Source of the DNA: Candidatus Heimdallarchaeota archaeon
GTDB taxonomy: Archaea > Asgardarchaeota > Heimdallarchaeia > Heimdallarchaeales > Heimdallarchaeaceae
Assembly: GCA_030603365.1 (NCBI GenBank)
Contig: JAUVXV010000001.1
Coordinates: 256,001-320,000 of the forward strand
DNA length: 64,000 nt
Reading direction: 5' to 3'
Positions 1 through 64,000 of this stretch are shown piece after piece. Numbering within the stretch: position 1 is the first letter of the stretch; every line of letters starts with the position of its first letter. The notes under the pieces are model-generated. The model was not told the origin of the DNA. It did no database searches and was given only the letters and a program-made list of their open reading frames with translations. The translations under genes and the position numbers were made by a program.

Positions 1-329
1 GAACCTGTTGTTATCAGTATCTTTTCCCAATCATCCGCTCCACTTATGATATCTAATCCATCTCTTCTATGAATCCTTTCTGCTAAAACTTTACGAAGAG
101 CTGGAGTACCAGCTGTTTGTCCATATTGAAATTCATTGATTACATTCTGAGAATCTGAATCGTAATAATCTGCCAGTTCTCTTAGGATTTTAGGAAATAT
201 TTTCGTTGGAAGATTACCTGGTAACCCTCCTGCTAGATAGTATTTTGTCTTATTTTTTAAAAGCCTTCTAATTTCGCTTTCTGGTATCTTTTGTGTCCAA
301 TTTGCTAAAATTTCTCTGATTGGATCCAT
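1..329 (-). CDS. PLP-dependent aminotransferase, class I/II (LysN/ARO8-like); runs off the left window edge
   Basis: Manual translation from ATG at 329: MDPIREILANWTQKIPESEIRRLL...LAGGLP...FQYGQTAGTPALRKVLAE...ILITTG, with the S-x-IR, AGG-x-P, QYG-x-x-x-G and ITTG motifs. Not in the ORF track. Confidence 0.8.
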   Translation of the reverse strand, partial: MDPIREILANWTQKIPESEIRRLLKNKTKYYLAGGLPGNLPTKIFPKILRELADYYDSDSQNVINEFQYGQTAGTPALRKVLAERIHRRDGLDIISGADDWEKILITTG

Positions 330-468
330 TATTTCACATCACTTTTATACATACTCAAGAACTGTGTTTTTCTAAATTAGTTTATCTAAAAAACTTTCTC
401 TACCACTATGTTAACTTGCAGTTTTAGCTTGCAGTTAGATTTTTCAAGTACCGAAACTTTAGGAAGCT

Positions 469-1641
469 ATGGAAAAAATTAGCATGGCAATTGTGGGTGG
501 AGGACCCGCTGGACTTCAAGCTGCTATATCAGTAGCAGAACAGGGATTTCAACCAACTGTTTTTGAAGAACATCCTAGAATTGGTACTCCAGTGCAATGT
601 GGGGAAGGGATGAGTATAAATGCTTTTCAAGATTTTTCCATTCCAACAAAGAATAATGAATTTTGTGTTAGAGAGCACAAGGGGTGCCAGTTGTTTTTCC
701 CCTCCAACAAAGTGATTTATGGTGACATTCATGCTTTCATGATTAAGAGAGATATTTTTGATCAATATTTAGCTAACAAAGCAATTGAAGCTGGGGCGGA
801 AATCAAAACCGCTACTAAAGTTCTAGATATTAAAAATATATCTGAAGGTTTAGTAGTTAAGACAAATGGAAAAGATAACACTACCTATTCTTCTGAATTT
901 CTGATTTTAGCTGAAGGAGCGAGAGCTAAGTTGGCTCAAACTCTTAATTTCCATCCTTCACAACCGTTAATCAAGGCTTTTGAATATAAGATTAAAGGTG
1001 AATGGGGAGAAGATCTTGAATTCTATTTTGATGCTCAAAAGTATCCTTTTGGATATTGCTGGGTTTTTCCAAGAAATAATGAAACAAATGTGGGGATAGT
1101 TACTACTGCTAATCAGATGAAAGCAAGATTAGACTCATTCCTCAAAGAAAAGAAGATTACAGGAAAAATAGTGAAGAAAATAGGTGGAGTAATTCCAATG
1201 AATGGACCTGTTGAAAAATTAGCTCTAAACAATATTGTTCTTGCTGGAGATACTGCTGGAATGGTCAATCCTATTTTCTATGGGGGGATAAGAATAGGGA
1301 TGACAAGCGGCAAATTTGCAGGAAAAGTGGGGGTTGAATATTTGAAAAACAAAGAAGAAAAAATTGAATATTCCACTCAACAATACACCCAATACCTCCA
1401 GAAATTTCAGTTTATGAAAAGTATTAATTTAAAATGTCATACCTTCTTCTATGGTAGATCCAACGAATTTCTCACCAAACTTGGCAAAGTCTTTGACAAA
1501 CAATTTGTAAATCAAATAGAAAAATGGGAGAAAGTAAAAACTTTTGGAAATCTTTTGAAAAAACCCTCTTTATTGAGGAATCCCCGAGGGTTGTTGTGGA
1601 TATATCTTGGTTTTAAGATTGCACGTGATTGGGGGTTCTAA
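469..1641 (+). CDS. Geranylgeranyl reductase family FAD-dependent oxidoreductase
   Basis: GGGPAG FAD motif, PVQCGEG, YCWVFP (YxWxFP) and GDTAG motifs. Confidence 0.85.
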   Translation: MEKISMAIVGGGPAGLQAAISVAEQGFQPTVFEEHPRIGTPVQCGEGMSINAFQDFSIPTKNNEFCVREHKGCQLFFPSNKVIYGDIHAFMIKRDIFDQYLANKAIEAGAEIKTATKVLDIKNISEGLVVKTNGKDNTTYSSEFLILAEGARAKLAQTLNFHPSQPLIKAFEYKIKGEWGEDLEFYFDAQKYPFGYCWVFPRNNETNVGIVTTANQMKARLDSFLKEKKITGKIVKKIGGVIPMNGPVEKLALNNIVLAGDTAGMVNPIFYGGIRIGMTSGKFAGKVGVEYLKNKEEKIEYSTQQYTQYLQKFQFMKSINLKCHTFFYGRSNEFLTKLGKVFDKQFVNQIEKWEKVKTFGNLLKKPSLLRNPRGLLWIYLGFKIARDWGF

Positions 1642-1687
1642 ACTAACGACAAACATAATAGTTAAATGTATGAGTTGAAAGGATTGT

Positions 1688-1888
1688 TTGTCTGAAATGA
1701 TTATTCCAGTAAGATGTTTTACCTGCGGAACTTTAATTGCTGATAAATGGGATGAATTCGTGAAGAGAATAGATGAAGGGGAAAACCCTCAGAAAACTCT
1801 TGATGATTTAAATGTAAAAAGATGGTGTTGTAGACGAATGCTAGTCTCTCATACAGATTTAATAGAAGATTTTCTACCCTTCACTTAA
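1688..1888 (+). CDS. rpoN: RNA polymerase subunit N (Rpo10)
   Basis: [11 protein letters not shown]...RWCCRRML signature. Confidence 0.97.
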
Positions 1889-2004
1889 TTTCTACTAAAT
1901 AGTAGCTCAACTAACTGAACAGAAAGTTTTTAATTAAACCGTTTGAGGTCTTAATGCTTATAAAGCGGGAATAACGCAAATCATAAACAAACTGAGGATA
2001 CAAG

Positions 2005-2640
2005 ATGTCAGAGGAAGCAGAACAAACCACTGAAGAAGAAATACTGTTAATACCTCGAGATACCTACTTAGTATCAGGTATCCACATAGGAACAAGTGTT
2101 TGTACAAAGTTTATGGAACCTTTCAAATATCGAGTCAGAAATGATGGAATTTATGTTTTAGATGTAAATGCAACTGATGCAAGAATTAGAATTGCAGCTA
2201 AATTCTTGAGTCGTTTTGAAGCATCTAAAGTTGCTGTTTTTGCAACAAGACAATATGCTTCTGTCCCTAGTACAAAAATGGCTAGATTGGCAGGTTTCAA
2301 AGTAATTCCTGGAAGATTCATTCCTGGAACACTGACAAATCCTTCATTTGAGGGCTACATTGAACCTGATGTTGTTATTCTAACAGATCCAAGAGCAGAT
2401 AAGCAATCTTTGACTGAAGCTGCCTCAAGAGGAATTCCTATAGTCGCGTTATGTGATACAGATAATGCAACAAATAATGTAGATTTAGTTATACCAGTAA
2501 ATAACAAAGGTAGAAAGTCACTAGCTCAAGTTTATTATCTTCTTACAAGAGAAATTCTTAGGGCAAGAGGAGAGTTAGGAGAAACAGAAGATTTACCTGT
2601 TACTGTAGATGAATTTGCTTTCAAATTACTGAGGGAATAG
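2005..2640 (+). CDS. rps2: 30S ribosomal protein uS2
   Basis: GIHIGT, GRFIPGTLTN, DPRAD, DTDN and NNKGRKS motifs. Confidence 0.97.
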   Translation: MSEEAEQTTEEEILLIPRDTYLVSGIHIGTSVCTKFMEPFKYRVRNDGIYVLDVNATDARIRIAAKFLSRFEASKVAVFATRQYASVPSTKMARLAGFKVIPGRFIPGTLTNPSFEGYIEPDVVILTDPRADKQSLTEAASRGIPIVALCDTDNATNNVDLVIPVNNKGRKSLAQVYYLLTREILRARGELGETEDLPVTVDEFAFKLLRE

Positions 2641-2697
2641 TCCCTTTTTTCCTTACCTTTGAAAAAGATTTTTTATTCTTGTATTCTATTTGTGTTT

Positions 2698-3669
2698 ATG
2701 GGCGCCGATTCCATAGTATTTTCAGCTCCAGGAAAAGTTATTCTCTTTGGAGAACATTCTGTAGTTTATGGACATCCAGCGATTGCTACAGCCATTAATC
2801 TTAGAGCAAAATGTGAAGTGACAAAATCATCAGATAAGTTTCCATCGCTTTCAACTCCTGACTTGTTTCCTGATCATATATTTACAATTACTGAGAAATC
2901 TGAGGTTCCAATTGAATTAGAACCATTTAAGCATCTTTTCTTGATTTTAAGTGAAAGTCAGAAAAAGATTATCTGTCCTAAGGTGAAACTAACATCTGCA
3001 ATTCCTCCTTCTTCAGGTTTGGGTTCAAGTGCAGCTACAGCTGTTTCATTGACAGCTAGTCTAATGAAATTTTACAATAACGATTATAACCTTGAGAAAA
3101 TTCGAGATATTGCTTTTGAATCTGAAAAGTTAATTCATGGTTTTCCATCAGGAATAGATAATACTATCTCAACCTTTGGTGGAGGAATAATTTATGAAAG
3201 AGGACAGATGGCACCTCTGACTTCCAAGATCTCCTCTTCCTTTCTTGTAATTATTAACAGTCTTGTACCTAGAAGTACAAAGGAACTTGTTGAAAAGGTT
3301 CAAAAGAAAAGAGAAAATGAACCAAAAAATGTACAAGCTATTTTTAATCAAATTGAAGCCATAACTTGGGAGGCAAAGAAACAAATAGAATCAGGGGATT
3401 CTGTGGAAATTGGTCGTTTGATGAACGAGAACCATAAATTGCTTGAAAAACTAGAAGTAGGGCATCCAATCTTAAGTAAGATAGTTGGTATTATTGATCA
3501 GACTAAGACTTTGGGAAGAAAGTTAACTGGCGCAGGTGGTGGTGGTTGCATAATTGCTTTATTTGATGAATTTTCAACTGCCAAGGAAGTAACTAAACTC
3601 ATTGAGAAAAAAGGATTTCGTGCTTATATCTCAAATATATTTGAAACTGGTGTTAAAAATGAACAATGA
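2698..3669 (+). CDS. mvk: Mevalonate kinase
   Basis: APGKVILFGEHSVVYG, PPSSGLGSSAA, SGID and KLTGAGGGG GHMP motifs. ATG 2698 preferred over TTG 2659. Confidence 0.93.
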   Translation: MGADSIVFSAPGKVILFGEHSVVYGHPAIATAINLRAKCEVTKSSDKFPSLSTPDLFPDHIFTITEKSEVPIELEPFKHLFLILSESQKKIICPKVKLTSAIPPSSGLGSSAATAVSLTASLMKFYNNDYNLEKIRDIAFESEKLIHGFPSGIDNTISTFGGGIIYERGQMAPLTSKISSSFLVIINSLVPRSTKELVEKVQKKRENEPKNVQAIFNQIEAITWEAKKQIESGDSVEIGRLMNENHKLLEKLEVGHPILSKIVGIIDQTKTLGRKLTGAGGGGCIIALFDEFSTAKEVTKLIEKKGFRAYISNIFETGVKNEQ

Positions 3670-4465
3670 ACAAATTGATATTATAAAAATTGGTGGATCA
3701 ATTATTACAGATAAAGGCAATTATCGTACTCTGAGAAAAGATCAATTGTCACTATTAAGCAAAGAACTAGCCAAATGGGATAGAAATTGTATAATTGTTC
3801 ATGGAGCCGGTTCCTTTGGTCATACTATCGCAAATCAATATTCAATTCATAAGGGATTCACTGACTTGGATCAACTTGAGGGTTTATTACAAATTCGTAA
3901 GGATATGCTTGATTTAGCAGAAATTGTAACATCAAACTTAATTCAGAATGGTATGAAAGCTATAAGTTTTCAAACTAGTGCTATAGTTTACGAGAAAAAA
4001 GATGGATCTTATTCCTTCTTCTTTGACCCAGTGAAAAAAGCATTATCTCTAGATTTATGTCCAGTTTTATCGGGAGACATTCTATTTTCTGAAGATAAAG
4101 GTTTTAGAATTTATAGTGGTGATGCTCTCATAAATTTGATAGTTCAGAATTTTAATGTTGCTAGAGTTATTTTCATTTCAGATGTAGATGGGTTATATCT
4201 AAAGGATGCAGAAACACAAGAGAATAAGTTAGTCGATTTCATAACCTCAAAAGACTTCGAAATCACAGATATTAGCAAATTAGAACAAAAGGATTCGAAT
4301 GATGTAACTGGTGGAATGAAAGGAAAAATTTCTGCAATCATCTCAATATTAGATTATGTAACTAAAGTGGTTCTTGTAAATGGTTTTCATCCAGAGAGAT
4401 TAGCTTTAATTCGTGAAGGAGAAAAATTCATTGGTACATCAATATTAAATGAAAATTCTACTTAA
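3659..4465 (+). CDS. ipk: Isopentenyl phosphate kinase
   Basis: KIGGSIITDK, HGAGSFGH, SGD and DVTGGM-x-GK motifs. ATG 3659 overlaps the mvk stop. Confidence 0.92.
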   Translation: MNNEQIDIIKIGGSIITDKGNYRTLRKDQLSLLSKELAKWDRNCIIVHGAGSFGHTIANQYSIHKGFTDLDQLEGLLQIRKDMLDLAEIVTSNLIQNGMKAISFQTSAIVYEKKDGSYSFFFDPVKKALSLDLCPVLSGDILFSEDKGFRIYSGDALINLIVQNFNVARVIFISDVDGLYLKDAETQENKLVDFITSKDFEITDISKLEQKDSNDVTGGMKGKISAIISILDYVTKVVLVNGFHPERLALIREGEKFIGTSILNENST

Positions 4466-4501
4466 AGATAAGTCTTTTAAACTAAACAAGATTTTGTTCT
4501 A

Positions 4502-4537
4502 TACCTAATGAAGGCATTATTTTAGGTGCCCGAGGTG
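4502..4537 (+). promoter_or_regulatory. Kink-turn in the rpl7ae 5' leader that sequesters the Shine-Dalgarno (L7Ae autoregulation element)
   Basis: UACC-UAAU-GAA-GGCA...UGCC-CGA-GGUG: C-stem, bulge, tandem GA/AG pairs and NC-stem. The GAGGUGA SD overlaps the 3' strand. Confidence 0.7.
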
Positions 4538-4541
4538 AAGA

Positions 4542-4904
4542 ATGATGTATAAAAAATTCGACATTCCTGAAGAAGTTGTTAAAGAATCTTTAAGTGTTTT
4601 GGAAACTTCTGCCAAATCTGGTAGAATAAGAAAAGGAACAAACGAGGTTACTAAAGTTATTGAAAGAAAAATAGCTCAGCTTGTTTATATTGCTGAAGAT
4701 GTTAATCCTCCAGAAATAGTAATGCATTTACCCCTTCTCTGTGAAGAGCAAGATATAGCTTACACTTTTGTCTCAACAAAAGAAGAATTAGGAAAAGCTG
4801 CAGGTTTGAAAGTTGGTTCAGCATCAATTGCTATTGTAGATGGTGGAGAAGCTAAACAAGCACTAAAAGGTCTAAGTAAAAAACTAATAGAACTTAAGAA
4901 ATAA
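4542..4904 (+). CDS. rpl7ae: 50S ribosomal protein L7Ae (eL8)
   Basis: [23 protein letters not shown] and ELGKAAG motifs. Confidence 0.97.
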
Positions 4905-4918
4905 GCTTGGTGATAAAC

Positions 4919-5140
4919 ATGAGCGGAAGAGATGAAGATGGCGCTACTCCTGCAGAAGTCATTCAAGTATTAGATAGAACTGGCAGTGTAGGTGAAGTAA
5001 TCCAAGCTAGAGTGAAAGTGCTAGACGGTAGAGATAAGAATCGTATCTTAACTCGAAACCTGAAAGGACCCGTAAGAAAAGGAGATGTAATTATGCTCCG
5101 AGAAACAGAAAGAGAAGCCAAGAAAATACGAAGAAGGTAA
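4919..5140 (+). CDS. rps28e: 30S ribosomal protein eS28
   Basis: [10 protein letters not shown]...[22 protein letters not shown] 4919 follows a GGTGA SD. Confidence 0.97.
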
Positions 5141-5150
5141 GTGATTAACA

Positions 5151-5339
5151 ATGCCAAGAACACAAAAATGCTCATACTGTGGAAAAGATATAGAACCTGG
5201 TTGTGGGATGCTATTCGTTCAAAAAACAGGTTCAATACTATATTTCTGTTCGAATAAGTGTAAAAAATCTCAATTAGTCCTAAAAAGAGATCCTAAAAAA
5301 CTCAAATGGACAGAGAGATACGAAAGAAAAATTATGTAA
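5151..5339 (+). CDS. rpl24e: 50S ribosomal protein eL24
   Basis: CSYCG..IEPG.G...FCSNKC...KWT motif. Confidence 0.96.
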   Translation: MPRTQKCSYCGKDIEPGCGMLFVQKTGSILYFCSNKCKKSQLVLKRDPKKLKWTERYERKIM

Positions 5340-5467
5340 TTTTTCTAATCTCTTTTACTTTCCTTTATTTTATTTTAAGAATTCTAAAGTTTTAATTGTC
5401 TCTGAAAGAAGTTTTGTGGCTATAACAATTAATTTTTATTTCAATAAACAAGAATCATTCAGAAACA

Positions 5468-5929
5468 ATGGTGATAAGTTTGGAACGAGAGTTTATTATG
5501 ATTAAACCCGATGGGGTACAAAGAGGGCTTGTTGGACAAGTTATTGAAAGGGTTGAAAATGTAGGATTTAAGATTATAGGTCTGAAAATGATTAAGGTTA
5601 CAGTAGAACAAGCTGAAGAACATTATGCAATACATAAAGGTAAGCCGTTCTATGAAGGTCTTTTAGAATACATCACATGCGGACCTGTAGTTGTAATGGT
5701 TGTAGAAGGAAAAGACACTGTAAAAATAACTAGAAAAATAGTAGGTGCAACAAATCCAGCTGAAGCAGAACCCGGGTCAATACGTGGAGATTACGCATTA
5801 GAGATAGGTAGAAATATCATCCATGCTGGAGACTCACCAGAAAATGCAATCGTGGAATATAAAATTTATTTTGATGAAGAAGAATTTACTTACTATAAGA
5901 AAATAGACGAAGAATGGTTGTATGAATAA
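5468..5929 (+). CDS. ndk: Nucleoside diphosphate kinase
   Basis: IKPDGVQRGLVG, GSIRGD and NIIHAGD (catalytic His) motifs. Confidence 0.97.
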   Translation: MVISLEREFIMIKPDGVQRGLVGQVIERVENVGFKIIGLKMIKVTVEQAEEHYAIHKGKPFYEGLLEYITCGPVVVMVVEGKDTVKITRKIVGATNPAEAEPGSIRGDYALEIGRNIIHAGDSPENAIVEYKIYFDEEEFTYYKKIDEEWLYE

Positions 5930-6077
5930 AATCTTCTTCTCCATTTTATTACTTTCCTTTTAGTTTTCAGAAAATTTCTGTTAGACCAATTTCTTTTTAT
6001 TTATTTTATTTAGCTAGATTTGTAGGAGATTACAGCTTCAAGCGTAATATTTAATCAACTTCAACTAGGTGATTAGA

Positions 6078-7886
6078 ATGTCAAAAGTATTAGATGAAAA
6101 ATCAGGTAAAAGACTGAGAAGTCCAATAGTGGTTATCCTTGGACATGTTGATTCAGGAAAGACTAGTTTATTGGATAAAGTGAGAGGCACAGCCGTTCAA
6201 GCAAGAGAGGCTGCAGGGATTACTCAACATGTTGGTGCTTCTTTCTTTCCAACAGAAACCATTTTAGATGTTTGTGATAAGTTAGTTGAAGTTACTAAAA
6301 TTAAATTGAGTATACCTGGTTTGTTAATAGTAGATACACCAGGTCACGCTGTTTTTACAAATCTGCGAAAAAGAGGAGCTTCTGTTGCGGATATAGCTAT
6401 ACTTGTAGTCGACTTGACTCGGGGATTTCAGGCCCAGACGTATGAAAGTATGGATATTTTACGAGCACGTAAAGTTCCCTTTATTGTAGCAGCAAATAAA
6501 ATTGATCGTATATCTGCATGGAAAGGAATACCTAACTCAATATTTATCGAAAGTTATCAGAAACAAAATCCTAAAGCAAGTGCGGATCTCGACAATCGTA
6601 TTTATGAGATTATGGGTGAATTAATCGAATTAGGTTTTGAAGCTGATAGATATGACCGAGTAAAAGACTTTAGCAAAAAAATAGCCATCATACCCACTAG
6701 TGCAAAAACAGGAGAAGGTATACCTGACCTGTTCATGGTTCTAGCAGGTCTTACTCAACAATTTATGATGGAGAAACTCGAATATAGTGAGGGACCTGCG
6801 AGCGGTACTGTTCTTGAAGTTAAAGAAGCTGAGGGTTTAGGGACAACAGCTGATGTTATCATTTACGATGGTATCATTACAAAAAATGATAGAATTGTCA
6901 TTGGAGGTAGAGATGGAGCTGCTCTCCTAAAGGTTAAGGCTTTACTTGTGCCAAAAGATTTAGATGAAATGAGAGATCCACGTGATAAATTCAAAAATGT
7001 GGATGCTGTTTATGCATCAGCTGGTGTAAAACTTAGTTCTCCAGGTCTTGAAATAGCTTTAGCAGGTGCACCTTTAAAAGTTGTACTCCCTGGTCAAGAG
7101 GACCAAATTATGGCCGAGGTTAACTCTGAACTGGAAGGTTTTAGAATTGAGACTAAAGATAATGGAGTTACAGTTAAAGTTGATACTTTGGGCAGTCTTG
7201 AAGCTATAGTTGATATGTTAAGAGAGAGAAATATCCCCATTCATAAAGCAGATGTTGGAGATGTTAACAAACTAGATGCAATCGGTACTGCTATTGTTGC
7301 AGACAAAGCACCCGAATTTGGTGCGATATTGTGCTTTAATGTAGCAATCTCACCAGATGCTCAAGAAGAGATCGAGGTTAGTGACTTAAAAGTCTTTGAA
7401 GATAAAGTTATTTACAATCTCATTGATGATTTTGAAAGATGGATGATAGATCAAAAAGAAGCTATTAAAGTAGATTCTCTTAAAGATCTGAGAATGCCTG
7501 CTAAAATCACTTTACTGCCAAACCATACTTTTCGTTCTAGTAAACCTGCGATTGTAGGTGTAGAGGTTCTTGGAGGAAAAATAATTCCTGGTCAGATGTT
7601 AATAAATGAAAATAATAAACGAGTAGGTAGAATTCGTCAAATTCAAGATAATCAAGAAACAGTTCAAATTGCCGGAAAGGGCAAGCAGGTTGCTATCTCG
7701 ATTAGAGGCCCAACTGTAGGGAGACAAATAAGAGAAGAGGATGTCTTATATGTAGACATTCCAGAAAAACATGCTGTATTATTAATGAAAAAATATCGTG
7801 ATATGATTACCAATGATGATGCCACAATCCTTGAAGAACTAGCCAAAATAAAGCAGGAACATGTTAGTAAATTCTGGGGCTGGTAA
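6078..7886 (+). CDS. infB: Translation initiation factor aIF5B/IF-2
   Basis: RSPIVVILGHVDSGKT, DTPGH and NKID motifs. ATG 6078 follows a GGTGA SD. Confidence 0.97.
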   Translation: MSKVLDEKSGKRLRSPIVVILGHVDSGKTSLLDKVRGTAVQAREAAGITQHVGASFFPTETILDVCDKLVEVTKIKLSIPGLLIVDTPGHAVFTNLRKRGASVADIAILVVDLTRGFQAQTYESMDILRARKVPFIVAANKIDRISAWKGIPNSIFIESYQKQNPKASADLDNRIYEIMGELIELGFEADRYDRVKDFSKKIAIIPTSAKTGEGIPDLFMVLAGLTQQFMMEKLEYSEGPASGTVLEVKEAEGLGTTADVIIYDGIITKNDRIVIGGRDGAALLKVKALLVPKDLDEMRDPRDKFKNVDAVYASAGVKLSSPGLEIALAGAPLKVVLPGQEDQIMAEVNSELEGFRIETKDNGVTVKVDTLGSLEAIVDMLRERNIPIHKADVGDVNKLDAIGTAIVADKAPEFGAILCFNVAISPDAQEEIEVSDLKVFEDKVIYNLIDDFERWMIDQKEAIKVDSLKDLRMPAKITLLPNHTFRSSKPAIVGVEVLGGKIIPGQMLINENNKRVGRIRQIQDNQETVQIAGKGKQVAISIRGPTVGRQIREEDVLYVDIPEKHAVLLMKKYRDMITNDDATILEELAKIKQEHVSKFWGW

Positions 7887-7930
7887 ATTTTCGAGATAAC
7901 TTTATATATTTATAAAACGAATTTATCTTT

Positions 7931-7993
7931 AGCTGAGCTTATGTTTTTCAACCTGCTCAGCCAGTTCCTGAGTAACCTGGGAGGGTTACATTT
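7931..7993 (+). ncRNA. Candidate small structured RNA (two hairpins)
   Basis: GC-rich island between convergent infB and tiaS. Stems GCTGAGC(7932-38)/GCTCAGC(7955-61) and GTAACCT-GGGA-GGGTTAC(7972-89). TATA-like TTTATATATTTATAAA at 7901-7916. Confidence 0.45.
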
Positions 7994-9357
7994 CAAACCT
8001 TAGAGTACTCTTTCCACCATTCTTCAATCATTTCAAAACCAGTTTTCATTTGCATATCATATCTTCTGAATGGTTTGACAAGATGTCTTTGAGCTTGTTC
8101 TGGGGGAATGATGAGTTTCTTCTCAAGATTCCTTTCAATAACCTTTTGTGTTTTTATCATGGCTTTATCTTTATAACCACATTTCTTACATTTGTACCCT
8201 TTCTGATATCCATCACTTGTCATCCTTTTCGAACATTGAGGACAGAATGGTGCTTCTTCTATATAGTGTTGTGAAAGAAAAATTAATTCACATTTTTCTA
8301 GATGAATGGAATGTTTCTTGAATTCTTTTTTAAATTTGACTCCGCCATAAGCCATTAGTATATCTTCAGAAAGTAACTGGTTTATTATTTTCTTAAAACT
8401 CTTACTTGGTTCAAAAGCGGCTACATCTACTTCTTTACCACTATCACAGATCTGACCCTTGAAGAAAACATGACCTCCATGAATTGTAATTGGTTTTTCA
8501 ATGACTTCAATCTTACCCTTAAACACACCATAATTTTCAGCAAGTGAATCAGCAAATTTGAAATGTTGATCTGTTCCTTGATTTGTTCGGAATATGCAAT
8601 AACCATCAATTGGTTCTTCTGTTTCAACAAGTGAAAAAGCTTCTAAAACAACACTTGGTGTTTCTCCTCTTAATCCAAATAAAACTGGATCTTTGCCTGC
8701 TGGGTAAATAAGGACTTTATTTGTTTCCGAATCAATGTTGTTGAATACATTTGGAGCTAAGAGTTGGTCCATTTTATATACTGATTTTTCACTTATTTTT
8801 CTTTTAGTTCCAATGAATTCTTCTGTTCTATAAGCGATTAACTCAAATGTAAAGTCTTCCTTTTTTGGCTCTAGTTGGTTTCCTACTGCAGCTAAGCCTC
8901 CAATTAGCCCCCTACCATTTCCTATTGAGTGATAAAACAGACAAAATTTTTCTGCTAATTTTTCTGCTTCTTTTATTGATATATTTTTTACTAAAGCTTG
9001 TATTGCAAATTCTTGAACTTTCTTTGGAATATCTCCTTCGATTAGAACTATACCTGGATTAGTGTTCTCATCCTTTTGATGGTGTTTTTCGATTTGCTTC
9101 AAGATTTCTTGTTTAATAAATTCAATATTCTCTCTTTCTGTTTCAATAGTTATACCTATGGAGCCATTTCCTCTGGTTTTCCAAGGAATATTAGGGTTAT
9201 TTCGAATTAATCTTGGATAATCTAGAAATTTACATCTATTTGAAATGTTTTTTATTATAGCTAGGGCTAAATATGTTGTACAACCTCCATTTAGAGAGTC
9301 TGTATCATCAAAGCCAATATGAATAATTGATTCTTTCTTATGCTCCAATTTGGACAA
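7993..9357 (-). CDS. tiaS: tRNA(Ile2) agmatidine synthetase
   Basis: GFDDTDS..GGCTT, PNIPWKTRGN, GRGLIG, TNQGTD, a C-terminal Zn ribbon and RHLVKP. Confidence 0.93.
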   Translation of the reverse strand: MSKLEHKKESIIHIGFDDTDSLNGGCTTYLALAIIKNISNRCKFLDYPRLIRNNPNIPWKTRGNGSIGITIETERENIEFIKQEILKQIEKHHQKDENTNPGIVLIEGDIPKKVQEFAIQALVKNISIKEAEKLAEKFCLFYHSIGNGRGLIGGLAAVGNQLEPKKEDFTFELIAYRTEEFIGTKRKISEKSVYKMDQLLAPNVFNNIDSETNKVLIYPAGKDPVLFGLRGETPSVVLEAFSLVETEEPIDGYCIFRTNQGTDQHFKFADSLAENYGVFKGKIEVIEKPITIHGGHVFFKGQICDSGKEVDVAAFEPSKSFKKIINQLLSEDILMAYGGVKFKKEFKKHSIHLEKCELIFLSQHYIEEAPFCPQCSKRMTSDGYQKGYKCKKCGYKDKAMIKTQKVIERNLEKKLIIPPEQAQRHLVKPFRRYDMQMKTGFEMIEEWWKEYSKV

Positions 9358-9386
9358 ATAAAAATAAAAAGTGTAAATTTAAGGGA

Positions 9387-10118
9387 TTAGATTGAGTACC
9401 AAACTTCTCCTCTGCTGTCTATCTCTGCTTTGATTAATTCTGTCTGTTCAGAAAGGTGCTCTAACCTATCTCCTAAATCTCCTCTCCACAACCTCATTCT
9501 TCTAGCAAATTCTGTCAAAGAAACCTTGTTCTCAGGTGTGTTTATCATTACTTTAAAGATACTTCGAATAATTATTCTGTCATTATAATCAAAAACTGTT
9601 TTTTCTACAATGTCGTTGAATCGGGAAAAAGCTTCATTTATCTCTTGAACAAATTTCTTCCTTTGTTGATTTAGCTTTGTTATCTCTTCAGCCTTTTCTT
9701 TGACAAGTTCACGGATTTCTATTAGTTCTTTTGTTACTTGACTACGCAATTGTTTTTGTTTCTTTACTTGTACTTTCTTTAGCTTGGTTGTAACTTCACC
9801 TGTAGGAACATACTTAACATCAAAAGTATTCTGACCAACATCAATGATTAGTGAAAAAGCTTGATTTAATTTTGCATACTTTCTTGTTGGTCCCTTATCA
9901 CTATCCCGTTCAACCATAGAAACGATTCCTATATTTTCGAGCTCAGACAAATATTTAGCAATAATTCTGGGGGAAATATCTAGGAGACGAGATAGTTGGA
10001 AGGAGTAAAGATCTTCTTCAGCCAATAATTCAAGAATTCGTCTTCTTGTTGAATTTGATAAGAATTCCAACAATTCAAAAACATCCAAATCTTCGTTTTG
10101 GTCACTTCTTCCTAACAT
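9387..10118 (-). CDS. ArsR-type wHTH heat-shock regulator (Phr/HSR1-like)
   Basis: N-terminal L.N.TRRRILELL wHTH with GPTRKY wing, then a coiled coil. Last gene of the hsp20-cdc48 operon, as for Archaeoglobus HSR1. Confidence 0.8.
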   Translation of the reverse strand: MLGRSDQNEDLDVFELLEFLSNSTRRRILELLAEEDLYSFQLSRLLDISPRIIAKYLSELENIGIVSMVERDSDKGPTRKYAKLNQAFSLIIDVGQNTFDVKYVPTGEVTTKLKKVQVKKQKQLRSQVTKELIEIRELVKEKAEEITKLNQQRKKFVQEINEAFSRFNDIVEKTVFDYNDRIIIRSIFKVMINTPENKVSLTEFARRMRLWRGDLGDRLEHLSEQTELIKAEIDSRGEVWYSI

Positions 10119-10150
10119 TTCTTACACCTTCTAGATTAAGGAATGGAGGA

Positions 10151-12382
10151 TTATATGAACCCCATATCCTTCTTAATGGATTCTTTGCGTATATCTTTCC
10201 CAACAGCTCTAACCCTTTCCTCGGAAGGCTTGGTTTGTTCTAAAGCTTCAGTTAGAATTGCTTGCGTGATTTTGCATTCACATTTTTCAGCATCAAATTC
10301 CTTACCTTTCTCTAGTTCTTCACCATTTTCCATTACATAATTTCGAATTGCTATCAACTTGCTTTCACTACAGACTGATCCTATATCTGCACCAGAGAAT
10401 CCTTCTGTTTCGCGTGCAAAATGTTCTATGTCTACGTCATCAGCTAATGGTGCTCCCTTCAGATGAATTTCAAAGATTTGTTTTCTACCTTCAAAGGTAG
10501 GAGACATAACTCTGACTAACCTATCAAATCTACCAGGTCTTAGGAGTGCTGGATCGATCATGTCGGGTCTGTTTGAAGCAGCAATTACTACAACATTACG
10601 CAATTCTTCTAAACCATCAAGTTCTGTAAGAAGTTGGCTAATAACTCTCTCTGTTACTCCTGAATCTGTACTTCTACCTCTTACTGGAGTAATTGAGTCA
10701 AGCTCATCTAAGAATATTATACAAGGAGCTGCTTGCCTAGCTTTTCGAAATATCTCTCTTATAGCTTTTTCGCTTTCTCCAACCCATTTAGATAGAACTT
10801 CTGGACCCTTAACAGAAATGAAATTTGATTCTGATTCATGTGCTACCGCTTTAGCTATTAGAGTCTTTCCAGTCCCTGGTGGTCCATATAGTAGGATTCC
10901 TTTAGGTGCTTGAGCACTCATGGCTTTATACAGCTCTTTGTATTTTAGTGGCCATTCTATCACTCTACGCATTTCTCTCTTTACTTCTTCAAGACCACCA
11001 ATGTCCTCCCAGGAAACATCTGGGATTTCTACATATAATTCCCTTAAAGCTGAAGGTTCTACTGTGCGTAATGCATTTAAGAAATCTTCATTTAGCACAT
11101 TAATTTTCTGTAACACTTCTAATGGAATTTCTTCTTCCTCTAGATCTATCTCTGGTAAAACTCTTCTCAATGATTGCATTGCAGCTTCCTTCACAAGAGC
11201 AGAACCGTCAGCACCAACAAAACCATGTGTTATATCTGCTAATCGATTAAGATCTACATCTTTGTCTAGGGGCATACCTCGAGTGTGTATTAGTAATATT
11301 TCATATCGACCTTCTCTATCTGGGATACCAATCTCTATTTCTCTGTCAAACCTTCCTGGTCTTCTTAGAGCAGGGTCAATTGCATTTACTCTATTGGTTG
11401 CTCCTATAACAATTACTTGTCCTCTAGATTCAAGACCATCCATTAAGGCTAGTAGTTGAGCTACAATTCTGCGTTCAACTTCACCAGATACTTCTTCTCT
11501 TTTTGGAGCTATAGCATCTAGCTCGTCTATGAATAATATGCTTGGTGCGTTGTCGGCAGCTTCTTTGAAAAGATCACGTAATTTTTGCTCAGACTCACCA
11601 TAAAATTTTGACATGATTTCGGGACCAGACAGCACATAGAAACTAGCTTCAGTTTCATTAGCAACTGCTCTTGCAAGTAGAGTTTTACCTGTTCCTGGCG
11701 GACCATGTAGAAGTACACCATTTGGTGGGTCAATTCCTAGTCTTTCGAATAATTCTGGATGTCTTAATGGGAGCTCTATCATCTCTCGGACTCTAGAAAT
11801 TTCTTCAGTTAATCCACCTATATCTTCATAAGACACACGTTTTACATTTGCAGCTTTAACATCATCCCATGGTTTATCACTGATTTGAATATTTGTTTCA
11901 GCTGTCATAATTACTGCATCAGCAGCTGGTGTGACTGATGCTACACCTAGAAATATTTTCTTTGACATACCTAGTCCTATAGGAATAATGTCTCCTGTTG
12001 TTAGTACTCTATCCTCAAGTGTTTGTTTTAACCATGCATCAAAACCTTGTATCTGAACTCTTTCTGTTGGTGCAAAGACTATTTTTCTAGCCTTTGAAGC
12101 TGATGATTTTTCAATATCTACACTATCATCAATCCCAACTTCAGCATTCATCCTTATCATACGATCTAATCTAATGATGTTCTTACCAAAATCCTCGGGG
12201 ATACCTCTCCAAGCTCTTGCATAAGTTTTCTTATTGCCTTCTATACTCACGATGTCTCCTGTTCCGATTCCAAGGTCATCTGCTATGTCTTGTGAAATCC
12301 TAACAATACCTCGTCCGACATCTCTCTGTAATGTTTCTTTTACTCTCAAATGCTTTCTTTTATCTTCTGCAGTTGCTGACAT
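10151..12382 (-). CDS. cdc48: CDC48/VAT/p97 AAA+ ATPase
   Basis: N domain plus two AAA modules (GPPGTGKT twice, DELD twice, RPGRFDR twice). C-terminal MGFI. Confidence 0.97.
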
Positions 12383-12408
12383 TTATATCACCTAGTAAAT
12401 AAAAAAAA

Positions 12409-13068
12409 TTAGTTGATGGGTATATCGGACCCATCTCCATTTTCAGTTTCAAGAAGTTTCAACTTTACTTCCAAAATACCGTGTTTCATTGAAGCAGATA
12501 TGTTTTCCTCTGTATCAACTGTGTGTGGTATTGGTATTTTAGTATCAATTTGTTTTTTGTTATTATCTGCTAACAAATGCAACTTCTGTTTTCTTAATTT
12601 AAGATTTACATCTTCTTTGCTAAAACCAGGTAGTTCTACTATTAGGTATAACTCGTTATTTTCTTTGTCAACTTGAAGATCATATTCTATTTGATAATCT
12701 TGCAGCTCTTCTGGTTTATCTTTAACTACATTTTCTCCATCCATAAGACTAGGACGAGAACTTTCTCCTAACAACTGATTGAGACCTGGAAATATGTCAG
12801 CGAATCTTTTAAGAGAACGACTGAAACTATCTTCATTCCAATCAAATGTTCTTCTTAGGTTGTTGATTCTATCAAGAAATGCCTTTCCATACTCTTCAGG
12901 AATTTCACCAATCTCTTTGTATTCTTCCTTCCCTTCCATATCTCGGTTGTAATCATATCCGTATTCTTTTTCTACTCCATTAATATTGGAATAGAACCTT
13001 ACAATTCTGTATTCCTCATTGAATCCTTCAGGAAATTCTTTCCTATCTTTGTTGTCCTTTTTACTCAT
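12409..13068 (-). CDS. hsp20: Small heat shock protein Hsp20
   Basis: Alpha-crystallin domain (VELPG..KEDV...ASMKHGILEV) and C-terminal IPI motif. Confidence 0.85.
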   Translation of the reverse strand: MSKKDNKDRKEFPEGFNEEYRIVRFYSNINGVEKEYGYDYNRDMEGKEEYKEIGEIPEEYGKAFLDRINNLRRTFDWNEDSFSRSLKRFADIFPGLNQLLGESSRPSLMDGENVVKDKPEELQDYQIEYDLQVDKENNELYLIVELPGFSKEDVNLKLRKQKLHLLADNNKKQIDTKIPIPHTVDTEENISASMKHGILEVKLKLLETENGDGSDIPIN

Positions 13069-13101
13069 TTTACTCACTTCTCTCGCAGTATTATACTTTC
13101 G

Positions 13102-13124
13102 GTATTGGACTATTAGTTCAATAC
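13102..13124. promoter_or_regulatory. Palindromic heat-shock operator (AC-N5-GT core) over the hsp20 transcription start
   Basis: GTATTGGACTATTAGTTCAATAC is a near-perfect 23-bp palindrome. It lies just downstream of the minus-strand TATA (ATTTATATAT, 13150-13141). Confidence 0.65.
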
Positions 13125-13230
13125 TAATTGTCTCAAACTGATATATAAATGTTTCCTTTTACCATTTTTCATCATATATTCAGAAAAGATAAATAATTAG
13201 CAACTGATAGTTCATAATGGGTTAAGTGAC

Positions 13231-13401
13231 ATGACTGAACAAAAATCAAGAAGAAAAGCTGACCGATTTTATGATGAAAGGAGTGAAGAAAGCGATATTC
13301 AGGCAATCACGCAAAAACCTTCTAAAACAATATATGGAAGAGCAGCTAAAAAATCTTGGAAATGGGTAGACTATCTGAGATTACGCTTAAAGAGTTTCTA
13401 A
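13231..13401 (+). CDS. Small hypothetical protein (56 aa), not in the ORF track
   Basis: MTEQKSRRKADRFYDERSEESDIQAITQKPSKTIYGRAAKKSWKWVDYLRLRLKSF*. Fills the gap before tag; AGTGA upstream. Confidence 0.6.
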   Translation: MTEQKSRRKADRFYDERSEESDIQAITQKPSKTIYGRAAKKSWKWVDYLRLRLKSF

Positions 13402-13433
13402 TTCAGAAAATACTGTATTTTGGAGATGATTAA

Positions 13434-14006
13434 ATGAATAAAGCACGATGCTGGGGAGATAAGAATGAACTTTCTAGAAACTATCATGATAATGAGTGGG
13501 GAGTACCCGTTCATGATGATAGGGTTTTATTTGAATTCTTGATACTTGAGGGAGCTCAAGCAGGTCTAAATTGGGTGACTATTCTAAAAAGAAGAGAAGG
13601 TTATAGACGCTGTTTTGATAATTTTGATTATAAGAAAATAGCCGAATATGACCAAAAGAAAATTGACCTATTATTACAAGACGCGGGTATTATCAGAAAT
13701 AAACTAAAAGTTGAATCCACTATACTTAATGCTAAAATCTTTCTTGATATCCAAAAGGAATTTGGTTCGTTTGATAAATATATCTGGAATTTCATTAACA
13801 ATAAACCCATTATGAACAAATCTGAGACTTGGAAAGACGTACCAGCAAAAACAGAAACTTCTGATAAAATCTCAAAAGATCTTAAGAAAAGAGGAATGAA
13901 ATTTGTAGGGAGCACAATTATTTATGCATTTATGCAAGCTATTGGGATGGTAAATGATCACCATGTTTCCTGTTTCAGATATCAGGAAATCATAGATGAA
14001 CACTAA
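13434..14006 (+). CDS. tag: DNA-3-methyladenine glycosylase I
   Basis: RCW, YHDNEWG, LEGAQAGL.W, IIRNKLK and NDHHVSC motifs. Confidence 0.95.
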   Translation: MNKARCWGDKNELSRNYHDNEWGVPVHDDRVLFEFLILEGAQAGLNWVTILKRREGYRRCFDNFDYKKIAEYDQKKIDLLLQDAGIIRNKLKVESTILNAKIFLDIQKEFGSFDKYIWNFINNKPIMNKSETWKDVPAKTETSDKISKDLKKRGMKFVGSTIIYAFMQAIGMVNDHHVSCFRYQEIIDEH

Positions 14007-15736
14007 TTAATTGGCAGTAGAATTGAAAGAGTCCAAGCAAACAGAAGTGCGTTGAATAAAGCTCCTGATTCTATTGATCTAGTTTTTTCGTAGAACCATA
14101 TTGTTGCTATCGAGTAAATAAGGAATAGGGGTAATAACATTATTACAAATTGCATACTGAATCCTAGAAAACCTGTAAATATCTGATATCCTGATATCAA
14201 CATCGGAACATATTGTATCAATAGAATGAGGACAAGTGGTAATAGCTTCAAACCTGTAACTTTGGATGCTACCCAAATCTTTGTTTTTCTCTTATTATCT
14301 TTCAGTTTCTTCTCGTAGATTCCTGTAGAGATGAAACCATCCATAATGAAATAGATAAACATGAACGGAACTAGTACCAGAAACATTAAAGCCCTTAAAC
14401 CTGTAAACTCGCTGAAAAGAGGAACCATAAGTTTCATGCTTAATCCTGGTACCTGTTCGATAATAAGGTCTAAGATGAAGATAATTAGAAAGCAATCAGC
14501 TGCTAGAATTAGCCCTCTCCAATTAGATAACTTAGTCACAAGATTTGCTAGAATTTTCTTAGATCCAAGCTCTTTATGTCTTCTTTTTAAAATAACGAAG
14601 ATCATTAAAGAACCAACAATAGTTAGCGAAAGTACCCAGAATATTGTTGTAAATCCTAAAGAAAGAGGTATTATGATTGCTCCCATTCCAAACAACAAAA
14701 TTGGTGGAACAAAGAGAATTAGATGTAAGAAACTCCAAGTTGTTCCTATGCTCCAAAAACCAAACTTTGTATCAAAAATGAAACTATCATCGTTTTCATT
14801 TTCTTCTTTGTTCTTTCTCTTGAAAAATTCAAAGTCCATACCTACATTTGAGATTGGGATAAACAATCCTGCAAAGATAAAGAATCCGATGAAGAGAAAT
14901 ATATCTCGATAAGGAAATATTATTTTCTTGTTTTCATCAAAGATACCAAAAGAACTAGCCATCCAAGACACAGATTCATCTATATAATCACCACTTATTG
15001 GTTCAAAGAGATGTGTAGTTTTTGGTGTTATCAGTTTTCTCGCTGTTCCATTAGCAAAACTCCCATAAAGAATATCAGTTTCTATTGGTTCTGTTGTTCC
15101 AAAAACAGGTTGTAGAATTTCATTGACATCCTGCAGATCAAATAACTCATCGTATGAACCAATAACCACTAGAAGATTACTTGGGGATGTTTTGTTTAAT
15201 TCACCATAAATTAGTGGACTACTATTTAATGAAATCCCTCCTAAGAATATGTGAGCTCTTATCCCATCTTCGATAAAAGATGTAGCTCTTATTGCACCTA
15301 CTCCCATACTGTGGCCCACAACACCTAGATTACTGGAATTTACGTAGTCCAACGATTTCAAGTATCTAACTGCGGATGCACTTCCAAGCGAGGGATCTTC
15401 AGTATCAAGAGTGCTTACTGTACTGCCGTGTCTTAGTGCATCTATTGATAGAGCAACAATACCATTTCTAGCTAGTTCTAATGCTAACCCAGTCATAGGT
15501 TCCTTAGCATTCATAGCTCCGTGAACTAAAACAACGGCTGGTAGATTTGTAAGAGATTCTGCATTTTTAGGTTCATATAGATATCCTGCTATAGAGAGAT
15601 CCTCTTCTTGAATCTTGATTGAACTGACTTTCACTTTTCCGAAATCAGTATTGAATAATTGTGCAAAAACAAGTACTGAGCTCAATAAGGCTAGACAGAT
15701 AAGGAGTATCAGCAAAGATCTATATATCTTCTTCAT
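14003..15736 (-). CDS. Membrane-anchored alpha/beta hydrolase with multi-TM C-terminal domain
   Basis: N-terminal TM/signal, VHG, GHSMG nucleophile elbow, DELF and THLFE, then about 8 hydrophobic helices. Confidence 0.8.
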   Translation of the reverse strand: MKKIYRSLLILLICLALLSSVLVFAQLFNTDFGKVKVSSIKIQEEDLSIAGYLYEPKNAESLTNLPAVVLVHGAMNAKEPMTGLALELARNGIVALSIDALRHGSTVSTLDTEDPSLGSASAVRYLKSLDYVNSSNLGVVGHSMGVGAIRATSFIEDGIRAHIFLGGISLNSSPLIYGELNKTSPSNLLVVIGSYDELFDLQDVNEILQPVFGTTEPIETDILYGSFANGTARKLITPKTTHLFEPISGDYIDESVSWMASSFGIFDENKKIIFPYRDIFLFIGFFIFAGLFIPISNVGMDFEFFKRKNKEENENDDSFIFDTKFGFWSIGTTWSFLHLILFVPPILLFGMGAIIIPLSLGFTTIFWVLSLTIVGSLMIFVILKRRHKELGSKKILANLVTKLSNWRGLILAADCFLIIFILDLIIEQVPGLSMKLMVPLFSEFTGLRALMFLVLVPFMFIYFIMDGFISTGIYEKKLKDNKRKTKIWVASKVTGLKLLPLVLILLIQYVPMLISGYQIFTGFLGFSMQFVIMLLPLFLIYSIATIWFYEKTRSIESGALFNALLFAWTLSILLPIN

Positions 15737-15869
15737 AGAAACAGAATTAGAACTAGGTAGATAAAAAACTTACCCAAGAAAGATTAAGAAAAATATGCCC
15801 ATCAATAAATTTTCATCCAATAAAAGTATTTGAACTACCTTTAAAATCAGCTAATCTCTACTTTATAAT

Positions 15870-16535
15870 CTAATCTAAGGGCTTCTTAAGTTCTGTATAA
15901 ATTGCATTCATTCGGTCATAGAAACCTTTTGTGTGATATGTATTATTGATTTTTAGTTTATACTTATCGTAATGATGACCCCATTCATGAATCAATGTTC
16001 TAAGAAAAGTTTTTGGTGCTACATACTTCTGAGTTTTAGCTGTTCTGCTATATACAGAAATTGAATGACGTTTCTCTTTGTCAATTCGTGATTTATACAC
16101 ACCATAATACTGTCCTCCTCTCCTAGTCATTCTTCTTTTACCTCCTGTGTAAATACGCAGGTGCGGTAATTTGTAAACGCGATTAAGTTTAGCAATAGTT
16201 TCGTTAGAGTACTCTTTGATTGCTTCCTCATCGCCATTGGTGAGTGCTTCTGCGAGAAGTTCTACAGCTACATGCAAGACTTTAGCATTTTTTTCAGAAA
16301 TGAGATCAATAGCACTATATTGAGATGTCTTATAATCCTCAGTTTGTGTTGAAGACCACTCTCTAGTTTTCTGTTTTGGTTTAGGAGGTTTCATTTTTGG
16401 GGTTAATAACGCATAAGGTACTCTGAATGTGAGTGTATCTGTTTCCACAGTTACAGTTTTCTTGTTCATTCTTTTAATCGTACCTTGCAGTATTTCCCCC
16501 TTATACGGAAAACTGACTCTTTTTACATCATTCAT
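15870..16535 (-). CDS. SH3-like domain plus HEXXH zincin metallopeptidase (SprT/WLM-like)
   Basis: N-terminal beta-barrel (VSF..KG....G.IKRMN.KTV.V....RVPYALL). TLIHEWGHH and a downstream HTKGFY third ligand. Confidence 0.6.
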   Translation of the reverse strand: MNDVKRVSFPYKGEILQGTIKRMNKKTVTVETDTLTFRVPYALLTPKMKPPKPKQKTREWSSTQTEDYKTSQYSAIDLISEKNAKVLHVAVELLAEALTNGDEEAIKEYSNETIAKLNRVYKLPHLRIYTGGKRRMTRRGGQYYGVYKSRIDKEKRHSISVYSRTAKTQKYVAPKTFLRTLIHEWGHHYDKYKLKINNTYHTKGFYDRMNAIYTELKKPLD

Positions 16536-16605
16536 ACACTAATCTCACAATATTTACTGTTTGTTCAACTATTAATGTCTGTAATTCTCAAATATTATAA
16601 GGGCT

Positions 16606-17667
16606 TCAACTTCTTATAATTGACTGAATAAAATCCTCTACTTCAGGAATTTCTGTTTTTGTAATTTCCTTTACAAGTGAAATGACATAATTTACATGAG
16701 ATAGGGTCTCTAGAATTTGCTCTTTAGCTTCTTTTCTCATACCTGATGTTTCAGCCCCATATTTGAAAACTCGCATTATGTCCCGTAACCTTCTAAAAGC
16801 AGCTAATACTTCAAAAAACTCTATTCTTGATACTTTTGCACCCTTAACAGATTCATAAGATTCGAGCAACATATTTCTAACCTCTTTAGTTGTATAAGCT
16901 CCCGTTAATAGAAGTGTCCAACCAAGATCTTCTCGATAATCTCCTAAAGAACAAGCTGGCCAATCAATAACAAAGGCTTTCCCTTCATTTGAAATCATAA
17001 TGTTATGAGGGTGAAAATCCCTGTGAATAATTGCTATTTCAACTTCAATCTCATCTTTGTTCTTTTTCAGCCAGTTTAGTATCGGTTTTAGTTCAGGAAG
17101 TTGATCCTCTTCTAGATATGATTCAAATTTATTTAGTTTATTATTAATGAAATTCTCCAAATTTTCAAAGGAAGTTGAATCTCTTTCCTCTAGTAAAATC
17201 TTCCAATCTAATCTATGTAATTGCACAAACAAGTTATTAAGGATTGGTAAAATCTCCTCTTGCAGTCTCTCAATATTTCCTTCCTGCAGTGTTTTAAAAA
17301 AATCATCTCCCATGTCTGAACCTGAAATCCTATCCATAATAATGAAGGGTTTTTCAAGAAATCTTTCATTCAATTCAAGAATATGGGTTTCTGGCACAGG
17401 ATACCCCGCCTTATGCAGAACTTTCAACACATCATACTCTTTTTTTGTCTTATTCTGAATGTTGGTACCCGGATAAATTCTAAGAATAAGATCTTCTTTG
17501 TATTCATTATTCGCTTCCTCATATGTATAAATGAAGGAATACAATTCTGTTTCCCATCCTTTTGACAAAGATTCCAATTGGAAAACTTTTGTTTTTTTTC
17601 TTTCAGGAAATCTGTCTTGAAGATATTCTAACAGTTTTTCGTTAATCCGTAAAATAGATAAGGTCAT
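16606..17667 (-). CDS. Aminoglycoside/choline phosphotransferase (APH) family kinase
   Basis: GWET..Y, LILR, IIHRDFHPHNIM and IDW motifs. Confidence 0.85.
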   Translation of the reverse strand: MTLSILRINEKLLEYLQDRFPERKKTKVFQLESLSKGWETELYSFIYTYEEANNEYKEDLILRIYPGTNIQNKTKKEYDVLKVLHKAGYPVPETHILELNERFLEKPFIIMDRISGSDMGDDFFKTLQEGNIERLQEEILPILNNLFVQLHRLDWKILLEERDSTSFENLENFINNKLNKFESYLEEDQLPELKPILNWLKKNKDEIEVEIAIIHRDFHPHNIMISNEGKAFVIDWPACSLGDYREDLGWTLLLTGAYTTKEVRNMLLESYESVKGAKVSRIEFFEVLAAFRRLRDIMRVFKYGAETSGMRKEAKEQILETLSHVNYVISLVKEITKTEIPEVEDFIQSIIRS

Positions 17668-17728
17668 AGGAGAACTCCTTATTGATACTTGTTTATATAC
17701 TGAAATATTAGAAAAAAGTTGTGGTTAA

Positions 17729-18253
17729 ATGGATTTAGTTGTATCAAAAACAGGGAAAACCTGGACTGCTGTTCTGTTAAGTGAAGGTAAATTATTCTAT
17801 TCTTCTTCTTCTTCGTTTAAGAGTAAAGATGAAGCAGTTTCTTATCTAACAACAATAGCAAAAACTCCAGTCAAGGTAAAAGAAGAAAACCATCCTTACA
17901 TTGATGTAATCAATGGTATAGAAACTGGTACATCCTTTGATATATCAGAAGTTGAATATGACTTTGCAGGATTTACTGACAAAGAAGTCAAAGTTCTCAA
18001 AGCTCTAACAAAAGTTCCAGTTGGTAAAACTATTTCGTATGGAAAATTAGCTGAAAAAGCGGGATTTCCAGGGGCTGCACAGTTTGTAGGGAATGTAATG
18101 ATGAAGAACAGATTTGGGCCTGTTATTCCTTGTCATAGGGTTATTTTATCAAGTGGACAACTAGGAAAATTTGCAGGTAAAGCAAACAATCCTCGTAAGA
18201 AGCAATTACTTGATCAAGAAAAGAAAGCAAAAGGTCTAGATAATTACTTCTGA
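17729..18253 (+). CDS. ogt: Methylated-DNA-protein-cysteine methyltransferase
   Basis: VPVGKTISYG.LA and the IPCHRV active site. Confidence 0.92.
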   Translation: MDLVVSKTGKTWTAVLLSEGKLFYSSSSSFKSKDEAVSYLTTIAKTPVKVKEENHPYIDVINGIETGTSFDISEVEYDFAGFTDKEVKVLKALTKVPVGKTISYGKLAEKAGFPGAAQFVGNVMMKNRFGPVIPCHRVILSSGQLGKFAGKANNPRKKQLLDQEKKAKGLDNYF

Positions 18254-18315
18254 CCTACTGTGAATTCTTTCTTCTGTTTGAATCTTCATTATTTTGACTG
18301 TAGAAGCATAAACAA

Positions 18316-18720
18316 CTAACCTATAGTATGTGTGAAATCTGGTTTTATCTTAATCAACATTCGAATTTCACCTTCAGGTAAAGGATATTTCTCTTTTCCC
18401 ATATATTTCATAGCTAATGAATCAATATGTTCTAAAGCTCCTTCTTGGGTGACTTCTGTTATTTCCCCTTGAATTCCAATGTATCTATATGGATTAGAGG
18501 AATCTGGAATGCTTAAAGCTACTTTTGATCCAATTTTCATGTTTCTTGCTTTCTTTCTACCTGTTGCAGTATTAACAAGAATCTCGTTTTTCTGTTTGTT
18601 GTAATCAACCCACATTGGTGTAACTTGAGGTGAACCATCAGGGTTAATTGTTGCAACATGAGCAATATTCTTCCCCAAAAGTAAATCTTGATATTCTTCT
18701 GGAATAACCATTTTAATCAA
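18316..18720 (-). CDS. PPOX-class (F420-dependent) oxidoreductase
   Basis: ATINPDGSPQVTPMW, GRKKARN and LAMKY.G...YP motifs. Confidence 0.88.
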   Translation of the reverse strand: MIKMVIPEEYQDLLLGKNIAHVATINPDGSPQVTPMWVDYNKQKNEILVNTATGRKKARNMKIGSKVALSIPDSSNPYRYIGIQGEITEVTQEGALEHIDSLAMKYMGKEKYPLPEGEIRMLIKIKPDFTHTIG

Positions 18721-18777
18721 ATTAACATTCTCAGAGTCTTCTTATAAAACTAGTTTTGGAACAAAAAATTAGGGAAT

Positions 18778-20265
18778 TTATTCATAAGCCACAAGATTAG
18801 GATTAGGCTTTTCTGCTGCAAATTTATAAGATTTGGTCCAAGCTACCATTACTATTGTAGTAAGGAGAAGGAATATTCCTGCTCCAGTTATAGTAACAAC
18901 TAAACCTATCGAATCAGCTGTTAATCCTGAAATTGCTAAACATGCCACACTTAATACCTGTATGTATGCATTTGTTGCACTATATGCTCTGCCTCTCACT
19001 TCATTAGGCACATTCTCTGCAAACAGAGCATTCACTCCTAAACTCATCATACCATTGAAGAATCCCATAGCAAGACCGAGGAATAATAATACAATAATTC
19101 CTGGTTTGAAGAAAAATACAAAGTAATAACACGAGATTGCTATTGATCCTAGTAAAAGTGCTCTGGACCTACCAATTTTTTTCTCAAATCTGCCAAAAAT
19201 TAAATTTCCAGCTACCGAACCCAAGGCGGTGGATGCTCCAATATATGCAAACTGATTGTCTGAAAGATTTCTTAACATATCCATAAAAGATGGTTGATAA
19301 GTAGGAATAATTGCAGAGAAATAGTGAACTGCAATATGTCCAGGGTTCATTATTCTATACACTGTAGCTGGGGTATTGAAATATTGAATTGCTACAGCAT
19401 TGTGTTTTATTTCAAAAAGATAAGGTAATAATAATGGTCCTGCAAATGCAGTACCTATAATTATGAAAGTAAAAAGGAAAAGTAACAATCTAACAGTAGG
19501 GTGTTTTAATAGAAATCCAAAACCATTTTTAAGATCCTTGAAAACTAGTTTTACACTTATTTTTTCCTTCCCATCGCGAGATGCTGATGGTATAATTGTA
19601 AAGTAAATAACGATTGCGGAGAAGAAATAACATGCACTAGTAATCCAAAAAGCTTGTTCTCCCAAAACTAAATAGATGGGAGCTGCGATAAGAGGACCAA
19701 TCACTGCTAATGTCTGAAAGACTAGTTGGCTTAATGATATTGCTTTTACATAAAGACGCATTCCTGTAATCTCAGGAATTGCTGCTGACCTTGGAGCAAC
19801 AAAAGTTGCAGCTGCTGCACCTAATATAAAAGCAATTGTAGCTATTCCATAAATAATTGTTTCTGTTGAAAAAACAAGAGGTAAAAGTGGTAGAAATAAG
19901 ATAGTACAACCTCGTATGATGTCTGCACCAACCATAATAGCTCTACGACTTATTCTATCTGCAAAAACTCCTGCTATAGGACCTACGATTATCCATGGAA
20001 TAGTTTGAGCTGCCAATACTAAAGTCATAGCTGTTGCAGAACCAGTTAAGTAGTAAACGTAATAGATAATGGACATACGAAAAATCGCATCTCCAAAATT
20101 ACTAAAAAACTGACCTGTTAATAATTTCATGAATTCTTTATTTTTGAAAACATCCATATATGTTGGATCTTTTTCATCTGGCTTACTTTCAGTGGAATCT
20201 TCGTCTGTTCGGATTGAATCTGGAGTTAGAACAGAGCTGTTTTTGTCATCAGTCAAGAATTCCAC
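18778..20265 (-). CDS. MFS transporter (H+ antiporter-like)
   Basis: GVFADRISRRAIMV motif A, about 12 TM, and P.EVRGR. Confidence 0.9.
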   Translation of the reverse strand: MEFLTDDKNSSVLTPDSIRTDEDSTESKPDEKDPTYMDVFKNKEFMKLLTGQFFSNFGDAIFRMSIIYYVYYLTGSATAMTLVLAAQTIPWIIVGPIAGVFADRISRRAIMVGADIIRGCTILFLPLLPLVFSTETIIYGIATIAFILGAAAATFVAPRSAAIPEITGMRLYVKAISLSQLVFQTLAVIGPLIAAPIYLVLGEQAFWITSACYFFSAIVIYFTIIPSASRDGKEKISVKLVFKDLKNGFGFLLKHPTVRLLLFLFTFIIIGTAFAGPLLLPYLFEIKHNAVAIQYFNTPATVYRIMNPGHIAVHYFSAIIPTYQPSFMDMLRNLSDNQFAYIGASTALGSVAGNLIFGRFEKKIGRSRALLLGSIAISCYYFVFFFKPGIIVLLFLGLAMGFFNGMMSLGVNALFAENVPNEVRGRAYSATNAYIQVLSVACLAISGLTADSIGLVVTITGAGIFLLLTTIVMVAWTKSYKFAAEKPNPNLVAYE

Positions 20266-20345
20266 CGTTTGAAAAATATATTTAACGGGGGTGAAGAAAC
20301 ATATATAAGTATAATGAAATGAATAAATGAATCCTATACTACTTA

Positions 20346-21161
20346 CTAATCTAAGGAGTAACTAAAGAGAGAAGAATCTTCGTTTTCCTTCTTTAATTTG
20401 GTTCTAAAGCGGTAAACCTTTCTTTTAATCTTAGTTTCTTCTTCATCTGTAATTCTCTCAAGATATTTCCAGAATAGGTTTTGTTCTTCTTTCTTCTTAA
20501 AGTAAGTTGATATAAGTGCCCCTATAACAACAGCAGCTGATTTCGTTACTTCTAGTTTTGGAATAGCTTTTGAATGAACTAAATCGTAACCCACTATCTC
20601 CATATCTGACAATTTATCTAAGTGCTGTGGATAAACAGACATCATATGATTTATTATCTGACAATATTGATCTTTTAGTTTCAAAGTGTAACCAAGTTTC
20701 CTAATTTTCGCGATGTATCTTTTTTGAATTAACTCAATTTGCACTTTTTTCATTTCATTATAGCTAAACGATCTCCCACTGCTGAGCCCTTCCATATTTT
20801 CCCTTAGTGTTTCAAAATGACTAGGTGTAAGCTTCTCATAAACTGAAGCCAGTAAATTATCTAGTATTGCAAGGAAATTTATTATTATTTGATTTTTTGT
20901 AAAATGCCTACTTTCATTCAATTTTTTAACGATAAATAATAGTTGCAGATTCTCAAATTGAGCTACAGCCTGGATAAGAAATTCACGGGGTACATGTTCT
21001 TGAAGTAAATCAATTAATTCATCAATACAATCTTGAACTCTTTCTTCTTGTCTATCAAGTGATTGTAGGAATTTATCCTTCGTGCTAATTTCAACGTCAA
21101 TTAGGGAAGATATCAACTCTTTCTTTAGATTATTATTATCTCCTCTAATGACCTCTGTCAT
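20346..21161 (-). CDS. Hypothetical all-alpha protein (possible divergent TFB/cyclin fold)
   Basis: 271-aa ORF in an otherwise empty interval. Only weak by-eye resemblance to TFB repeats. Confidence 0.6.
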   Translation of the reverse strand: MTEVIRGDNNNLKKELISSLIDVEISTKDKFLQSLDRQEERVQDCIDELIDLLQEHVPREFLIQAVAQFENLQLLFIVKKLNESRHFTKNQIIINFLAILDNLLASVYEKLTPSHFETLRENMEGLSSGRSFSYNEMKKVQIELIQKRYIAKIRKLGYTLKLKDQYCQIINHMMSVYPQHLDKLSDMEIVGYDLVHSKAIPKLEVTKSAAVVIGALISTYFKKKEEQNLFWKYLERITDEEETKIKRKVYRFRTKLKKENEDSSLFSYSLD

Positions 21162-21282
21162 AATACTTTCAAAATATAATACTTACTTTCGCTTATATAC
21201 ACGGAAAAATTTCGAAATGAATTTTAGAAAACAAATGCATCAGTATAAATAATCGCACAGATAATACTATACAGATACGGAA

Positions 21283-21429
21283 ATGCCCAGATGGAGAAAG
21301 GATAAGCTAGAAAGAGAACAAGTAAGAAAGAAGAAAAAACATGAGAAACTAGATCAAGCATATAGAAAAAGAATGAAAAAAGGGTATGATGAAGGTCTAT
21401 CACAAAACCTACGCTTTCGCGCTAAATAA
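21283..21429 (+). CDS. Small very basic protein (48 aa), not in the ORF track
   Basis: MPRWRKDKLEREQVRKKKKHEKLDQAYRKRMKKGYDEGLSQNLRFRAK*. TATA-like GTATAAAT at 21243-21250. Confidence 0.6.
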   Translation: MPRWRKDKLEREQVRKKKKHEKLDQAYRKRMKKGYDEGLSQNLRFRAK

Positions 21430-21444
21430 GCTCGTTAACCAAAC

Positions 21445-22902
21445 TCAAATTTGCTCTACTTTTTGGTTGAAATCAATAATCAACTCGTCTATTGGACCTA
21501 CTGAATCCTGTATTGATTTCCAGTAATTAGGGTCATACCATTGGGCATTTAGTTCATCTAAATCTCTGGCTTGTTGCTCAATCCACGTATAATACTTCAA
21601 ATGATGAATTCTTTTTCTTTGTATATAATTAAGCTCAAGCATATTATCTGTTTTCTGCCCAGCTAGATTTGAGTGAAAAGAACGTATTGCATCATCACTA
21701 GTAAAAGTTCCTTGATGTTCATTCATTTCAACTAATCTTGATTGATAAAGTTCCATTGAATCAGTATAGACTGTGAGAACTACATCTTCGCTTGTTAATT
21801 CGAAATATTTAGCATATTTTATGGCCATTAACATATTAGCAATACTTGATATTCCCAAAAGATGTAATTGATTGATTATTTCATCTGAAACACCCCTATC
21901 TCTCAGATATTTATGTCCCGCAGGTTCGTTAAATAATCTCATGATTTGTTGTGTATCTTTATCATCAATTGCTATAACCATGTCAGTATTCTTTACATTA
22001 TGAATCCATGGAATGTGTTTATCACCAATGCCTTCAATTGTATGTGCACCATAACCATTCAGTAGCATTGTTGGACATTGTAAAGCCTCACCTGCTACTA
22101 TATTCATTCGAGGATAGATTTCTTTAAGAAAATCACCACATGCTATGGTTCCTGCTGATCCTGTTGTTAGAACCAATCCATGAGGTTTTTTACCTTCTAG
22201 TTCTGTCTCGAGGACTTCTTTCATTGCATTTCCTGTCACATCATAGTGCCACAGGTAATTTCCAAATTCATCAAATTGATTGAAAACAAAAATATTGTCT
22301 CTAGTTTTTCTTAATTCCCAAACCTTATCAAAGATTTCCTTAACATTACTCTCACTTCCAGGGGTCTTAATTATCTCACCGGCAACAGTCTGTAACCATT
22401 CAAACCGTTCTGCAGACATTTCTTCTGGAAGAATAGCTATAGATTCACAAGCTAGAAGTGTTGCATCATAAGCCCCACCTCTACAATAATTTCCTGTACT
22501 AGGCCAAACGGCTTTATGTTTTACTGGATTAAATTGACCTGTAATTAGCTGGGGAACCAAACAACCGAAAGTAGCTCCTACTTTATGCGCACCTGTAGGA
22601 AAGAACTTACCAATCAGAGCGATAATCCTTGCTTCAACACCAGTTAACTCGGGAGGAAGTTCAATATAATTTGGCTTACTATATCCTCCTCCTTTGGCTA
22701 CTGGTTCATTTTTCCAAGTTATCCGAAAAAGATTTCTTGGATGTACATCCCACAGGCCTATCTCTTTTAATTCATCTTTAATCTCATTTGGAATTAAAGC
22801 AGGATTTTTCTGCTGAGCAAATGTAGGTATGATAATATTCCTTTCCTTTGCTCTTTGGATAGATTCCTTCAGGCTGATTTCATTCTTGGTTAAATTTATC
22901 AT
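21445..22902 (-). CDS. Fold-type II PLP-dependent enzyme (cysteine synthase/threonine synthase-like, uncharacterised family)
   Basis: FPTGAHKVG (PLP Lys), PSTGNY, TGSAGT and IEGIG motifs. Confidence 0.8.
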   Translation of the reverse strand: MINLTKNEISLKESIQRAKERNIIIPTFAQQKNPALIPNEIKDELKEIGLWDVHPRNLFRITWKNEPVAKGGGYSKPNYIELPPELTGVEARIIALIGKFFPTGAHKVGATFGCLVPQLITGQFNPVKHKAVWPSTGNYCRGGAYDATLLACESIAILPEEMSAERFEWLQTVAGEIIKTPGSESNVKEIFDKVWELRKTRDNIFVFNQFDEFGNYLWHYDVTGNAMKEVLETELEGKKPHGLVLTTGSAGTIACGDFLKEIYPRMNIVAGEALQCPTMLLNGYGAHTIEGIGDKHIPWIHNVKNTDMVIAIDDKDTQQIMRLFNEPAGHKYLRDRGVSDEIINQLHLLGISSIANMLMAIKYAKYFELTSEDVVLTVYTDSMELYQSRLVEMNEHQGTFTSDDAIRSFHSNLAGQKTDNMLELNYIQRKRIHHLKYYTWIEQQARDLDELNAQWYDPNYWKSIQDSVGPIDELIIDFNQKVEQI

Positions 22903-22968
22903 TATAGAAAATCAAAACTTGATATTTCTTTAAGTTTTCTAGATAAACAAATTATCTAAAACGAATTT

Positions 22969-22994
22969 CTTAAGGAAAATTCCATTTCCTTAAG
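22969..22994. promoter_or_regulatory. Perfect 10-bp inverted repeat (putative operator) between divergent genes
   Basis: CTTAAGGAAA-ATTCCA-TTTCCTTAAG. A second IR, TAGATAA-N5-TTATCTA, lies just upstream. Confidence 0.5.
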
Positions 22995-23036
22995 GCTTCA
23001 AATTGTTTAAATAGAAGTGTTCTGCTCAAACAATAA

Positions 23037-24785
23037 GTGAAGGTAGATAAAATGTCTGTGAATGAGTTAGAAAAGATTAAAGCTGATATTGTATCACAAT
23101 ATAAAGCTATGACTCCTACTTCTGCTAAACATTTTGAAGAAGCTCAAAAATGGCTTCCAGGAGGAGGAACTCGAAATGTCGCTCATTATTATCCATACCC
23201 TTTCTTTGCAGTCAAAGGTAAAGGATGTTATCTTTATGATGTAGATGGGAATGAATACATAGACGTTCTCAATAGTATGACAGTAAATATTCATGGTCAT
23301 GCGCATCCAGAAATTGCTAAAGTAATTGAAAAACAAGCCAAGGAAGGCACTTCTCATGCTGCACCTATGCAATTACAATATGACTTAGCAAAAATAATTT
23401 GTGAGAGAACTCCGTCAATTGAATTGCTTCGATTCTGTAATTCGGGTACTGAAGCTACAATGTTTGCAATTAGAGCAGCTCGTAGATATACTGGTAAGGA
23501 TAAAATCATTAAAACAGAGGGAGGTTATCATGGTTCTCATGATTATGTTGAAGTTAACATTACCCCCAATCTCACGGCAGACTATATGCCCATTGCTACT
23601 ACTGAGAAAGGTGTCCCTGATACTATTCTAAAAGATGTTTTTATCGTTCCCTACAATGATTTAGAAGCAGCAGAGAAAATTATGAAAAAACATCACAAGG
23701 ATATTGCTGCTATGATTCTAGAACCAGTTATGGGGTCTGGAGGTGGAGCGATAGCTACTAAAGAATATCTCCAAGGATTGCGAAAGTTAACTACAAAGTA
23801 TGACATCCTATTGATTTTTGATGAAGTAATTACTTTTCGTATATCAACAGGTGGAGCTCAAAAATACCACAATGTAATTCCTGATTTAACTGCTTTAGGA
23901 AAAACTATTGGGGGAGGATTACCTGTAGGAGCTTTTGGCGGAAAACGTGAGATTATAGATCAATTTAATCCAACTAAAAAAGATTTTATTACTCATTCTG
24001 GTACATTTAGTGGAAATGCCCTAACCATGGTTGCAGGAAAGGCCGCAATGGAACTTTATGATGAATCTGAAGTTAATAGACTTTCACAGTTAGGTGATCG
24101 CTTACGTGAAGGATTAAGAGGTGTTTTGAAAGATTTGAAAATAAAGGGTCAAGTTGGTGGTATTCAATCTATTGCATACGTTTACATGTTTGAAGAACCA
24201 GCGATTAATGGAAGACAAACTGTTTTCAAATTAATTCCTACACTTGAATTATCAAAATATCTGACTTTAGCACTTAATATAAATGGTATTTATGCGGTTT
24301 CAAGAGGTGTAACTGCTTTCATTCTTTCTACTCCTATGAAGGAAGATACAATTGATGAAATCGTGTTGCGATATAGAAAAGCTATGGAACTTATACTCCC
24401 CCTTTACAACCAAATTAAACCCTATGAAGGATTTGCTTCAATTATTTTTGCAATGTTAAAAGGTCTTAACACAAATCCAAAGTTCGCAGAGAATTACACG
24501 GAACACAATTATTCTCTTCTAATTGTTGCGAAAGAAGATCCGAAAGCTATAATAGTTAGAATTAAGGGTGGAGAAATCGCATTTGAACAAATTAACAATA
24601 CTACTGAAGAGATTAAAGCAGCAAAGAAAGGATGCAATGGTTCTTTAATTACTACTCAACCAACTTTCATGGGTCTTGGATTAGGAAAAGTTAATGCAGT
24701 GAGTGCAATTTTGACAGGTAAGTTAAAGATTAAAGGATTGAAATATATTCTCAAATTTACAAAATATTTTGAATTGTTGAGATAA
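23037..24785 (+). CDS. Class III aminotransferase (GSAM-like) fused to a C-terminal SCP2 lipid-binding domain
   Basis: NSGTEA, GGYHG, FDEVIT and GKTIGGG (PLP Lys). The last ~120 aa end in the SCP2-like GKVNAVSAILTGKLKIKG. Confidence 0.8.
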   Translation: MKVDKMSVNELEKIKADIVSQYKAMTPTSAKHFEEAQKWLPGGGTRNVAHYYPYPFFAVKGKGCYLYDVDGNEYIDVLNSMTVNIHGHAHPEIAKVIEKQAKEGTSHAAPMQLQYDLAKIICERTPSIELLRFCNSGTEATMFAIRAARRYTGKDKIIKTEGGYHGSHDYVEVNITPNLTADYMPIATTEKGVPDTILKDVFIVPYNDLEAAEKIMKKHHKDIAAMILEPVMGSGGGAIATKEYLQGLRKLTTKYDILLIFDEVITFRISTGGAQKYHNVIPDLTALGKTIGGGLPVGAFGGKREIIDQFNPTKKDFITHSGTFSGNALTMVAGKAAMELYDESEVNRLSQLGDRLREGLRGVLKDLKIKGQVGGIQSIAYVYMFEEPAINGRQTVFKLIPTLELSKYLTLALNINGIYAVSRGVTAFILSTPMKEDTIDEIVLRYRKAMELILPLYNQIKPYEGFASIIFAMLKGLNTNPKFAENYTEHNYSLLIVAKEDPKAIIVRIKGGEIAFEQINNTTEEIKAAKKGCNGSLITTQPTFMGLGLGKVNAVSAILTGKLKIKGLKYILKFTKYFELLR

Positions 24786-24819
24786 TGTTCTCTCTTTTCT
24801 CCTAATTATTTATTAATAG

Positions 24820-25737
24820 GTGGAATCACAAAATCCTATGGTTAGTATACGGGCTAAATTCTTCATACAAATAATGAAACGAATGTCTCTCATGAACGAT
24901 GGAATCATAGATGTTGAAAAAAAGCGTAAAAATCTTGAGAGCAATGTGTTTTTATTTAAAAAACCTAGAAAAACCAAGATTCAAAGTTTAATGATTGGTG
25001 ATATTCCTGCTGAATGGTTAAGTCAAAGGAACCAAATTGCAGACAAAGCTATTCTGTACCTGCATGGTGGCTATTATATTTCAGGATCTTTGAGTACGCA
25101 TAGAAGTATTGCTGCTAGAATCGGTAAAGTAACAAATTCTCCAGTACTAAATATAGCGTATCGTCTTGCTCCTGAAGATCCTTTTCCAGCTGGGTTGGAA
25201 GATGCTGTTGCTGCTTACAAATGGTTAATTGAAGAGAAAAAAATAGACCCTAAAAAAATAGCTATTGCTGGAGATTCTGCGGGGGGAGGACTTACCTTAG
25301 CAACACTATTAAAACTGCGAGATGAAAACATAGCTTTACCTGCCGCGGGTATAGCTCTTTCCCCATGGACAGATTTGACACTATCAGGCGATTCTATTAG
25401 AAGTAAAGTCGGGGAAGAGATAATGGTTACAGAAAATGAAGCGCATCAAGCTGCAAAAATGTATTTGGAAGAGCATGATATTAAAAATCCACTAGCATCA
25501 CCACTTTATGCCGATTTGAAAGGGTTACCACCGTTGTTAATTCAAACTGGTACATCCGAGATAATCCTTGATGATTCAACTAGGTTTGCAGAAAAAGCTG
25601 AAAAATGTGGAGTAAAAGTTGAATTAGATTTATGGCCAGGAATGTTTCATGTCTTTCAAATCTATGGTAATCTTATGCCTGAAAGTAAGAAAGCATTGGA
25701 TAAAATTGGTATCTTCTTTAAAGAATTAATACAATAA
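24820..25737 (+). CDS. HSL-family (family IV) esterase/lipase
   Basis: HGG, YRLAPE..FPA, GDSAGGGL, and E...D / GMFHVF motifs. Confidence 0.92.
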   Translation: MESQNPMVSIRAKFFIQIMKRMSLMNDGIIDVEKKRKNLESNVFLFKKPRKTKIQSLMIGDIPAEWLSQRNQIADKAILYLHGGYYISGSLSTHRSIAARIGKVTNSPVLNIAYRLAPEDPFPAGLEDAVAAYKWLIEEKKIDPKKIAIAGDSAGGGLTLATLLKLRDENIALPAAGIALSPWTDLTLSGDSIRSKVGEEIMVTENEAHQAAKMYLEEHDIKNPLASPLYADLKGLPPLLIQTGTSEIILDDSTRFAEKAEKCGVKVELDLWPGMFHVFQIYGNLMPESKKALDKIGIFFKELIQ

Positions 25738-25791
25738 AATTCAAAAAATGATATTCCGAATTTCTTATATTTTGATTAATGAATCACACTT

Positions 25792-26874
25792 ATGGAAAAA
25801 TATTCTATGTCTGGTATAGATTTATCTGAACGTTTCTTTTATGAAGTAGTTAAAAGTATGATAGAAACAGAATTTCCGGATTTAAAATATGCAGCTGCCC
25901 TTATTGGGCAAGGCTCAGAAGTATTAGGTTTGGATGATGAAATATCCAAAGATCATGATTGGGGAATACGTTTATTTCTATTTATAGAGGAATCAAAATA
26001 TGATTCTCTTAAGCAAACCATGGATGAACTGTTTAAAACGAGATTGCCTTATGATTTCCTAGGTTACTCCACAAATTGGGTATTTAATAAAGATAAAACT
26101 ATGAGACCCGAGCTAATAGAAGAAGGAGAAGTAAACCATCGAATTGGGATTTATTCAGTGAAATCTTATCTCAAAGAATATTTGGAGATTGAAACTTTGG
26201 ATCTCTCAGAGAAAGAATGGTTAGTTTTACCCGAACAAAAGCTATTGGAATTTACTTCTGGGAAGATTTTCTTTAATAACAATTTAGGCGAATTAACTGT
26301 GGCTAGATCCAAACTTCATTATTTTCCTGATAATGTGTGGAAATACAAGATTCTTTCACAATGGAATCATATCTCACAAGAAATCGCTTTTGTTGGAAGA
26401 ACAAGATTACTCGGTGATGAATTAGGAACAAGAATTGAAGCATCAAGATTGGTAAGATTACTTATAATAATGGCTTTCATTCTAAAGAGAAGATATGTGC
26501 CATATTCAAAGTGGTTAACAATAGTTTTTCAACAGTTGCCAATTGCGAAGAAATTGTATCCATTATTATTGGATATTATGAAGGAAACTGAAGGAGAAAA
26601 CAGAGAACAAAAACTGTGTGAAGCTTATTTACTAATCTTAGAAGAACAAAACAAACTAAAAATTTCACCAGAGATTGAAGGTAAAATGAAACCGTTCTTT
26701 ACCAGATCCATAATGGTAATTAATGTTGATGATATAATAACAGAATTAGAGAAAATCATAGAACCTCCTTTGAAAGATCTGAAACAATTAGGTTCGATTG
26801 ATCAATTTATAGACTGTACAGATATACAATGTAGCTCTAAACTAGCAAAAAATACTAAAGGATTTTTTGATTGA
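25792..26874 (+). CDS. DUF4037-family protein (nucleotidyltransferase-like)
   Basis: GQGSEVLG.DD.IS.DHDWG and YVPYSKW motifs. Confidence 0.75.
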   Translation: MEKYSMSGIDLSERFFYEVVKSMIETEFPDLKYAAALIGQGSEVLGLDDEISKDHDWGIRLFLFIEESKYDSLKQTMDELFKTRLPYDFLGYSTNWVFNKDKTMRPELIEEGEVNHRIGIYSVKSYLKEYLEIETLDLSEKEWLVLPEQKLLEFTSGKIFFNNNLGELTVARSKLHYFPDNVWKYKILSQWNHISQEIAFVGRTRLLGDELGTRIEASRLVRLLIIMAFILKRRYVPYSKWLTIVFQQLPIAKKLYPLLLDIMKETEGENREQKLCEAYLLILEEQNKLKISPEIEGKMKPFFTRSIMVINVDDIITELEKIIEPPLKDLKQLGSIDQFIDCTDIQCSSKLAKNTKGFFD

Positions 26875-28347
26875 TTATTTCAAAATCCCTATACGTACAT
26901 TTTCAAATCTAGTAGGAGCAATTCCGTGCCCTACATACGCTGCTTGTCCTGGTTCTCCTTTTCCACAATTTGGAGTTCCAAAGGTTTTCCAGTGTTTTCT
27001 ATTACATATACCACTAACATTTCCCCAGAATTCCGGAGTAATCCCTTCATAGGTTGGATTCTTAATCATATCTGTCATCTCTCCATTTTCTATTCTCCAT
27101 CCTATTTCAGTACCAAACTGGAAATTCATTCTGATATCATCAATACTCCAACTTCTATTTGTTTCTAAGAAGTATCCATCTTTTGTATCTGCAATAAGTT
27201 CATCAAAATCCCAATCCCCAGGTTCCAGATTAACGTTTGTCATTCTTATAATTGGTATCCTATCATATCCCATGGCTCTAGCAGCACCTGAGCTTCTTTC
27301 AAGACCAATTGCCTTGGCAGTTTCTCTGGAAGATAGATATCCAGTAAATACACCTTTATCGACCAAGATATTTCTCTGAGCTTTGACACCTTCATGATCA
27401 TAGTAGAAAGTACCCAACCCTCCAGAAACTGTTGCATCAGCTACCATAGTTACTTGTTCATTGCCATACTTAAAATCAGTTCCAAGAAGATTAGTGGTTA
27501 GAAAACTTGTTCCTGCATATGCTGCCTCATAACCCATTGCTCTATCTAATTCAGTAGGATGACCACAGCTTTCGTGAACTTGAAGAGCTAATTGAGAATG
27601 ACCTAGAATAATTGTTGAATTTCCACTAGGCATTTTTTTAGCTGTGAGTAACTCTATAGCTTCTTTAGCTGCTTTTTCAGATGCTTCTATGAGTTGAAGA
27701 CCTTCAAAATACTCATAACCTTCAGTATGAAAGTCACCCCTGAAACTCGCAGGAAGACTTCTAGTTTGAGCTTCTCCACCATCTACAGCTGTAGAAGATA
27801 CACCACCTCCACACCAAGTAATTGTTTGATTAATTTTGGTTCCTTCTGTAGTGTGCAAGATCATGTGGTCTTTTCGACTAACATAGTGACTTGTAGCTAC
27901 CTTAATTTTATCAGAAAAAGCTTTGGCTCTTCTAGAACTTTCTTCCAAGATTTCTATCTTCTCTTTTAATTCAACATCAAAAGGATCCTTTTTCATGGGG
28001 GTAGAAACCTTATCCTCATAAATTGGTTCTTCTGCAAACTCTATGTCAAACTTTTTCACCATTGATGATGCTTTAGCAATCTTAACAGCTTGTTTTGCTA
28101 ATTCAGTAACTGAGTTTCTAGTTAGTTCATTTGTACTAGCAAACCCCCAACTTTTGTTAACCAAACATCTTATCCCTATCCCTCTTTTATCAACTCTGTT
28201 AAGTCTTTCAAGTGAGTTATTTTTAAAAGAAATATCTTCCATAAAGGTATGCATGAACTTTACATCAGCATATTGTGCTCCCTCTTTCTCTGAACATTTT
28301 ATTCCATAAGAAACTAGGTCTTCTAAATTCTCTACTTTATCTTGCAT
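26875..28347 (-). CDS. tldD: TldD metalloprotease
   Basis: HESCGHPTE, RMTN and CGKGEPGQ motifs. Confidence 0.92.
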   Translation of the reverse strand: MQDKVENLEDLVSYGIKCSEKEGAQYADVKFMHTFMEDISFKNNSLERLNRVDKRGIGIRCLVNKSWGFASTNELTRNSVTELAKQAVKIAKASSMVKKFDIEFAEEPIYEDKVSTPMKKDPFDVELKEKIEILEESSRRAKAFSDKIKVATSHYVSRKDHMILHTTEGTKINQTITWCGGGVSSTAVDGGEAQTRSLPASFRGDFHTEGYEYFEGLQLIEASEKAAKEAIELLTAKKMPSGNSTIILGHSQLALQVHESCGHPTELDRAMGYEAAYAGTSFLTTNLLGTDFKYGNEQVTMVADATVSGGLGTFYYDHEGVKAQRNILVDKGVFTGYLSSRETAKAIGLERSSGAARAMGYDRIPIIRMTNVNLEPGDWDFDELIADTKDGYFLETNRSWSIDDIRMNFQFGTEIGWRIENGEMTDMIKNPTYEGITPEFWGNVSGICNRKHWKTFGTPNCGKGEPGQAAYVGHGIAPTRFENVRIGILK

Positions 28348-28404
28348 AAGTGCTCTTTTTTCTTCTTGTTATAAATACTTTCTACAAAATTAGTAGGTGG
28401 TTAC

Positions 28405-29292
28405 TTAAAAATCGAGAATTTCACTTATTTCTTCTAAACCCGGTATTCGTTTTTTCTTTGAAGAAAACAACCCTCGAATTTTGATTGTTTCACCTATATT
28501 TAGACTCTTATCATCAGAAATCAATTCAAGGCCTATTTTTGCAGTCTTCAACTCTTCTCTGAAATACTTGTTTTTTATCAGAGTATGAATGGGATCAATC
28601 AGAATTCGAAGAACCTCAATAGAGTTTAATATTTCATCCATTACTATCGGTGGTTTAAGGTATAAGACATTCAGAATAATCCCGTTTTCGATATTACTTA
28701 TAACTTCTAGAGAGTTTAGTAACTCTCGTTCTAGTTTTGATATGTTTCGTTCTGTAGGAGGAATTTCTTCTTCAAAGAAATAAGTGACCATTTCTTCAAG
28801 AACTTCACAGCACCTACTCTCTTCAATCTGATAACCTATTTCTTTAGAATAGTATTTATTATCAGTTGATCCAGAGTCATTATCTTCAGAAAGATAGCTT
28901 ACTTCTTGTACTAACTTGTAAAGTGTATGATAGATAGAAGATATTTTATTTATTAATTTTGCATTTTCACGATGATTCTGCGCTAATTTATGCGTAAGAT
29001 CATTTATTTTCTCCAAATGTGTTGATATTTGTTCAAATTCATAGGGAGATATTTTATCATCTTCAAGCATTGAGTCAATTTGCCACCCATAATTTGTACA
29101 TTCTAGAACAATATCTTCTAAGTCCTTCAATGCCTTAGATTCATCCAAAGGGAGTGAAAAATTCTCTTCTCTAAAACTCTTAGCAATTGCCTTCATTTGT
29201 TTGAGTTTTTCTAGCCTTTCTCTCAAAGGAATGCTAAGAGGATACTCGCTGTTCATATAATTTCCTACTCTACTACCATATAGAAAAGGCAT
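28405..29292 (-). CDS. Hypothetical helical protein
   Basis: 295-aa ORF with no recognised family. Confidence 0.6.
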   Translation of the reverse strand: MPFLYGSRVGNYMNSEYPLSIPLRERLEKLKQMKAIAKSFREENFSLPLDESKALKDLEDIVLECTNYGWQIDSMLEDDKISPYEFEQISTHLEKINDLTHKLAQNHRENAKLINKISSIYHTLYKLVQEVSYLSEDNDSGSTDNKYYSKEIGYQIEESRCCEVLEEMVTYFFEEEIPPTERNISKLERELLNSLEVISNIENGIILNVLYLKPPIVMDEILNSIEVLRILIDPIHTLIKNKYFREELKTAKIGLELISDDKSLNIGETIKIRGLFSSKKKRIPGLEEISEILDF

Positions 29293-29338
29293 TCCAAATC
29301 ATTAAAACATTTGCATTTTCAAAAATAGAGAAAAAGGT

Positions 29339-30496
29339 TTACTCCTTTTTCAACGAGTAAGTTTCTATTAAGGTATCATAAACCAGATTTGCATAATCTA
29401 TTACTTCTTGTTTTTCAGTGAATTCATCTGTAACATGTAGCTGATCAAGTTTTCCTGGCCCCATTATAACAAACGGAGTATTATATTCAGGAATTAACAT
29501 TGCTCCATCTGTTCCATAATTTAAACCAATGATTTTTTCCTTGCCAATTTCAAATGCCTTCTGTTTTAGAGTTTTCACAACTTCATCTTCTCTACTTAAT
29601 TCTAATGCAGGAATTTCATGTATAATCTCAATCTCAGCTCTTGCAGGGCCTTCAAAATTATATTCATCTATAATTTCCAAAATCTTACGTTTGACTCCTT
29701 CACGTAGATTGTCTGCTACAAGCCTGTAATCACATCTGAATTCACAATATTCAGGTACTACATTAATCAGAGTTCCACCTGAAATTTTTCCAATATTAAG
29801 TGTTGATTTTCCTAGAACTTCATGACTGAACTCTGGAACTGCTTCTTTCATTTTTGGGATAAGACTAGCAGCTCCTTCAATGGCACTAATTCCTAAATGT
29901 GGTGTTGAACCATGTGCTGATTTTCCAAAGACTTTAACTTTAATCCATAGGGTTCCTTTTTCAGCTATCCCCACTTGTAATTCAGTTGGTTCTCCAACAA
30001 GAACAAATTCACATCCTTCCATTATGCCATCCTGTTTTGCTGCTAGAGAGCCATCCATTCCAATTTCCTCATCTGATGTTCCTAAGAAAAGTATCTTCTT
30101 ATTCAGTTTGATTTTATTTTCTTTTAATGCAATAAGAACTGCGATAAAAGCAGCAACCGCTCCTTTCATATCTGTTGAACCTCTCCCATAAATCATCCCA
30201 TTATGTTCTTCAGCTGCAAAAGGCGGATATTTCCATCTTGTTTCATCCCCCGCGGGGACTGTATCTAAATGACCTGTTAATATGATTGTAATTCTTCCTT
30301 CTCCATAGGATGCTATAACATTTGCTTTCCCCTCTGCATACTCTTGAATCTTAGTTTCAATTCCAAATTTCTCAAAAATATTTTTGATATACTCTACTGC
30401 ATCAAGTGTCTTACCAGGAGGATTTTCTGTTTTAATTTTAATTAGATTCTTCAATATAGGTATAACATCTTCTTCGGTAATTTTCATATCTCTCAT
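29339..30496 (-). CDS. M20 family metallohydrolase (ArgE/DapE-like)
   Basis: GHLDTVP, GRGSTDMKG, DEE, GEPT, and H..DE motifs. Confidence 0.92.
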   Translation of the reverse strand: MRDMKITEEDVIPILKNLIKIKTENPPGKTLDAVEYIKNIFEKFGIETKIQEYAEGKANVIASYGEGRITIILTGHLDTVPAGDETRWKYPPFAAEEHNGMIYGRGSTDMKGAVAAFIAVLIALKENKIKLNKKILFLGTSDEEIGMDGSLAAKQDGIMEGCEFVLVGEPTELQVGIAEKGTLWIKVKVFGKSAHGSTPHLGISAIEGAASLIPKMKEAVPEFSHEVLGKSTLNIGKISGGTLINVVPEYCEFRCDYRLVADNLREGVKRKILEIIDEYNFEGPARAEIEIIHEIPALELSREDEVVKTLKQKAFEIGKEKIIGLNYGTDGAMLIPEYNTPFVIMGPGKLDQLHVTDEFTEKQEVIDYANLVYDTLIETYSLKKE

Positions 30497-30608
30497 ATCT
30501 GTTTTGACTTAATATGTTTTTAACTTTTCAGTTAAAATAAGATTCTTCCCCTCCAACAAAGATTTTTTGTAGTTAATAAAGAATAGAATACTAGGAATTG
30601 ATGGTTAT

Positions 30609-31598
30609 ATGGAAGATCAAAAGGAGATAAGAAACTACCTTTCTGATTCGACAAGAAGGATGGTTTTATCACAAATCATATCTTTTTCAAAAACTGTTTC
30701 TGCATCTGAATTACTAGAGAAATTACCAATTACAAACAGAAGCACACTCTACAATATTCTAGACCGCTTAACTGAATTAAAGCTCATAAAGAGACAAGAA
30801 GTAAAATTTGGTGGTTCTGATAGAGTTTTTTACTCACCAAACCATGATTTAATCTCTAGTGACTTCTTCAGAAGCTTGTTACAAGAATTTAGAGATCTTG
30901 AGAAACCGTCAATTATGAATTTAGAGTTTAAGTACTCTTGGAGTGATTTTCCTGAGTGTTTAATAATGGGAGATACATTACGACTATCTATTGTTTATGG
31001 TTCTTGGATGACAGAAGCAGCAAGTACAATTGATGCTCTTTATGTTCCGGAAATTTCTCAGATGCTATCATATTGGGCTAATAAAATCAAAAAAATACCA
31101 ATTGAAAATGTTTTGATAGATTCTCTATTGGATTATCAAGCGAGTCATGCGAAGAATGAAAATTTGTTGGTAATTGGTTCTGGAGCAGTCAATAGGATTA
31201 CCTCTGAGATCATGAGTTTATATGATGAAAATCTACCTATCAAGTTCCTAACTCCTTCAAGCAAGAATATTTACAGCAAACTAACTGATGTAACTTATAG
31301 CGAAGAATCACAAATAGGATTGTTAACTGGTATTATTGCACTATTACCCAACCCATGGGATAAATCGAAGGTTGTAATCTTATGTGCAGGTTCAAAAAAT
31401 GTTGGAACTCAGGCATCTTTGAAGGTTCTTCTTGATGATATTATATCCTGTATTCAAATGAAAGACAAAATTCTTGTAAACCATAGCAAATTCTCTGAAA
31501 TTCCTATAAGAATACTAAAAGCTGAAGGAAAAGAACTTCTAACAAAAATGATTCAGCAAAAAAGTCCAAAGATTCAAGATTATGAGTTCATAGAATAA
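30609..31598 (+). CDS. wHTH regulator with a C-terminal alpha/beta (S-layer-C-like) domain
   Basis: ArsR-like N-terminus. NLLVIGSGAVN, LPNPWD..KVVILCAG...GT motifs in the C-terminal part. Confidence 0.65.
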   Translation: MEDQKEIRNYLSDSTRRMVLSQIISFSKTVSASELLEKLPITNRSTLYNILDRLTELKLIKRQEVKFGGSDRVFYSPNHDLISSDFFRSLLQEFRDLEKPSIMNLEFKYSWSDFPECLIMGDTLRLSIVYGSWMTEAASTIDALYVPEISQMLSYWANKIKKIPIENVLIDSLLDYQASHAKNENLLVIGSGAVNRITSEIMSLYDENLPIKFLTPSSKNIYSKLTDVTYSEESQIGLLTGIIALLPNPWDKSKVVILCAGSKNVGTQASLKVLLDDIISCIQMKDKILVNHSKFSEIPIRILKAEGKELLTKMIQQKSPKIQDYEFIE

Positions 31599-31605
31599 AA
31601 AGAAT

Positions 31606-32007
31606 TTATTCTTTTTCAACTGTTACCTCAAGAGGTTCCAAATTGTTCTCTACCATTCTCCTTCATACTCAATCTGTTCAGAAAGGTTAGGGAGTTTGAC
31701 TATGCCTTATGTTGAATTAATCTACTACTTGTTTAAGAAAAACTGATGGAAATTCAGGAAATTCGTTTCCCAATTCTCTTGTATGCCCAGCATAATTTCT
31801 ACCAATCCCCACTATTTTTGAAGGTATGATGGGCGTAAGTATCTTTATTTCATCAACTTTTATACCTTTGGATGAGATGTCAATTTTCTCTGAAGTGTTT
31901 TTCATAACTTCAGATATTTCAGAAAAGATTTCAAATACTTTTTTTTCAGATTTTTCATAAATTGCATTGCAAATCCTATCTTCAAACAAAATCCTACCTA
32001 TAGGCAT
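31606..32007 (-). pseudogene. Fumarylacetoacetate hydrolase family pseudogene
   Basis: PSKIVGIGRNYAGH...PSVFLK, then frame disruption. IVKLPNLSEQIEYEGE resumes downstream, then the sequence jumps to a C-terminal-like VENNLEPLEVTVEKE*. Confidence 0.8.
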
Positions 32008-32013
32008 ATTGCA

Positions 32014-33666
32014 TCACTCTGTTGCGGGAATTTTATCTAAATTTAGTAATTTAAAATTCTTAGGTCTAAAGAATAAATACATTAAGATTCCCACTGCAAT
32101 AAGTACAGCAGCAATAAAGAATACAACTATCGTAGCGTATGAATCACGCTCTATAGCTGATCCTAAATAGATAAAGAAATATGATATTGGTTTAAAGACA
32201 AAGAATGTGAGAACTCCTAAACCAGATAGGAACAATGATGAAATGCCTATGATGCTGGATCTCTTTCTTTTATGCAATCTTACAATTTTACCTATGAATA
32301 AGTAACAAATAATCCCCAATGAGATTAGGAAAATTATTGTGTAAGCCATTATGACTTTTATATTTGATGAAGTTAAATCAGCTTTGTCTACTGCCAAAGC
32401 ATCTGTTATAGGACCTGTGATGATGGTCCCACCCATACCCCACGATAAATAAAACGTGGCGTTGTAGTAACCCATCATTTTACCTCTATCTTTTAATGGA
32501 ACTACGCGGTTTACCATAGAATATGCAGTTGTCTGGATCCACACTCTGGATGTTCCCTTTAATGCCATATAAGCAAAGAAAATTATGATATGTGGAGCAA
32601 ATGGTAAAGCTATAGTTCCAACAAAAGCAAACAAAAACCCTATGAGCAACATTTTTGAATCGCCAAATCGAGTTGTCAAGAACCCTATAACCAAACCTGC
32701 GATAATCATTGCTATACTGCTTGTATTTCTTAATTGTGCAACAACTATATCTGAAGCATTGAACGTGGTTGGAAGTCTTACATAGATTTGTATCATTTGA
32801 TTTATGCTATTCCCACCGATGTTTACAATCGCTAGAACAATAAGAAACCAAATGAAAAGCTTCGTAGGCCAATCTGTTTTACCTTTTTTGCTTTCTTTAT
32901 GTATATTTCTTAGTTCATTTTTGTTCTCCTTTTCATCTATTTCCGTAAAGTAATCATCATCTAAATCAACATAAGATTCAGGTATCAGGAAGAGAGCAAA
33001 CATGCTGAAAATCATTAACCCTGAAGAAATATAAAACAAATCTCCCAACCAAAAACCAAAACCATCCTGGTATAAGAACCCACTAGCTGTGACACCAATA
33101 ATATTTCCAATACCTCCAACAAATTGCAAAAGACCCATTGTTCTACTTCGTTCTGAATCTCTTGTTAAATCAGCAATTAATGCTGTCCATCCAAGATTAC
33201 TACTGCTCCATCCTGCTTCTATGATTGTAAAACCAAATATTATAACATAGGCAGATACTCGCAAAATACTAGGTATTAACTCATTATCAAATGTAATTAT
33301 GTACTGTGCTAAATTTGTTAGATCTGTTTGAGAAAAAAGGACTTCACTGATATGACCAACACCAACATTCCCCTTATTGATGTTATTATGGATCCAAAAT
33401 ACGATTAGATAACCTATTGCTGCAAAAATCTCCCCAAATACAATTAACAATCTTCTCTTTTTGAATTTATCAGAAATTCTCCCCCATATTGTGGACTGTG
33501 CAACAATATTAGCCACCATTGGCAATGTCGCAAACAATGTCATTTCCGTGTATGAAACTCCTAAAAATTCCCAAAGATATATACTTAGAAAGAAATAAAA
33601 TATCCCTCTTCTGAGTTGAGCTAGAATTTGAAAAATCGACAAACTCGCAAAATGTTTCTTCTTCAT
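32014..33666 (-). CDS. MFS transporter with extra TM insertions
   Basis: WGRISDKFKKRR motif A, P.KDRGK.MG.Y, and about 14 hydrophobic segments. Confidence 0.85.
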   Translation of the reverse strand: MKKKHFASLSIFQILAQLRRGIFYFFLSIYLWEFLGVSYTEMTLFATLPMVANIVAQSTIWGRISDKFKKRRLLIVFGEIFAAIGYLIVFWIHNNINKGNVGVGHISEVLFSQTDLTNLAQYIITFDNELIPSILRVSAYVIIFGFTIIEAGWSSSNLGWTALIADLTRDSERSRTMGLLQFVGGIGNIIGVTASGFLYQDGFGFWLGDLFYISSGLMIFSMFALFLIPESYVDLDDDYFTEIDEKENKNELRNIHKESKKGKTDWPTKLFIWFLIVLAIVNIGGNSINQMIQIYVRLPTTFNASDIVVAQLRNTSSIAMIIAGLVIGFLTTRFGDSKMLLIGFLFAFVGTIALPFAPHIIIFFAYMALKGTSRVWIQTTAYSMVNRVVPLKDRGKMMGYYNATFYLSWGMGGTIITGPITDALAVDKADLTSSNIKVIMAYTIIFLISLGIICYLFIGKIVRLHKRKRSSIIGISSLFLSGLGVLTFFVFKPISYFFIYLGSAIERDSYATIVVFFIAAVLIAVGILMYLFFRPKNFKLLNLDKIPATE

Positions 33667-33849
33667 CTTCTAAATCTCCATTCGTGATGGAACTATATTA
33701 TACTTTTAGAGTTCTGTTTCAAAAAAAATCGAAACGGAATATTAAGCTTATGATAGGTTCTCTTCTTCTTGTATTTATATTTAAGATAATTATGTATTAG
33801 TTTTCTGCTTATTAAAAAATCTTTTATAGTTTTCTGCTACAATACAGTT

Positions 33850-33929
33850 GAGGACAATGTTAGGTGAATATGAAACAATTATATAGCGGTTTTTTTAAGT
33901 CCCTACTGTTAAGTAGAAACGCTGTCCTC
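33850..33929 (+). promoter_or_regulatory. Structured 5' leader of thrS
   Basis: GAGGACA(33850-56)/TGTCCTC(33923-29) encloses CTACT-GTTA-AGTAG. TATA-like CTTTTATAG at ~33821. Confidence 0.4.
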
Positions 33930-33964
33930 TTGAGAAATTTGAACAGATTTTTACAGGTGATTAT

Positions 33965-35893
33965 ATGGTTAAAATAGAACTACCAGATGGAAATATGTTG
34001 GAAGTATCAAAGAATAGTACTATTTTGAGTATAGCTCAACAAATAGGACCAAGGCTAGCTGAAGCAGCTGTTGCAGCTAAAATTGACGGCAATTTAGTTG
34101 ATTTATTTTATGAAGTTACAAAAAATAGTAAACTTGAGATACTTACAAACAAATCGGAAGAAGCTCTTGATATTCTAAATCATAGTGCAGCTCATATTAT
34201 GGCGGGTGCAGTTGTCGATTTATTCCCAGATGCTAGGCCAACTATCGGACCAAGTATTGAACCAGTAGGCTTCTATTACGATTTCTATGTGAAGAAACCA
34301 TTTACTCAAGAGGATTTAGAACAGATACAGAAAAGAGTTGACGAGGTAATTCAAGAAAATTCTGAGTTTAAAAGAGAAGAGTTGTCCCTGAAGGATGCTA
34401 TAAATTATTATCAAACTGAAGATAAGAACAAATTCAAAGTTGAGATTCTAGAGGAAACAGAAGTAGATGAAGTGTCATTCTATTCTCATGGAAAAGGGGC
34501 CTTTAAAGATCTTTGCAGAGGACCACACATTCCTTCAACTGGACGAATTAAAGGAATAAAGATTCTAAATGCTTCCTCAGCTTTTTGGAGAGGAGATGCT
34601 CAAAGAGAGTCCTTGCAACGAGTTTATGGTGTGGCTTTCTTCAACCCGAAACAGCTAAGAAAGCATCTTCATATGCTTGAAGAAGCCAAGAAAAGAGATC
34701 ATAGAATTCTCGGATCTCAACTTGATCTATTTGGTACCGCTGATGAATGGGGACCAGGAATGCCATTGATTTATCCAAAAGGTACAATTATTCTTGAGAT
34801 TTTGAAAGCCTTCTGGATTAAAGAACATAGAAAAGCTGGATATGAAATTGTTCAAACCCCCCATATTTTCAAGGAATTAGTCTGGCAAACCAGCGGTCAT
34901 ATTGAATATTTCCTGGAAAATATGTTCCCAGTTGATCTCAAAGGAGAAAAGTGGTTTATTAAACCGATGAACTGTCCGGGTCACATGATGATTTACAATA
35001 GAAAAGCTTACTCATATCGCGAACTACCCGTTCGATTGGGAGAGATGGGTACAGTTTATCGTTATGAATTGTCTGGGGCTTTGCATGGTCTTTTTAGGGT
35101 ACTAAGTATCACTCAAGATGATGCCCACATCTTCATGTTACCAGATCAACTTGAAGATGAGATAGTTAGAGTAATTGAAATGGTAGATCATTTCTACAAA
35201 GCTTTTGGTTTTGAAGAATGGGAGTATTTCGTTAGTACTAAACCAGAAAAAGCTATTGGCGATGATGCTGGATGGGATCATGCAACAGATGCATTAATGA
35301 AAGCTCTAGAAAGAGTTGATATTAAATACAAAGTCAAAGAGGGTGATGGTGCGTTCTATGGCCCCAAAATAGACGTAGACGTTAAGGATGCTATTGGCAG
35401 ACGATGGCAATTGGCAACTATCCAGGTTGATTTCAATCTTCCAGATAGATTCGATATCAATTATCTCGGAGAAGATGGACAAAAACATCGTCCATTCGTT
35501 ATTCATCGAGTTATTTACGGTTGTATGGAGAGATTCTTAGCAATAATTGTAGAGAATTATGCAGGAAAGATGCCTATATGGTTAAGTCCTGTTCAAACAG
35601 TCGTGATTCCAATAACTGATTCTCATGCAGAATATGCCAAGAAAGTGGCTGATGAACTTGTTGAAGCTGGTATCAGAGCTGAAGCAGATTTTAGTGGTGA
35701 AAGAATGGAGTACAAAATACGACATGCTACTATGCAGAAAGTTCCATATATCATCAATGTTGGTGATAAGGAAATAGAAGCGGAAACCATTGCTGTTAGA
35801 AATGTTAGATCTAAAGATAACAAAGTAGAATTTGGTGTGAAGATACCAGATTTTATAGATAAAGTTCTTCAACAAAACAAAAACTATGAATGA
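33965..35893 (+). CDS. thrS: Threonyl-tRNA synthetase, bacterial/eukaryal type (TGS + editing domain)
   Basis: HSAAH, DLCRGPH, RDHR, KPMNCPGH, QDDAH and IHR motifs. Confidence 0.97.
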   Translation: MVKIELPDGNMLEVSKNSTILSIAQQIGPRLAEAAVAAKIDGNLVDLFYEVTKNSKLEILTNKSEEALDILNHSAAHIMAGAVVDLFPDARPTIGPSIEPVGFYYDFYVKKPFTQEDLEQIQKRVDEVIQENSEFKREELSLKDAINYYQTEDKNKFKVEILEETEVDEVSFYSHGKGAFKDLCRGPHIPSTGRIKGIKILNASSAFWRGDAQRESLQRVYGVAFFNPKQLRKHLHMLEEAKKRDHRILGSQLDLFGTADEWGPGMPLIYPKGTIILEILKAFWIKEHRKAGYEIVQTPHIFKELVWQTSGHIEYFLENMFPVDLKGEKWFIKPMNCPGHMMIYNRKAYSYRELPVRLGEMGTVYRYELSGALHGLFRVLSITQDDAHIFMLPDQLEDEIVRVIEMVDHFYKAFGFEEWEYFVSTKPEKAIGDDAGWDHATDALMKALERVDIKYKVKEGDGAFYGPKIDVDVKDAIGRRWQLATIQVDFNLPDRFDINYLGEDGQKHRPFVIHRVIYGCMERFLAIIVENYAGKMPIWLSPVQTVVIPITDSHAEYAKKVADELVEAGIRAEADFSGERMEYKIRHATMQKVPYIINVGDKEIEAETIAVRNVRSKDNKVEFGVKIPDFIDKVLQQNKNYE

Positions 35894-35952
35894 TAATATT
35901 ATCATTCTATCTTCTTTTTAAAACAAAAAATAAATAAGAATAGAAATGGATA

Positions 35953-36636
35953 TTAATTTCCATTTTGTAATTTAGCCAATTCTTCTTCGATGTGGTCTAT
36001 TTTTATTCCTAAGGTATCCATTAATTGGAAGCACCAACCCAACCATACATTAACAAACCCCATAGCTCCAGCATCAACAACACCTGCTTCTTTCAAAACT
36101 GGTAAAAGATTTGGAGTGTTTTCAAGAGATTTAACGGCTGTTTTATAAGTTTCAGTAATCATCTCAGTCCAATCGCCACCATTGGAAACAATTGCTTTAG
36201 CTTTATCTGCTGTATCTTTTATAACTGTGAGTATGGTTCCTTCTGTTGGGTGAAGCACAGCATCGTAAGACCATTCAGAACCTGCTTCAAGTGCTTTTGC
36301 AAATTCTTCAATTCCTACTTCATCATGCTCTTCAATCTCAGCACTGAAACCTTGGAAAAATTGGGAAATAATGACACCTGAATTACCTTTAGCACCAAGA
36401 AAACTACCTTTAGTTATTAGTTGTGCAGCTTCTTGAATAGTAGAAGGATCTATCTCATTAAATTGTTCAACAACAGTTCTTATTGTTAAAAATAAATTTA
36501 CACCAGTATCTCCATCTGGTATTGGAAAAACGTTAATTGCGTTTAACTCTTCTTTAGTTTGCTCTAGATTATGAGCAGCTGTAATCATCATTTTTTTAAG
36601 AGTGATCCCATCAATTTTTGAGTTAGGTACCATCAT
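35953..36636 (-). CDS. Stand-alone DAK2 domain protein (FakA N-terminal kinase-like)
   Basis: LNAINVFPIPDGDTGVN, GAKGNSGVI, EGTILTV and VVDAG motifs. Confidence 0.88.
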   Translation of the reverse strand: MMVPNSKIDGITLKKMMITAAHNLEQTKEELNAINVFPIPDGDTGVNLFLTIRTVVEQFNEIDPSTIQEAAQLITKGSFLGAKGNSGVIISQFFQGFSAEIEEHDEVGIEEFAKALEAGSEWSYDAVLHPTEGTILTVIKDTADKAKAIVSNGGDWTEMITETYKTAVKSLENTPNLLPVLKEAGVVDAGAMGFVNVWLGWCFQLMDTLGIKIDHIEEELAKLQNGN

Positions 36637-36654
36637 TTCTTTGCCCCACGTTCT

Positions 36655-36756
36655 AAGATAAAGTATCCTGTCGCAGTACTATTTTACTGCATGAAGTATT
36701 TAATACTTCCGTACTTTTATGAACATAAAATATTGCAAATTAGAATTGCATTTACG
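36655..36756 (-). promoter_or_regulatory. Multi-hairpin 5' leader of the DAK2 gene
   Basis: Five consecutive inverted repeats between a minus-strand TATA (~36789-36780) and the start codon. Confidence 0.45.
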
Positions 36757-36881
36757 CTCTTGTGTAATTGCCAAAGAACCTTTTAAAAACCTATCCATTA
36801 GGCAATATTATATGCCAAGAGAACATTAAATTCTCGAGAAATAAGCGAAATTAAGAAAAAGAGAATGAGAAAAAAAATCAC

Positions 36882-39812
36882 CTAATCTAAGAGTAAAGCT
36901 GGTCTCATTGGACGAGCTTTTTGTGCTTTGTTCTTAGGGTCATAAATTTCTTTATCAGACGCAATATGTACTAAAACTTCTGCATCAACAAAGGATCTGC
37001 TAATGAACTCTCTATAACCTTCTATAGCTTTTTTCTGGTTTTCCGCGGATAACATCTCAATTCTGAAAATTGATGGGTCTCTTAACATCTGTTTTGCTTC
37101 ATCAGCAATTTCCTTCATATATTTACTCAAGATTTTGCTTTCTTTTGCAGCACTCATTATCTTGCCAATTTTAACCGCTTCATTTTCAAAAATCTCTTGT
37201 GCTACTCTGTATAATTCATTCTTCCAATCTGCATTAATGTAAATATGAATCTTCTTAGGTGTTGTTTTAACAAGTTTAACTATTTCTTCAATATCCTCAA
37301 GAAGATTGCTGATGAATTTAGCTTGAAGAGAGTTTGATTTATCCTGTTCAGTAATTTTGATTTCAGGAAATTGTTTTAGAGAGACATATCCTTGGTTATT
37401 CATTCTTTCATGCAATTCCTCTGATATGTGTGGAATTACTGGAGCCATTATGACTATAATCTGTTCAATTACTTCTCTTAATATGGTCTCTCTCTCTTCT
37501 CTTTGCAGATGTTCAGCAATTTTATGATATTCATCTATAGCTCTAATATTGCTGTAAAATCCTTCTAATACATAATCTCGGATATTAGAGTCTTCTATTG
37601 CTTTCAAAGCTTTTTTTAAGTTTGTTTTAACAGAAGATAAGAAAATTCTTGAAGGAAAAGCTGGAGTTAAATTCTCAGTTTTTACAGTATCTACACTTCT
37701 ATTAGCATATTCCCAGAATTTTCTTAATCTTTGTAGAGCAAAATTAACTTCTGTTTCCCTCCAATCAACCACAGTATCTGCTGTAGCTATTGAAGCTAAA
37801 TGCAATCTTGTTAAATCAACACTATATTTTTCTGGAATTTGAGCAATAGGTATAACATTTCTTTTGCTTTTACCCATTTTTTGTCCTTCACGAATTAACA
37901 TTTCATTCAATGAAAATGCTGGTAACCAATATTTCTCAGGAAAGATGGCAACATGATGGAAGATTGCAAATGACAAGTGGTTTGAGATATGTGCTACTGC
38001 AGTGTGTCGCAAATCATTTGGATAATAGTACTCAAAAGATTCTTTCATCTCTTTGATAATTTCCACTGAAAGACTAGTTTGATCACTGACTTCCTTCATT
38101 TTTCCTTTGTTCAAGAAGATATAATCAAATAATTCTGGTTTCAACTGATTAGGTTGAATATTATTTTCTTTAATAGACCTAATGATGGTATAAAATGCCA
38201 TGTAAATAACAGAATCACTTAATGATTCTATTATCCATCCCTCTCCTTTGGTCATTGGGAACTCTGTTCCTAATCCTCTCTTTCTAACGCAAGGTCGTTT
38301 ATCTAACCAGTTAAATGTACTTTCAAAGGTTTGTCTATATTTGTCAGGAGTGATTGTCATCTTATTTAATGCTTTAAAGGCTGTTTCTTTCCATTTTTCA
38401 TCCCCATAATTAAGGAAATATTGATCTTGCAATACGGCAACTATTATCTGAGCCCCACATCTACAAAGTGCTTTTTTAGAAGTTTCAAAAACAGCAGTTG
38501 CTAAATTATCCTCTTTTAGTTTACTTGTTACTGCATCTTTAGCCTGTTCTACTTCTAATCCTTTGAATTTTCCAGTGATTTCTTTCATAATTCCAGAATA
38601 GAATTCATCCTTATAGATGGTCTGTGTTGCTTTTTCTAACTTCTGTTTATCTTCTTGGCTTTTTACATCTAACATTTTACATAATTCAACAGCTGGAAAA
38701 TCACCATAACCTTTTACAGAAATTAATGATATTGGTTTGATACGACTTAGACGTTCTTGATTCAAGTTATATTCTTCAATAGTTGCATCATCATTTTGCA
38801 AATCTATCAAGGCTGCATAATCATATGGCGCATGTGCAGGAACGCTATATACAACACCTGTTGCATGATCAGTATCTACAAAGGTTGCTGGATAGATAGG
38901 GATTTTTTCTTCAGTTATAGGAACTGTTACTTCTTCATTCACAACTTCTTTGCCTTTTATTTCACGGATAATGCTAATATTATGTTCTTGCTCTCTTAAT
39001 TTCTCAGCAGCTTCTCTAGAAACGATCCAGTTCTCACCATCAATTTCAATTTCATTATAATCTGCATCTGGATGAATCCAAACATTTGTTGCTCCGTATA
39101 TGGTTTCAGGACGCAATGTTGCAGCAACTAAAAAGGTTCCATTACTTAATTTGAATTTAATTCCAACAAATTCACTAACTTCAACTTTGAGTAAATCCCC
39201 ATCTTGAATGTCATCCTCACCAACAGCATTCTTATCATTAATACACCATAAGATAGGATAGCTCCCCTTTGTTATCAGATTCTTCTCATTGAGTATTTTA
39301 TATTGCCATTCGATAAATTTGTTATATTCCTTGTCTCCTGTAGTAAATTGACGAGTATCATCTAATGAGAACCCCATACCCAGAAAGTCTTGAATAATGG
39401 CATTAGCAAAGAAATTAGCAACATTTTTTTGATCCTTAAAGGATGCAACAATCTCTTTTGCGATAACTGGATCTTTTTCGTAAATAGAAACATAATCTAT
39501 GTAGGTTTCCCACACTTCCTTATCTTTGCTTTTAATTTGAAATGCAACTGCTTGAACTGGAGTTCCAGTTATGTGAAAAGCCATAGGCCAAAACACATTG
39601 TAACCACTTTGTCTTTTATATCTTGCGAAAATATCTCCAATATTATATGTTCTACAGTGTCCTATATGTAAAGGTCCTGAAGCATATGGATAAGGTACTG
39701 TTATGAACCATTTGGGGTATGGACTATCTATTTTGTTTACAAATACCTGATCTTCTTGCCATTTTTTCTGCCATTTTTTTTCTATTTCTCGTATGTCATC
39801 TAGAAAGGTCAT
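36882..39812 (-). CDS. leuS: Leucyl-tRNA synthetase (archaeal/eukaryal type)
   Basis: PYASGPLHIGH, TLRPET, SVPAHAPYD, IESLSDS and KMGKS motifs. Confidence 0.97.
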   Translation of the reverse strand: MTFLDDIREIEKKWQKKWQEDQVFVNKIDSPYPKWFITVPYPYASGPLHIGHCRTYNIGDIFARYKRQSGYNVFWPMAFHITGTPVQAVAFQIKSKDKEVWETYIDYVSIYEKDPVIAKEIVASFKDQKNVANFFANAIIQDFLGMGFSLDDTRQFTTGDKEYNKFIEWQYKILNEKNLITKGSYPILWCINDKNAVGEDDIQDGDLLKVEVSEFVGIKFKLSNGTFLVAATLRPETIYGATNVWIHPDADYNEIEIDGENWIVSREAAEKLREQEHNISIIREIKGKEVVNEEVTVPITEEKIPIYPATFVDTDHATGVVYSVPAHAPYDYAALIDLQNDDATIEEYNLNQERLSRIKPISLISVKGYGDFPAVELCKMLDVKSQEDKQKLEKATQTIYKDEFYSGIMKEITGKFKGLEVEQAKDAVTSKLKEDNLATAVFETSKKALCRCGAQIIVAVLQDQYFLNYGDEKWKETAFKALNKMTITPDKYRQTFESTFNWLDKRPCVRKRGLGTEFPMTKGEGWIIESLSDSVIYMAFYTIIRSIKENNIQPNQLKPELFDYIFLNKGKMKEVSDQTSLSVEIIKEMKESFEYYYPNDLRHTAVAHISNHLSFAIFHHVAIFPEKYWLPAFSLNEMLIREGQKMGKSKRNVIPIAQIPEKYSVDLTRLHLASIATADTVVDWRETEVNFALQRLRKFWEYANRSVDTVKTENLTPAFPSRIFLSSVKTNLKKALKAIEDSNIRDYVLEGFYSNIRAIDEYHKIAEHLQREERETILREVIEQIIVIMAPVIPHISEELHERMNNQGYVSLKQFPEIKITEQDKSNSLQAKFISNLLEDIEEIVKLVKTTPKKIHIYINADWKNELYRVAQEIFENEAVKIGKIMSAAKESKILSKYMKEIADEAKQMLRDPSIFRIEMLSAENQKKAIEGYREFISRSFVDAEVLVHIASDKEIYDPKNKAQKARPMRPALLLD

Positions 39813-39957
39813 CCGGAATCCTCCTTAACTTCTGTCAATTTTCATATTTATGAAACAGGAGACTTAGTCTTTTGCTGGTGACACAGATAACAGATTAAAA
39901 GAGTTATCTTTGAGCTTATGAAATACAGTAAGAATGGATAATAATCTACTTCAATAG

Positions 39958-41067
39958 TTATTCAAATGGTTTTGAAACTCTTGGTTTGAAAGCAAAATAC
40001 TTCTCAACTAATGCAGAAATGTTTTCTTCTTTTAGATCATGTGTTAAATTAGTAAGTAACTTCTTAATAGCTTGTCTTAGATAAGCTGTTGAAATTTTAC
40101 TGCTGAGAAAACATACAAAGTTCCCTTGAGTCTCAATCATAAGACAATTATCACCTAAATCAATTTCTTTAGGATAAACATCTTTCCCTACAAGTTCTCC
40201 TGCAAACTCAGAGAAAGCTGCAATTACACCTAATACACTGTGACCTCTAAGAGTAACGGCTTTTTTTGCAGAAGCTGAGTATATTGATGTACCATCTTTA
40301 TCAAAAATATATATTACATGAACTTCTGTAGAATAGTAAAATGCTTCAATTCCCCCCAAGTAAATTGAAATACCAATAATCAAAGCTCCAGCAGCTACTG
40401 CAATATATTCAAAGTGTAAAAGCATTACTACATCAGTAATTGCATACAAGATTTTTCGTATTGCAAAAATTAATGCACTAACAAAATAAGCAATAATTAC
40501 TCCTACAATCATAATCTCTACTGTTCTTCGATATCTTTTTTCTGCAAAATTATGTTGTTTTATCAAGTAAAATAAGAAAACAGAACCTGCAAATAATGCT
40601 AAACCTGCATCAAAGATTACCCAGATAATGCTCGTTTTTGCTATAGCAAAATAATAATTACCTGATTTTACTAACTGATGTACTACTTCATAATCGCTAG
40701 AAACAGTTAAACCAAATACTCCTCCGAAAAGGAAGAGTGTAATTGCTAATATGTACGGGTTATGGGCTCTTTTTTGACTTATGGTTCTCACAAATAAAAC
40801 CGTTGCCACCATACCTACCATACTTATTATCGTTGCAAATCTTGAGCAAAATAATGCTTTTGAAAGAGACAGCGTTTCCAATTGACTAGAAATAACTACA
40901 AGCATATTGCAGATTACCCATCCCATAATACAAACAATTATGCTAAGAAAATAATAAGAAGCTAGTGAAGATGTACGAAACTGTTTTCCTACAACCAGTA
41001 TTCCTCCTAGAACTAGAAAGAATAAAGAAGCAATACCTATACCATAGGAAATCCAGACCATATCCAA
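39958..41067 (-). CDS. 7TM membrane protein fused to a C-terminal longin-like domain
   Basis: Seven hydrophobic helices, then VHVIYIFDKDGTSIYS...GVIAAFSEFAGEL...EIDLGD (bb-a-bbb-aa longin pattern). Confidence 0.65.
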   Translation of the reverse strand: MDMVWISYGIGIASLFFLVLGGILVVGKQFRTSSLASYYFLSIIVCIMGWVICNMLVVISSQLETLSLSKALFCSRFATIISMVGMVATVLFVRTISQKRAHNPYILAITLFLFGGVFGLTVSSDYEVVHQLVKSGNYYFAIAKTSIIWVIFDAGLALFAGSVFLFYLIKQHNFAEKRYRRTVEIMIVGVIIAYFVSALIFAIRKILYAITDVVMLLHFEYIAVAAGALIIGISIYLGGIEAFYYSTEVHVIYIFDKDGTSIYSASAKKAVTLRGHSVLGVIAAFSEFAGELVGKDVYPKEIDLGDNCLMIETQGNFVCFLSSKISTAYLRQAIKKLLTNLTHDLKEENISALVEKYFAFKPRVSKPFE

Positions 41068-41134
41068 AGATGAAACTAACTATTTTATATACTTTGTTCA
41101 GAAATGAAAAATAATATATTCTCTCTTTTCTTAT

Positions 41135-42478
41135 TTAAATGACGAAATATTCCTTATCTACTTCTCTATTTTTTAATCCTAATCTAGAAACCTTGAAAGA
41201 AATCCCACCATAAAGTTCTGCATGCTCTTTATTATTATACAGTGCTTCTGCAATTCGTCCAATGGCATCAGTTTTCATGATTCCGCTTCCTGAGCCAGCA
41301 GTAACTATTAACAATCCTTTAATTCCCTCAGGTTTGAAAACCACGGGATTTTTATCCATAGTATTCATCGCATAAAATCCTCCCCAACTGTTTGTTAGGG
41401 GAAGATCTTTTAGAACGGGTAAATATTCTGACATAATTAGATATCTATCAAATTCGTAATCTCTGGGATTTGCATCGGTATCATCTAAAGGATTATTCTC
41501 GTCCTTAATCTTGACAGGATCAGTAATAATGAAAGGTTTACCTGTAACTGACCCCCCTCCTATCCAAATACTATTGTTGTATTTTACTGTTTTTATATGT
41601 AAACCATATACTGGGAAGATAAAGAAAGGAGTAGTTTTCTCTTCATTAAAAAATTCATTTTCTAAGAATCCAGATAATTTGTCATGTTGAACTCTAAACA
41701 TATACTTCTTCAAAGGCATTACGTGGCAGTTAATACCTAATGGTAGGAGCAATTCATTTGCCCATGCACCAGTTGCAATAATGAATATCTTTGATTTGAT
41801 GGTATTCCCTTTATCTGTCAATACGGACCCAACTCTCTTCTTCTGCCATCCAACTGGTTCTCCTGGGATTCCTAATTTCTCCATTTCAGGTTCTAAAACT
41901 AATTCAGTTATTAATGTTGAATATAGAGTTTCTCCTCCCAGTTTCCTAAATTCATTTTCATAGAAATCCCTGGTAATTTTATCTGCATCAAGTTCTCCGC
42001 AATCGTAGCCTAGAATACCATAGTCTATATTTTTTAAACCAAGCATTTGAGCATCATCATTATCATCAAAATCTGTAACTAATTCAGGAATCTTTCGTTT
42101 TATATCATCTTTCTCAAGAATTTCTATTCTGATTTTGTTTTCAAGCATTGATTCAACAGCAGGTTTATTTCTCTCAAATTGCTGTCTATCCATTAACCAT
42201 AAGTAAGTAATATCCTTTAGAGACAAATCAATACCTAAATCATTTTGAATATGTCTGAAGAAATTTCTCGTTGTGCTACTTAATTGTAAATTAACTTCAG
42301 AAGAGAATGTATCTCTGAACATTGCTGCCGATTGTGATGTGTTTCCTGCTCCTGCTGATGCTGCTTTGTCTACTGCTAATACTTTAAGGTCTTCATTACT
42401 TCTCTTTATATGATATGCGGTTGCCATACCAAAAATGCCTGCACCAATTATAACTACATCATAGGTTGATTCGTTCAT
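41135..42478 (-). CDS. FAD-dependent amine oxidoreductase (DAO/sarcosine oxidase beta-like)
   Basis: IIGAGIFG, GNTSQSAA, ATGAW, W.G.Y and SGSGIM motifs. Confidence 0.88.
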   Translation of the reverse strand: MNESTYDVVIIGAGIFGMATAYHIKRSNEDLKVLAVDKAASAGAGNTSQSAAMFRDTFSSEVNLQLSSTTRNFFRHIQNDLGIDLSLKDITYLWLMDRQQFERNKPAVESMLENKIRIEILEKDDIKRKIPELVTDFDDNDDAQMLGLKNIDYGILGYDCGELDADKITRDFYENEFRKLGGETLYSTLITELVLEPEMEKLGIPGEPVGWQKKRVGSVLTDKGNTIKSKIFIIATGAWANELLLPLGINCHVMPLKKYMFRVQHDKLSGFLENEFFNEEKTTPFFIFPVYGLHIKTVKYNNSIWIGGGSVTGKPFIITDPVKIKDENNPLDDTDANPRDYEFDRYLIMSEYLPVLKDLPLTNSWGGFYAMNTMDKNPVVFKPEGIKGLLIVTAGSGSGIMKTDAIGRIAEALYNNKEHAELYGGISFKVSRLGLKNREVDKEYFVI

Positions 42479-42629
42479 CGTTCTACCTCAAAAAATGAAA
42501 ATTTTTGAATTCCAAATATAAGAAAAAATTCCTCTTTAAAAATCTTATACCCTAGACAGTATTTGTAGTCATATCATTGTGTTTTTAAGGTCTGGCTATT
42601 ACGTCAGCTTAACTTAGGAGAAATTTATA

Positions 42630-43439
42630 ATGCAAGCAATACCCCTAACTGAGGAAGATAAAAAAATTGCAGAGACACTTTCTAGAATAAAACATACAAT
42701 TGCTGTACTTTCAGGTAAAGGAGGTACAGGTAAAACGACTGTGACTGTTAATCTTGCTCAAACCTTATCAAACATGGGTTACAAGGTTGGAGTTCTTGAT
42801 GCTGATATTACTGGTCCTAACGTACCTTTAATGTTTGGCGTTGAGGATGATCAAATGTCCTCGAAAGACAATAAAATTATGCCAGTTGAAGCTGAGAAGA
42901 TAAAGATTGTGTCTATGGAATTTCTACTTCAAGATAAATCCCAAGCTATAATTTGGAGAGGCCCCATGAAGATTAAAGCCCTTAAACAATTACTAGCTGA
43001 TGTAAATTGGGGTGAACTGGACTTTCTAGTGGTTGACTTGCCTCCAGGAAGTAGTGATGAGCCCCTTTCTATTGTTCAAACAATAAAAGATTTAGATGGG
43101 ATGATTATAGTTACAACTCCCCAAGATGTTTCTTTACTTGACGTAACAAAATCAATAAATTTTGCTCAAGTGGTCAAAGTACCTATACTTGGAATTATCG
43201 AAAATATGTCTGGTTTTATCTGCCCTCATTGTAATGAACCTACTTACATATTCAAAAAAGATGGTGGGAAGAAAATGGCTGAAGAATTATCTTTAGATTT
43301 CTTAGGTGCCATTCCATTAATTACACAAATCTGTGAGGCTGGAGACTTGGGAAGGCCTGCTGTTCTGAATAATGAAAAGGTAGAAAAGATATTTGGAAAA
43401 ATAGTAGAGAAGATTCTTGAGAAGATAAAAAAGGAGTGA
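42630..43439 (+). CDS. mrp: Mrp/NBP35 Fe-S cluster carrier ATPase
   Basis: SGKGGTGKT, DADITGP, WRGP, DLPPG and ENMS..CPHC motifs. Confidence 0.94.
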   Translation: MQAIPLTEEDKKIAETLSRIKHTIAVLSGKGGTGKTTVTVNLAQTLSNMGYKVGVLDADITGPNVPLMFGVEDDQMSSKDNKIMPVEAEKIKIVSMEFLLQDKSQAIIWRGPMKIKALKQLLADVNWGELDFLVVDLPPGSSDEPLSIVQTIKDLDGMIIVTTPQDVSLLDVTKSINFAQVVKVPILGIIENMSGFICPHCNEPTYIFKKDGGKKMAEELSLDFLGAIPLITQICEAGDLGRPAVLNNEKVEKIFGKIVEKILEKIKKE

Positions 43440-43533
43440 TTCAAGCAAAATCACACTATTTTCTATTTTCATTTTGTCAGAAAACTTTCGCAATGTTTTT
43501 GTATCTAAAATGTTGTACTTTCTTTTGATTCAT

Positions 43534-45981
43534 ATGAATTATAATAGAAAAAAATTAATTATTCTCAGTTGCTTAATTTCATCTATTCTGATATTGTCTA
43601 CATTCACTTCAATTAGTGTGTTGGGGTATGATTGGAATACCACCCAAACCTATACTTTACAAGAAGAAGACAATATTGGATATGGGGTTTTAGACGGCCA
43701 GAGAATAAGAGAAAACCAGTATTTGGAAGCTGAGTATGATACAGATATAAGGTATGTTCATCTGGACAGTCAATCTGTAACGGAAAATATGGCTAATGAT
43801 TCAACAGATTTCAGAATTTCAACAGATTCAATTTTATATAATAGCTACAGAAGATTTGATCTTGATAGTGCAGAATGGAAACAATTACCTACATATTTTC
43901 AAGCTTTTAATAACACTGGTGTTGGGCCCAATTTACAGATAACTACAGGTATAAATAACCAAGGATATCTTTCATTAAATTCCAAAACCGCTCTCGAGTT
44001 ATATCCTGACATCTTATACGTTTTCAAAGTATCTCTAGTTGCTGGCAAGATGTTTGATCTTAATTTCAAAACTACTGCAGGAATGGATTACTTGATATTT
44101 CTTGATGATGTTCTCTCAAATTCAGGAAGTGTTAATGGTTTAACCAGAGATATTCAACCACTTGTAGCAAGAGCTAAAGGAGATTATTTCATATACCTTC
44201 TATCAAATAGTTATAACTACATCATTATTCAACCTCAAGAAATTGATGTAAACAACCTTTCAGCTAATCAATTGGCAGCTGGTTATTTTGTAAATGAACC
44301 AAATAATATTTGGAATGAAACAAAACAAACTTTTGAAGAAAATCAGAACAAAGAAACTATTCATGCTTATTATTTGAACTTGAATAAAGGAACCTACCTA
44401 TTCAAATATATCAAATTTGACAATTATGATACTGAAGCTTACATTTCTCCATCTGTTAAATGGCAAACATTGAGTTCTGTACCTAGTTATTACGACCGAA
44501 CAATTGATACTGATCCAACAAACAAAAGACTATATCATTTTGAGTATGATACAACAGTTGTAGTTTATATTGAAGCAGAACGAGATGGTATGTCATGGAT
44601 TGAATTCGATTATTTCTTCTCTGTAGAAGAGTTAGATACACCACCTATTCTTCAACCAGAAGACCAATATGACTATGATGATAGTTTCTTCTATTATGGT
44701 ATTGAAATTGAAGAAACACAAGCTGTTTATTTCAACATGACTGGAATGAGTCCTTTTAATGTATGGTACTTCAAACATCTCGATGCAGAAAATGTATTTA
44801 GAGGAACCTATTCACTACAAGCAGATTCTATGGCCGCAACTAAAATAATTCTAGAGCCAGGGTACTATTTCTTTATGAACCAAAATGAAGGTACTTATGA
44901 TTTGACAATAGAATTCAATACTGTCAGCTCTGAAACTTACTTGGGTGGAAGCTTAGATTTTAGTATTAGTCAGAGAAATGGAGATTCTTCTAATTACAAA
45001 TTGATTAAAATAGAGAACTCAAACTTTGGATATCATAACTATAATATTAGCTTAGTAACTCAAAATAACTATACAGCTGAAGTGGGCTATTACATCTTTA
45101 AAGACTCATTTGACCTAAATCGTCAAGGCTACGTTTTCTTTAGACTTGGAACTCAACAAGTTTTAGGAACTTATCAACCATACGGAGAAACTGATACACA
45201 GATGCTTAATATATTATCTCCCGGGGAAATAACAACATATTACCTACTAATAGATCTTCTAGCTTTGTACAACAACACGGGTTATGCTTACCCAAGTTAT
45301 GGTGTTTTTTACTCTGAACCAGTAACAGTAACTCTAAGATTTAAAGAAGATTCTAATGTTCCAGAACCATTTGATTCAGTAAATATCAACTATATTAATG
45401 CAACTCTTAATGAAGATGGAAGTGGATATCTTTCTAGAACCTTTGACACAGCAATTAATGATTATGATCTTTATATCATTCAAGTAACTGTACCAGACTA
45501 TACTTGGTACAATCTAAAAATCGTAATAATTAATGGAACTAGAGATAGTATTACATATAATCTTCATAATTATGATGGAGTAAGAGATTATAGGTTTAGA
45601 CGTCATTCTGTTTGGAATAAGTATTATTGCTTAGATCCGTTTTCAGCAACTCAATTTGTGACATACGATGATTCTAACATATCCCATGTTACATTTGAAG
45701 TCGAATTTGGAGTATTTGATCCTAATTTGATTTTTATGTTCAGTGTTGATCACTCAGGTCTAAATGGTTCAATTTCTTTTGAATTTGTTCCTCATGACAG
45801 TACCTTAGTCTCACCAGCAGATCCAGGACGATTTCTAGGTGGAGGTTTAGGTCTCATTGGATCAATTATACTTGGAATAGTTGGAGGAGCTCTAGCAGTA
45901 GCTGCAATAGTAATTTTGGTAGTAAAAGTGATAATTCCAAAATCAAAAGGAAGTTCTAGTCCCTCATCTCCTCAATACTAA
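43534..45981 (+). CDS. Large cell-surface glycoprotein, single C-terminal TM anchor
   Basis: Signal peptide, beta-rich Y/N/D/T ectodomain with many N-x-S/T sequons, Gly-rich TM, and a short tail ending SSSPSSPQY. Confidence 0.75.
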   Translation: MNYNRKKLIILSCLISSILILSTFTSISVLGYDWNTTQTYTLQEEDNIGYGVLDGQRIRENQYLEAEYDTDIRYVHLDSQSVTENMANDSTDFRISTDSILYNSYRRFDLDSAEWKQLPTYFQAFNNTGVGPNLQITTGINNQGYLSLNSKTALELYPDILYVFKVSLVAGKMFDLNFKTTAGMDYLIFLDDVLSNSGSVNGLTRDIQPLVARAKGDYFIYLLSNSYNYIIIQPQEIDVNNLSANQLAAGYFVNEPNNIWNETKQTFEENQNKETIHAYYLNLNKGTYLFKYIKFDNYDTEAYISPSVKWQTLSSVPSYYDRTIDTDPTNKRLYHFEYDTTVVVYIEAERDGMSWIEFDYFFSVEELDTPPILQPEDQYDYDDSFFYYGIEIEETQAVYFNMTGMSPFNVWYFKHLDAENVFRGTYSLQADSMAATKIILEPGYYFFMNQNEGTYDLTIEFNTVSSETYLGGSLDFSISQRNGDSSNYKLIKIENSNFGYHNYNISLVTQNNYTAEVGYYIFKDSFDLNRQGYVFFRLGTQQVLGTYQPYGETDTQMLNILSPGEITTYYLLIDLLALYNNTGYAYPSYGVFYSEPVTVTLRFKEDSNVPEPFDSVNINYINATLNEDGSGYLSRTFDTAINDYDLYIIQVTVPDYTWYNLKIVIINGTRDSITYNLHNYDGVRDYRFRRHSVWNKYYCLDPFSATQFVTYDDSNISHVTFEVEFGVFDPNLIFMFSVDHSGLNGSISFEFVPHDSTLVSPADPGRFLGGGLGLIGSIILGIVGGALAVAAIVILVVKVIIPKSKGSSSPSSPQY

Positions 45982-46003
45982 AATAATCTTCTTTTCTTTT
46001 TTT

Positions 46004-46957
46004 TTATTCTATTTTGTTTCTTATGTGTGAAAAGAATTTAGTTAAATCTATGTTCCCACCTGATATAATTATACCAATTCTTTTCGATTCTAACTTGATT
46101 TTTCCAGATAAAACACCAGCTAATGACACTGCACCTGATGGTTCAACAACAAGTTTCATACGTGACCATAGGAATTCCATTGCATCAACAATTTCCTCCT
46201 CTGTAACGGTTATAATGTCATCAACCTTTTCTTTTATTATTTTGAAGGAATTTATCCCCAATGATACCCTTAATCCATCTGCGATAGTATTTGGATTTTC
46301 AACAAGATATCTCTTACCATCTTTAAAGGATTTATAAGCATCATCAGCATTTTTAGGTTCAACACCAATAACTTTAGCATTCGGACAAAGATTTTTTGTA
46401 GCAATTGCAGTTCCAGATAATAATCCTCCGCCTCCACAAGGAGCAAGCATATAATCCAAATCACCAACTTCTTTGATTAATTCATAAGATACTGTACCTT
46501 GACCATGAATAACGTCTAAATTATTATTAGAATGAATTAAGGTATAGCCAAATCTTTCAATAAGTTCATCAGATGTTTTTTCTCTATCTGTTGGTTTGTT
46601 ACCACAAAAAACTACCTCTGCTCCATAACTCTTGGTTGCCGCAACTTTAATCTTTGGTGCATTTTCAGGCATAACAACAACTGCTTTTACTCCAGCCATT
46701 TTAGCGGCAAGAGACAGAGCTTGGGCATGATTTCCAGATGAATGAGTTGTTACCCCCTTCTCTTTTAATTCTGGTGATAAGCAGGAAATAGCATTAAAAG
46801 CTCCTCTAAACTTAAAAGATCCTGTTTTTTGGAAATTCTCCATTTTACAGTAACATTTTGCTTTTACTAACCCATCTAAAGTGGACGATGTCATAACTGG
46901 GGTTTTATTGATTGTGCTTTGTATTCTTTTGTAAACCTCTTCTACATTACTAATCAT
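46004..46957 (-). CDS. Serine/threonine dehydratase / serine racemase family
   Basis: ENFQKTGSFKFRGA, HSSGNH, GGGGL, EPSG and SGGN motifs. Confidence 0.92.
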   Translation of the reverse strand: MISNVEEVYKRIQSTINKTPVMTSSTLDGLVKAKCYCKMENFQKTGSFKFRGAFNAISCLSPELKEKGVTTHSSGNHAQALSLAAKMAGVKAVVVMPENAPKIKVAATKSYGAEVVFCGNKPTDREKTSDELIERFGYTLIHSNNNLDVIHGQGTVSYELIKEVGDLDYMLAPCGGGGLLSGTAIATKNLCPNAKVIGVEPKNADDAYKSFKDGKRYLVENPNTIADGLRVSLGINSFKIIKEKVDDIITVTEEEIVDAMEFLWSRMKLVVEPSGAVSLAGVLSGKIKLESKRIGIIISGGNIDLTKFFSHIRNKIE

Positions 46958-46981
46958 CTATTTCACCAAATCATCTTATAG

Positions 46982-48343
46982 CTAATGTTTACTTTTGCCT
47001 GTGAAGCTGAAAGAATTAAGTTTAATCCCTGGACAATTACATGTAATCCCTTTTTCTACATCTTTACTTATTAGAGGAACATCTTTTAGACATTGAGTTA
47101 ACTTGTCTGTAAATCTAAAATTCTTTGCAGCAGAAACCACTTCTCCATCCTCAATGTACAGTAAACCATCTCTTGTCAAACCTGTAATGGCACCAAGTTT
47201 TCGGTTAACGAAATTTGTATAATGTAATCTGTTAATATAGAACCCCTTCTTAGTTTCTTCTATCATCTCAGGAACTGATGAATCACCTGGATAAAGAACT
47301 AGATTTATCGGCATAACACCTCCGAAAATATAATCGCTATAAGGGATTATTTGGTGTCCGGTTGTCCCTTCTTTGTTATTTAGATATCTGGATGCAAGAA
47401 AACTGTTATAAATTACAGTTTTTGGAATGCCTTCTTCAACAAGGAAGGATGGTTTCTTCCATACTCCTTCCCCATCTATTGGGGATGATAGCAGAGTATC
47501 AGGATTTAAAGGATCATCTTGGAGAGTTAGTTTATTATCAAATAATTGTGAACCGATTTGATCAGTAATGAAACTTTGAGCTTCATGATATCCTGTTCCA
47601 TTAAAACCAAATGAGAGAAATCTCATTAAGGTTCTTGTTGCTGAAGGTGATAGAATGACTTCATACTCCCCCGGTTCATAGTCTTTTGAATAACATGTAT
47701 TTACTGAAAACTCTGTTGCTTTTCTAGCTAACTCAACTGGATTGAGTTTAGAAGGATCTCTCACATATTGTTCTTCTTTTGCATATCCCTTCCCTTCCTT
47801 TTCAGTTAAGGCATTTATGACTAAACCATTGTAAGTAATTCGATGAGATAAATCAATATCATTGGAATTTATGATTTGAAAGCATAAGTCAGTAATATGA
47901 ACTGCACCTGCAAGTTTCACTTCTTTATCAACCTTTTCTGCTTCATTAATAGCAGTTTCAACAATATCTGCTCTTTGGAATTCATCTAGTAAATCACCCG
48001 TCGAATTAATGGAATCAATTGTTGATTCAGTTTTTTCTGTGAATCCTTGGAAGAAGGGTATTTCAGGTACAAAACTTAGCATTGATTTCATTTGTGAAAT
48101 GCTTGATTCAATTGATTTTTTTGTCAATGAAGTCAATGATATTGAACATAGTTTTTTTCCTTCAGAGACTCTAAACATAAATCGATAAGTGTGATCTGAT
48201 ACATTTTGATGAATGGTTGAATTTGCAAATCTTGTTAATGAGTGTAAACGATCAACACTGCTAATTTCATAACTACTAAACCCATTGGATTCTAGGGATT
48301 TTATAGCATATTCTATTAGAGAATTAAAATTGTCTGAGAACAT
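46982..48343 (-). CDS. TldE/PmbA family protein
   Basis: TRFANSTIHQN, DGEG and TGLTRDG motifs; no HEXXH. Confidence 0.88.
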   Translation of the reverse strand: MFSDNFNSLIEYAIKSLESNGFSSYEISSVDRLHSLTRFANSTIHQNVSDHTYRFMFRVSEGKKLCSISLTSLTKKSIESSISQMKSMLSFVPEIPFFQGFTEKTESTIDSINSTGDLLDEFQRADIVETAINEAEKVDKEVKLAGAVHITDLCFQIINSNDIDLSHRITYNGLVINALTEKEGKGYAKEEQYVRDPSKLNPVELARKATEFSVNTCYSKDYEPGEYEVILSPSATRTLMRFLSFGFNGTGYHEAQSFITDQIGSQLFDNKLTLQDDPLNPDTLLSSPIDGEGVWKKPSFLVEEGIPKTVIYNSFLASRYLNNKEGTTGHQIIPYSDYIFGGVMPINLVLYPGDSSVPEMIEETKKGFYINRLHYTNFVNRKLGAITGLTRDGLLYIEDGEVVSAAKNFRFTDKLTQCLKDVPLISKDVEKGITCNCPGIKLNSFSFTGKSKH

Positions 48344-48519
48344 TATATCACTCGTTTGTTTGTTGATAGGAAGTGTCTATCGAGTTTAACCCAAATTGCA
48401 CTTAATAAAAAGATTTCTCTGAATTTTGTAGGAGAATTCCCTTTTGATTTATGATTCTTTACTATTCTTATATGTAGGTCACCAAAATTGTTTTATTCTA
48501 TTTGTACTCATTGGGTGTT

Positions 48520-49149
48520 ATGTCAGAAACTTCTTCTTCTGGAGTGTTCATATGTTTTGAAGGGATCGATGGTTCTGGAAAAACTACTCATTCACGTCTA
48601 ATAGTTGGATACCTCAGTGCTTTGGGTTTTGATGCCGTTTATACCACCGAACCCACTAGATATTCCCTACCTGGACGTAAACTCAGGGAGAGTTTTTTTG
48701 CTCCTGAACGACTTCCGGTTGAAGATGAATTCCACTTGTTTTTGGAAGATAGGAAAATACATCTCAAAGATGAAGTGATTCCGCAGTTAGAAGATGGTAA
48801 AATCGTCATAACTGACAGATATTATTTCTCTTCAGTCGCTTATCAAGGTTCAAGAGGATTGGATTGGCAATATATTCTAGAAGAAAACTTGAAAGTATCT
48901 TTAGTTCCAAACCTAGTACTTCTTCTAGATCTTAATGTAGATGAAGCTATTTCTAGAATTGCCACAGAAAGGGAAGAAGGTGTTAATACATTTGAGAAGA
49001 AAGAAAGTCTTCAAAGAGTAAGAGAAATTTATCTCAATTTAGCAGAAAAATACCCTGACTTATTCCATATCTTTGATGTAAATAAACCAATTCAAGAAGT
49101 ACAAGAGGAAATGCAAGACTTTATTGTAAAATTCTTAAGTAATAGATAA
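48520..49149 (+). CDS. tmk: Thymidylate kinase
   Basis: FEGIDGSGKTT, EP and DRYYFSSVAYQG motifs. Confidence 0.95.
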   Translation: MSETSSSGVFICFEGIDGSGKTTHSRLIVGYLSALGFDAVYTTEPTRYSLPGRKLRESFFAPERLPVEDEFHLFLEDRKIHLKDEVIPQLEDGKIVITDRYYFSSVAYQGSRGLDWQYILEENLKVSLVPNLVLLLDLNVDEAISRIATEREEGVNTFEKKESLQRVREIYLNLAEKYPDLFHIFDVNKPIQEVQEEMQDFIVKFLSNR

Positions 49150-49156
49150 CTTGATT

Positions 49157-49891
49157 TTAAAGATAAATTATTATCAACACTAAGGAGGGTATAGAAAGAA
49201 TCATTATGATAAGATCAACAATTTTTATTCTTATACTAAATGCATATACTTCTCTTCTTTTAGGCTCAAAACCTTTCATCACCATTGATTCTGCTAAATC
49301 TACTCCTCTATTTATTGCCCCTGTAACTAATGGTTTGAGAGTTTTCTTCAAAATATACATCTGCTTTAGAATTTCCCACTTTTTCGCATTCAGTCCTTTA
49401 AGTTTCTTTATCTCATTTATTTCTTGAGCTTCCTTTGTTACAACTGGAATGAATTGATAAATCATAATTATAAACCATACAAGTTTCGAGGGAATATACA
49501 ATTTTTCTAATGCTACTGCAAGTTCATATGGTTCAACTGTTAAGAAAAACCAAGATGCAATAGAGAAAGCTGTTAGGAATCTTGTTTCGAAAATTAGAAA
49601 GAGAGTATACGGACTTTCAACAGAAGCTACATAGCATGCTAAAAGAGTTGCAATTAAAGAGAAAAGAGATAGAAACAGAATTGAAATTATCAGATGTTTA
49701 AATCTAATTTTAGCGATAATGATGAGTGTAAGGGACAGATACGCTAGACTAACAAGCAAATATAGATTACTTGAGTATAAGACACTAATAAGTACTACCA
49801 AAAGAAAAATTCCTTTAGAACGTGGATCAAGGATTGCTTTACTCTGAAACCGCATCTTCTCTTTGTTGAAGATAACTGCAGAAGTATTCAT
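49157..49891 (-). CDS. ecfT: ECF transporter transmembrane component T
   Basis: LDPRSK N-terminus, TM helices, and the coupling helices QFIP...KGL and AESM..KGF. Confidence 0.85.
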   Translation of the reverse strand: MNTSAVIFNKEKMRFQSKAILDPRSKGIFLLVVLISVLYSSNLYLLVSLAYLSLTLIIIAKIRFKHLIISILFLSLFSLIATLLACYVASVESPYTLFLIFETRFLTAFSIASWFFLTVEPYELAVALEKLYIPSKLVWFIIMIYQFIPVVTKEAQEINEIKKLKGLNAKKWEILKQMYILKKTLKPLVTGAINRGVDLAESMVMKGFEPKRREVYAFSIRIKIVDLIIMILSIPSLVLIIIYL

Positions 49892-51414
49892 TTTTCTTCC
49901 CCCTCTTTCAAATTCTTTCCTAAGGCATTTTTTAGAAGTTCATTGTTGAAAGTTTCAGCACTTAAAAATGAAGCAATTCTTCCTTCATTGAGATAAATGA
50001 TAGAATCTACAATTCCACCTAACCAATCCCAATCGTGTGAAATTATAATTATGGTTTTATTATCTTCTTTAAGTTCTGAAATCTTATCTTTTATCCAAGT
50101 TTTGTTTTGCTGATCCATTCCAACTGTAATTTCATCAATCAGAATAATATCTGGTTGATGGTGATTCGAAACAAGAAATACAAGTCTTCTCTTCTCGCCA
50201 TAAGATAGAGAATGGGGATTGTATGAATCATAATTTTCTAAACCACATTCTATGAGATTGGATGAAATTTCTGTTCCATGATATTCATGACCTAGATTAT
50301 TTGAGATAAGGGCAATTTCGTCCTTTACTGTACTCTCGAAGAATTGCTTATCAGGGTCTTGAAAGACTACTCCAATCTTTTTAGTTAACTCATTCCAGGA
50401 AATATTATTAATAGGTTCTCCAAAAATACTGACTTTACCTGAATGTGGTTCCAACAACCCACATAGAATCTTCAAGAGAGTTGTTTTACCAGATCCATTA
50501 TCTCCTATAATGCCAATAACATTTCCCTTTTGGATAGAAAAAGAAATATTCTGTAAATGAAAATTGTCCGAATATCTAAAACTTAGATTCTCTATCTCAA
50601 TTGCAACATCTTCAGGTGTTTGTACTTTCATGTTCTCCTTAATATTCAGGAATTGTTTCTCAAAGTCAACCTTTGCGTATTCCTTTTCTTGTTTCTGTAT
50701 GGTAGTATCGTCCTGTATTCGTCCTCCAGAAATGTGAATGAGACGAGTTGCAATTGGTAAATACGTTTTATAATCATGAGTAGTTATTATTAGTGTTTTT
50801 CCTGAATTATGAAAATCTTTGAACATAGATAAAATCAGCTTCTTATTCTTACGATCAAGGTTTGCCAAAGGTTCATCTGCAATGATTACATCAGGATTGT
50901 TTATTGTTGCGCTACTAAAGGAGACTAATTGTTTTTCACCTTCTGAAAGTTCGTGAATTTTTCTTGTAAGTAAGTCACTAGTATTTAATTTCAGAGAATG
51001 AGATTCTAGCTTCTTGATTATTTCTAATTCATCCATTTTCTCCATATATTCAAGAGGAAAGGCAAGTTCACTGAAAACGTAAGGTGTTACAAATGAATTA
51101 TCAATCCTTTGAGGGATATATCCTATATTCTTTGAGTGTTCTGATAATTGTACTTCAGAAATATCTTTATTTTTATACAGTGATTTGCCCTTTATATCTC
51201 CAGAATAGAAGAATGGAATGAGACCAAGTACTGAATATGCGATAGTACTTTTTCCTGAACCACTAGCTCCTGTAATTATTACAAACTCTCCTTCAGAAAT
51301 TGAAAGTTCTATATCGGTTAAAGTGGGTTGCTCTCTCAAAAAATAACTAAAACTGTATTCTGCAAAGGAGATAAGTGAACTTTTCAATTTTTCTCCTCCA
51401 GCAATCAGTATCAA
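49888..51414 (-). CDS. ECF transporter duplicated ATPase
   Basis: Two Walker A motifs (GASGSGKS, GDNGSGKT), LSEGEKQ/LSYGEKR, and DEP/DEI. Confidence 0.9.
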   Translation of the reverse strand: MILIAGGEKLKSSLISFAEYSFSYFLREQPTLTDIELSISEGEFVIITGASGSGKSTIAYSVLGLIPFFYSGDIKGKSLYKNKDISEVQLSEHSKNIGYIPQRIDNSFVTPYVFSELAFPLEYMEKMDELEIIKKLESHSLKLNTSDLLTRKIHELSEGEKQLVSFSSATINNPDVIIADEPLANLDRKNKKLILSMFKDFHNSGKTLIITTHDYKTYLPIATRLIHISGGRIQDDTTIQKQEKEYAKVDFEKQFLNIKENMKVQTPEDVAIEIENLSFRYSDNFHLQNISFSIQKGNVIGIIGDNGSGKTTLLKILCGLLEPHSGKVSIFGEPINNISWNELTKKIGVVFQDPDKQFFESTVKDEIALISNNLGHEYHGTEISSNLIECGLENYDSYNPHSLSYGEKRRLVFLVSNHHQPDIILIDEITVGMDQQNKTWIKDKISELKEDNKTIIIISHDWDWLGGIVDSIIYLNEGRIASFLSAETFNNELLKNALGKNLKEGEEK

Positions 51415-52421
51415 GACTGCTTAATTTCCTCCATAATAATATTAGAAAAGAGTTCAAGTAATTCTTCTGTTTCATTTGGTAGTTTGTTTGTTTTAAGTAA
51501 ATTAATACCTGCAGCTGTCGAATGTCCTCCTCCTGAACCTGGAAACATACTTGTTATTTTATTCGCCATATCTCCGAGATTGACATTATTCTGTTTAGCA
51601 AAATCATTTGTGCATCTCATACTCATCCTGATTTCTTTATCTGGCTGAACTGCAATTGTGAGTGCAAAATCTGCACCTAAACTTATCAAAGCTCTTGCTA
51701 ACGAAGATTCATAACTACTGACATAAGATATGGTAAAGATGTGATTATTTATTTTGAAGAATTTCAATCGTCTTGCTCCTTTTATGCGAGCAATTTTTTC
51801 TGGAATCTTCATTGGTTGATGAAGAGTTGAAAGAGTTTCCTCGTAATTTCCACCATTCTCAATAAGAAATTGCACAATTTTGAAAGTAGATTCAGAAATG
51901 TATCTGAATCGTCTAGAATCAAATAAAATTCCAACTAATAGTATTGTAGCTAGATCTGCTGTGAGAGGTGCATCTAAGTCTAAATAGAATTGTGAAATTA
52001 TCTCTGAAGAAGAAGATAATTGTTTTATGATTGAAACTCTAGCTTTTTGTGTAAATTCATGAAACGAATGATGATCAATAATGAACAAAGGAATTTGTTC
52101 TATGATACCTTCCTCAAAATCAAACTCTCCTATTTGCATAAGATTGTTTGTATCACATAAGAAAATAGCTTCTAAACGTTTATTCAACAATCTAGCATGA
52201 AAAAGTTCGTTTCTAATAGTTAGCATGTTTTTCGATAATGTGCTTATTGTAGACGCAAATAGATCTACTGTTAATGAAGGAATAAAATGAATTAGTAGAT
52301 CTTTTAAGCCAATAGCACAAGCTATTGAATCGGGATCTGCATTTTGATGAGTAAAAACACTAGCATTCGAAATTTTTTCTTTCTTCAAAATTTCTATGAT
52401 TTTCATGAATTTTTCAGACAT
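51411..52421 (-). CDS. DHH/DHHA1 phosphoesterase
   Basis: HQNADPD, IDHH and GGGH..AAG motifs. Confidence 0.92.
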   Translation of the reverse strand: MSEKFMKIIEILKKEKISNASVFTHQNADPDSIACAIGLKDLLIHFIPSLTVDLFASTISTLSKNMLTIRNELFHARLLNKRLEAIFLCDTNNLMQIGEFDFEEGIIEQIPLFIIDHHSFHEFTQKARVSIIKQLSSSSEIISQFYLDLDAPLTADLATILLVGILFDSRRFRYISESTFKIVQFLIENGGNYEETLSTLHQPMKIPEKIARIKGARRLKFFKINNHIFTISYVSSYESSLARALISLGADFALTIAVQPDKEIRMSMRCTNDFAKQNNVNLGDMANKITSMFPGSGGGHSTAAGINLLKTNKLPNETEELLELFSNIIMEEIKQS

Positions 52422-52723
52422 TCTAGCTCCTCCTTTAGGGTACTCTGACCATATTCAAATATTTCTGATTGAAAATCTTCTAGTTGCGAAGACGTTAAAC
52501 TACCAGCTATTTCACAATCTAGCGCAAGAGTTAGTAGTTTATCTTCATCTTGATTCAGAATTACAAGAATGTTAAAGTCAGTAATGAGCTGCCAATATTG
52601 ATGATTTTGAATTTGCGAACAAACCTTACTTTCGATTATAGCGGCTAGATTTTCTAGCTGTTCATCGTTCAATAAATCAATACCAATGTTTTCTACTTCA
52701 AATGACATGAAATGTCTACTCAC
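52403..52723 (-). CDS. Small conserved archaeal protein (DUF3194-like)
   Basis: Position between pfdB and DHH and the L.DEQLE.LA pattern. Confidence 0.6.
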   Translation of the reverse strand: MSRHFMSFEVENIGIDLLNDEQLENLAAIIESKVCSQIQNHQYWQLITDFNILVILNQDEDKLLTLALDCEIAGSLTSSQLEDFQSEIFEYGQSTLKEELECLKNS

Positions 52724-52754
52724 ACATTATTAGAAATTCTATTTTGGAAAGTAA

Positions 52755-53093
52755 TTATTTTCCCATAAGCTTATCTTGTAGTTCCTTTACTGAAGCAACT
52801 AGTTTCTTTTCTCTATTTGTTAATGATGTGATTTTAACTTCATTCTTTTCTTGTTGTTCTGCAAGAAGTTTCTTTACATCTTCAACCTTAGTCTGGAATA
52901 GTAGTCTTCCTGCAGACCGATAGACTGCAGTAGAAGGATCCATATCCTTGGTTTCCTTTAGTGCAATTTCAATATCACGTTTTTCTAATTCCAACTGCTG
53001 AAGATTCATTCGAATTGCTTCTAGTTGTTGAACAAGTTGATTAAAACGTTGAATATCTTCTTGTTGTTCTGGAGTTAATTGTTGTGTTGCCAT
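52755..53093 (-). CDS. pfdB: Prefoldin beta subunit
   Basis: Coiled coil - VYRSAGRLLF hairpin - coiled coil. Confidence 0.92.
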   Translation of the reverse strand: MATQQLTPEQQEDIQRFNQLVQQLEAIRMNLQQLELEKRDIEIALKETKDMDPSTAVYRSAGRLLFQTKVEDVKKLLAEQQEKNEVKITSLTNREKKLVASVKELQDKLMGK

Positions 53094-53228
53094 GTATGTT
53101 TCCTCTTGGCTTATTGTTAATTTATGCTTGAGTGATAATCAAATAAATGTTTTGATGTTAAAGAATCAATGCTTGAAGGTAAAAAGATAAAGAAAAAAAT
53201 AAGAAAAAGAAAGTGAAGAAATCTTTGG

Positions 53229-54365
53229 TTAAATACAGCGGTATACTGAAGTTGGTCCAACTTCTCTATATTCTTTGCGGGTAACCCACAATTTTGCGAA
53301 AGTCTTAAGCGAACTTAAGATACTACCACCTATCCACACTGAATATCTTCTTTCTGGGGGAGCAATGATTTTAACTTCCATTGTCTCTGGGACAAGTTCA
53401 GTTAGCTCTTTGTGTAAACGTTCCTTAAGACCTGGGAACATTGTTGAACCACCGGAAAGTACAATATTTGCGTAGAGATCTCTTCTTAAATCGACGTCAC
53501 AGTTTTGGATGGATCTATAAATTAATTCATCTAATGGGTTTTCTTCAGAACCAATTGCACCTGGATTGAACATTAATTCAGGAGCCATGAAACGTTCTGC
53601 ACCAATTGTGAGTGTTTCACCATCAGGTAAAGTATAAGTCTTTTCCATTCCAGAAACTTTTTCTGCTAGTTTTAGTTCTTTTTCAGGATCTAATGCTACG
53701 TAACAAAGACGTTCTTTGATGTCTCGGACGATTTCTCTCTCAGCACTGCTTGAGAGTGAGTATCCTCTTTGACGTAGAAGTCTGCGGAGATAGTCAGTTA
53801 CATCACGACCACCAATATCTGATCTGTGAATTGCGTGACTAATAGCGAATCCTTCGTATACTGGCACAATGTGGGTAACTCCGTCTCCAGAGTCTACTAC
53901 TATACCAGTTGTACGACCAGAAGCGTAAAGTGATAAAATAGCCTGCATTGAGATATACATTGCAGGAACATTGAATGTATCAAACATCAACTCTGCCATT
54001 TTCTCTTTATTCTGATTCTTGTTTAAGGGTGGTTCTGTTAAAAGAACTGGATGTTCATTAGGATTAACTCTTAAGTCGTTGTAAAAAGTATAATGCCAAA
54101 TCCTTTCCATTGCATCCCAATCTTGAACCTGTCCATGTTCGACAGGGTAGACAAGTTTCAAAACACCACGAAGGTTTATTGCTTCCTCGCCTATGTAATA
54201 TTCTCTGACGTAATGCTCAACATCAGTCATAATGATCTGATATTTTGGATAACCAATAATTGTTGGGAAAACGCTTCTTGGTTGATCTTCTCCTGCAAAA
54301 CCATTTTTTGTGAAACCAGTACCATTGTCTATAACTAGCGGTTTATTCTGAATCATCTCTTCCAT
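53229..54365 (-). CDS. Asgard actin (Lokiactin-type, eukaryote-like)
   Basis: [60 protein letters not shown] and [15 protein letters not shown] motifs. Confidence 0.97.
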
Positions 54366-54462
54366 AGTTATCACTTTTACATGTTTTTTTTGAAGCCAAA
54401 TTTAGTTATGGTCTTATAGATTCATAACCTTCTCGTATTAAATAAATGTTATGATAGTATAA

Positions 54463-54553
54463 GCCGGATTTTACGTTATCACTAACGTAGCTTTTATAAG
54501 CAAAACTCAAGAATCTATCCTTTCGGCAGTGTAGTTCTATCTAGAACTTTTTT
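54463..54553 (+). ncRNA. Candidate ~90-nt structured RNA divergent from actin
   Basis: GCCGGA/TTCGGC closing stem, inner hairpins TACGTTA/TAACGTA and GCTT/AAGC, then AGTTCTA/TAGAACT and a U-tract. The G-U pairs favour the + strand. Confidence 0.45.
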
Positions 54554-54595
54554 CCCCTTATTTTCAAATAATAGAATTTATGTCTATAGCAGAAG

Positions 54596-55588
54596 TTAGA
54601 AACTACCATAATAGATTAGATTGTTTCGTATTTCTTCTTCAGAAAAACCTGCATTAATACCTACAGTTATCCTAATCAGATCCATAGTTTCTGCAAGCTT
54701 TAATTCAAAAAATCCTATAAGAGCATCGGATTGAAAAACGGTCCCATAACGGAAGGTTTTTCTCCAGTATTTTAATAAATATCTTTCAACTGCAAATTCC
54801 ATGTCATGAAGAGGAACATCCTTTAAACCTATGTATTGTGAAAAAATTGTCTTATAAGGAGAATAATTATAGATTTCTAGTACTTCTTGAATACTCTTAG
54901 CTTTCAACCCCTTAGCAATGAAAGCGTTTGGTAAGATATAGCGATATGCAGGGATTTCCAAGGCTAGACATCGGCATAGTGCTAATATGTTTCTCATATT
55001 AACATATGTTTCATAACGCTTAGAGACTTTTGGGAGAATACTGTAAATATATTGATCAATAGCAGATTCAAGAGGAGTGAATCTATTGGTTGCTTTGAAT
55101 TCTTCAAGAGCCTTTTTTAAATCCATTTGGAAGGATTTTTCGTTTTGCATGGATATAATTTCTTCAATTGGCATATTGATCAGACGTGAATAATAATCTA
55201 AAGAATAATCTGCAACTGGAACTAGTCGTGCTATAATTTCTTCTTGCTTCATTCCTTTATGCTTTCCTTGGAGAATAATCCGAAGATTTTCTGCATTATA
55301 CCTCTCACTAAAACGTCTAATCTTCTTCTTTACAGATGTGTTGGATTGTTTGTAGAATTTTACCAAAATTTCAGCAAAAGAGTTTTTAAAATTTCTAGCA
55401 ACATCTGACAATTGAGTTTCAAAATTAAGACTCCCAATCACACTATCATAGGGAGTTTGTGTAAATGCAGCACGTAACTCTTTAAGATTCCTTGATGATA
55501 AAAGCAAACTTAATTGAGACTTTGTTAGAAAGTTTCCAATAATCCCGTGAGCCCGTCCTAGTAAATAGCTGATGTCACCAAATGCCAT
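54596..55588 (-). CDS. atpC: A/V-type ATPase subunit C (homolog of eukaryotic V0 subunit d)
   Basis: Y...RA.G....L N-terminus, YNAENLRIIL.GK and E..DLIRI..GI. Directly downstream of subunit I. Confidence 0.8.
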   Translation of the reverse strand: MAFGDISYLLGRAHGIIGNFLTKSQLSLLLSSRNLKELRAAFTQTPYDSVIGSLNFETQLSDVARNFKNSFAEILVKFYKQSNTSVKKKIRRFSERYNAENLRIILQGKHKGMKQEEIIARLVPVADYSLDYYSRLINMPIEEIISMQNEKSFQMDLKKALEEFKATNRFTPLESAIDQYIYSILPKVSKRYETYVNMRNILALCRCLALEIPAYRYILPNAFIAKGLKAKSIQEVLEIYNYSPYKTIFSQYIGLKDVPLHDMEFAVERYLLKYWRKTFRYGTVFQSDALIGFFELKLAETMDLIRITVGINAGFSEEEIRNNLIYYGSF

Positions 55589-55589
55589 G

Positions 55590-58500
55590 TTAACTACCCT
55601 TTTCCGTCACATAATTTATGAACTTGAGCTGTTCTGTTATGGGAAGATACTCTTTTCCATCTCCAGTATAGAATTTAGAAAACCATTCAACCCAATGAAG
55701 ACGAAGGGTATTCAAGAAAGAAAGAAGTCCTTCTAAGGGTAAAATGATAAATATCGCCATTACTATTCCAACAACCCACCAAACCCATGAAACACCTAAA
55801 GCAGATACATAATGCCCATGTATCAAACCTGAATAATCTGCAAGATGCCCTAGATGGCCTACATCCAAAGACAATCCTGAAAATGTTGAGAATACTGCCA
55901 TAAGATCTACCCCTGTTAATGTAAAGGGTAATCCACTTAATATGGCATGTACGAGTAATAAAGCCATAATTCGGCTGAAGGATAAGGTATTGGAAATCAA
56001 TGCTATGATGTGATCAATTGCATCCATTATTCCATCAGATTTTGCGTGCATATATTCTAGTACAAATAAAATAGGTGTCACTCCAAGGAGATAAATAGTC
56101 CACGTTGGCATCATTGGCAAAGTGAAATGAAATACTTCAGATGTAACATCCTTTGCGATTATATTGTAAAGCATTGCAAAAATTCCAACATAAACTACGG
56201 ATAGTGATAGAGGGGCACCCCAAGATGCAAATCCGTGACCATATCGTATGTTCTGATATACCTTTAACCAAATACCCAATTGAATCATTAGAAAACCAAT
56301 AGTTAGCGCTAATACCAAAAATAGTTTGGTTTCCTCAAGAGGATTGATGAGTGGTAACCAGTTAATCCCTGCAGCATGGTACAATTCCGCAAGAAAATGT
56401 TCATCTCCTAATAATGAACCAAATAAGAACCCGAAAATCGTCGCTGCAAGTCCGCAGAAAAACAGAAGTTCGGCTCCTGCATAGAGATATCCTGTCATAG
56501 ATTCATCTGGTTGAATTTTCTTTCTTTTCTTATTAAAAACAAAGAAGGTAGCAACTAAAGAAAGAAGAATACCATGACCAACATCAGCAAACATGATTCC
56601 AAAAAGCAGTGGGAAAGTAAATCTGATAATTGAATAAGGATCAACTTCTTTAGGACTGGGTTGACCAATACCTCCAACAATACCTCTTAATGCTCCAAAG
56701 ACTTTTCCACTTTTAGTTATAGATGGATTAACAAGAGGTACTTCTGGATTGACAGATACATCTAATTCAAATGATAAAGAATCTTTCTCTTTTTCAATCA
56801 GTTTCAATTTTTGTTTAGAAATCCAACCCCAAAATACAATATTATTCTCTGAGATTTGACATTTTTCAATTGTTGAAAGCCTGTGAAGTTCATTGGAAAT
56901 AAGTTCATTAGTAGCAAGTAATTTGTCTACTGATTCTACTTTGAGTTTTTCTAATTCTGCATCTTTCTTTTCCAATTCCTTCTCTGTTTCTTTCAAAACA
57001 TCTTTCAATGAAACTTTGCGGTCTACAACAGTTATATCTGTTTCAATTGGTTGAAATGAGTATTCGTTTAATACCCTTGAAATTGCTTTGTCATATTCTT
57101 TTAGAGAAAGTACTAAAATATTTATTTGGTTTGAGTTTGAGTCTGAAGATTCAGCATCCCAGAAAACCAAATTTCCATCAGAAACTTCATTCAAGAAGAA
57201 TTTTACAGCTTTGTAATGATTTTTTGGTATAGAACCCAAATGTGTGACAGTTTGAAAACCACTCTGTAAAAGAACTGCATCGATTCCTTTTTCTTTTAGT
57301 CCTTCTTCAAATGGTAAAGAGAGTTCAATTTGATCATGTTTTCTTCGTAATTCATGATATTCTTCTGAAAATTTGAGTGTTTTTTCTTCATATTCTCTAA
57401 AGAAATTCTCAATAAAAGCTTTAGAATGACTATACTCATCTGAGATTTGGTATTTGTCAGTTTTTTTTTCCTTTTTCTCTTCAGGTTTTATAATGTCAAT
57501 TAATTTTGAGACTCTTGTTTGATATTGTGTAAGTTCTACTTGTAGATTCTTTGCCTTATCAAGAGAATTATCATCGAGGGAACCAATCTTAACAGGATGT
57601 ATACTATTAAGTGAATGAATATAAGAGATTAATTTCCTAGTATTTTCCTCTTTACTCTCTAGTTTAATAAATACTGCTTTTTTTGCAAACAGAAATCCTT
57701 CTCCTCCACCAGCATGAGGAGGATGAGGAATATGTTTACTAGTTTCTTTTTCGACTAAATCAAATGTTTTTATAGTGAAAATTTCTTGTTCCACATCTCT
57801 TTCTTTCTTGTGAGATAGTGGAACATCTTCAAGGATTCTGATATTTGCTTCAAATTCAAGATTTTTCAGATTATCATTAAATTTAGCAAAATCTTTCGAT
57901 TTTACCCATCCCCATATTGTGAAATTTTTAGAATCTGTACGTCCTTTTTCTTCTTTGGTAAGGATGGCATGAGTTTCAGTAATAATAGTAAGTTTATGTC
58001 GCAATTCATCATTTACCTTAGAGGATAAACTCTCGAAGTCTGCCTCAAATCGATCAATGTCGCCACTTACTTCAGAATGAAGTTTGGTTATTTTGGTGGT
58101 TTTACGAATTTCTTCAATAGATTTCAAAGTACCAAAATCGAATTTTGTTTCATCAAAATAATTATCTTTGAGTATCTCATAAACGCGATCTTTATACTCC
58201 TCTAAAGAGATTATAATCGCAACTTTTTTTTCTATGTCTTCTGTTAATGAACTCCAGAAGAACAATCTCCCTGCTGTAATCTCATGCAAATAGAAGACAA
58301 TGAATTCTTCATATGAACTTGGTATCTCTCCTAAAGCTGTAAATGTGCCTGCACTTGAAGAGAGTAAATCAATAGACAACTCTTCTTTCTCTATTTTATT
58401 TTGGAACAATGTTAGAACTGAAAGAATTCTTTCTTCTTTTTTTAGTTTCTTCAAGTCATTGAAATTTGTTGTCATTGATTCTTCGTGTTTTTCAAGAAAA

Positions 58501-58787
58501 GATTTCAAATCTTGACTTACTGTATCAGGATTTTGAATCTGAACTTTTTCTTCCTCCTTCAATGAGGGAAGTTCTTCTAATGGTATATTTAGAATAGAAC
58601 TCAATTGTATCAATCTTGAACCACAATCTTCCAAATCTTCCTTGAATGACTGAATACGTGCTTGTTCTTTAGGACTTTGAGGATCTACGATTATCTGTTC
58701 GTACACTTCAAGGTCAGATATGTGTGCTAGGAGTTCATTCGTATGTTTGACTGGTGTCTGAACTTTTACTAGTTTGAACTTTGCCAT
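55590..58787 (-). CDS. atpI: A/V-type ATPase subunit I (a) with tandemly duplicated N-terminal cytoplasmic domain
   Basis: EVDP, FGIMFADVGHG, SNTLSFSRIMAL and LRLHWVEWFSKFY.GDG motifs. Two aNT copies (aa ~1-324 and ~367-685). Confidence 0.92.
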   Translation of the reverse strand: MAKFKLVKVQTPVKHTNELLAHISDLEVYEQIIVDPQSPKEQARIQSFKEDLEDCGSRLIQLSSILNIPLEELPSLKEEEKVQIQNPDTVSQDLKSFLEKHEESMTTNFNDLKKLKKEERILSVLTLFQNKIEKEELSIDLLSSSAGTFTALGEIPSSYEEFIVFYLHEITAGRLFFWSSLTEDIEKKVAIIISLEEYKDRVYEILKDNYFDETKFDFGTLKSIEEIRKTTKITKLHSEVSGDIDRFEADFESLSSKVNDELRHKLTIITETHAILTKEEKGRTDSKNFTIWGWVKSKDFAKFNDNLKNLEFEANIRILEDVPLSHKKERDVEQEIFTIKTFDLVEKETSKHIPHPPHAGGGEGFLFAKKAVFIKLESKEENTRKLISYIHSLNSIHPVKIGSLDDNSLDKAKNLQVELTQYQTRVSKLIDIIKPEEKKEKKTDKYQISDEYSHSKAFIENFFREYEEKTLKFSEEYHELRRKHDQIELSLPFEEGLKEKGIDAVLLQSGFQTVTHLGSIPKNHYKAVKFFLNEVSDGNLVFWDAESSDSNSNQINILVLSLKEYDKAISRVLNEYSFQPIETDITVVDRKVSLKDVLKETEKELEKKDAELEKLKVESVDKLLATNELISNELHRLSTIEKCQISENNIVFWGWISKQKLKLIEKEKDSLSFELDVSVNPEVPLVNPSITKSGKVFGALRGIVGGIGQPSPKEVDPYSIIRFTFPLLFGIMFADVGHGILLSLVATFFVFNKKRKKIQPDESMTGYLYAGAELLFFCGLAATIFGFLFGSLLGDEHFLAELYHAAGINWLPLINPLEETKLFLVLALTIGFLMIQLGIWLKVYQNIRYGHGFASWGAPLSLSVVYVGIFAMLYNIIAKDVTSEVFHFTLPMMPTWTIYLLGVTPILFVLEYMHAKSDGIMDAIDHIIALISNTLSFSRIMALLLVHAILSGLPFTLTGVDLMAVFSTFSGLSLDVGHLGHLADYSGLIHGHYVSALGVSWVWWVVGIVMAIFIILPLEGLLSFLNTLRLHWVEWFSKFYTGDGKEYLPITEQLKFINYVTEKGS

Positions 58788-58833
58788 CTATAAGCCACCG
58801 ATACACTAAACTAATCACGATGGAGATTTGAAA

Positions 58834-58849
58834 AAGATTTTAAAATCTT
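58834..58849. promoter_or_regulatory. Perfect 16-bp palindrome centred on a TATA-like box upstream of atpI
   Basis: AAGATTTTAAAATCTT, about 50 bp upstream of the atpI start. Confidence 0.4.
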
Positions 58850-58919
58850 CCTCTCTGGCAGAAAGGGATTTACCAACATATAACAAAAACCTAAAGATAA
58901 AAAAAAGAAAAGAAAATAT

Positions 58920-60725
58920 TTATTTCCTATATTTTCTTCTAAAGAATTCTAATGCAGTTAAACCTAGGAATGCTATAATTACAAGTCCAGTAATTCCAAC
59001 TTCAGTGCTTGTTAAATCAAAACCTGCAAGTTCCATATAATCTCTGGCGATATCTAAATCGTAGACATATGGTTCAAGAGATTCATCGTAACCTACTACT
59101 GAATCTGGGATTGCAGTTGTTGCTGCAGCACCTAGTCCTTCTAAAATCTGGTCAACTATGATTTGACGTGGGCATGCGTGACTGATAGCTTTTCTTACAT
59201 TTTTAGCGGCTTCAGGAGTACCGAGGGGTGTCAATTCTCCAGTTCCCATTACAGGATGAAGCATATTGATTGACATTTCTTGGTGTGATGGATCTTTAAC
59301 AAGAACTCCTTCTACACCTACTGCGTCAAAGTCAGCGATTGTAGGAAAGTATTGAGCATCCATAATATCTATGCTTCCTGAAATTAGTTCAGCAACTGCT
59401 GTGTCTTTTCCAGAAATATAGGTAAGATAATACTCATCAAGTAATGGAACTTCACCACCAGAAGCCAAACTATCATCCCAATATGGATTTGGAATCATTT
59501 TTACAACACTGCTAATAGAATCAAAGGATTCTATCATAAATGGACCACATGATTTAACTAAAGACCAACCCACATTACCAGTACCTGGTACTTCATTGAA
59601 AATTGAAAATCCATGAGTTGATATTAGAGGTTCAACTTCACTCTTATCAATTATAGAAGCTAGGTTCAGTATGCTGTCCCATAGATTGAATATGCCGTCG
59701 AATTTAAAGAGCACTTGACCACCTACACCAGGAGTTATTATCTCAATAGAATCATTTGTTGGAAACCAATGAGTTAGAGTACCATAATTAGATGATCCAA
59801 CAGCGGGTGTCATATGTAATTCATAAGAATACTTTATATCTTCAGGAAGAACTGAACTTCCATCACTGAATTTCATGTCAGGATCAAGATTAACAGTTAC
59901 ATTGATTTTTTCGTCAACTACCTCTGATACAGTAAAATCAGAAGCAACTTGGGGTTCCCAGATGTGACTATCAACAGCTCTTTGTGCAATAGCACCATAT
60001 ACTGCTTGCATCCATTGACCATCATAAAATGATTCTTGGACATATGTGTTCCATTCTTTAAGATCAGCTGGAATGGCATATTTGATTACATGATCATCTG
60101 GATCATCCCAATTCTCTACACGATGTCCTCCACTAGCAATAAGGAGTGTGTCTATATCTACTATTCCTTCCTTAAATCCAAAAAGTGATCTTGGATAAAC
60201 AATAGGAATACATGGTAAGTCTTCGTACATTATAGCTTGTAACTCATATGCTAAAGCTATTCTGGCAGTTGTATCGAGTTCTGCCATATAGTCTTCCAGT
60301 TTTGCGTCATATACGGGGTTGCTATATTGATAATGATTGTCTCCATTAGGAGTTATAGCATCTGTTTCATACAAACTTTGTAAATTCAAATCTAGAGGCC
60401 AAGACCAGCCAACGAATAACAGATCATATCCGCCAAATTCATATGTTGGAATATAGTCATAATCAATGAATGGATAAGACCAGGTTCGAGGAGCAATATT
60501 GCCCCAGCCAGTTGATTCATGGAATGATATGCCTATACCAATCTGTGGTAAAAGTTGTTCCATTAACAACGACCATTGATTCCTGGCAGAGCTAGTATTT
60601 GGTGAAAGTAAGTATATTTCAAAAACTTCTTCAACCTCAGTTTCCTGAGCAGATGTTTGACCTAATGCAATTGAAAAGGTGAACAACAACATTAGAAACA
60701 AACTAAACATTTTGGTTTTTTTCAT
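58920..60725 (-). CDS. ABC peptide/nickel transporter substrate-binding protein (family 5), C-terminally anchored
   Basis: Signal peptide, FSDG..V..ED..YS, GPF and VRKAISHA motifs. C-terminal TM plus RRKYRK. Confidence 0.85.
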   Translation of the reverse strand: MKKTKMFSLFLMLLFTFSIALGQTSAQETEVEEVFEIYLLSPNTSSARNQWSLLMEQLLPQIGIGISFHESTGWGNIAPRTWSYPFIDYDYIPTYEFGGYDLLFVGWSWPLDLNLQSLYETDAITPNGDNHYQYSNPVYDAKLEDYMAELDTTARIALAYELQAIMYEDLPCIPIVYPRSLFGFKEGIVDIDTLLIASGGHRVENWDDPDDHVIKYAIPADLKEWNTYVQESFYDGQWMQAVYGAIAQRAVDSHIWEPQVASDFTVSEVVDEKINVTVNLDPDMKFSDGSSVLPEDIKYSYELHMTPAVGSSNYGTLTHWFPTNDSIEIITPGVGGQVLFKFDGIFNLWDSILNLASIIDKSEVEPLISTHGFSIFNEVPGTGNVGWSLVKSCGPFMIESFDSISSVVKMIPNPYWDDSLASGGEVPLLDEYYLTYISGKDTAVAELISGSIDIMDAQYFPTIADFDAVGVEGVLVKDPSHQEMSINMLHPVMGTGELTPLGTPEAAKNVRKAISHACPRQIIVDQILEGLGAAATTAIPDSVVGYDESLEPYVYDLDIARDYMELAGFDLTSTEVGITGLVIIAFLGLTALEFFRRKYRK

Positions 60726-61044
60726 ATTATATCACTAGTATTTTCTTTTTGAGTGAGAACAATATTCTCATCTCATAAGAATATGTTCTAATCTACACTT
60801 ATATGTATTTCGCATATTATGAGAACAAGATTTAAAAAACTTTAAACATTAGAATGGATTGCTAAAACTATTATCTGGTATAGTTTAACCCTTTGAGATA
60901 AATGTTCTAATTATTGGATTACTGCGTTTCCAATAATTGAACTGTTTTTTGGTTAAGAAAAGATGAAATTCGAAAATCTTTATTATGTTAGACAGATTTT
61001 GTTTAATTTAAGAGATAAGATTTAATATTAAGAAGGAAGTTTCC

Positions 61045-61902
61045 ATGGAAATACAACTGATAGGAAAACAAGCTTCATTAGACTTTGAAGTTAGTGTTGA
61101 TTCTGCAACAGAGAAGTTTTTCCTCATGGATAGTCTATTAGATGAGCTTAATTTATCTCCTTTACAAAAATGTAAAAACCTGATTTCAATTAATCTCTGT
61201 TCAAATAATTTCTCTGAAATAAATCTTACACCATTGAGTAAGTGCAGGAAACTAAAACATATAGATCTTAGTAATAACAATCTTATCAGAATAAATCTTG
61301 AACCAATGGCAAAATGTAAACATATAGAATCAATTAATCTTCAAAATAATCTTTTAACAGAAGTTGATCTAGCTTCTTTAGAGTCTAATAAGAAACTTAA
61401 ATCAATAAATCTAGATTACAATTTAATACAAAATCTTAACCTCTCTTCTGATATTCAATGGTCTAACATGGAAGAATTACGTCTTTATAGTAATGATCTA
61501 CAAAAAATTGATTTAAAACCTCTTGAAAACTGTAGAAAAATAAGAGAGATAGATTTGGGAGATAATCAACTTTCTAAAATAAATCTTAAACCACTGATGA
61601 ATTATGATAAAATAGAATCAATCTCTTTAGAAAGAAATAAACTAAAAAAAATTGATCTAAGTAAAGTGGAAAACAAGCTTAAGAATTACGTATTATGTAC
61701 TGATCCAGATGTAAAGATAAAGGGTCTTGATGTTAAAACTGAAAAGAAAAAAGCTGAGATAGTTTATTCAAAGGGTGTTTATTATAGCGATGAACAAGAA
61801 AGTAGTCTTGAACAATTTTTCCAAAATGAAAAGGAAGAAAAAAGAATCAAAAGAGATAACATCTTAGCGGAAATAAGAAAAATTGAAAATGGTCCTGTGT
61901 AA
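61045..61902 (+). CDS. Leucine-rich repeat protein
   Basis: About 7-8 repeats of 24 aa, e.g. SEINLTPLSKCRKLKHIDLSNNNL. Confidence 0.9.
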   Translation: MEIQLIGKQASLDFEVSVDSATEKFFLMDSLLDELNLSPLQKCKNLISINLCSNNFSEINLTPLSKCRKLKHIDLSNNNLIRINLEPMAKCKHIESINLQNNLLTEVDLASLESNKKLKSINLDYNLIQNLNLSSDIQWSNMEELRLYSNDLQKIDLKPLENCRKIREIDLGDNQLSKINLKPLMNYDKIESISLERNKLKKIDLSKVENKLKNYVLCTDPDVKIKGLDVKTEKKKAEIVYSKGVYYSDEQESSLEQFFQNEKEEKRIKRDNILAEIRKIENGPV

Positions 61903-61924
61903 CCATACTTTACCTTGAATGACC

Positions 61925-62311
61925 CTAAAAGCTACTTAAAACTTCTGTTGTTTCAGGTACATATTTTTTAATTACTTGCATTGCTAATCCTACATTATGC
62001 AAATCCCTACTTGCACCGATTAGGATGTAATCTCCTGCACTAGCAAGAATTGTGAAACCTTCCTCTCCTCTTATCAAAACTTGTTCAAGATTTCCGTGAG
62101 CAAGATTATTTGTTACCATTCTTCCTGTGGACAAAATTGCTGATGAAACTGCACTTAGAAGGTCAGGATCTGTACCTTTCTCTGAAAAAAATGCTACTTT
62201 AATTCCCTCTTGATTTACAACAGCTAAAGCTTCTAAATCACAACCAAGTGATATTTGTTTCAAAATTCTGACCAATTGTTTTTTTTGTCCTGGTGATAAA
62301 TCTATAGACAT
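61925..62311 (-). CDS. Roadblock/LC7 (MglB-like) protein
   Basis: AVVNQEG..., LSAVSSAIL..G, G.LEQVLIRGEEG and N.GL motifs. Confidence 0.88.
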   Translation of the reverse strand: MSIDLSPGQKKQLVRILKQISLGCDLEALAVVNQEGIKVAFFSEKGTDPDLLSAVSSAILSTGRMVTNNLAHGNLEQVLIRGEEGFTILASAGDYILIGASRDLHNVGLAMQVIKKYVPETTEVLSSF

Positions 62312-62507
62312 TTTCTAACACCTAATTTCTCTACTCAAATATAAGAAATATAACACTATTAAAGTTATTGAAATAAGAAAAGGGATTAACCCTTTTGCTA
62401 GTCTTATCAACTGTATTATGATTTTAATATTCTCGAAGAACTAATTATTCCGATGAAAAATTCGCTTGGAATAAACATTTTTATTTGGTTGTGAATCTCG
62501 CATACTC

Positions 62508-63737
62508 ATGAAACTGTTGTTTGTTGTGATGGACGGTCTTGGAGATAGACCTATAAAGGAACTAGATAATAAGACTCCTTTAGAATATGCGAATACTCCT
62601 AATATGGATAAATTTGCGTCATTAGGTATGAATGGATTACTACATGTAATTGCCCCAGGTGTCACACCAGGAAGTGATACAGCCCATTTAGCTTTGTTTG
62701 GTGTAGATCCATATGAATATTATACAGGTAGAGGTCCTTTTGAAGCTGCAGGAATTGGATTAGAAGTTAAGCAAGGAGATATTGCATTTAGAACAAATTT
62801 TGCTACAATAAACACAGAAGATATAATTACAGACAGAAGAGCTGGACGAATAAGCGAGGGAACAAAAGAACTGGCTGAACTGTTTAAAAATATGGAAATC
62901 GATGGCGTTGAGATATTGTTGGTGGCGGGAACAGAGCATAGAGCTGCTCTTGTTCTTAGAGGTGATGGTTTATCTGATAGAGTTTCTGAAAATGATCCTC
63001 ATGTTGAGGGTCAAAAACCATTGGAATTTAAACCTCTTGAGGATACTCCAGAGGCTCAGAAAACAGCAAGAGTTTTAACTACTTTTGTAATGAAAGCAAA
63101 AACTTTGTTATCAAACGCTGAACTAAATAAAAACAGAGAATCTCAAGGGTTACCACTCGCTAATTATTTGCTTATTCGGGGAGCAGGTAAAGTTCCTCAA
63201 GTGCCAAATTTTGAAGAAGAATACTGTTTAGAATCTGCTTGTGTTGCAGGAGGAGGGCTCTATAAAGGTGTAGGAAGAATGCTGGGAATGCACATTATAG
63301 AAGATTCAAGATTGACTGGCGGTACTACAACCAATTTAACTGCTAAGTTCGATGTAGCGTTGGAAGCTCTTCAGACATATGATTTTGTTTTCACTCATGT
63401 TAAAGGTACAGATAATTTTTCCCATGATGGAAATCCTGTGGGAAAAATGAAATTCATTGAAAAGGTTGACAAAGAACTTTACAGATTCCTACCTGAGAAT
63501 TTCAAAAATGATCTTGTTGTAATGATAACTGGAGATCATAGTAGTCCTTGCAGTTTCAAAGATCACTCAGCAGATCCAGTTCCTGTTGTGATTTATTCAC
63601 CTGATTGCAGAGTAGATAAAGTAGAAAAATTTGGTGAAAGTTATGCAGCAGAAGGTAATCTAGGGCATCTGTTAGGGAAACATTTAATGGGCATTGCTCT
63701 AAATGAGTTAAGATTGGTGCACAAATTTGGGGCCTAA
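62508..63737 (+). CDS. apgM: 2,3-bisphosphoglycerate-independent phosphoglycerate mutase
   Basis: DGLGDRP, PGSD, GRGPFEA, DRRAGRI, D..SHDG and TGDHS motifs. Confidence 0.96.
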   Translation: MKLLFVVMDGLGDRPIKELDNKTPLEYANTPNMDKFASLGMNGLLHVIAPGVTPGSDTAHLALFGVDPYEYYTGRGPFEAAGIGLEVKQGDIAFRTNFATINTEDIITDRRAGRISEGTKELAELFKNMEIDGVEILLVAGTEHRAALVLRGDGLSDRVSENDPHVEGQKPLEFKPLEDTPEAQKTARVLTTFVMKAKTLLSNAELNKNRESQGLPLANYLLIRGAGKVPQVPNFEEEYCLESACVAGGGLYKGVGRMLGMHIIEDSRLTGGTTTNLTAKFDVALEALQTYDFVFTHVKGTDNFSHDGNPVGKMKFIEKVDKELYRFLPENFKNDLVVMITGDHSSPCSFKDHSADPVPVVIYSPDCRVDKVEKFGESYAAEGNLGHLLGKHLMGIALNELRLVHKFGA

Positions 63738-64000
63738 TACTGAAGAAAAAACAGCTTTGTTTCAAAAGTCATTACCTTTTCTTCAGTTATTTATAGCTGT
63801 AATTTCTGTTTCTTTTTCTGCAATAATTGTTGTGTTTCTGTTAGGGAAAGGTGTTCCTCCAGAAGTAACAGCAATGTATCGAACTTTTTTTGCAGGAATA
63901 GGTGCTTTGATATTTTCCCTATATAAGAAAAAAATCAAATGGATGGGTGAAAAAAGTACTATCAGTAGATATCATTGGATTTTGTTTTCAGGATTTCTTC
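63727..64000 (+). CDS. DMT/EamA family transporter, truncated by window end
   Basis: Manual translation ...LFIAVISVSFSAIIV...PPEVTAMYRTFFAG...ILFSGFL. TTG start is tentative. Confidence 0.7.
   Translation, partial: MGPNTEEKTALFQKSLPFLQLFIAVISVSFSAIIVVFLLGKGVPPEVTAMYRTFFAGIGALIFSLYKKKIKWMGEKSTISRYHWILFSGFL

Follow-up and report, generated by a model that had tools for sequence, protein, structure and literature searches.

The minus strand of the window (the whole 64,000-nt stretch analysed) carries an ORF at 55590–58787 that is uninterrupted over 1065 codons and encodes a 1065-aa A/V-ATPase subunit I (a). A preliminary description had reported this open frame, giving no strand, and had set it against roughly 650–700 aa for a typical subunit I; normal relatives with a single N-terminal (aNT) domain do measure 615–738 aa. 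In a Pfam scan the whole ORF scores 129.1 bits against PF01496 (cut-off 30.7), with a match that spans residues 384–792 plus the C terminus, and a PF01496 search of the whole genome finds two above-cut-off stretches within the ORF. The gene, its parts and its neighbour are as follows.

55590..58787, minus strand: whole gene, A/V-ATPase subunit I (a) with tandem aNT, 1065 aa plus stop (open ORF, PF01496, homologue clusters).
57813..58787, minus strand: copy 1 of the N-terminal (aNT) domain (AF2 model, VIA, own clade).
57690..57812, minus strand: linker, residues 326–366 (predicted disorder, conserved motif).
56718..57689, minus strand: copy 2 of the N-terminal domain, residues 367–690, conservative and membrane-proximal (secondary structure, profile scores, stem branch).
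55590..56717, minus strand: connector and membrane (proton-channel) domain, residues 691–1065, plus stop (Pfam, predicted helices).
55971..55973, minus strand: Arg939 codon, the invariant proton-path arginine (homologue alignment, rat a1).
54596..55588, minus strand: downstream partner subunit C/d (AC39 family), 330 aa (PF01992, 104 bits).

As had been described, a single membrane domain follows copy 2, with helices predicted at 718–1041. Arg939 is invariant in 24 homologues and lies in ISNTLSFSRIMALLLVHA, and its aligned counterpart in rat a1 is the Arg of ISNTASYLRLWALSLAHA (S-Y-L-R-L-W-A-L motif); the C-terminal LRLHWVE motif is also aligned with rat subunit a1. The membrane domain retains the proton-path arginine and, judged by its sequence, is predicted to form a functional channel. 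The His/Pro/Gly linker noted earlier contains KHIPHPPHAGGGEG at residues 352–365, the core of which is conserved family-wide, and the motif IPH-x-x-H-x-G...GGEGF is kept in 24 homologues. Residues 328–369 have a pLDDT below 50 in the full-length AF2 model, that is, the linker is predicted to be disordered. The subunit C/d gene lies 1 nt from the subunit I gene, and relatives whose subunit I is doubled, single or copy-1-deleted carry this I–d pair too. An actin gene lies nearby and, together with the source names (Heimdallarchaeota / Heimdallarchaeaceae), supports an Asgard origin.

The genome encodes two full ATPase sets, one arranged as an operon and one dispersed, and the doubled subunit I belongs to the latter, whose genes occupy at least six loci. 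For subunit I of the dispersed set the top score is to eukaryotic subunit a, and the B subunit of this set (B2) scores best against the A-type B of M. mazei (610 bits), followed by yeast B (578 bits); the B subunit of the operon set (B1) has its best scores against Thermus and Enterococcus. One E and one G gene are present in the dispersed set, which argues neither for nor against a third stalk. The product of the doubled gene is the membrane stator subunit (I/a) of the native A-type rotary ATPase of this Heimdallarchaeaceae archaeon.

Comparison of residues 1–360 with residues 361–700 by BLASTP aligns 6–324 with 373–685 at 20% identity (E 2e-15). All of the motif pairs from which two N-terminal copies had been proposed fall within this alignment (LLSS/LLQS, IIISLEEY/ILVLSLKEY, FTIWGWV/IVFWGWI and EDVPL/PEVPL), and hhalign of copy 1 and copy 2 profiles, each built from 24 homologues, gives a probability of 99.9% and an E-value of 3.9e-36 over 316 columns. 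Core motifs common to both copies are T-x-T-x-x-G, which lies in the distal lobe, and two in the proximal lobe, W-G-W and V-P-L. The AF2 model of copy 1 (pLDDT 82.6, pTM 0.74) contains a proximal lobe, a coiled coil and a distal lobe, and VIA aligns it with the yeast Vph1 aNT at Z 19.1 (314 residues, 4.0 Å), with Thermus subunit I (6r0z_N) at Z 16.2 and with the Meiothermus ruber I-NT (3rrk) at Z 10.7. Its best Foldseek matches are likewise N-terminal domains of subunit a/I (E about 1e-12, TM 0.5–0.64). In the full-length AF2 model the order of secondary-structure elements is identical in copy 1 and copy 2; that model has a mean pLDDT of 65 and a pTM of 0.35 and is poor in the membrane domain and the linker, and the relative placement of the copies is not confidently predicted. 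Pfam scans of each copy separately return chance-level matches only, the copy 2 profile has its best match among PDB sequences at E 0.076 (yeast Stv1), and the copy 1 profile finds nothing significant there and no subunit C. The aNT domain is present twice in tandem, each copy with the full lobe–coiled coil–lobe layout.

The doubled form is found, with the copies adjacent, in 28 of the 30 other Heimdallarchaeaceae genomes, two of which are single-contig assemblies, and in none of the 370 other Asgard genomes searched. The sole Hodarchaeales-labelled orthologue has a single aNT. Homologues of 1036–1076 aa form 38 clusters, in all of which copy 1 is part of the subunit I chain. In G014, which represents one genus of Heimdallarchaeaceae and is 89% complete, the long subunit I, E2 and G2 were all unmatched. 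A profile search that exhaustively covered 1.84 billion representatives yielded no sound form of free-standing copy 1. Short copy 1 matches in P0027 and P0029 were considered as free-standing forms and rejected; their contigs have 1.2x and 2.3x coverage, and one of the two matches is overlapped by an opposite-strand gene call. We found no description of a doubled aNT domain in the literature. The tandem arrangement is almost certainly a real, lineage-specific duplication, and the earlier view of an old duplication rather than an assembly repeat is borne out by the 20% identity of the copies together with their presence across the family.

Phylogenetic analysis places the two copies together. 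Copy 1 forms a clade with support of 100/100 and copy 2 one with 98/94; the two are sisters at 100/99 and, in the aNT-only tree, fall within the single-aNT orthologues of their own order. The eukaryotic aNT reaches at best 7 bits against the profile of either copy, and eukaryotes were hence placed by an alignment of copy 2 plus the membrane domain. On this alignment the doubled proteins sit in an Asgard clade that excludes eukaryotic subunit a, and a topology forced to unite it with them costs 44 lnL units and is rejected by the AU test (p-AU 0.0075); Vma5 sequences are in none of the trees. We conclude that a single tandem duplication took place in the Heimdallarchaeaceae ancestor.

The copies then followed different courses. 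The stem branch of copy 1 measures 1.00 and that of copy 2 0.43, and sister-family single-aNT orthologues score higher against the copy 2 profile than against that of copy 1 (for example, 96.6 versus 49.6 bits), showing that copy 2 stayed near the ancestral single domain and that copy 1 diverged about twice as far just after the duplication. Copy 1 was afterwards constrained, at just about 1.2 times the rate of copy 2 (crown depth 1.27 and 1.09; mean column identity 61% and 66%). It has 36 invariant columns, and invariant motifs of its own that are not in copy 2, for example P36-Q37-x-P39-x-x-Q42-x-x-I45-Q46.

In known A/V-ATPases, each aNT lobe holds the foot of one E–G peripheral stalk. Two E–G stalks are docked on one aNT in A/V-ATPases, and three are docked on aNT, C and H in V-ATPases (PMC6131620). 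Copy 1 is very probably functional, and we favour, with some reserve, an accessory collar arm in the native gene-dispersed A-type ATPase as its likeliest role and as the overall explanation of the architecture. Tethered through the flexible linker of about 45 residues, copy 1 would lengthen the collar around the central stalk. Two aNTs would supply four lobes, matching part for part what aNT and subunit C together bring to the eukaryotic collar, of which H is a further member. The arm would most plausibly be an extra stalk anchor, a second grip on an existing stalk or a platform for regulators. Binding of E–G by copy 1 is a tentative proposal, and an enzyme with three stalks is unlikely; more doubtful still is an independently evolved, eukaryote-like closed collar with a third E–G stalk, in which copy 1 would act as a built-in equivalent of subunit C. 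Complex prediction of copy 1 (1–330) with E2 (1–110) and G2, using family alignments, scored 0.00 and favours neither side.

Copy 1 could also be functional without anchoring a stalk, as an assembly regulator, a tether holding two ATPase complexes together, or a contact for membrane lipids or cytoskeletal proteins, and the eukaryotic aNT does bind lipids and regulators. The early burst of change in copy 1 followed by constraint fits such a role, as do invariant motifs that are missing from copy 2 and the loss of copy 1 from some assemblies in which the enzyme core is intact. However, copy 1 keeps the whole aNT fold and, in both lobes, the core motifs it has in common with copy 2, and a candidate partner was not identified; we regard a purely non-stalk role as possible and rather improbable.

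Damaged forms of the gene bear on whether copy 1 is simply the decaying, functionless relic of a neutral duplication. Copy 1 is deleted in P0030 and interrupted by a TAA in G021, and in a metagenome contig (L102, 3.6x coverage) an in-frame TAA in the linker splits the gene into a copy 1 ORF and an ORF for copy 2 and the membrane domain. Being absent or broken in these three assemblies, copy 1 is not indispensable everywhere, and these losses, like its faster evolution relative to copy 2, are what a relic would show. Yet copy 1 is full-length and open in four of the five genera at identities down to about 40%, its fold is confidently predicted, and neither its invariant columns nor a crown rate so close to that of copy 2 is expected of a decaying domain. 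A relic is thus very unlikely.

The preliminary description had gone further and proposed copy 1 as a precursor of the eukaryotic subunit C (Vma5): the doubled aNT would be the ancestral state, fission of copy 1 would have given rise to Vma5, and the third stalk would predate eukaryotes. The aNT and subunit C are indeed related in fold, and the copy 1 model matches 1u7l (Vma5) and other C chains in Foldseek (E 1e-7 to 1e-5). The gene also belongs to the set of ATPase genes whose subunit I has eukaryotic subunit a as its top-scoring match, and the contig split within the linker implies that fission is mechanically easy. Two of the three outcomes named beforehand as counting against the proposal are nevertheless what we found, namely confinement of the duplication to one family and grouping of copy 1 with copy 2. 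The survey gave no doubled form in the 370 other Asgard genomes, and the Hodarchaeales-labelled orthologue has a single aNT; copy 1 is sister to copy 2 within single-aNT proteins of its own order; and eukaryotic a lies outside the Asgard clade to which the doubled proteins belong. Structure comparison points the same way, as copy 1 is nearer to aNT than to subunit C (best Foldseek E 1e-12 versus 1e-7; TM 0.5–0.64 versus 0.19–0.30), and its match to 1u7l has an E-value of 1.1e-7, a TM of 0.19 and an rmsd of 17 Å. Copy 1 carries no Pfam V-ATPase_C signal: PF03223, the family of subunit C (Vma5), is not listed when the whole protein is scanned at E up to 0.01, nor when copy 1 is scanned by itself at E up to 10. 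A genome search with PF03223 and PF03224 gave no match, but its controls were likewise without a match, which makes it uninformative, and the absence of a subunit C chain among the 50 VIA matches listed is not counted as evidence. Since the duplication is young and lineage-specific, the claim about eukaryogenesis does not hold, and we give descent of Vma5 from copy 1 hardly any credence; the doubled aNT is at most a parallel to eukaryotic subunit C, not its ancestor. An assembly or binning artefact that joined two subunit I genes into one long ORF is refuted by copies only 20% identical and by the same architecture in 28 independently assembled genomes (two of them single-contig) and many metagenome contigs.

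To our knowledge, subunit C has no established origin. It has been reported to be without a homologue in A- and F-type ATPases (PMC6131620). An accessory collar arm would make the Heimdallarchaeaceae a natural case of collar expansion through aNT duplication in archaea closely related to the eukaryotic host lineage, and the single-aNT, copy-1-deleted and split forms in the family and its sisters offer natural controls. If the third-stalk reading were true, aNT duplication would be a ready route to a third stalk and, with the linker-stop variant, the family would be a living model for how Vma5 could arise from aNT by duplication and fission, though not a record of that event. An answer on third-stalk recruitment by four aNT lobes would bear directly on how stalk number is set, and also on whether C and aNT are alike in fold through an event of this kind.

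Among known systems, subunit C (Vma5) is built of two alpha/beta lobes and a coiled coil and, as part of the collar, anchors the third E–G stalk (PMC6131620). Its fold relation to copy 1 is detectable (E 1e-7), but the geometric match is poor (TM 0.19–0.30) and no sequence signal was found; Vma5 is soluble and free-standing, whereas copy 1 forms part of subunit I and stems from a family-level aNT duplication. Eukaryotic subunit a (Vph1/Stv1, a1–a4) is closer. It provides the best structural match of copy 1 (Z 17–19) and, in human a4, the best PDB sequence match of copy 2 plus the membrane domain (81 bits; a single-aNT sister orthologue matches about equally, at 76 bits), and the C-terminal LRLHWVE...KFY-G-G motif is common to both proteins, but eukaryotic a has a single aNT and branches outside the Asgard clade that includes the doubled proteins. 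Prokaryotic subunit I (Thermus thermophilus, Meiothermus ruber) belongs to the same family, PF01496, and shares the aNT fold, the one C-terminal proton-channel domain with its essential Arg and a gene adjoining that of subunit C/d. The Heimdallarchaeaceae protein differs in carrying two tandem aNT domains instead of one, which makes it about 370 residues longer, and in belonging to a set spread over at least six loci rather than one operon.

The long subunit I gene of the window is a single open frame.

Window 55590–58787, minus strand: A/V-ATPase subunit I with tandem N-terminal domains (aNT), 1065 codons

The sole Pfam match of the 1065-aa protein, V_ATPase_I (PF01496, 129 bits), begins at residue 384. 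Residues 1–360 align to residues 361–700 over 322 positions with 20% identity (E 2e-15), and every motif pair quoted in the preliminary description falls inside this alignment. After 24 full-length homologues were divided into copy 1 and copy 2, the two resulting profiles matched with 99.9% probability (E 3.9e-36, 316 columns). Both the pairwise alignment and the profile comparison recover the repeat, so a real duplication took in the entire N-terminal domain, and its copies are old and far diverged.

AlphaFold models copy 1 with confidence (pLDDT 82.6, pTM 0.74) and gives it the architecture of a subunit a/I cytoplasmic domain: the two termini together build the predicted proximal alpha/beta lobe, and the remainder forms a long antiparallel coiled coil plus a distal alpha/beta lobe. 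Its top Foldseek matches are mammalian, yeast, and Thermus aNT domains (E about 1e-12, TM 0.5–0.64), with chains of subunit C, among them yeast Vma5 (1u7l), ranking much lower (E 1e-7 to 1e-5, TM 0.19–0.30). A second alignment pass matched copy 1 to yeast Vph1 over 314 residues (Z 19.1, 4.0 Å) and to Thermus subunit I (Z 16.2), and a structure search independent of Foldseek placed the identical families at the top. The full-length model, in which the membrane part and the mutual orientation of the copies are not reliable, shows an identical order of elements in copy 1 and copy 2 and predicts a disordered linker (residues 328–369), which carries a conserved I-P-H-x-x-H-x-G...G-G-E-G-F motif. 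In the membrane domain, Arg939 is invariant and stands in a motif that lines up with the one holding the proton-path arginine in rat a1, and the C-terminal motif L-R-L-H-W-V-E...K-F-Y-x-G is kept and strikingly eukaryote-like. Sequence, fold, and channel motifs all place the doubled protein in the subunit I/a family. A His-/Gly-rich loop of ~40 residues (about 958–995; window 55800–55915, minus strand) separates the last two long membrane helices; it is variable in the family, predicted to be disordered, and sits in the gap that divides the two stretches alignable to rat subunit a1.

The host genome (3.65 Mb, 17 contigs, 33% GC, 89% complete) encodes two complete rotary ATPase sets, with the following loci outside the window.

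Contig 13, 253218–262460 (L041): set 1, compact cluster, A-B-D-Usp-E-I-K on one strand with d, F, and G adjacent
Contig 1, 52998–65742 (L037 and L038): set 2
Contig 1, 324239–324541 (L039:439–741), minus strand: set 2 c subunit, single-hairpin, 100 aa, about 4.2 kb past the window end
Contig 14, 183601–184275 (L040:301–975), minus strand: set 2 E2, solitary gene, 224-aa ORF

In set 1, subunit I is ordinary (684 aa), the c subunit (163 aa) has a double hairpin, and a universal-stress-protein gene is inserted in the cluster. The set 1 B subunit finds its best scores with the Thermus and Enterococcus enzymes and the set 1 subunit I with Enterococcus NtpI; both look bacterial-type. The genes of set 2 are dispersed, occupying six or more loci: on contig 1, B2-A2, G2-F2, and D2 stand in three close but separate places, and the long subunit I lies inside the window with d2, which begins 1 nt downstream. 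The true start of E2 is probably the Met at codon 15, which would make the protein about 210 aa long; most E2 orthologues of the family Heimdallarchaeaceae start at the matching position. For B2, the highest score is to the Methanosarcina A-type B subunit (610 bits), followed by yeast V-type B (578 bits); for copy 2 with the membrane domain it is to eukaryotic subunit a (human a4, 81 bits), ahead of Enterococcus (45 bits) and Thermus (33 bits). From these B2 and subunit I scores we infer that the doubled subunit I belongs to an archaeal, presumably native, ATPase set. Set 2 is archaeal-type, with an operon-free layout that is unusual for a prokaryotic ATPase.

At its N terminus the set 2 c subunit carries a hydrophobic extension of some 35 residues, and its gene directly adjoins an ESCRT-III/Vps4 cluster. 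Within the window, the subunit I–d pair is followed on its own strand by genes for actin (PF00022, 452 bits) and prefoldin beta (52755–54374, minus). A Roadblock/LC7 gene (61925–62311, minus strand) lies 3 kb upstream of subunit I, and a second stands immediately after the I–d pair on a related metagenome contig (L102:3867–4253); this may be a recurrent neighbourhood. A 285-aa ORF (61045–61902, plus strand) shows in translation a leucine-rich-repeat-like periodicity with repeated L-x-x-L-x-L-x-x-N motifs, and overlaps a weak ORF on the opposite strand.

Across 400 genomes of the phylum, a copy 1 profile found the two copies adjacent in 28 of the 30 other Heimdallarchaeaceae genomes, in four of the five genera and including two single-contig genomes. 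The doubled form was absent from every other family in this search, the profile there matching single-aNT proteins of 684–865 aa or nothing. This spread excludes misassembly as the source of the long ORF and, with the low identity between the copies, upholds the preliminary description's view of an old, real duplication rather than an assembly repeat. An exhaustive search of 1.84 billion representatives with a profile returned 28 proteins, all doubled forms, fragments, or ordinary subunit I. The carriers' source names are Heimdallarchaeota or Heimdallarchaeaceae, and a Hodarchaeales-labelled protein has a single aNT (709 aa). Maximum-likelihood analysis of aNT domains recovers copy 1 (12 rows, support 100/100) and copy 2 (13 rows, 98/94) as sister clades (100/99), together lying within the single-aNT proteins of their order; we therefore place a single duplication at the family's base. 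Relatives with one aNT favour the copy 2 profile over that of copy 1 (for example, 96.6 versus 49.6 bits). Since copy 1 has the longer stem (1.00 versus 0.43 substitutions per site) but has evolved similarly to copy 2 within the family (1.27 versus 1.09), its history fits an early functional shift followed by purifying selection.

Natural variants bear on the importance of copy 1. P0030 (L036:1519–3924; 801 aa, 14x-coverage contig, d gene downstream) retains only a remnant of the copy 1 end and the linker; it nests within the copy 2 clade, and is therefore a secondary deletion of copy 1. On the related contig L102 (560–800), an in-frame TAA in the linker splits off copy 1 as an ORF of its own; the 711-aa ORF for copy 2 and the membrane domain starts four codons past the stop. 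This form, if real at a coverage of only 3.6x, would give a free copy 1 protein. In the genome of another relative, a TAA near residue 103 interrupts copy 1 (L103:110–1300), and in one genus of the family neither the long subunit I nor E2 or G2 was matched. Since copy 1 is deleted, split, or interrupted in these variants, it is an accessory, usually retained but able to be lost; every form examined has an intact copy 2 and channel.

Membership of copy 1 in the subunit C family is rejected, as it lacks a subunit C sequence signal, is fused to subunit I rather than free, superposes poorly on Vma5, and derives from a family-level aNT duplication. The preliminary description had instead proposed the doubled protein as a candidate precursor of Vma5. 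Two of the three findings named there as counting against this were obtained: a lineage-specific duplication, and the grouping of copy 1 with copy 2. When four eukaryotic subunit a sequences were included in a tree of copy 2 and the membrane domain, they formed a long-stemmed clade outside a 30-sequence Asgard clade (support 99) containing the doubled clade (support 100). Constraining eukaryotes and doubled forms together cost 44.2 log-likelihood units (p-AU 0.0075), a value from a quick search with a long eukaryotic branch, for a group that followed the precursor proposal but was named after the tree had been seen. Against eukaryotic a, a single-aNT orthologue from a sister family reaches a score (76 bits) similar to that of the doubled form, and the latter thus has no special affinity to eukaryotes. 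The doubled aNT is no evidence on the origin of Vma5.

Literature searches found no description of a doubled aNT, which on that literature is a previously undescribed variant within the subunit I/a family and of real interest for rotary-ATPase structural biology. On the most economical reading, copy 1 would extend the collar and either give a stalk one more foothold or serve regulators as a platform. Because the linker of about 45 residues tethers proximal lobe to proximal lobe, copy 1 could sit on either side of copy 2. E-G binding by copy 1 is a tentative possibility, and a true third stalk seems unlikely. A/V-ATPases carry two E-G stalks on the two lobes of one aNT, and eukaryotic V-ATPases carry three, on aNT, subunit C, and subunit H (PMC6131620). 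The doubled aNT, with four lobes and two coiled-coil spacers, has the same parts list as eukaryotic aNT and subunit C together.
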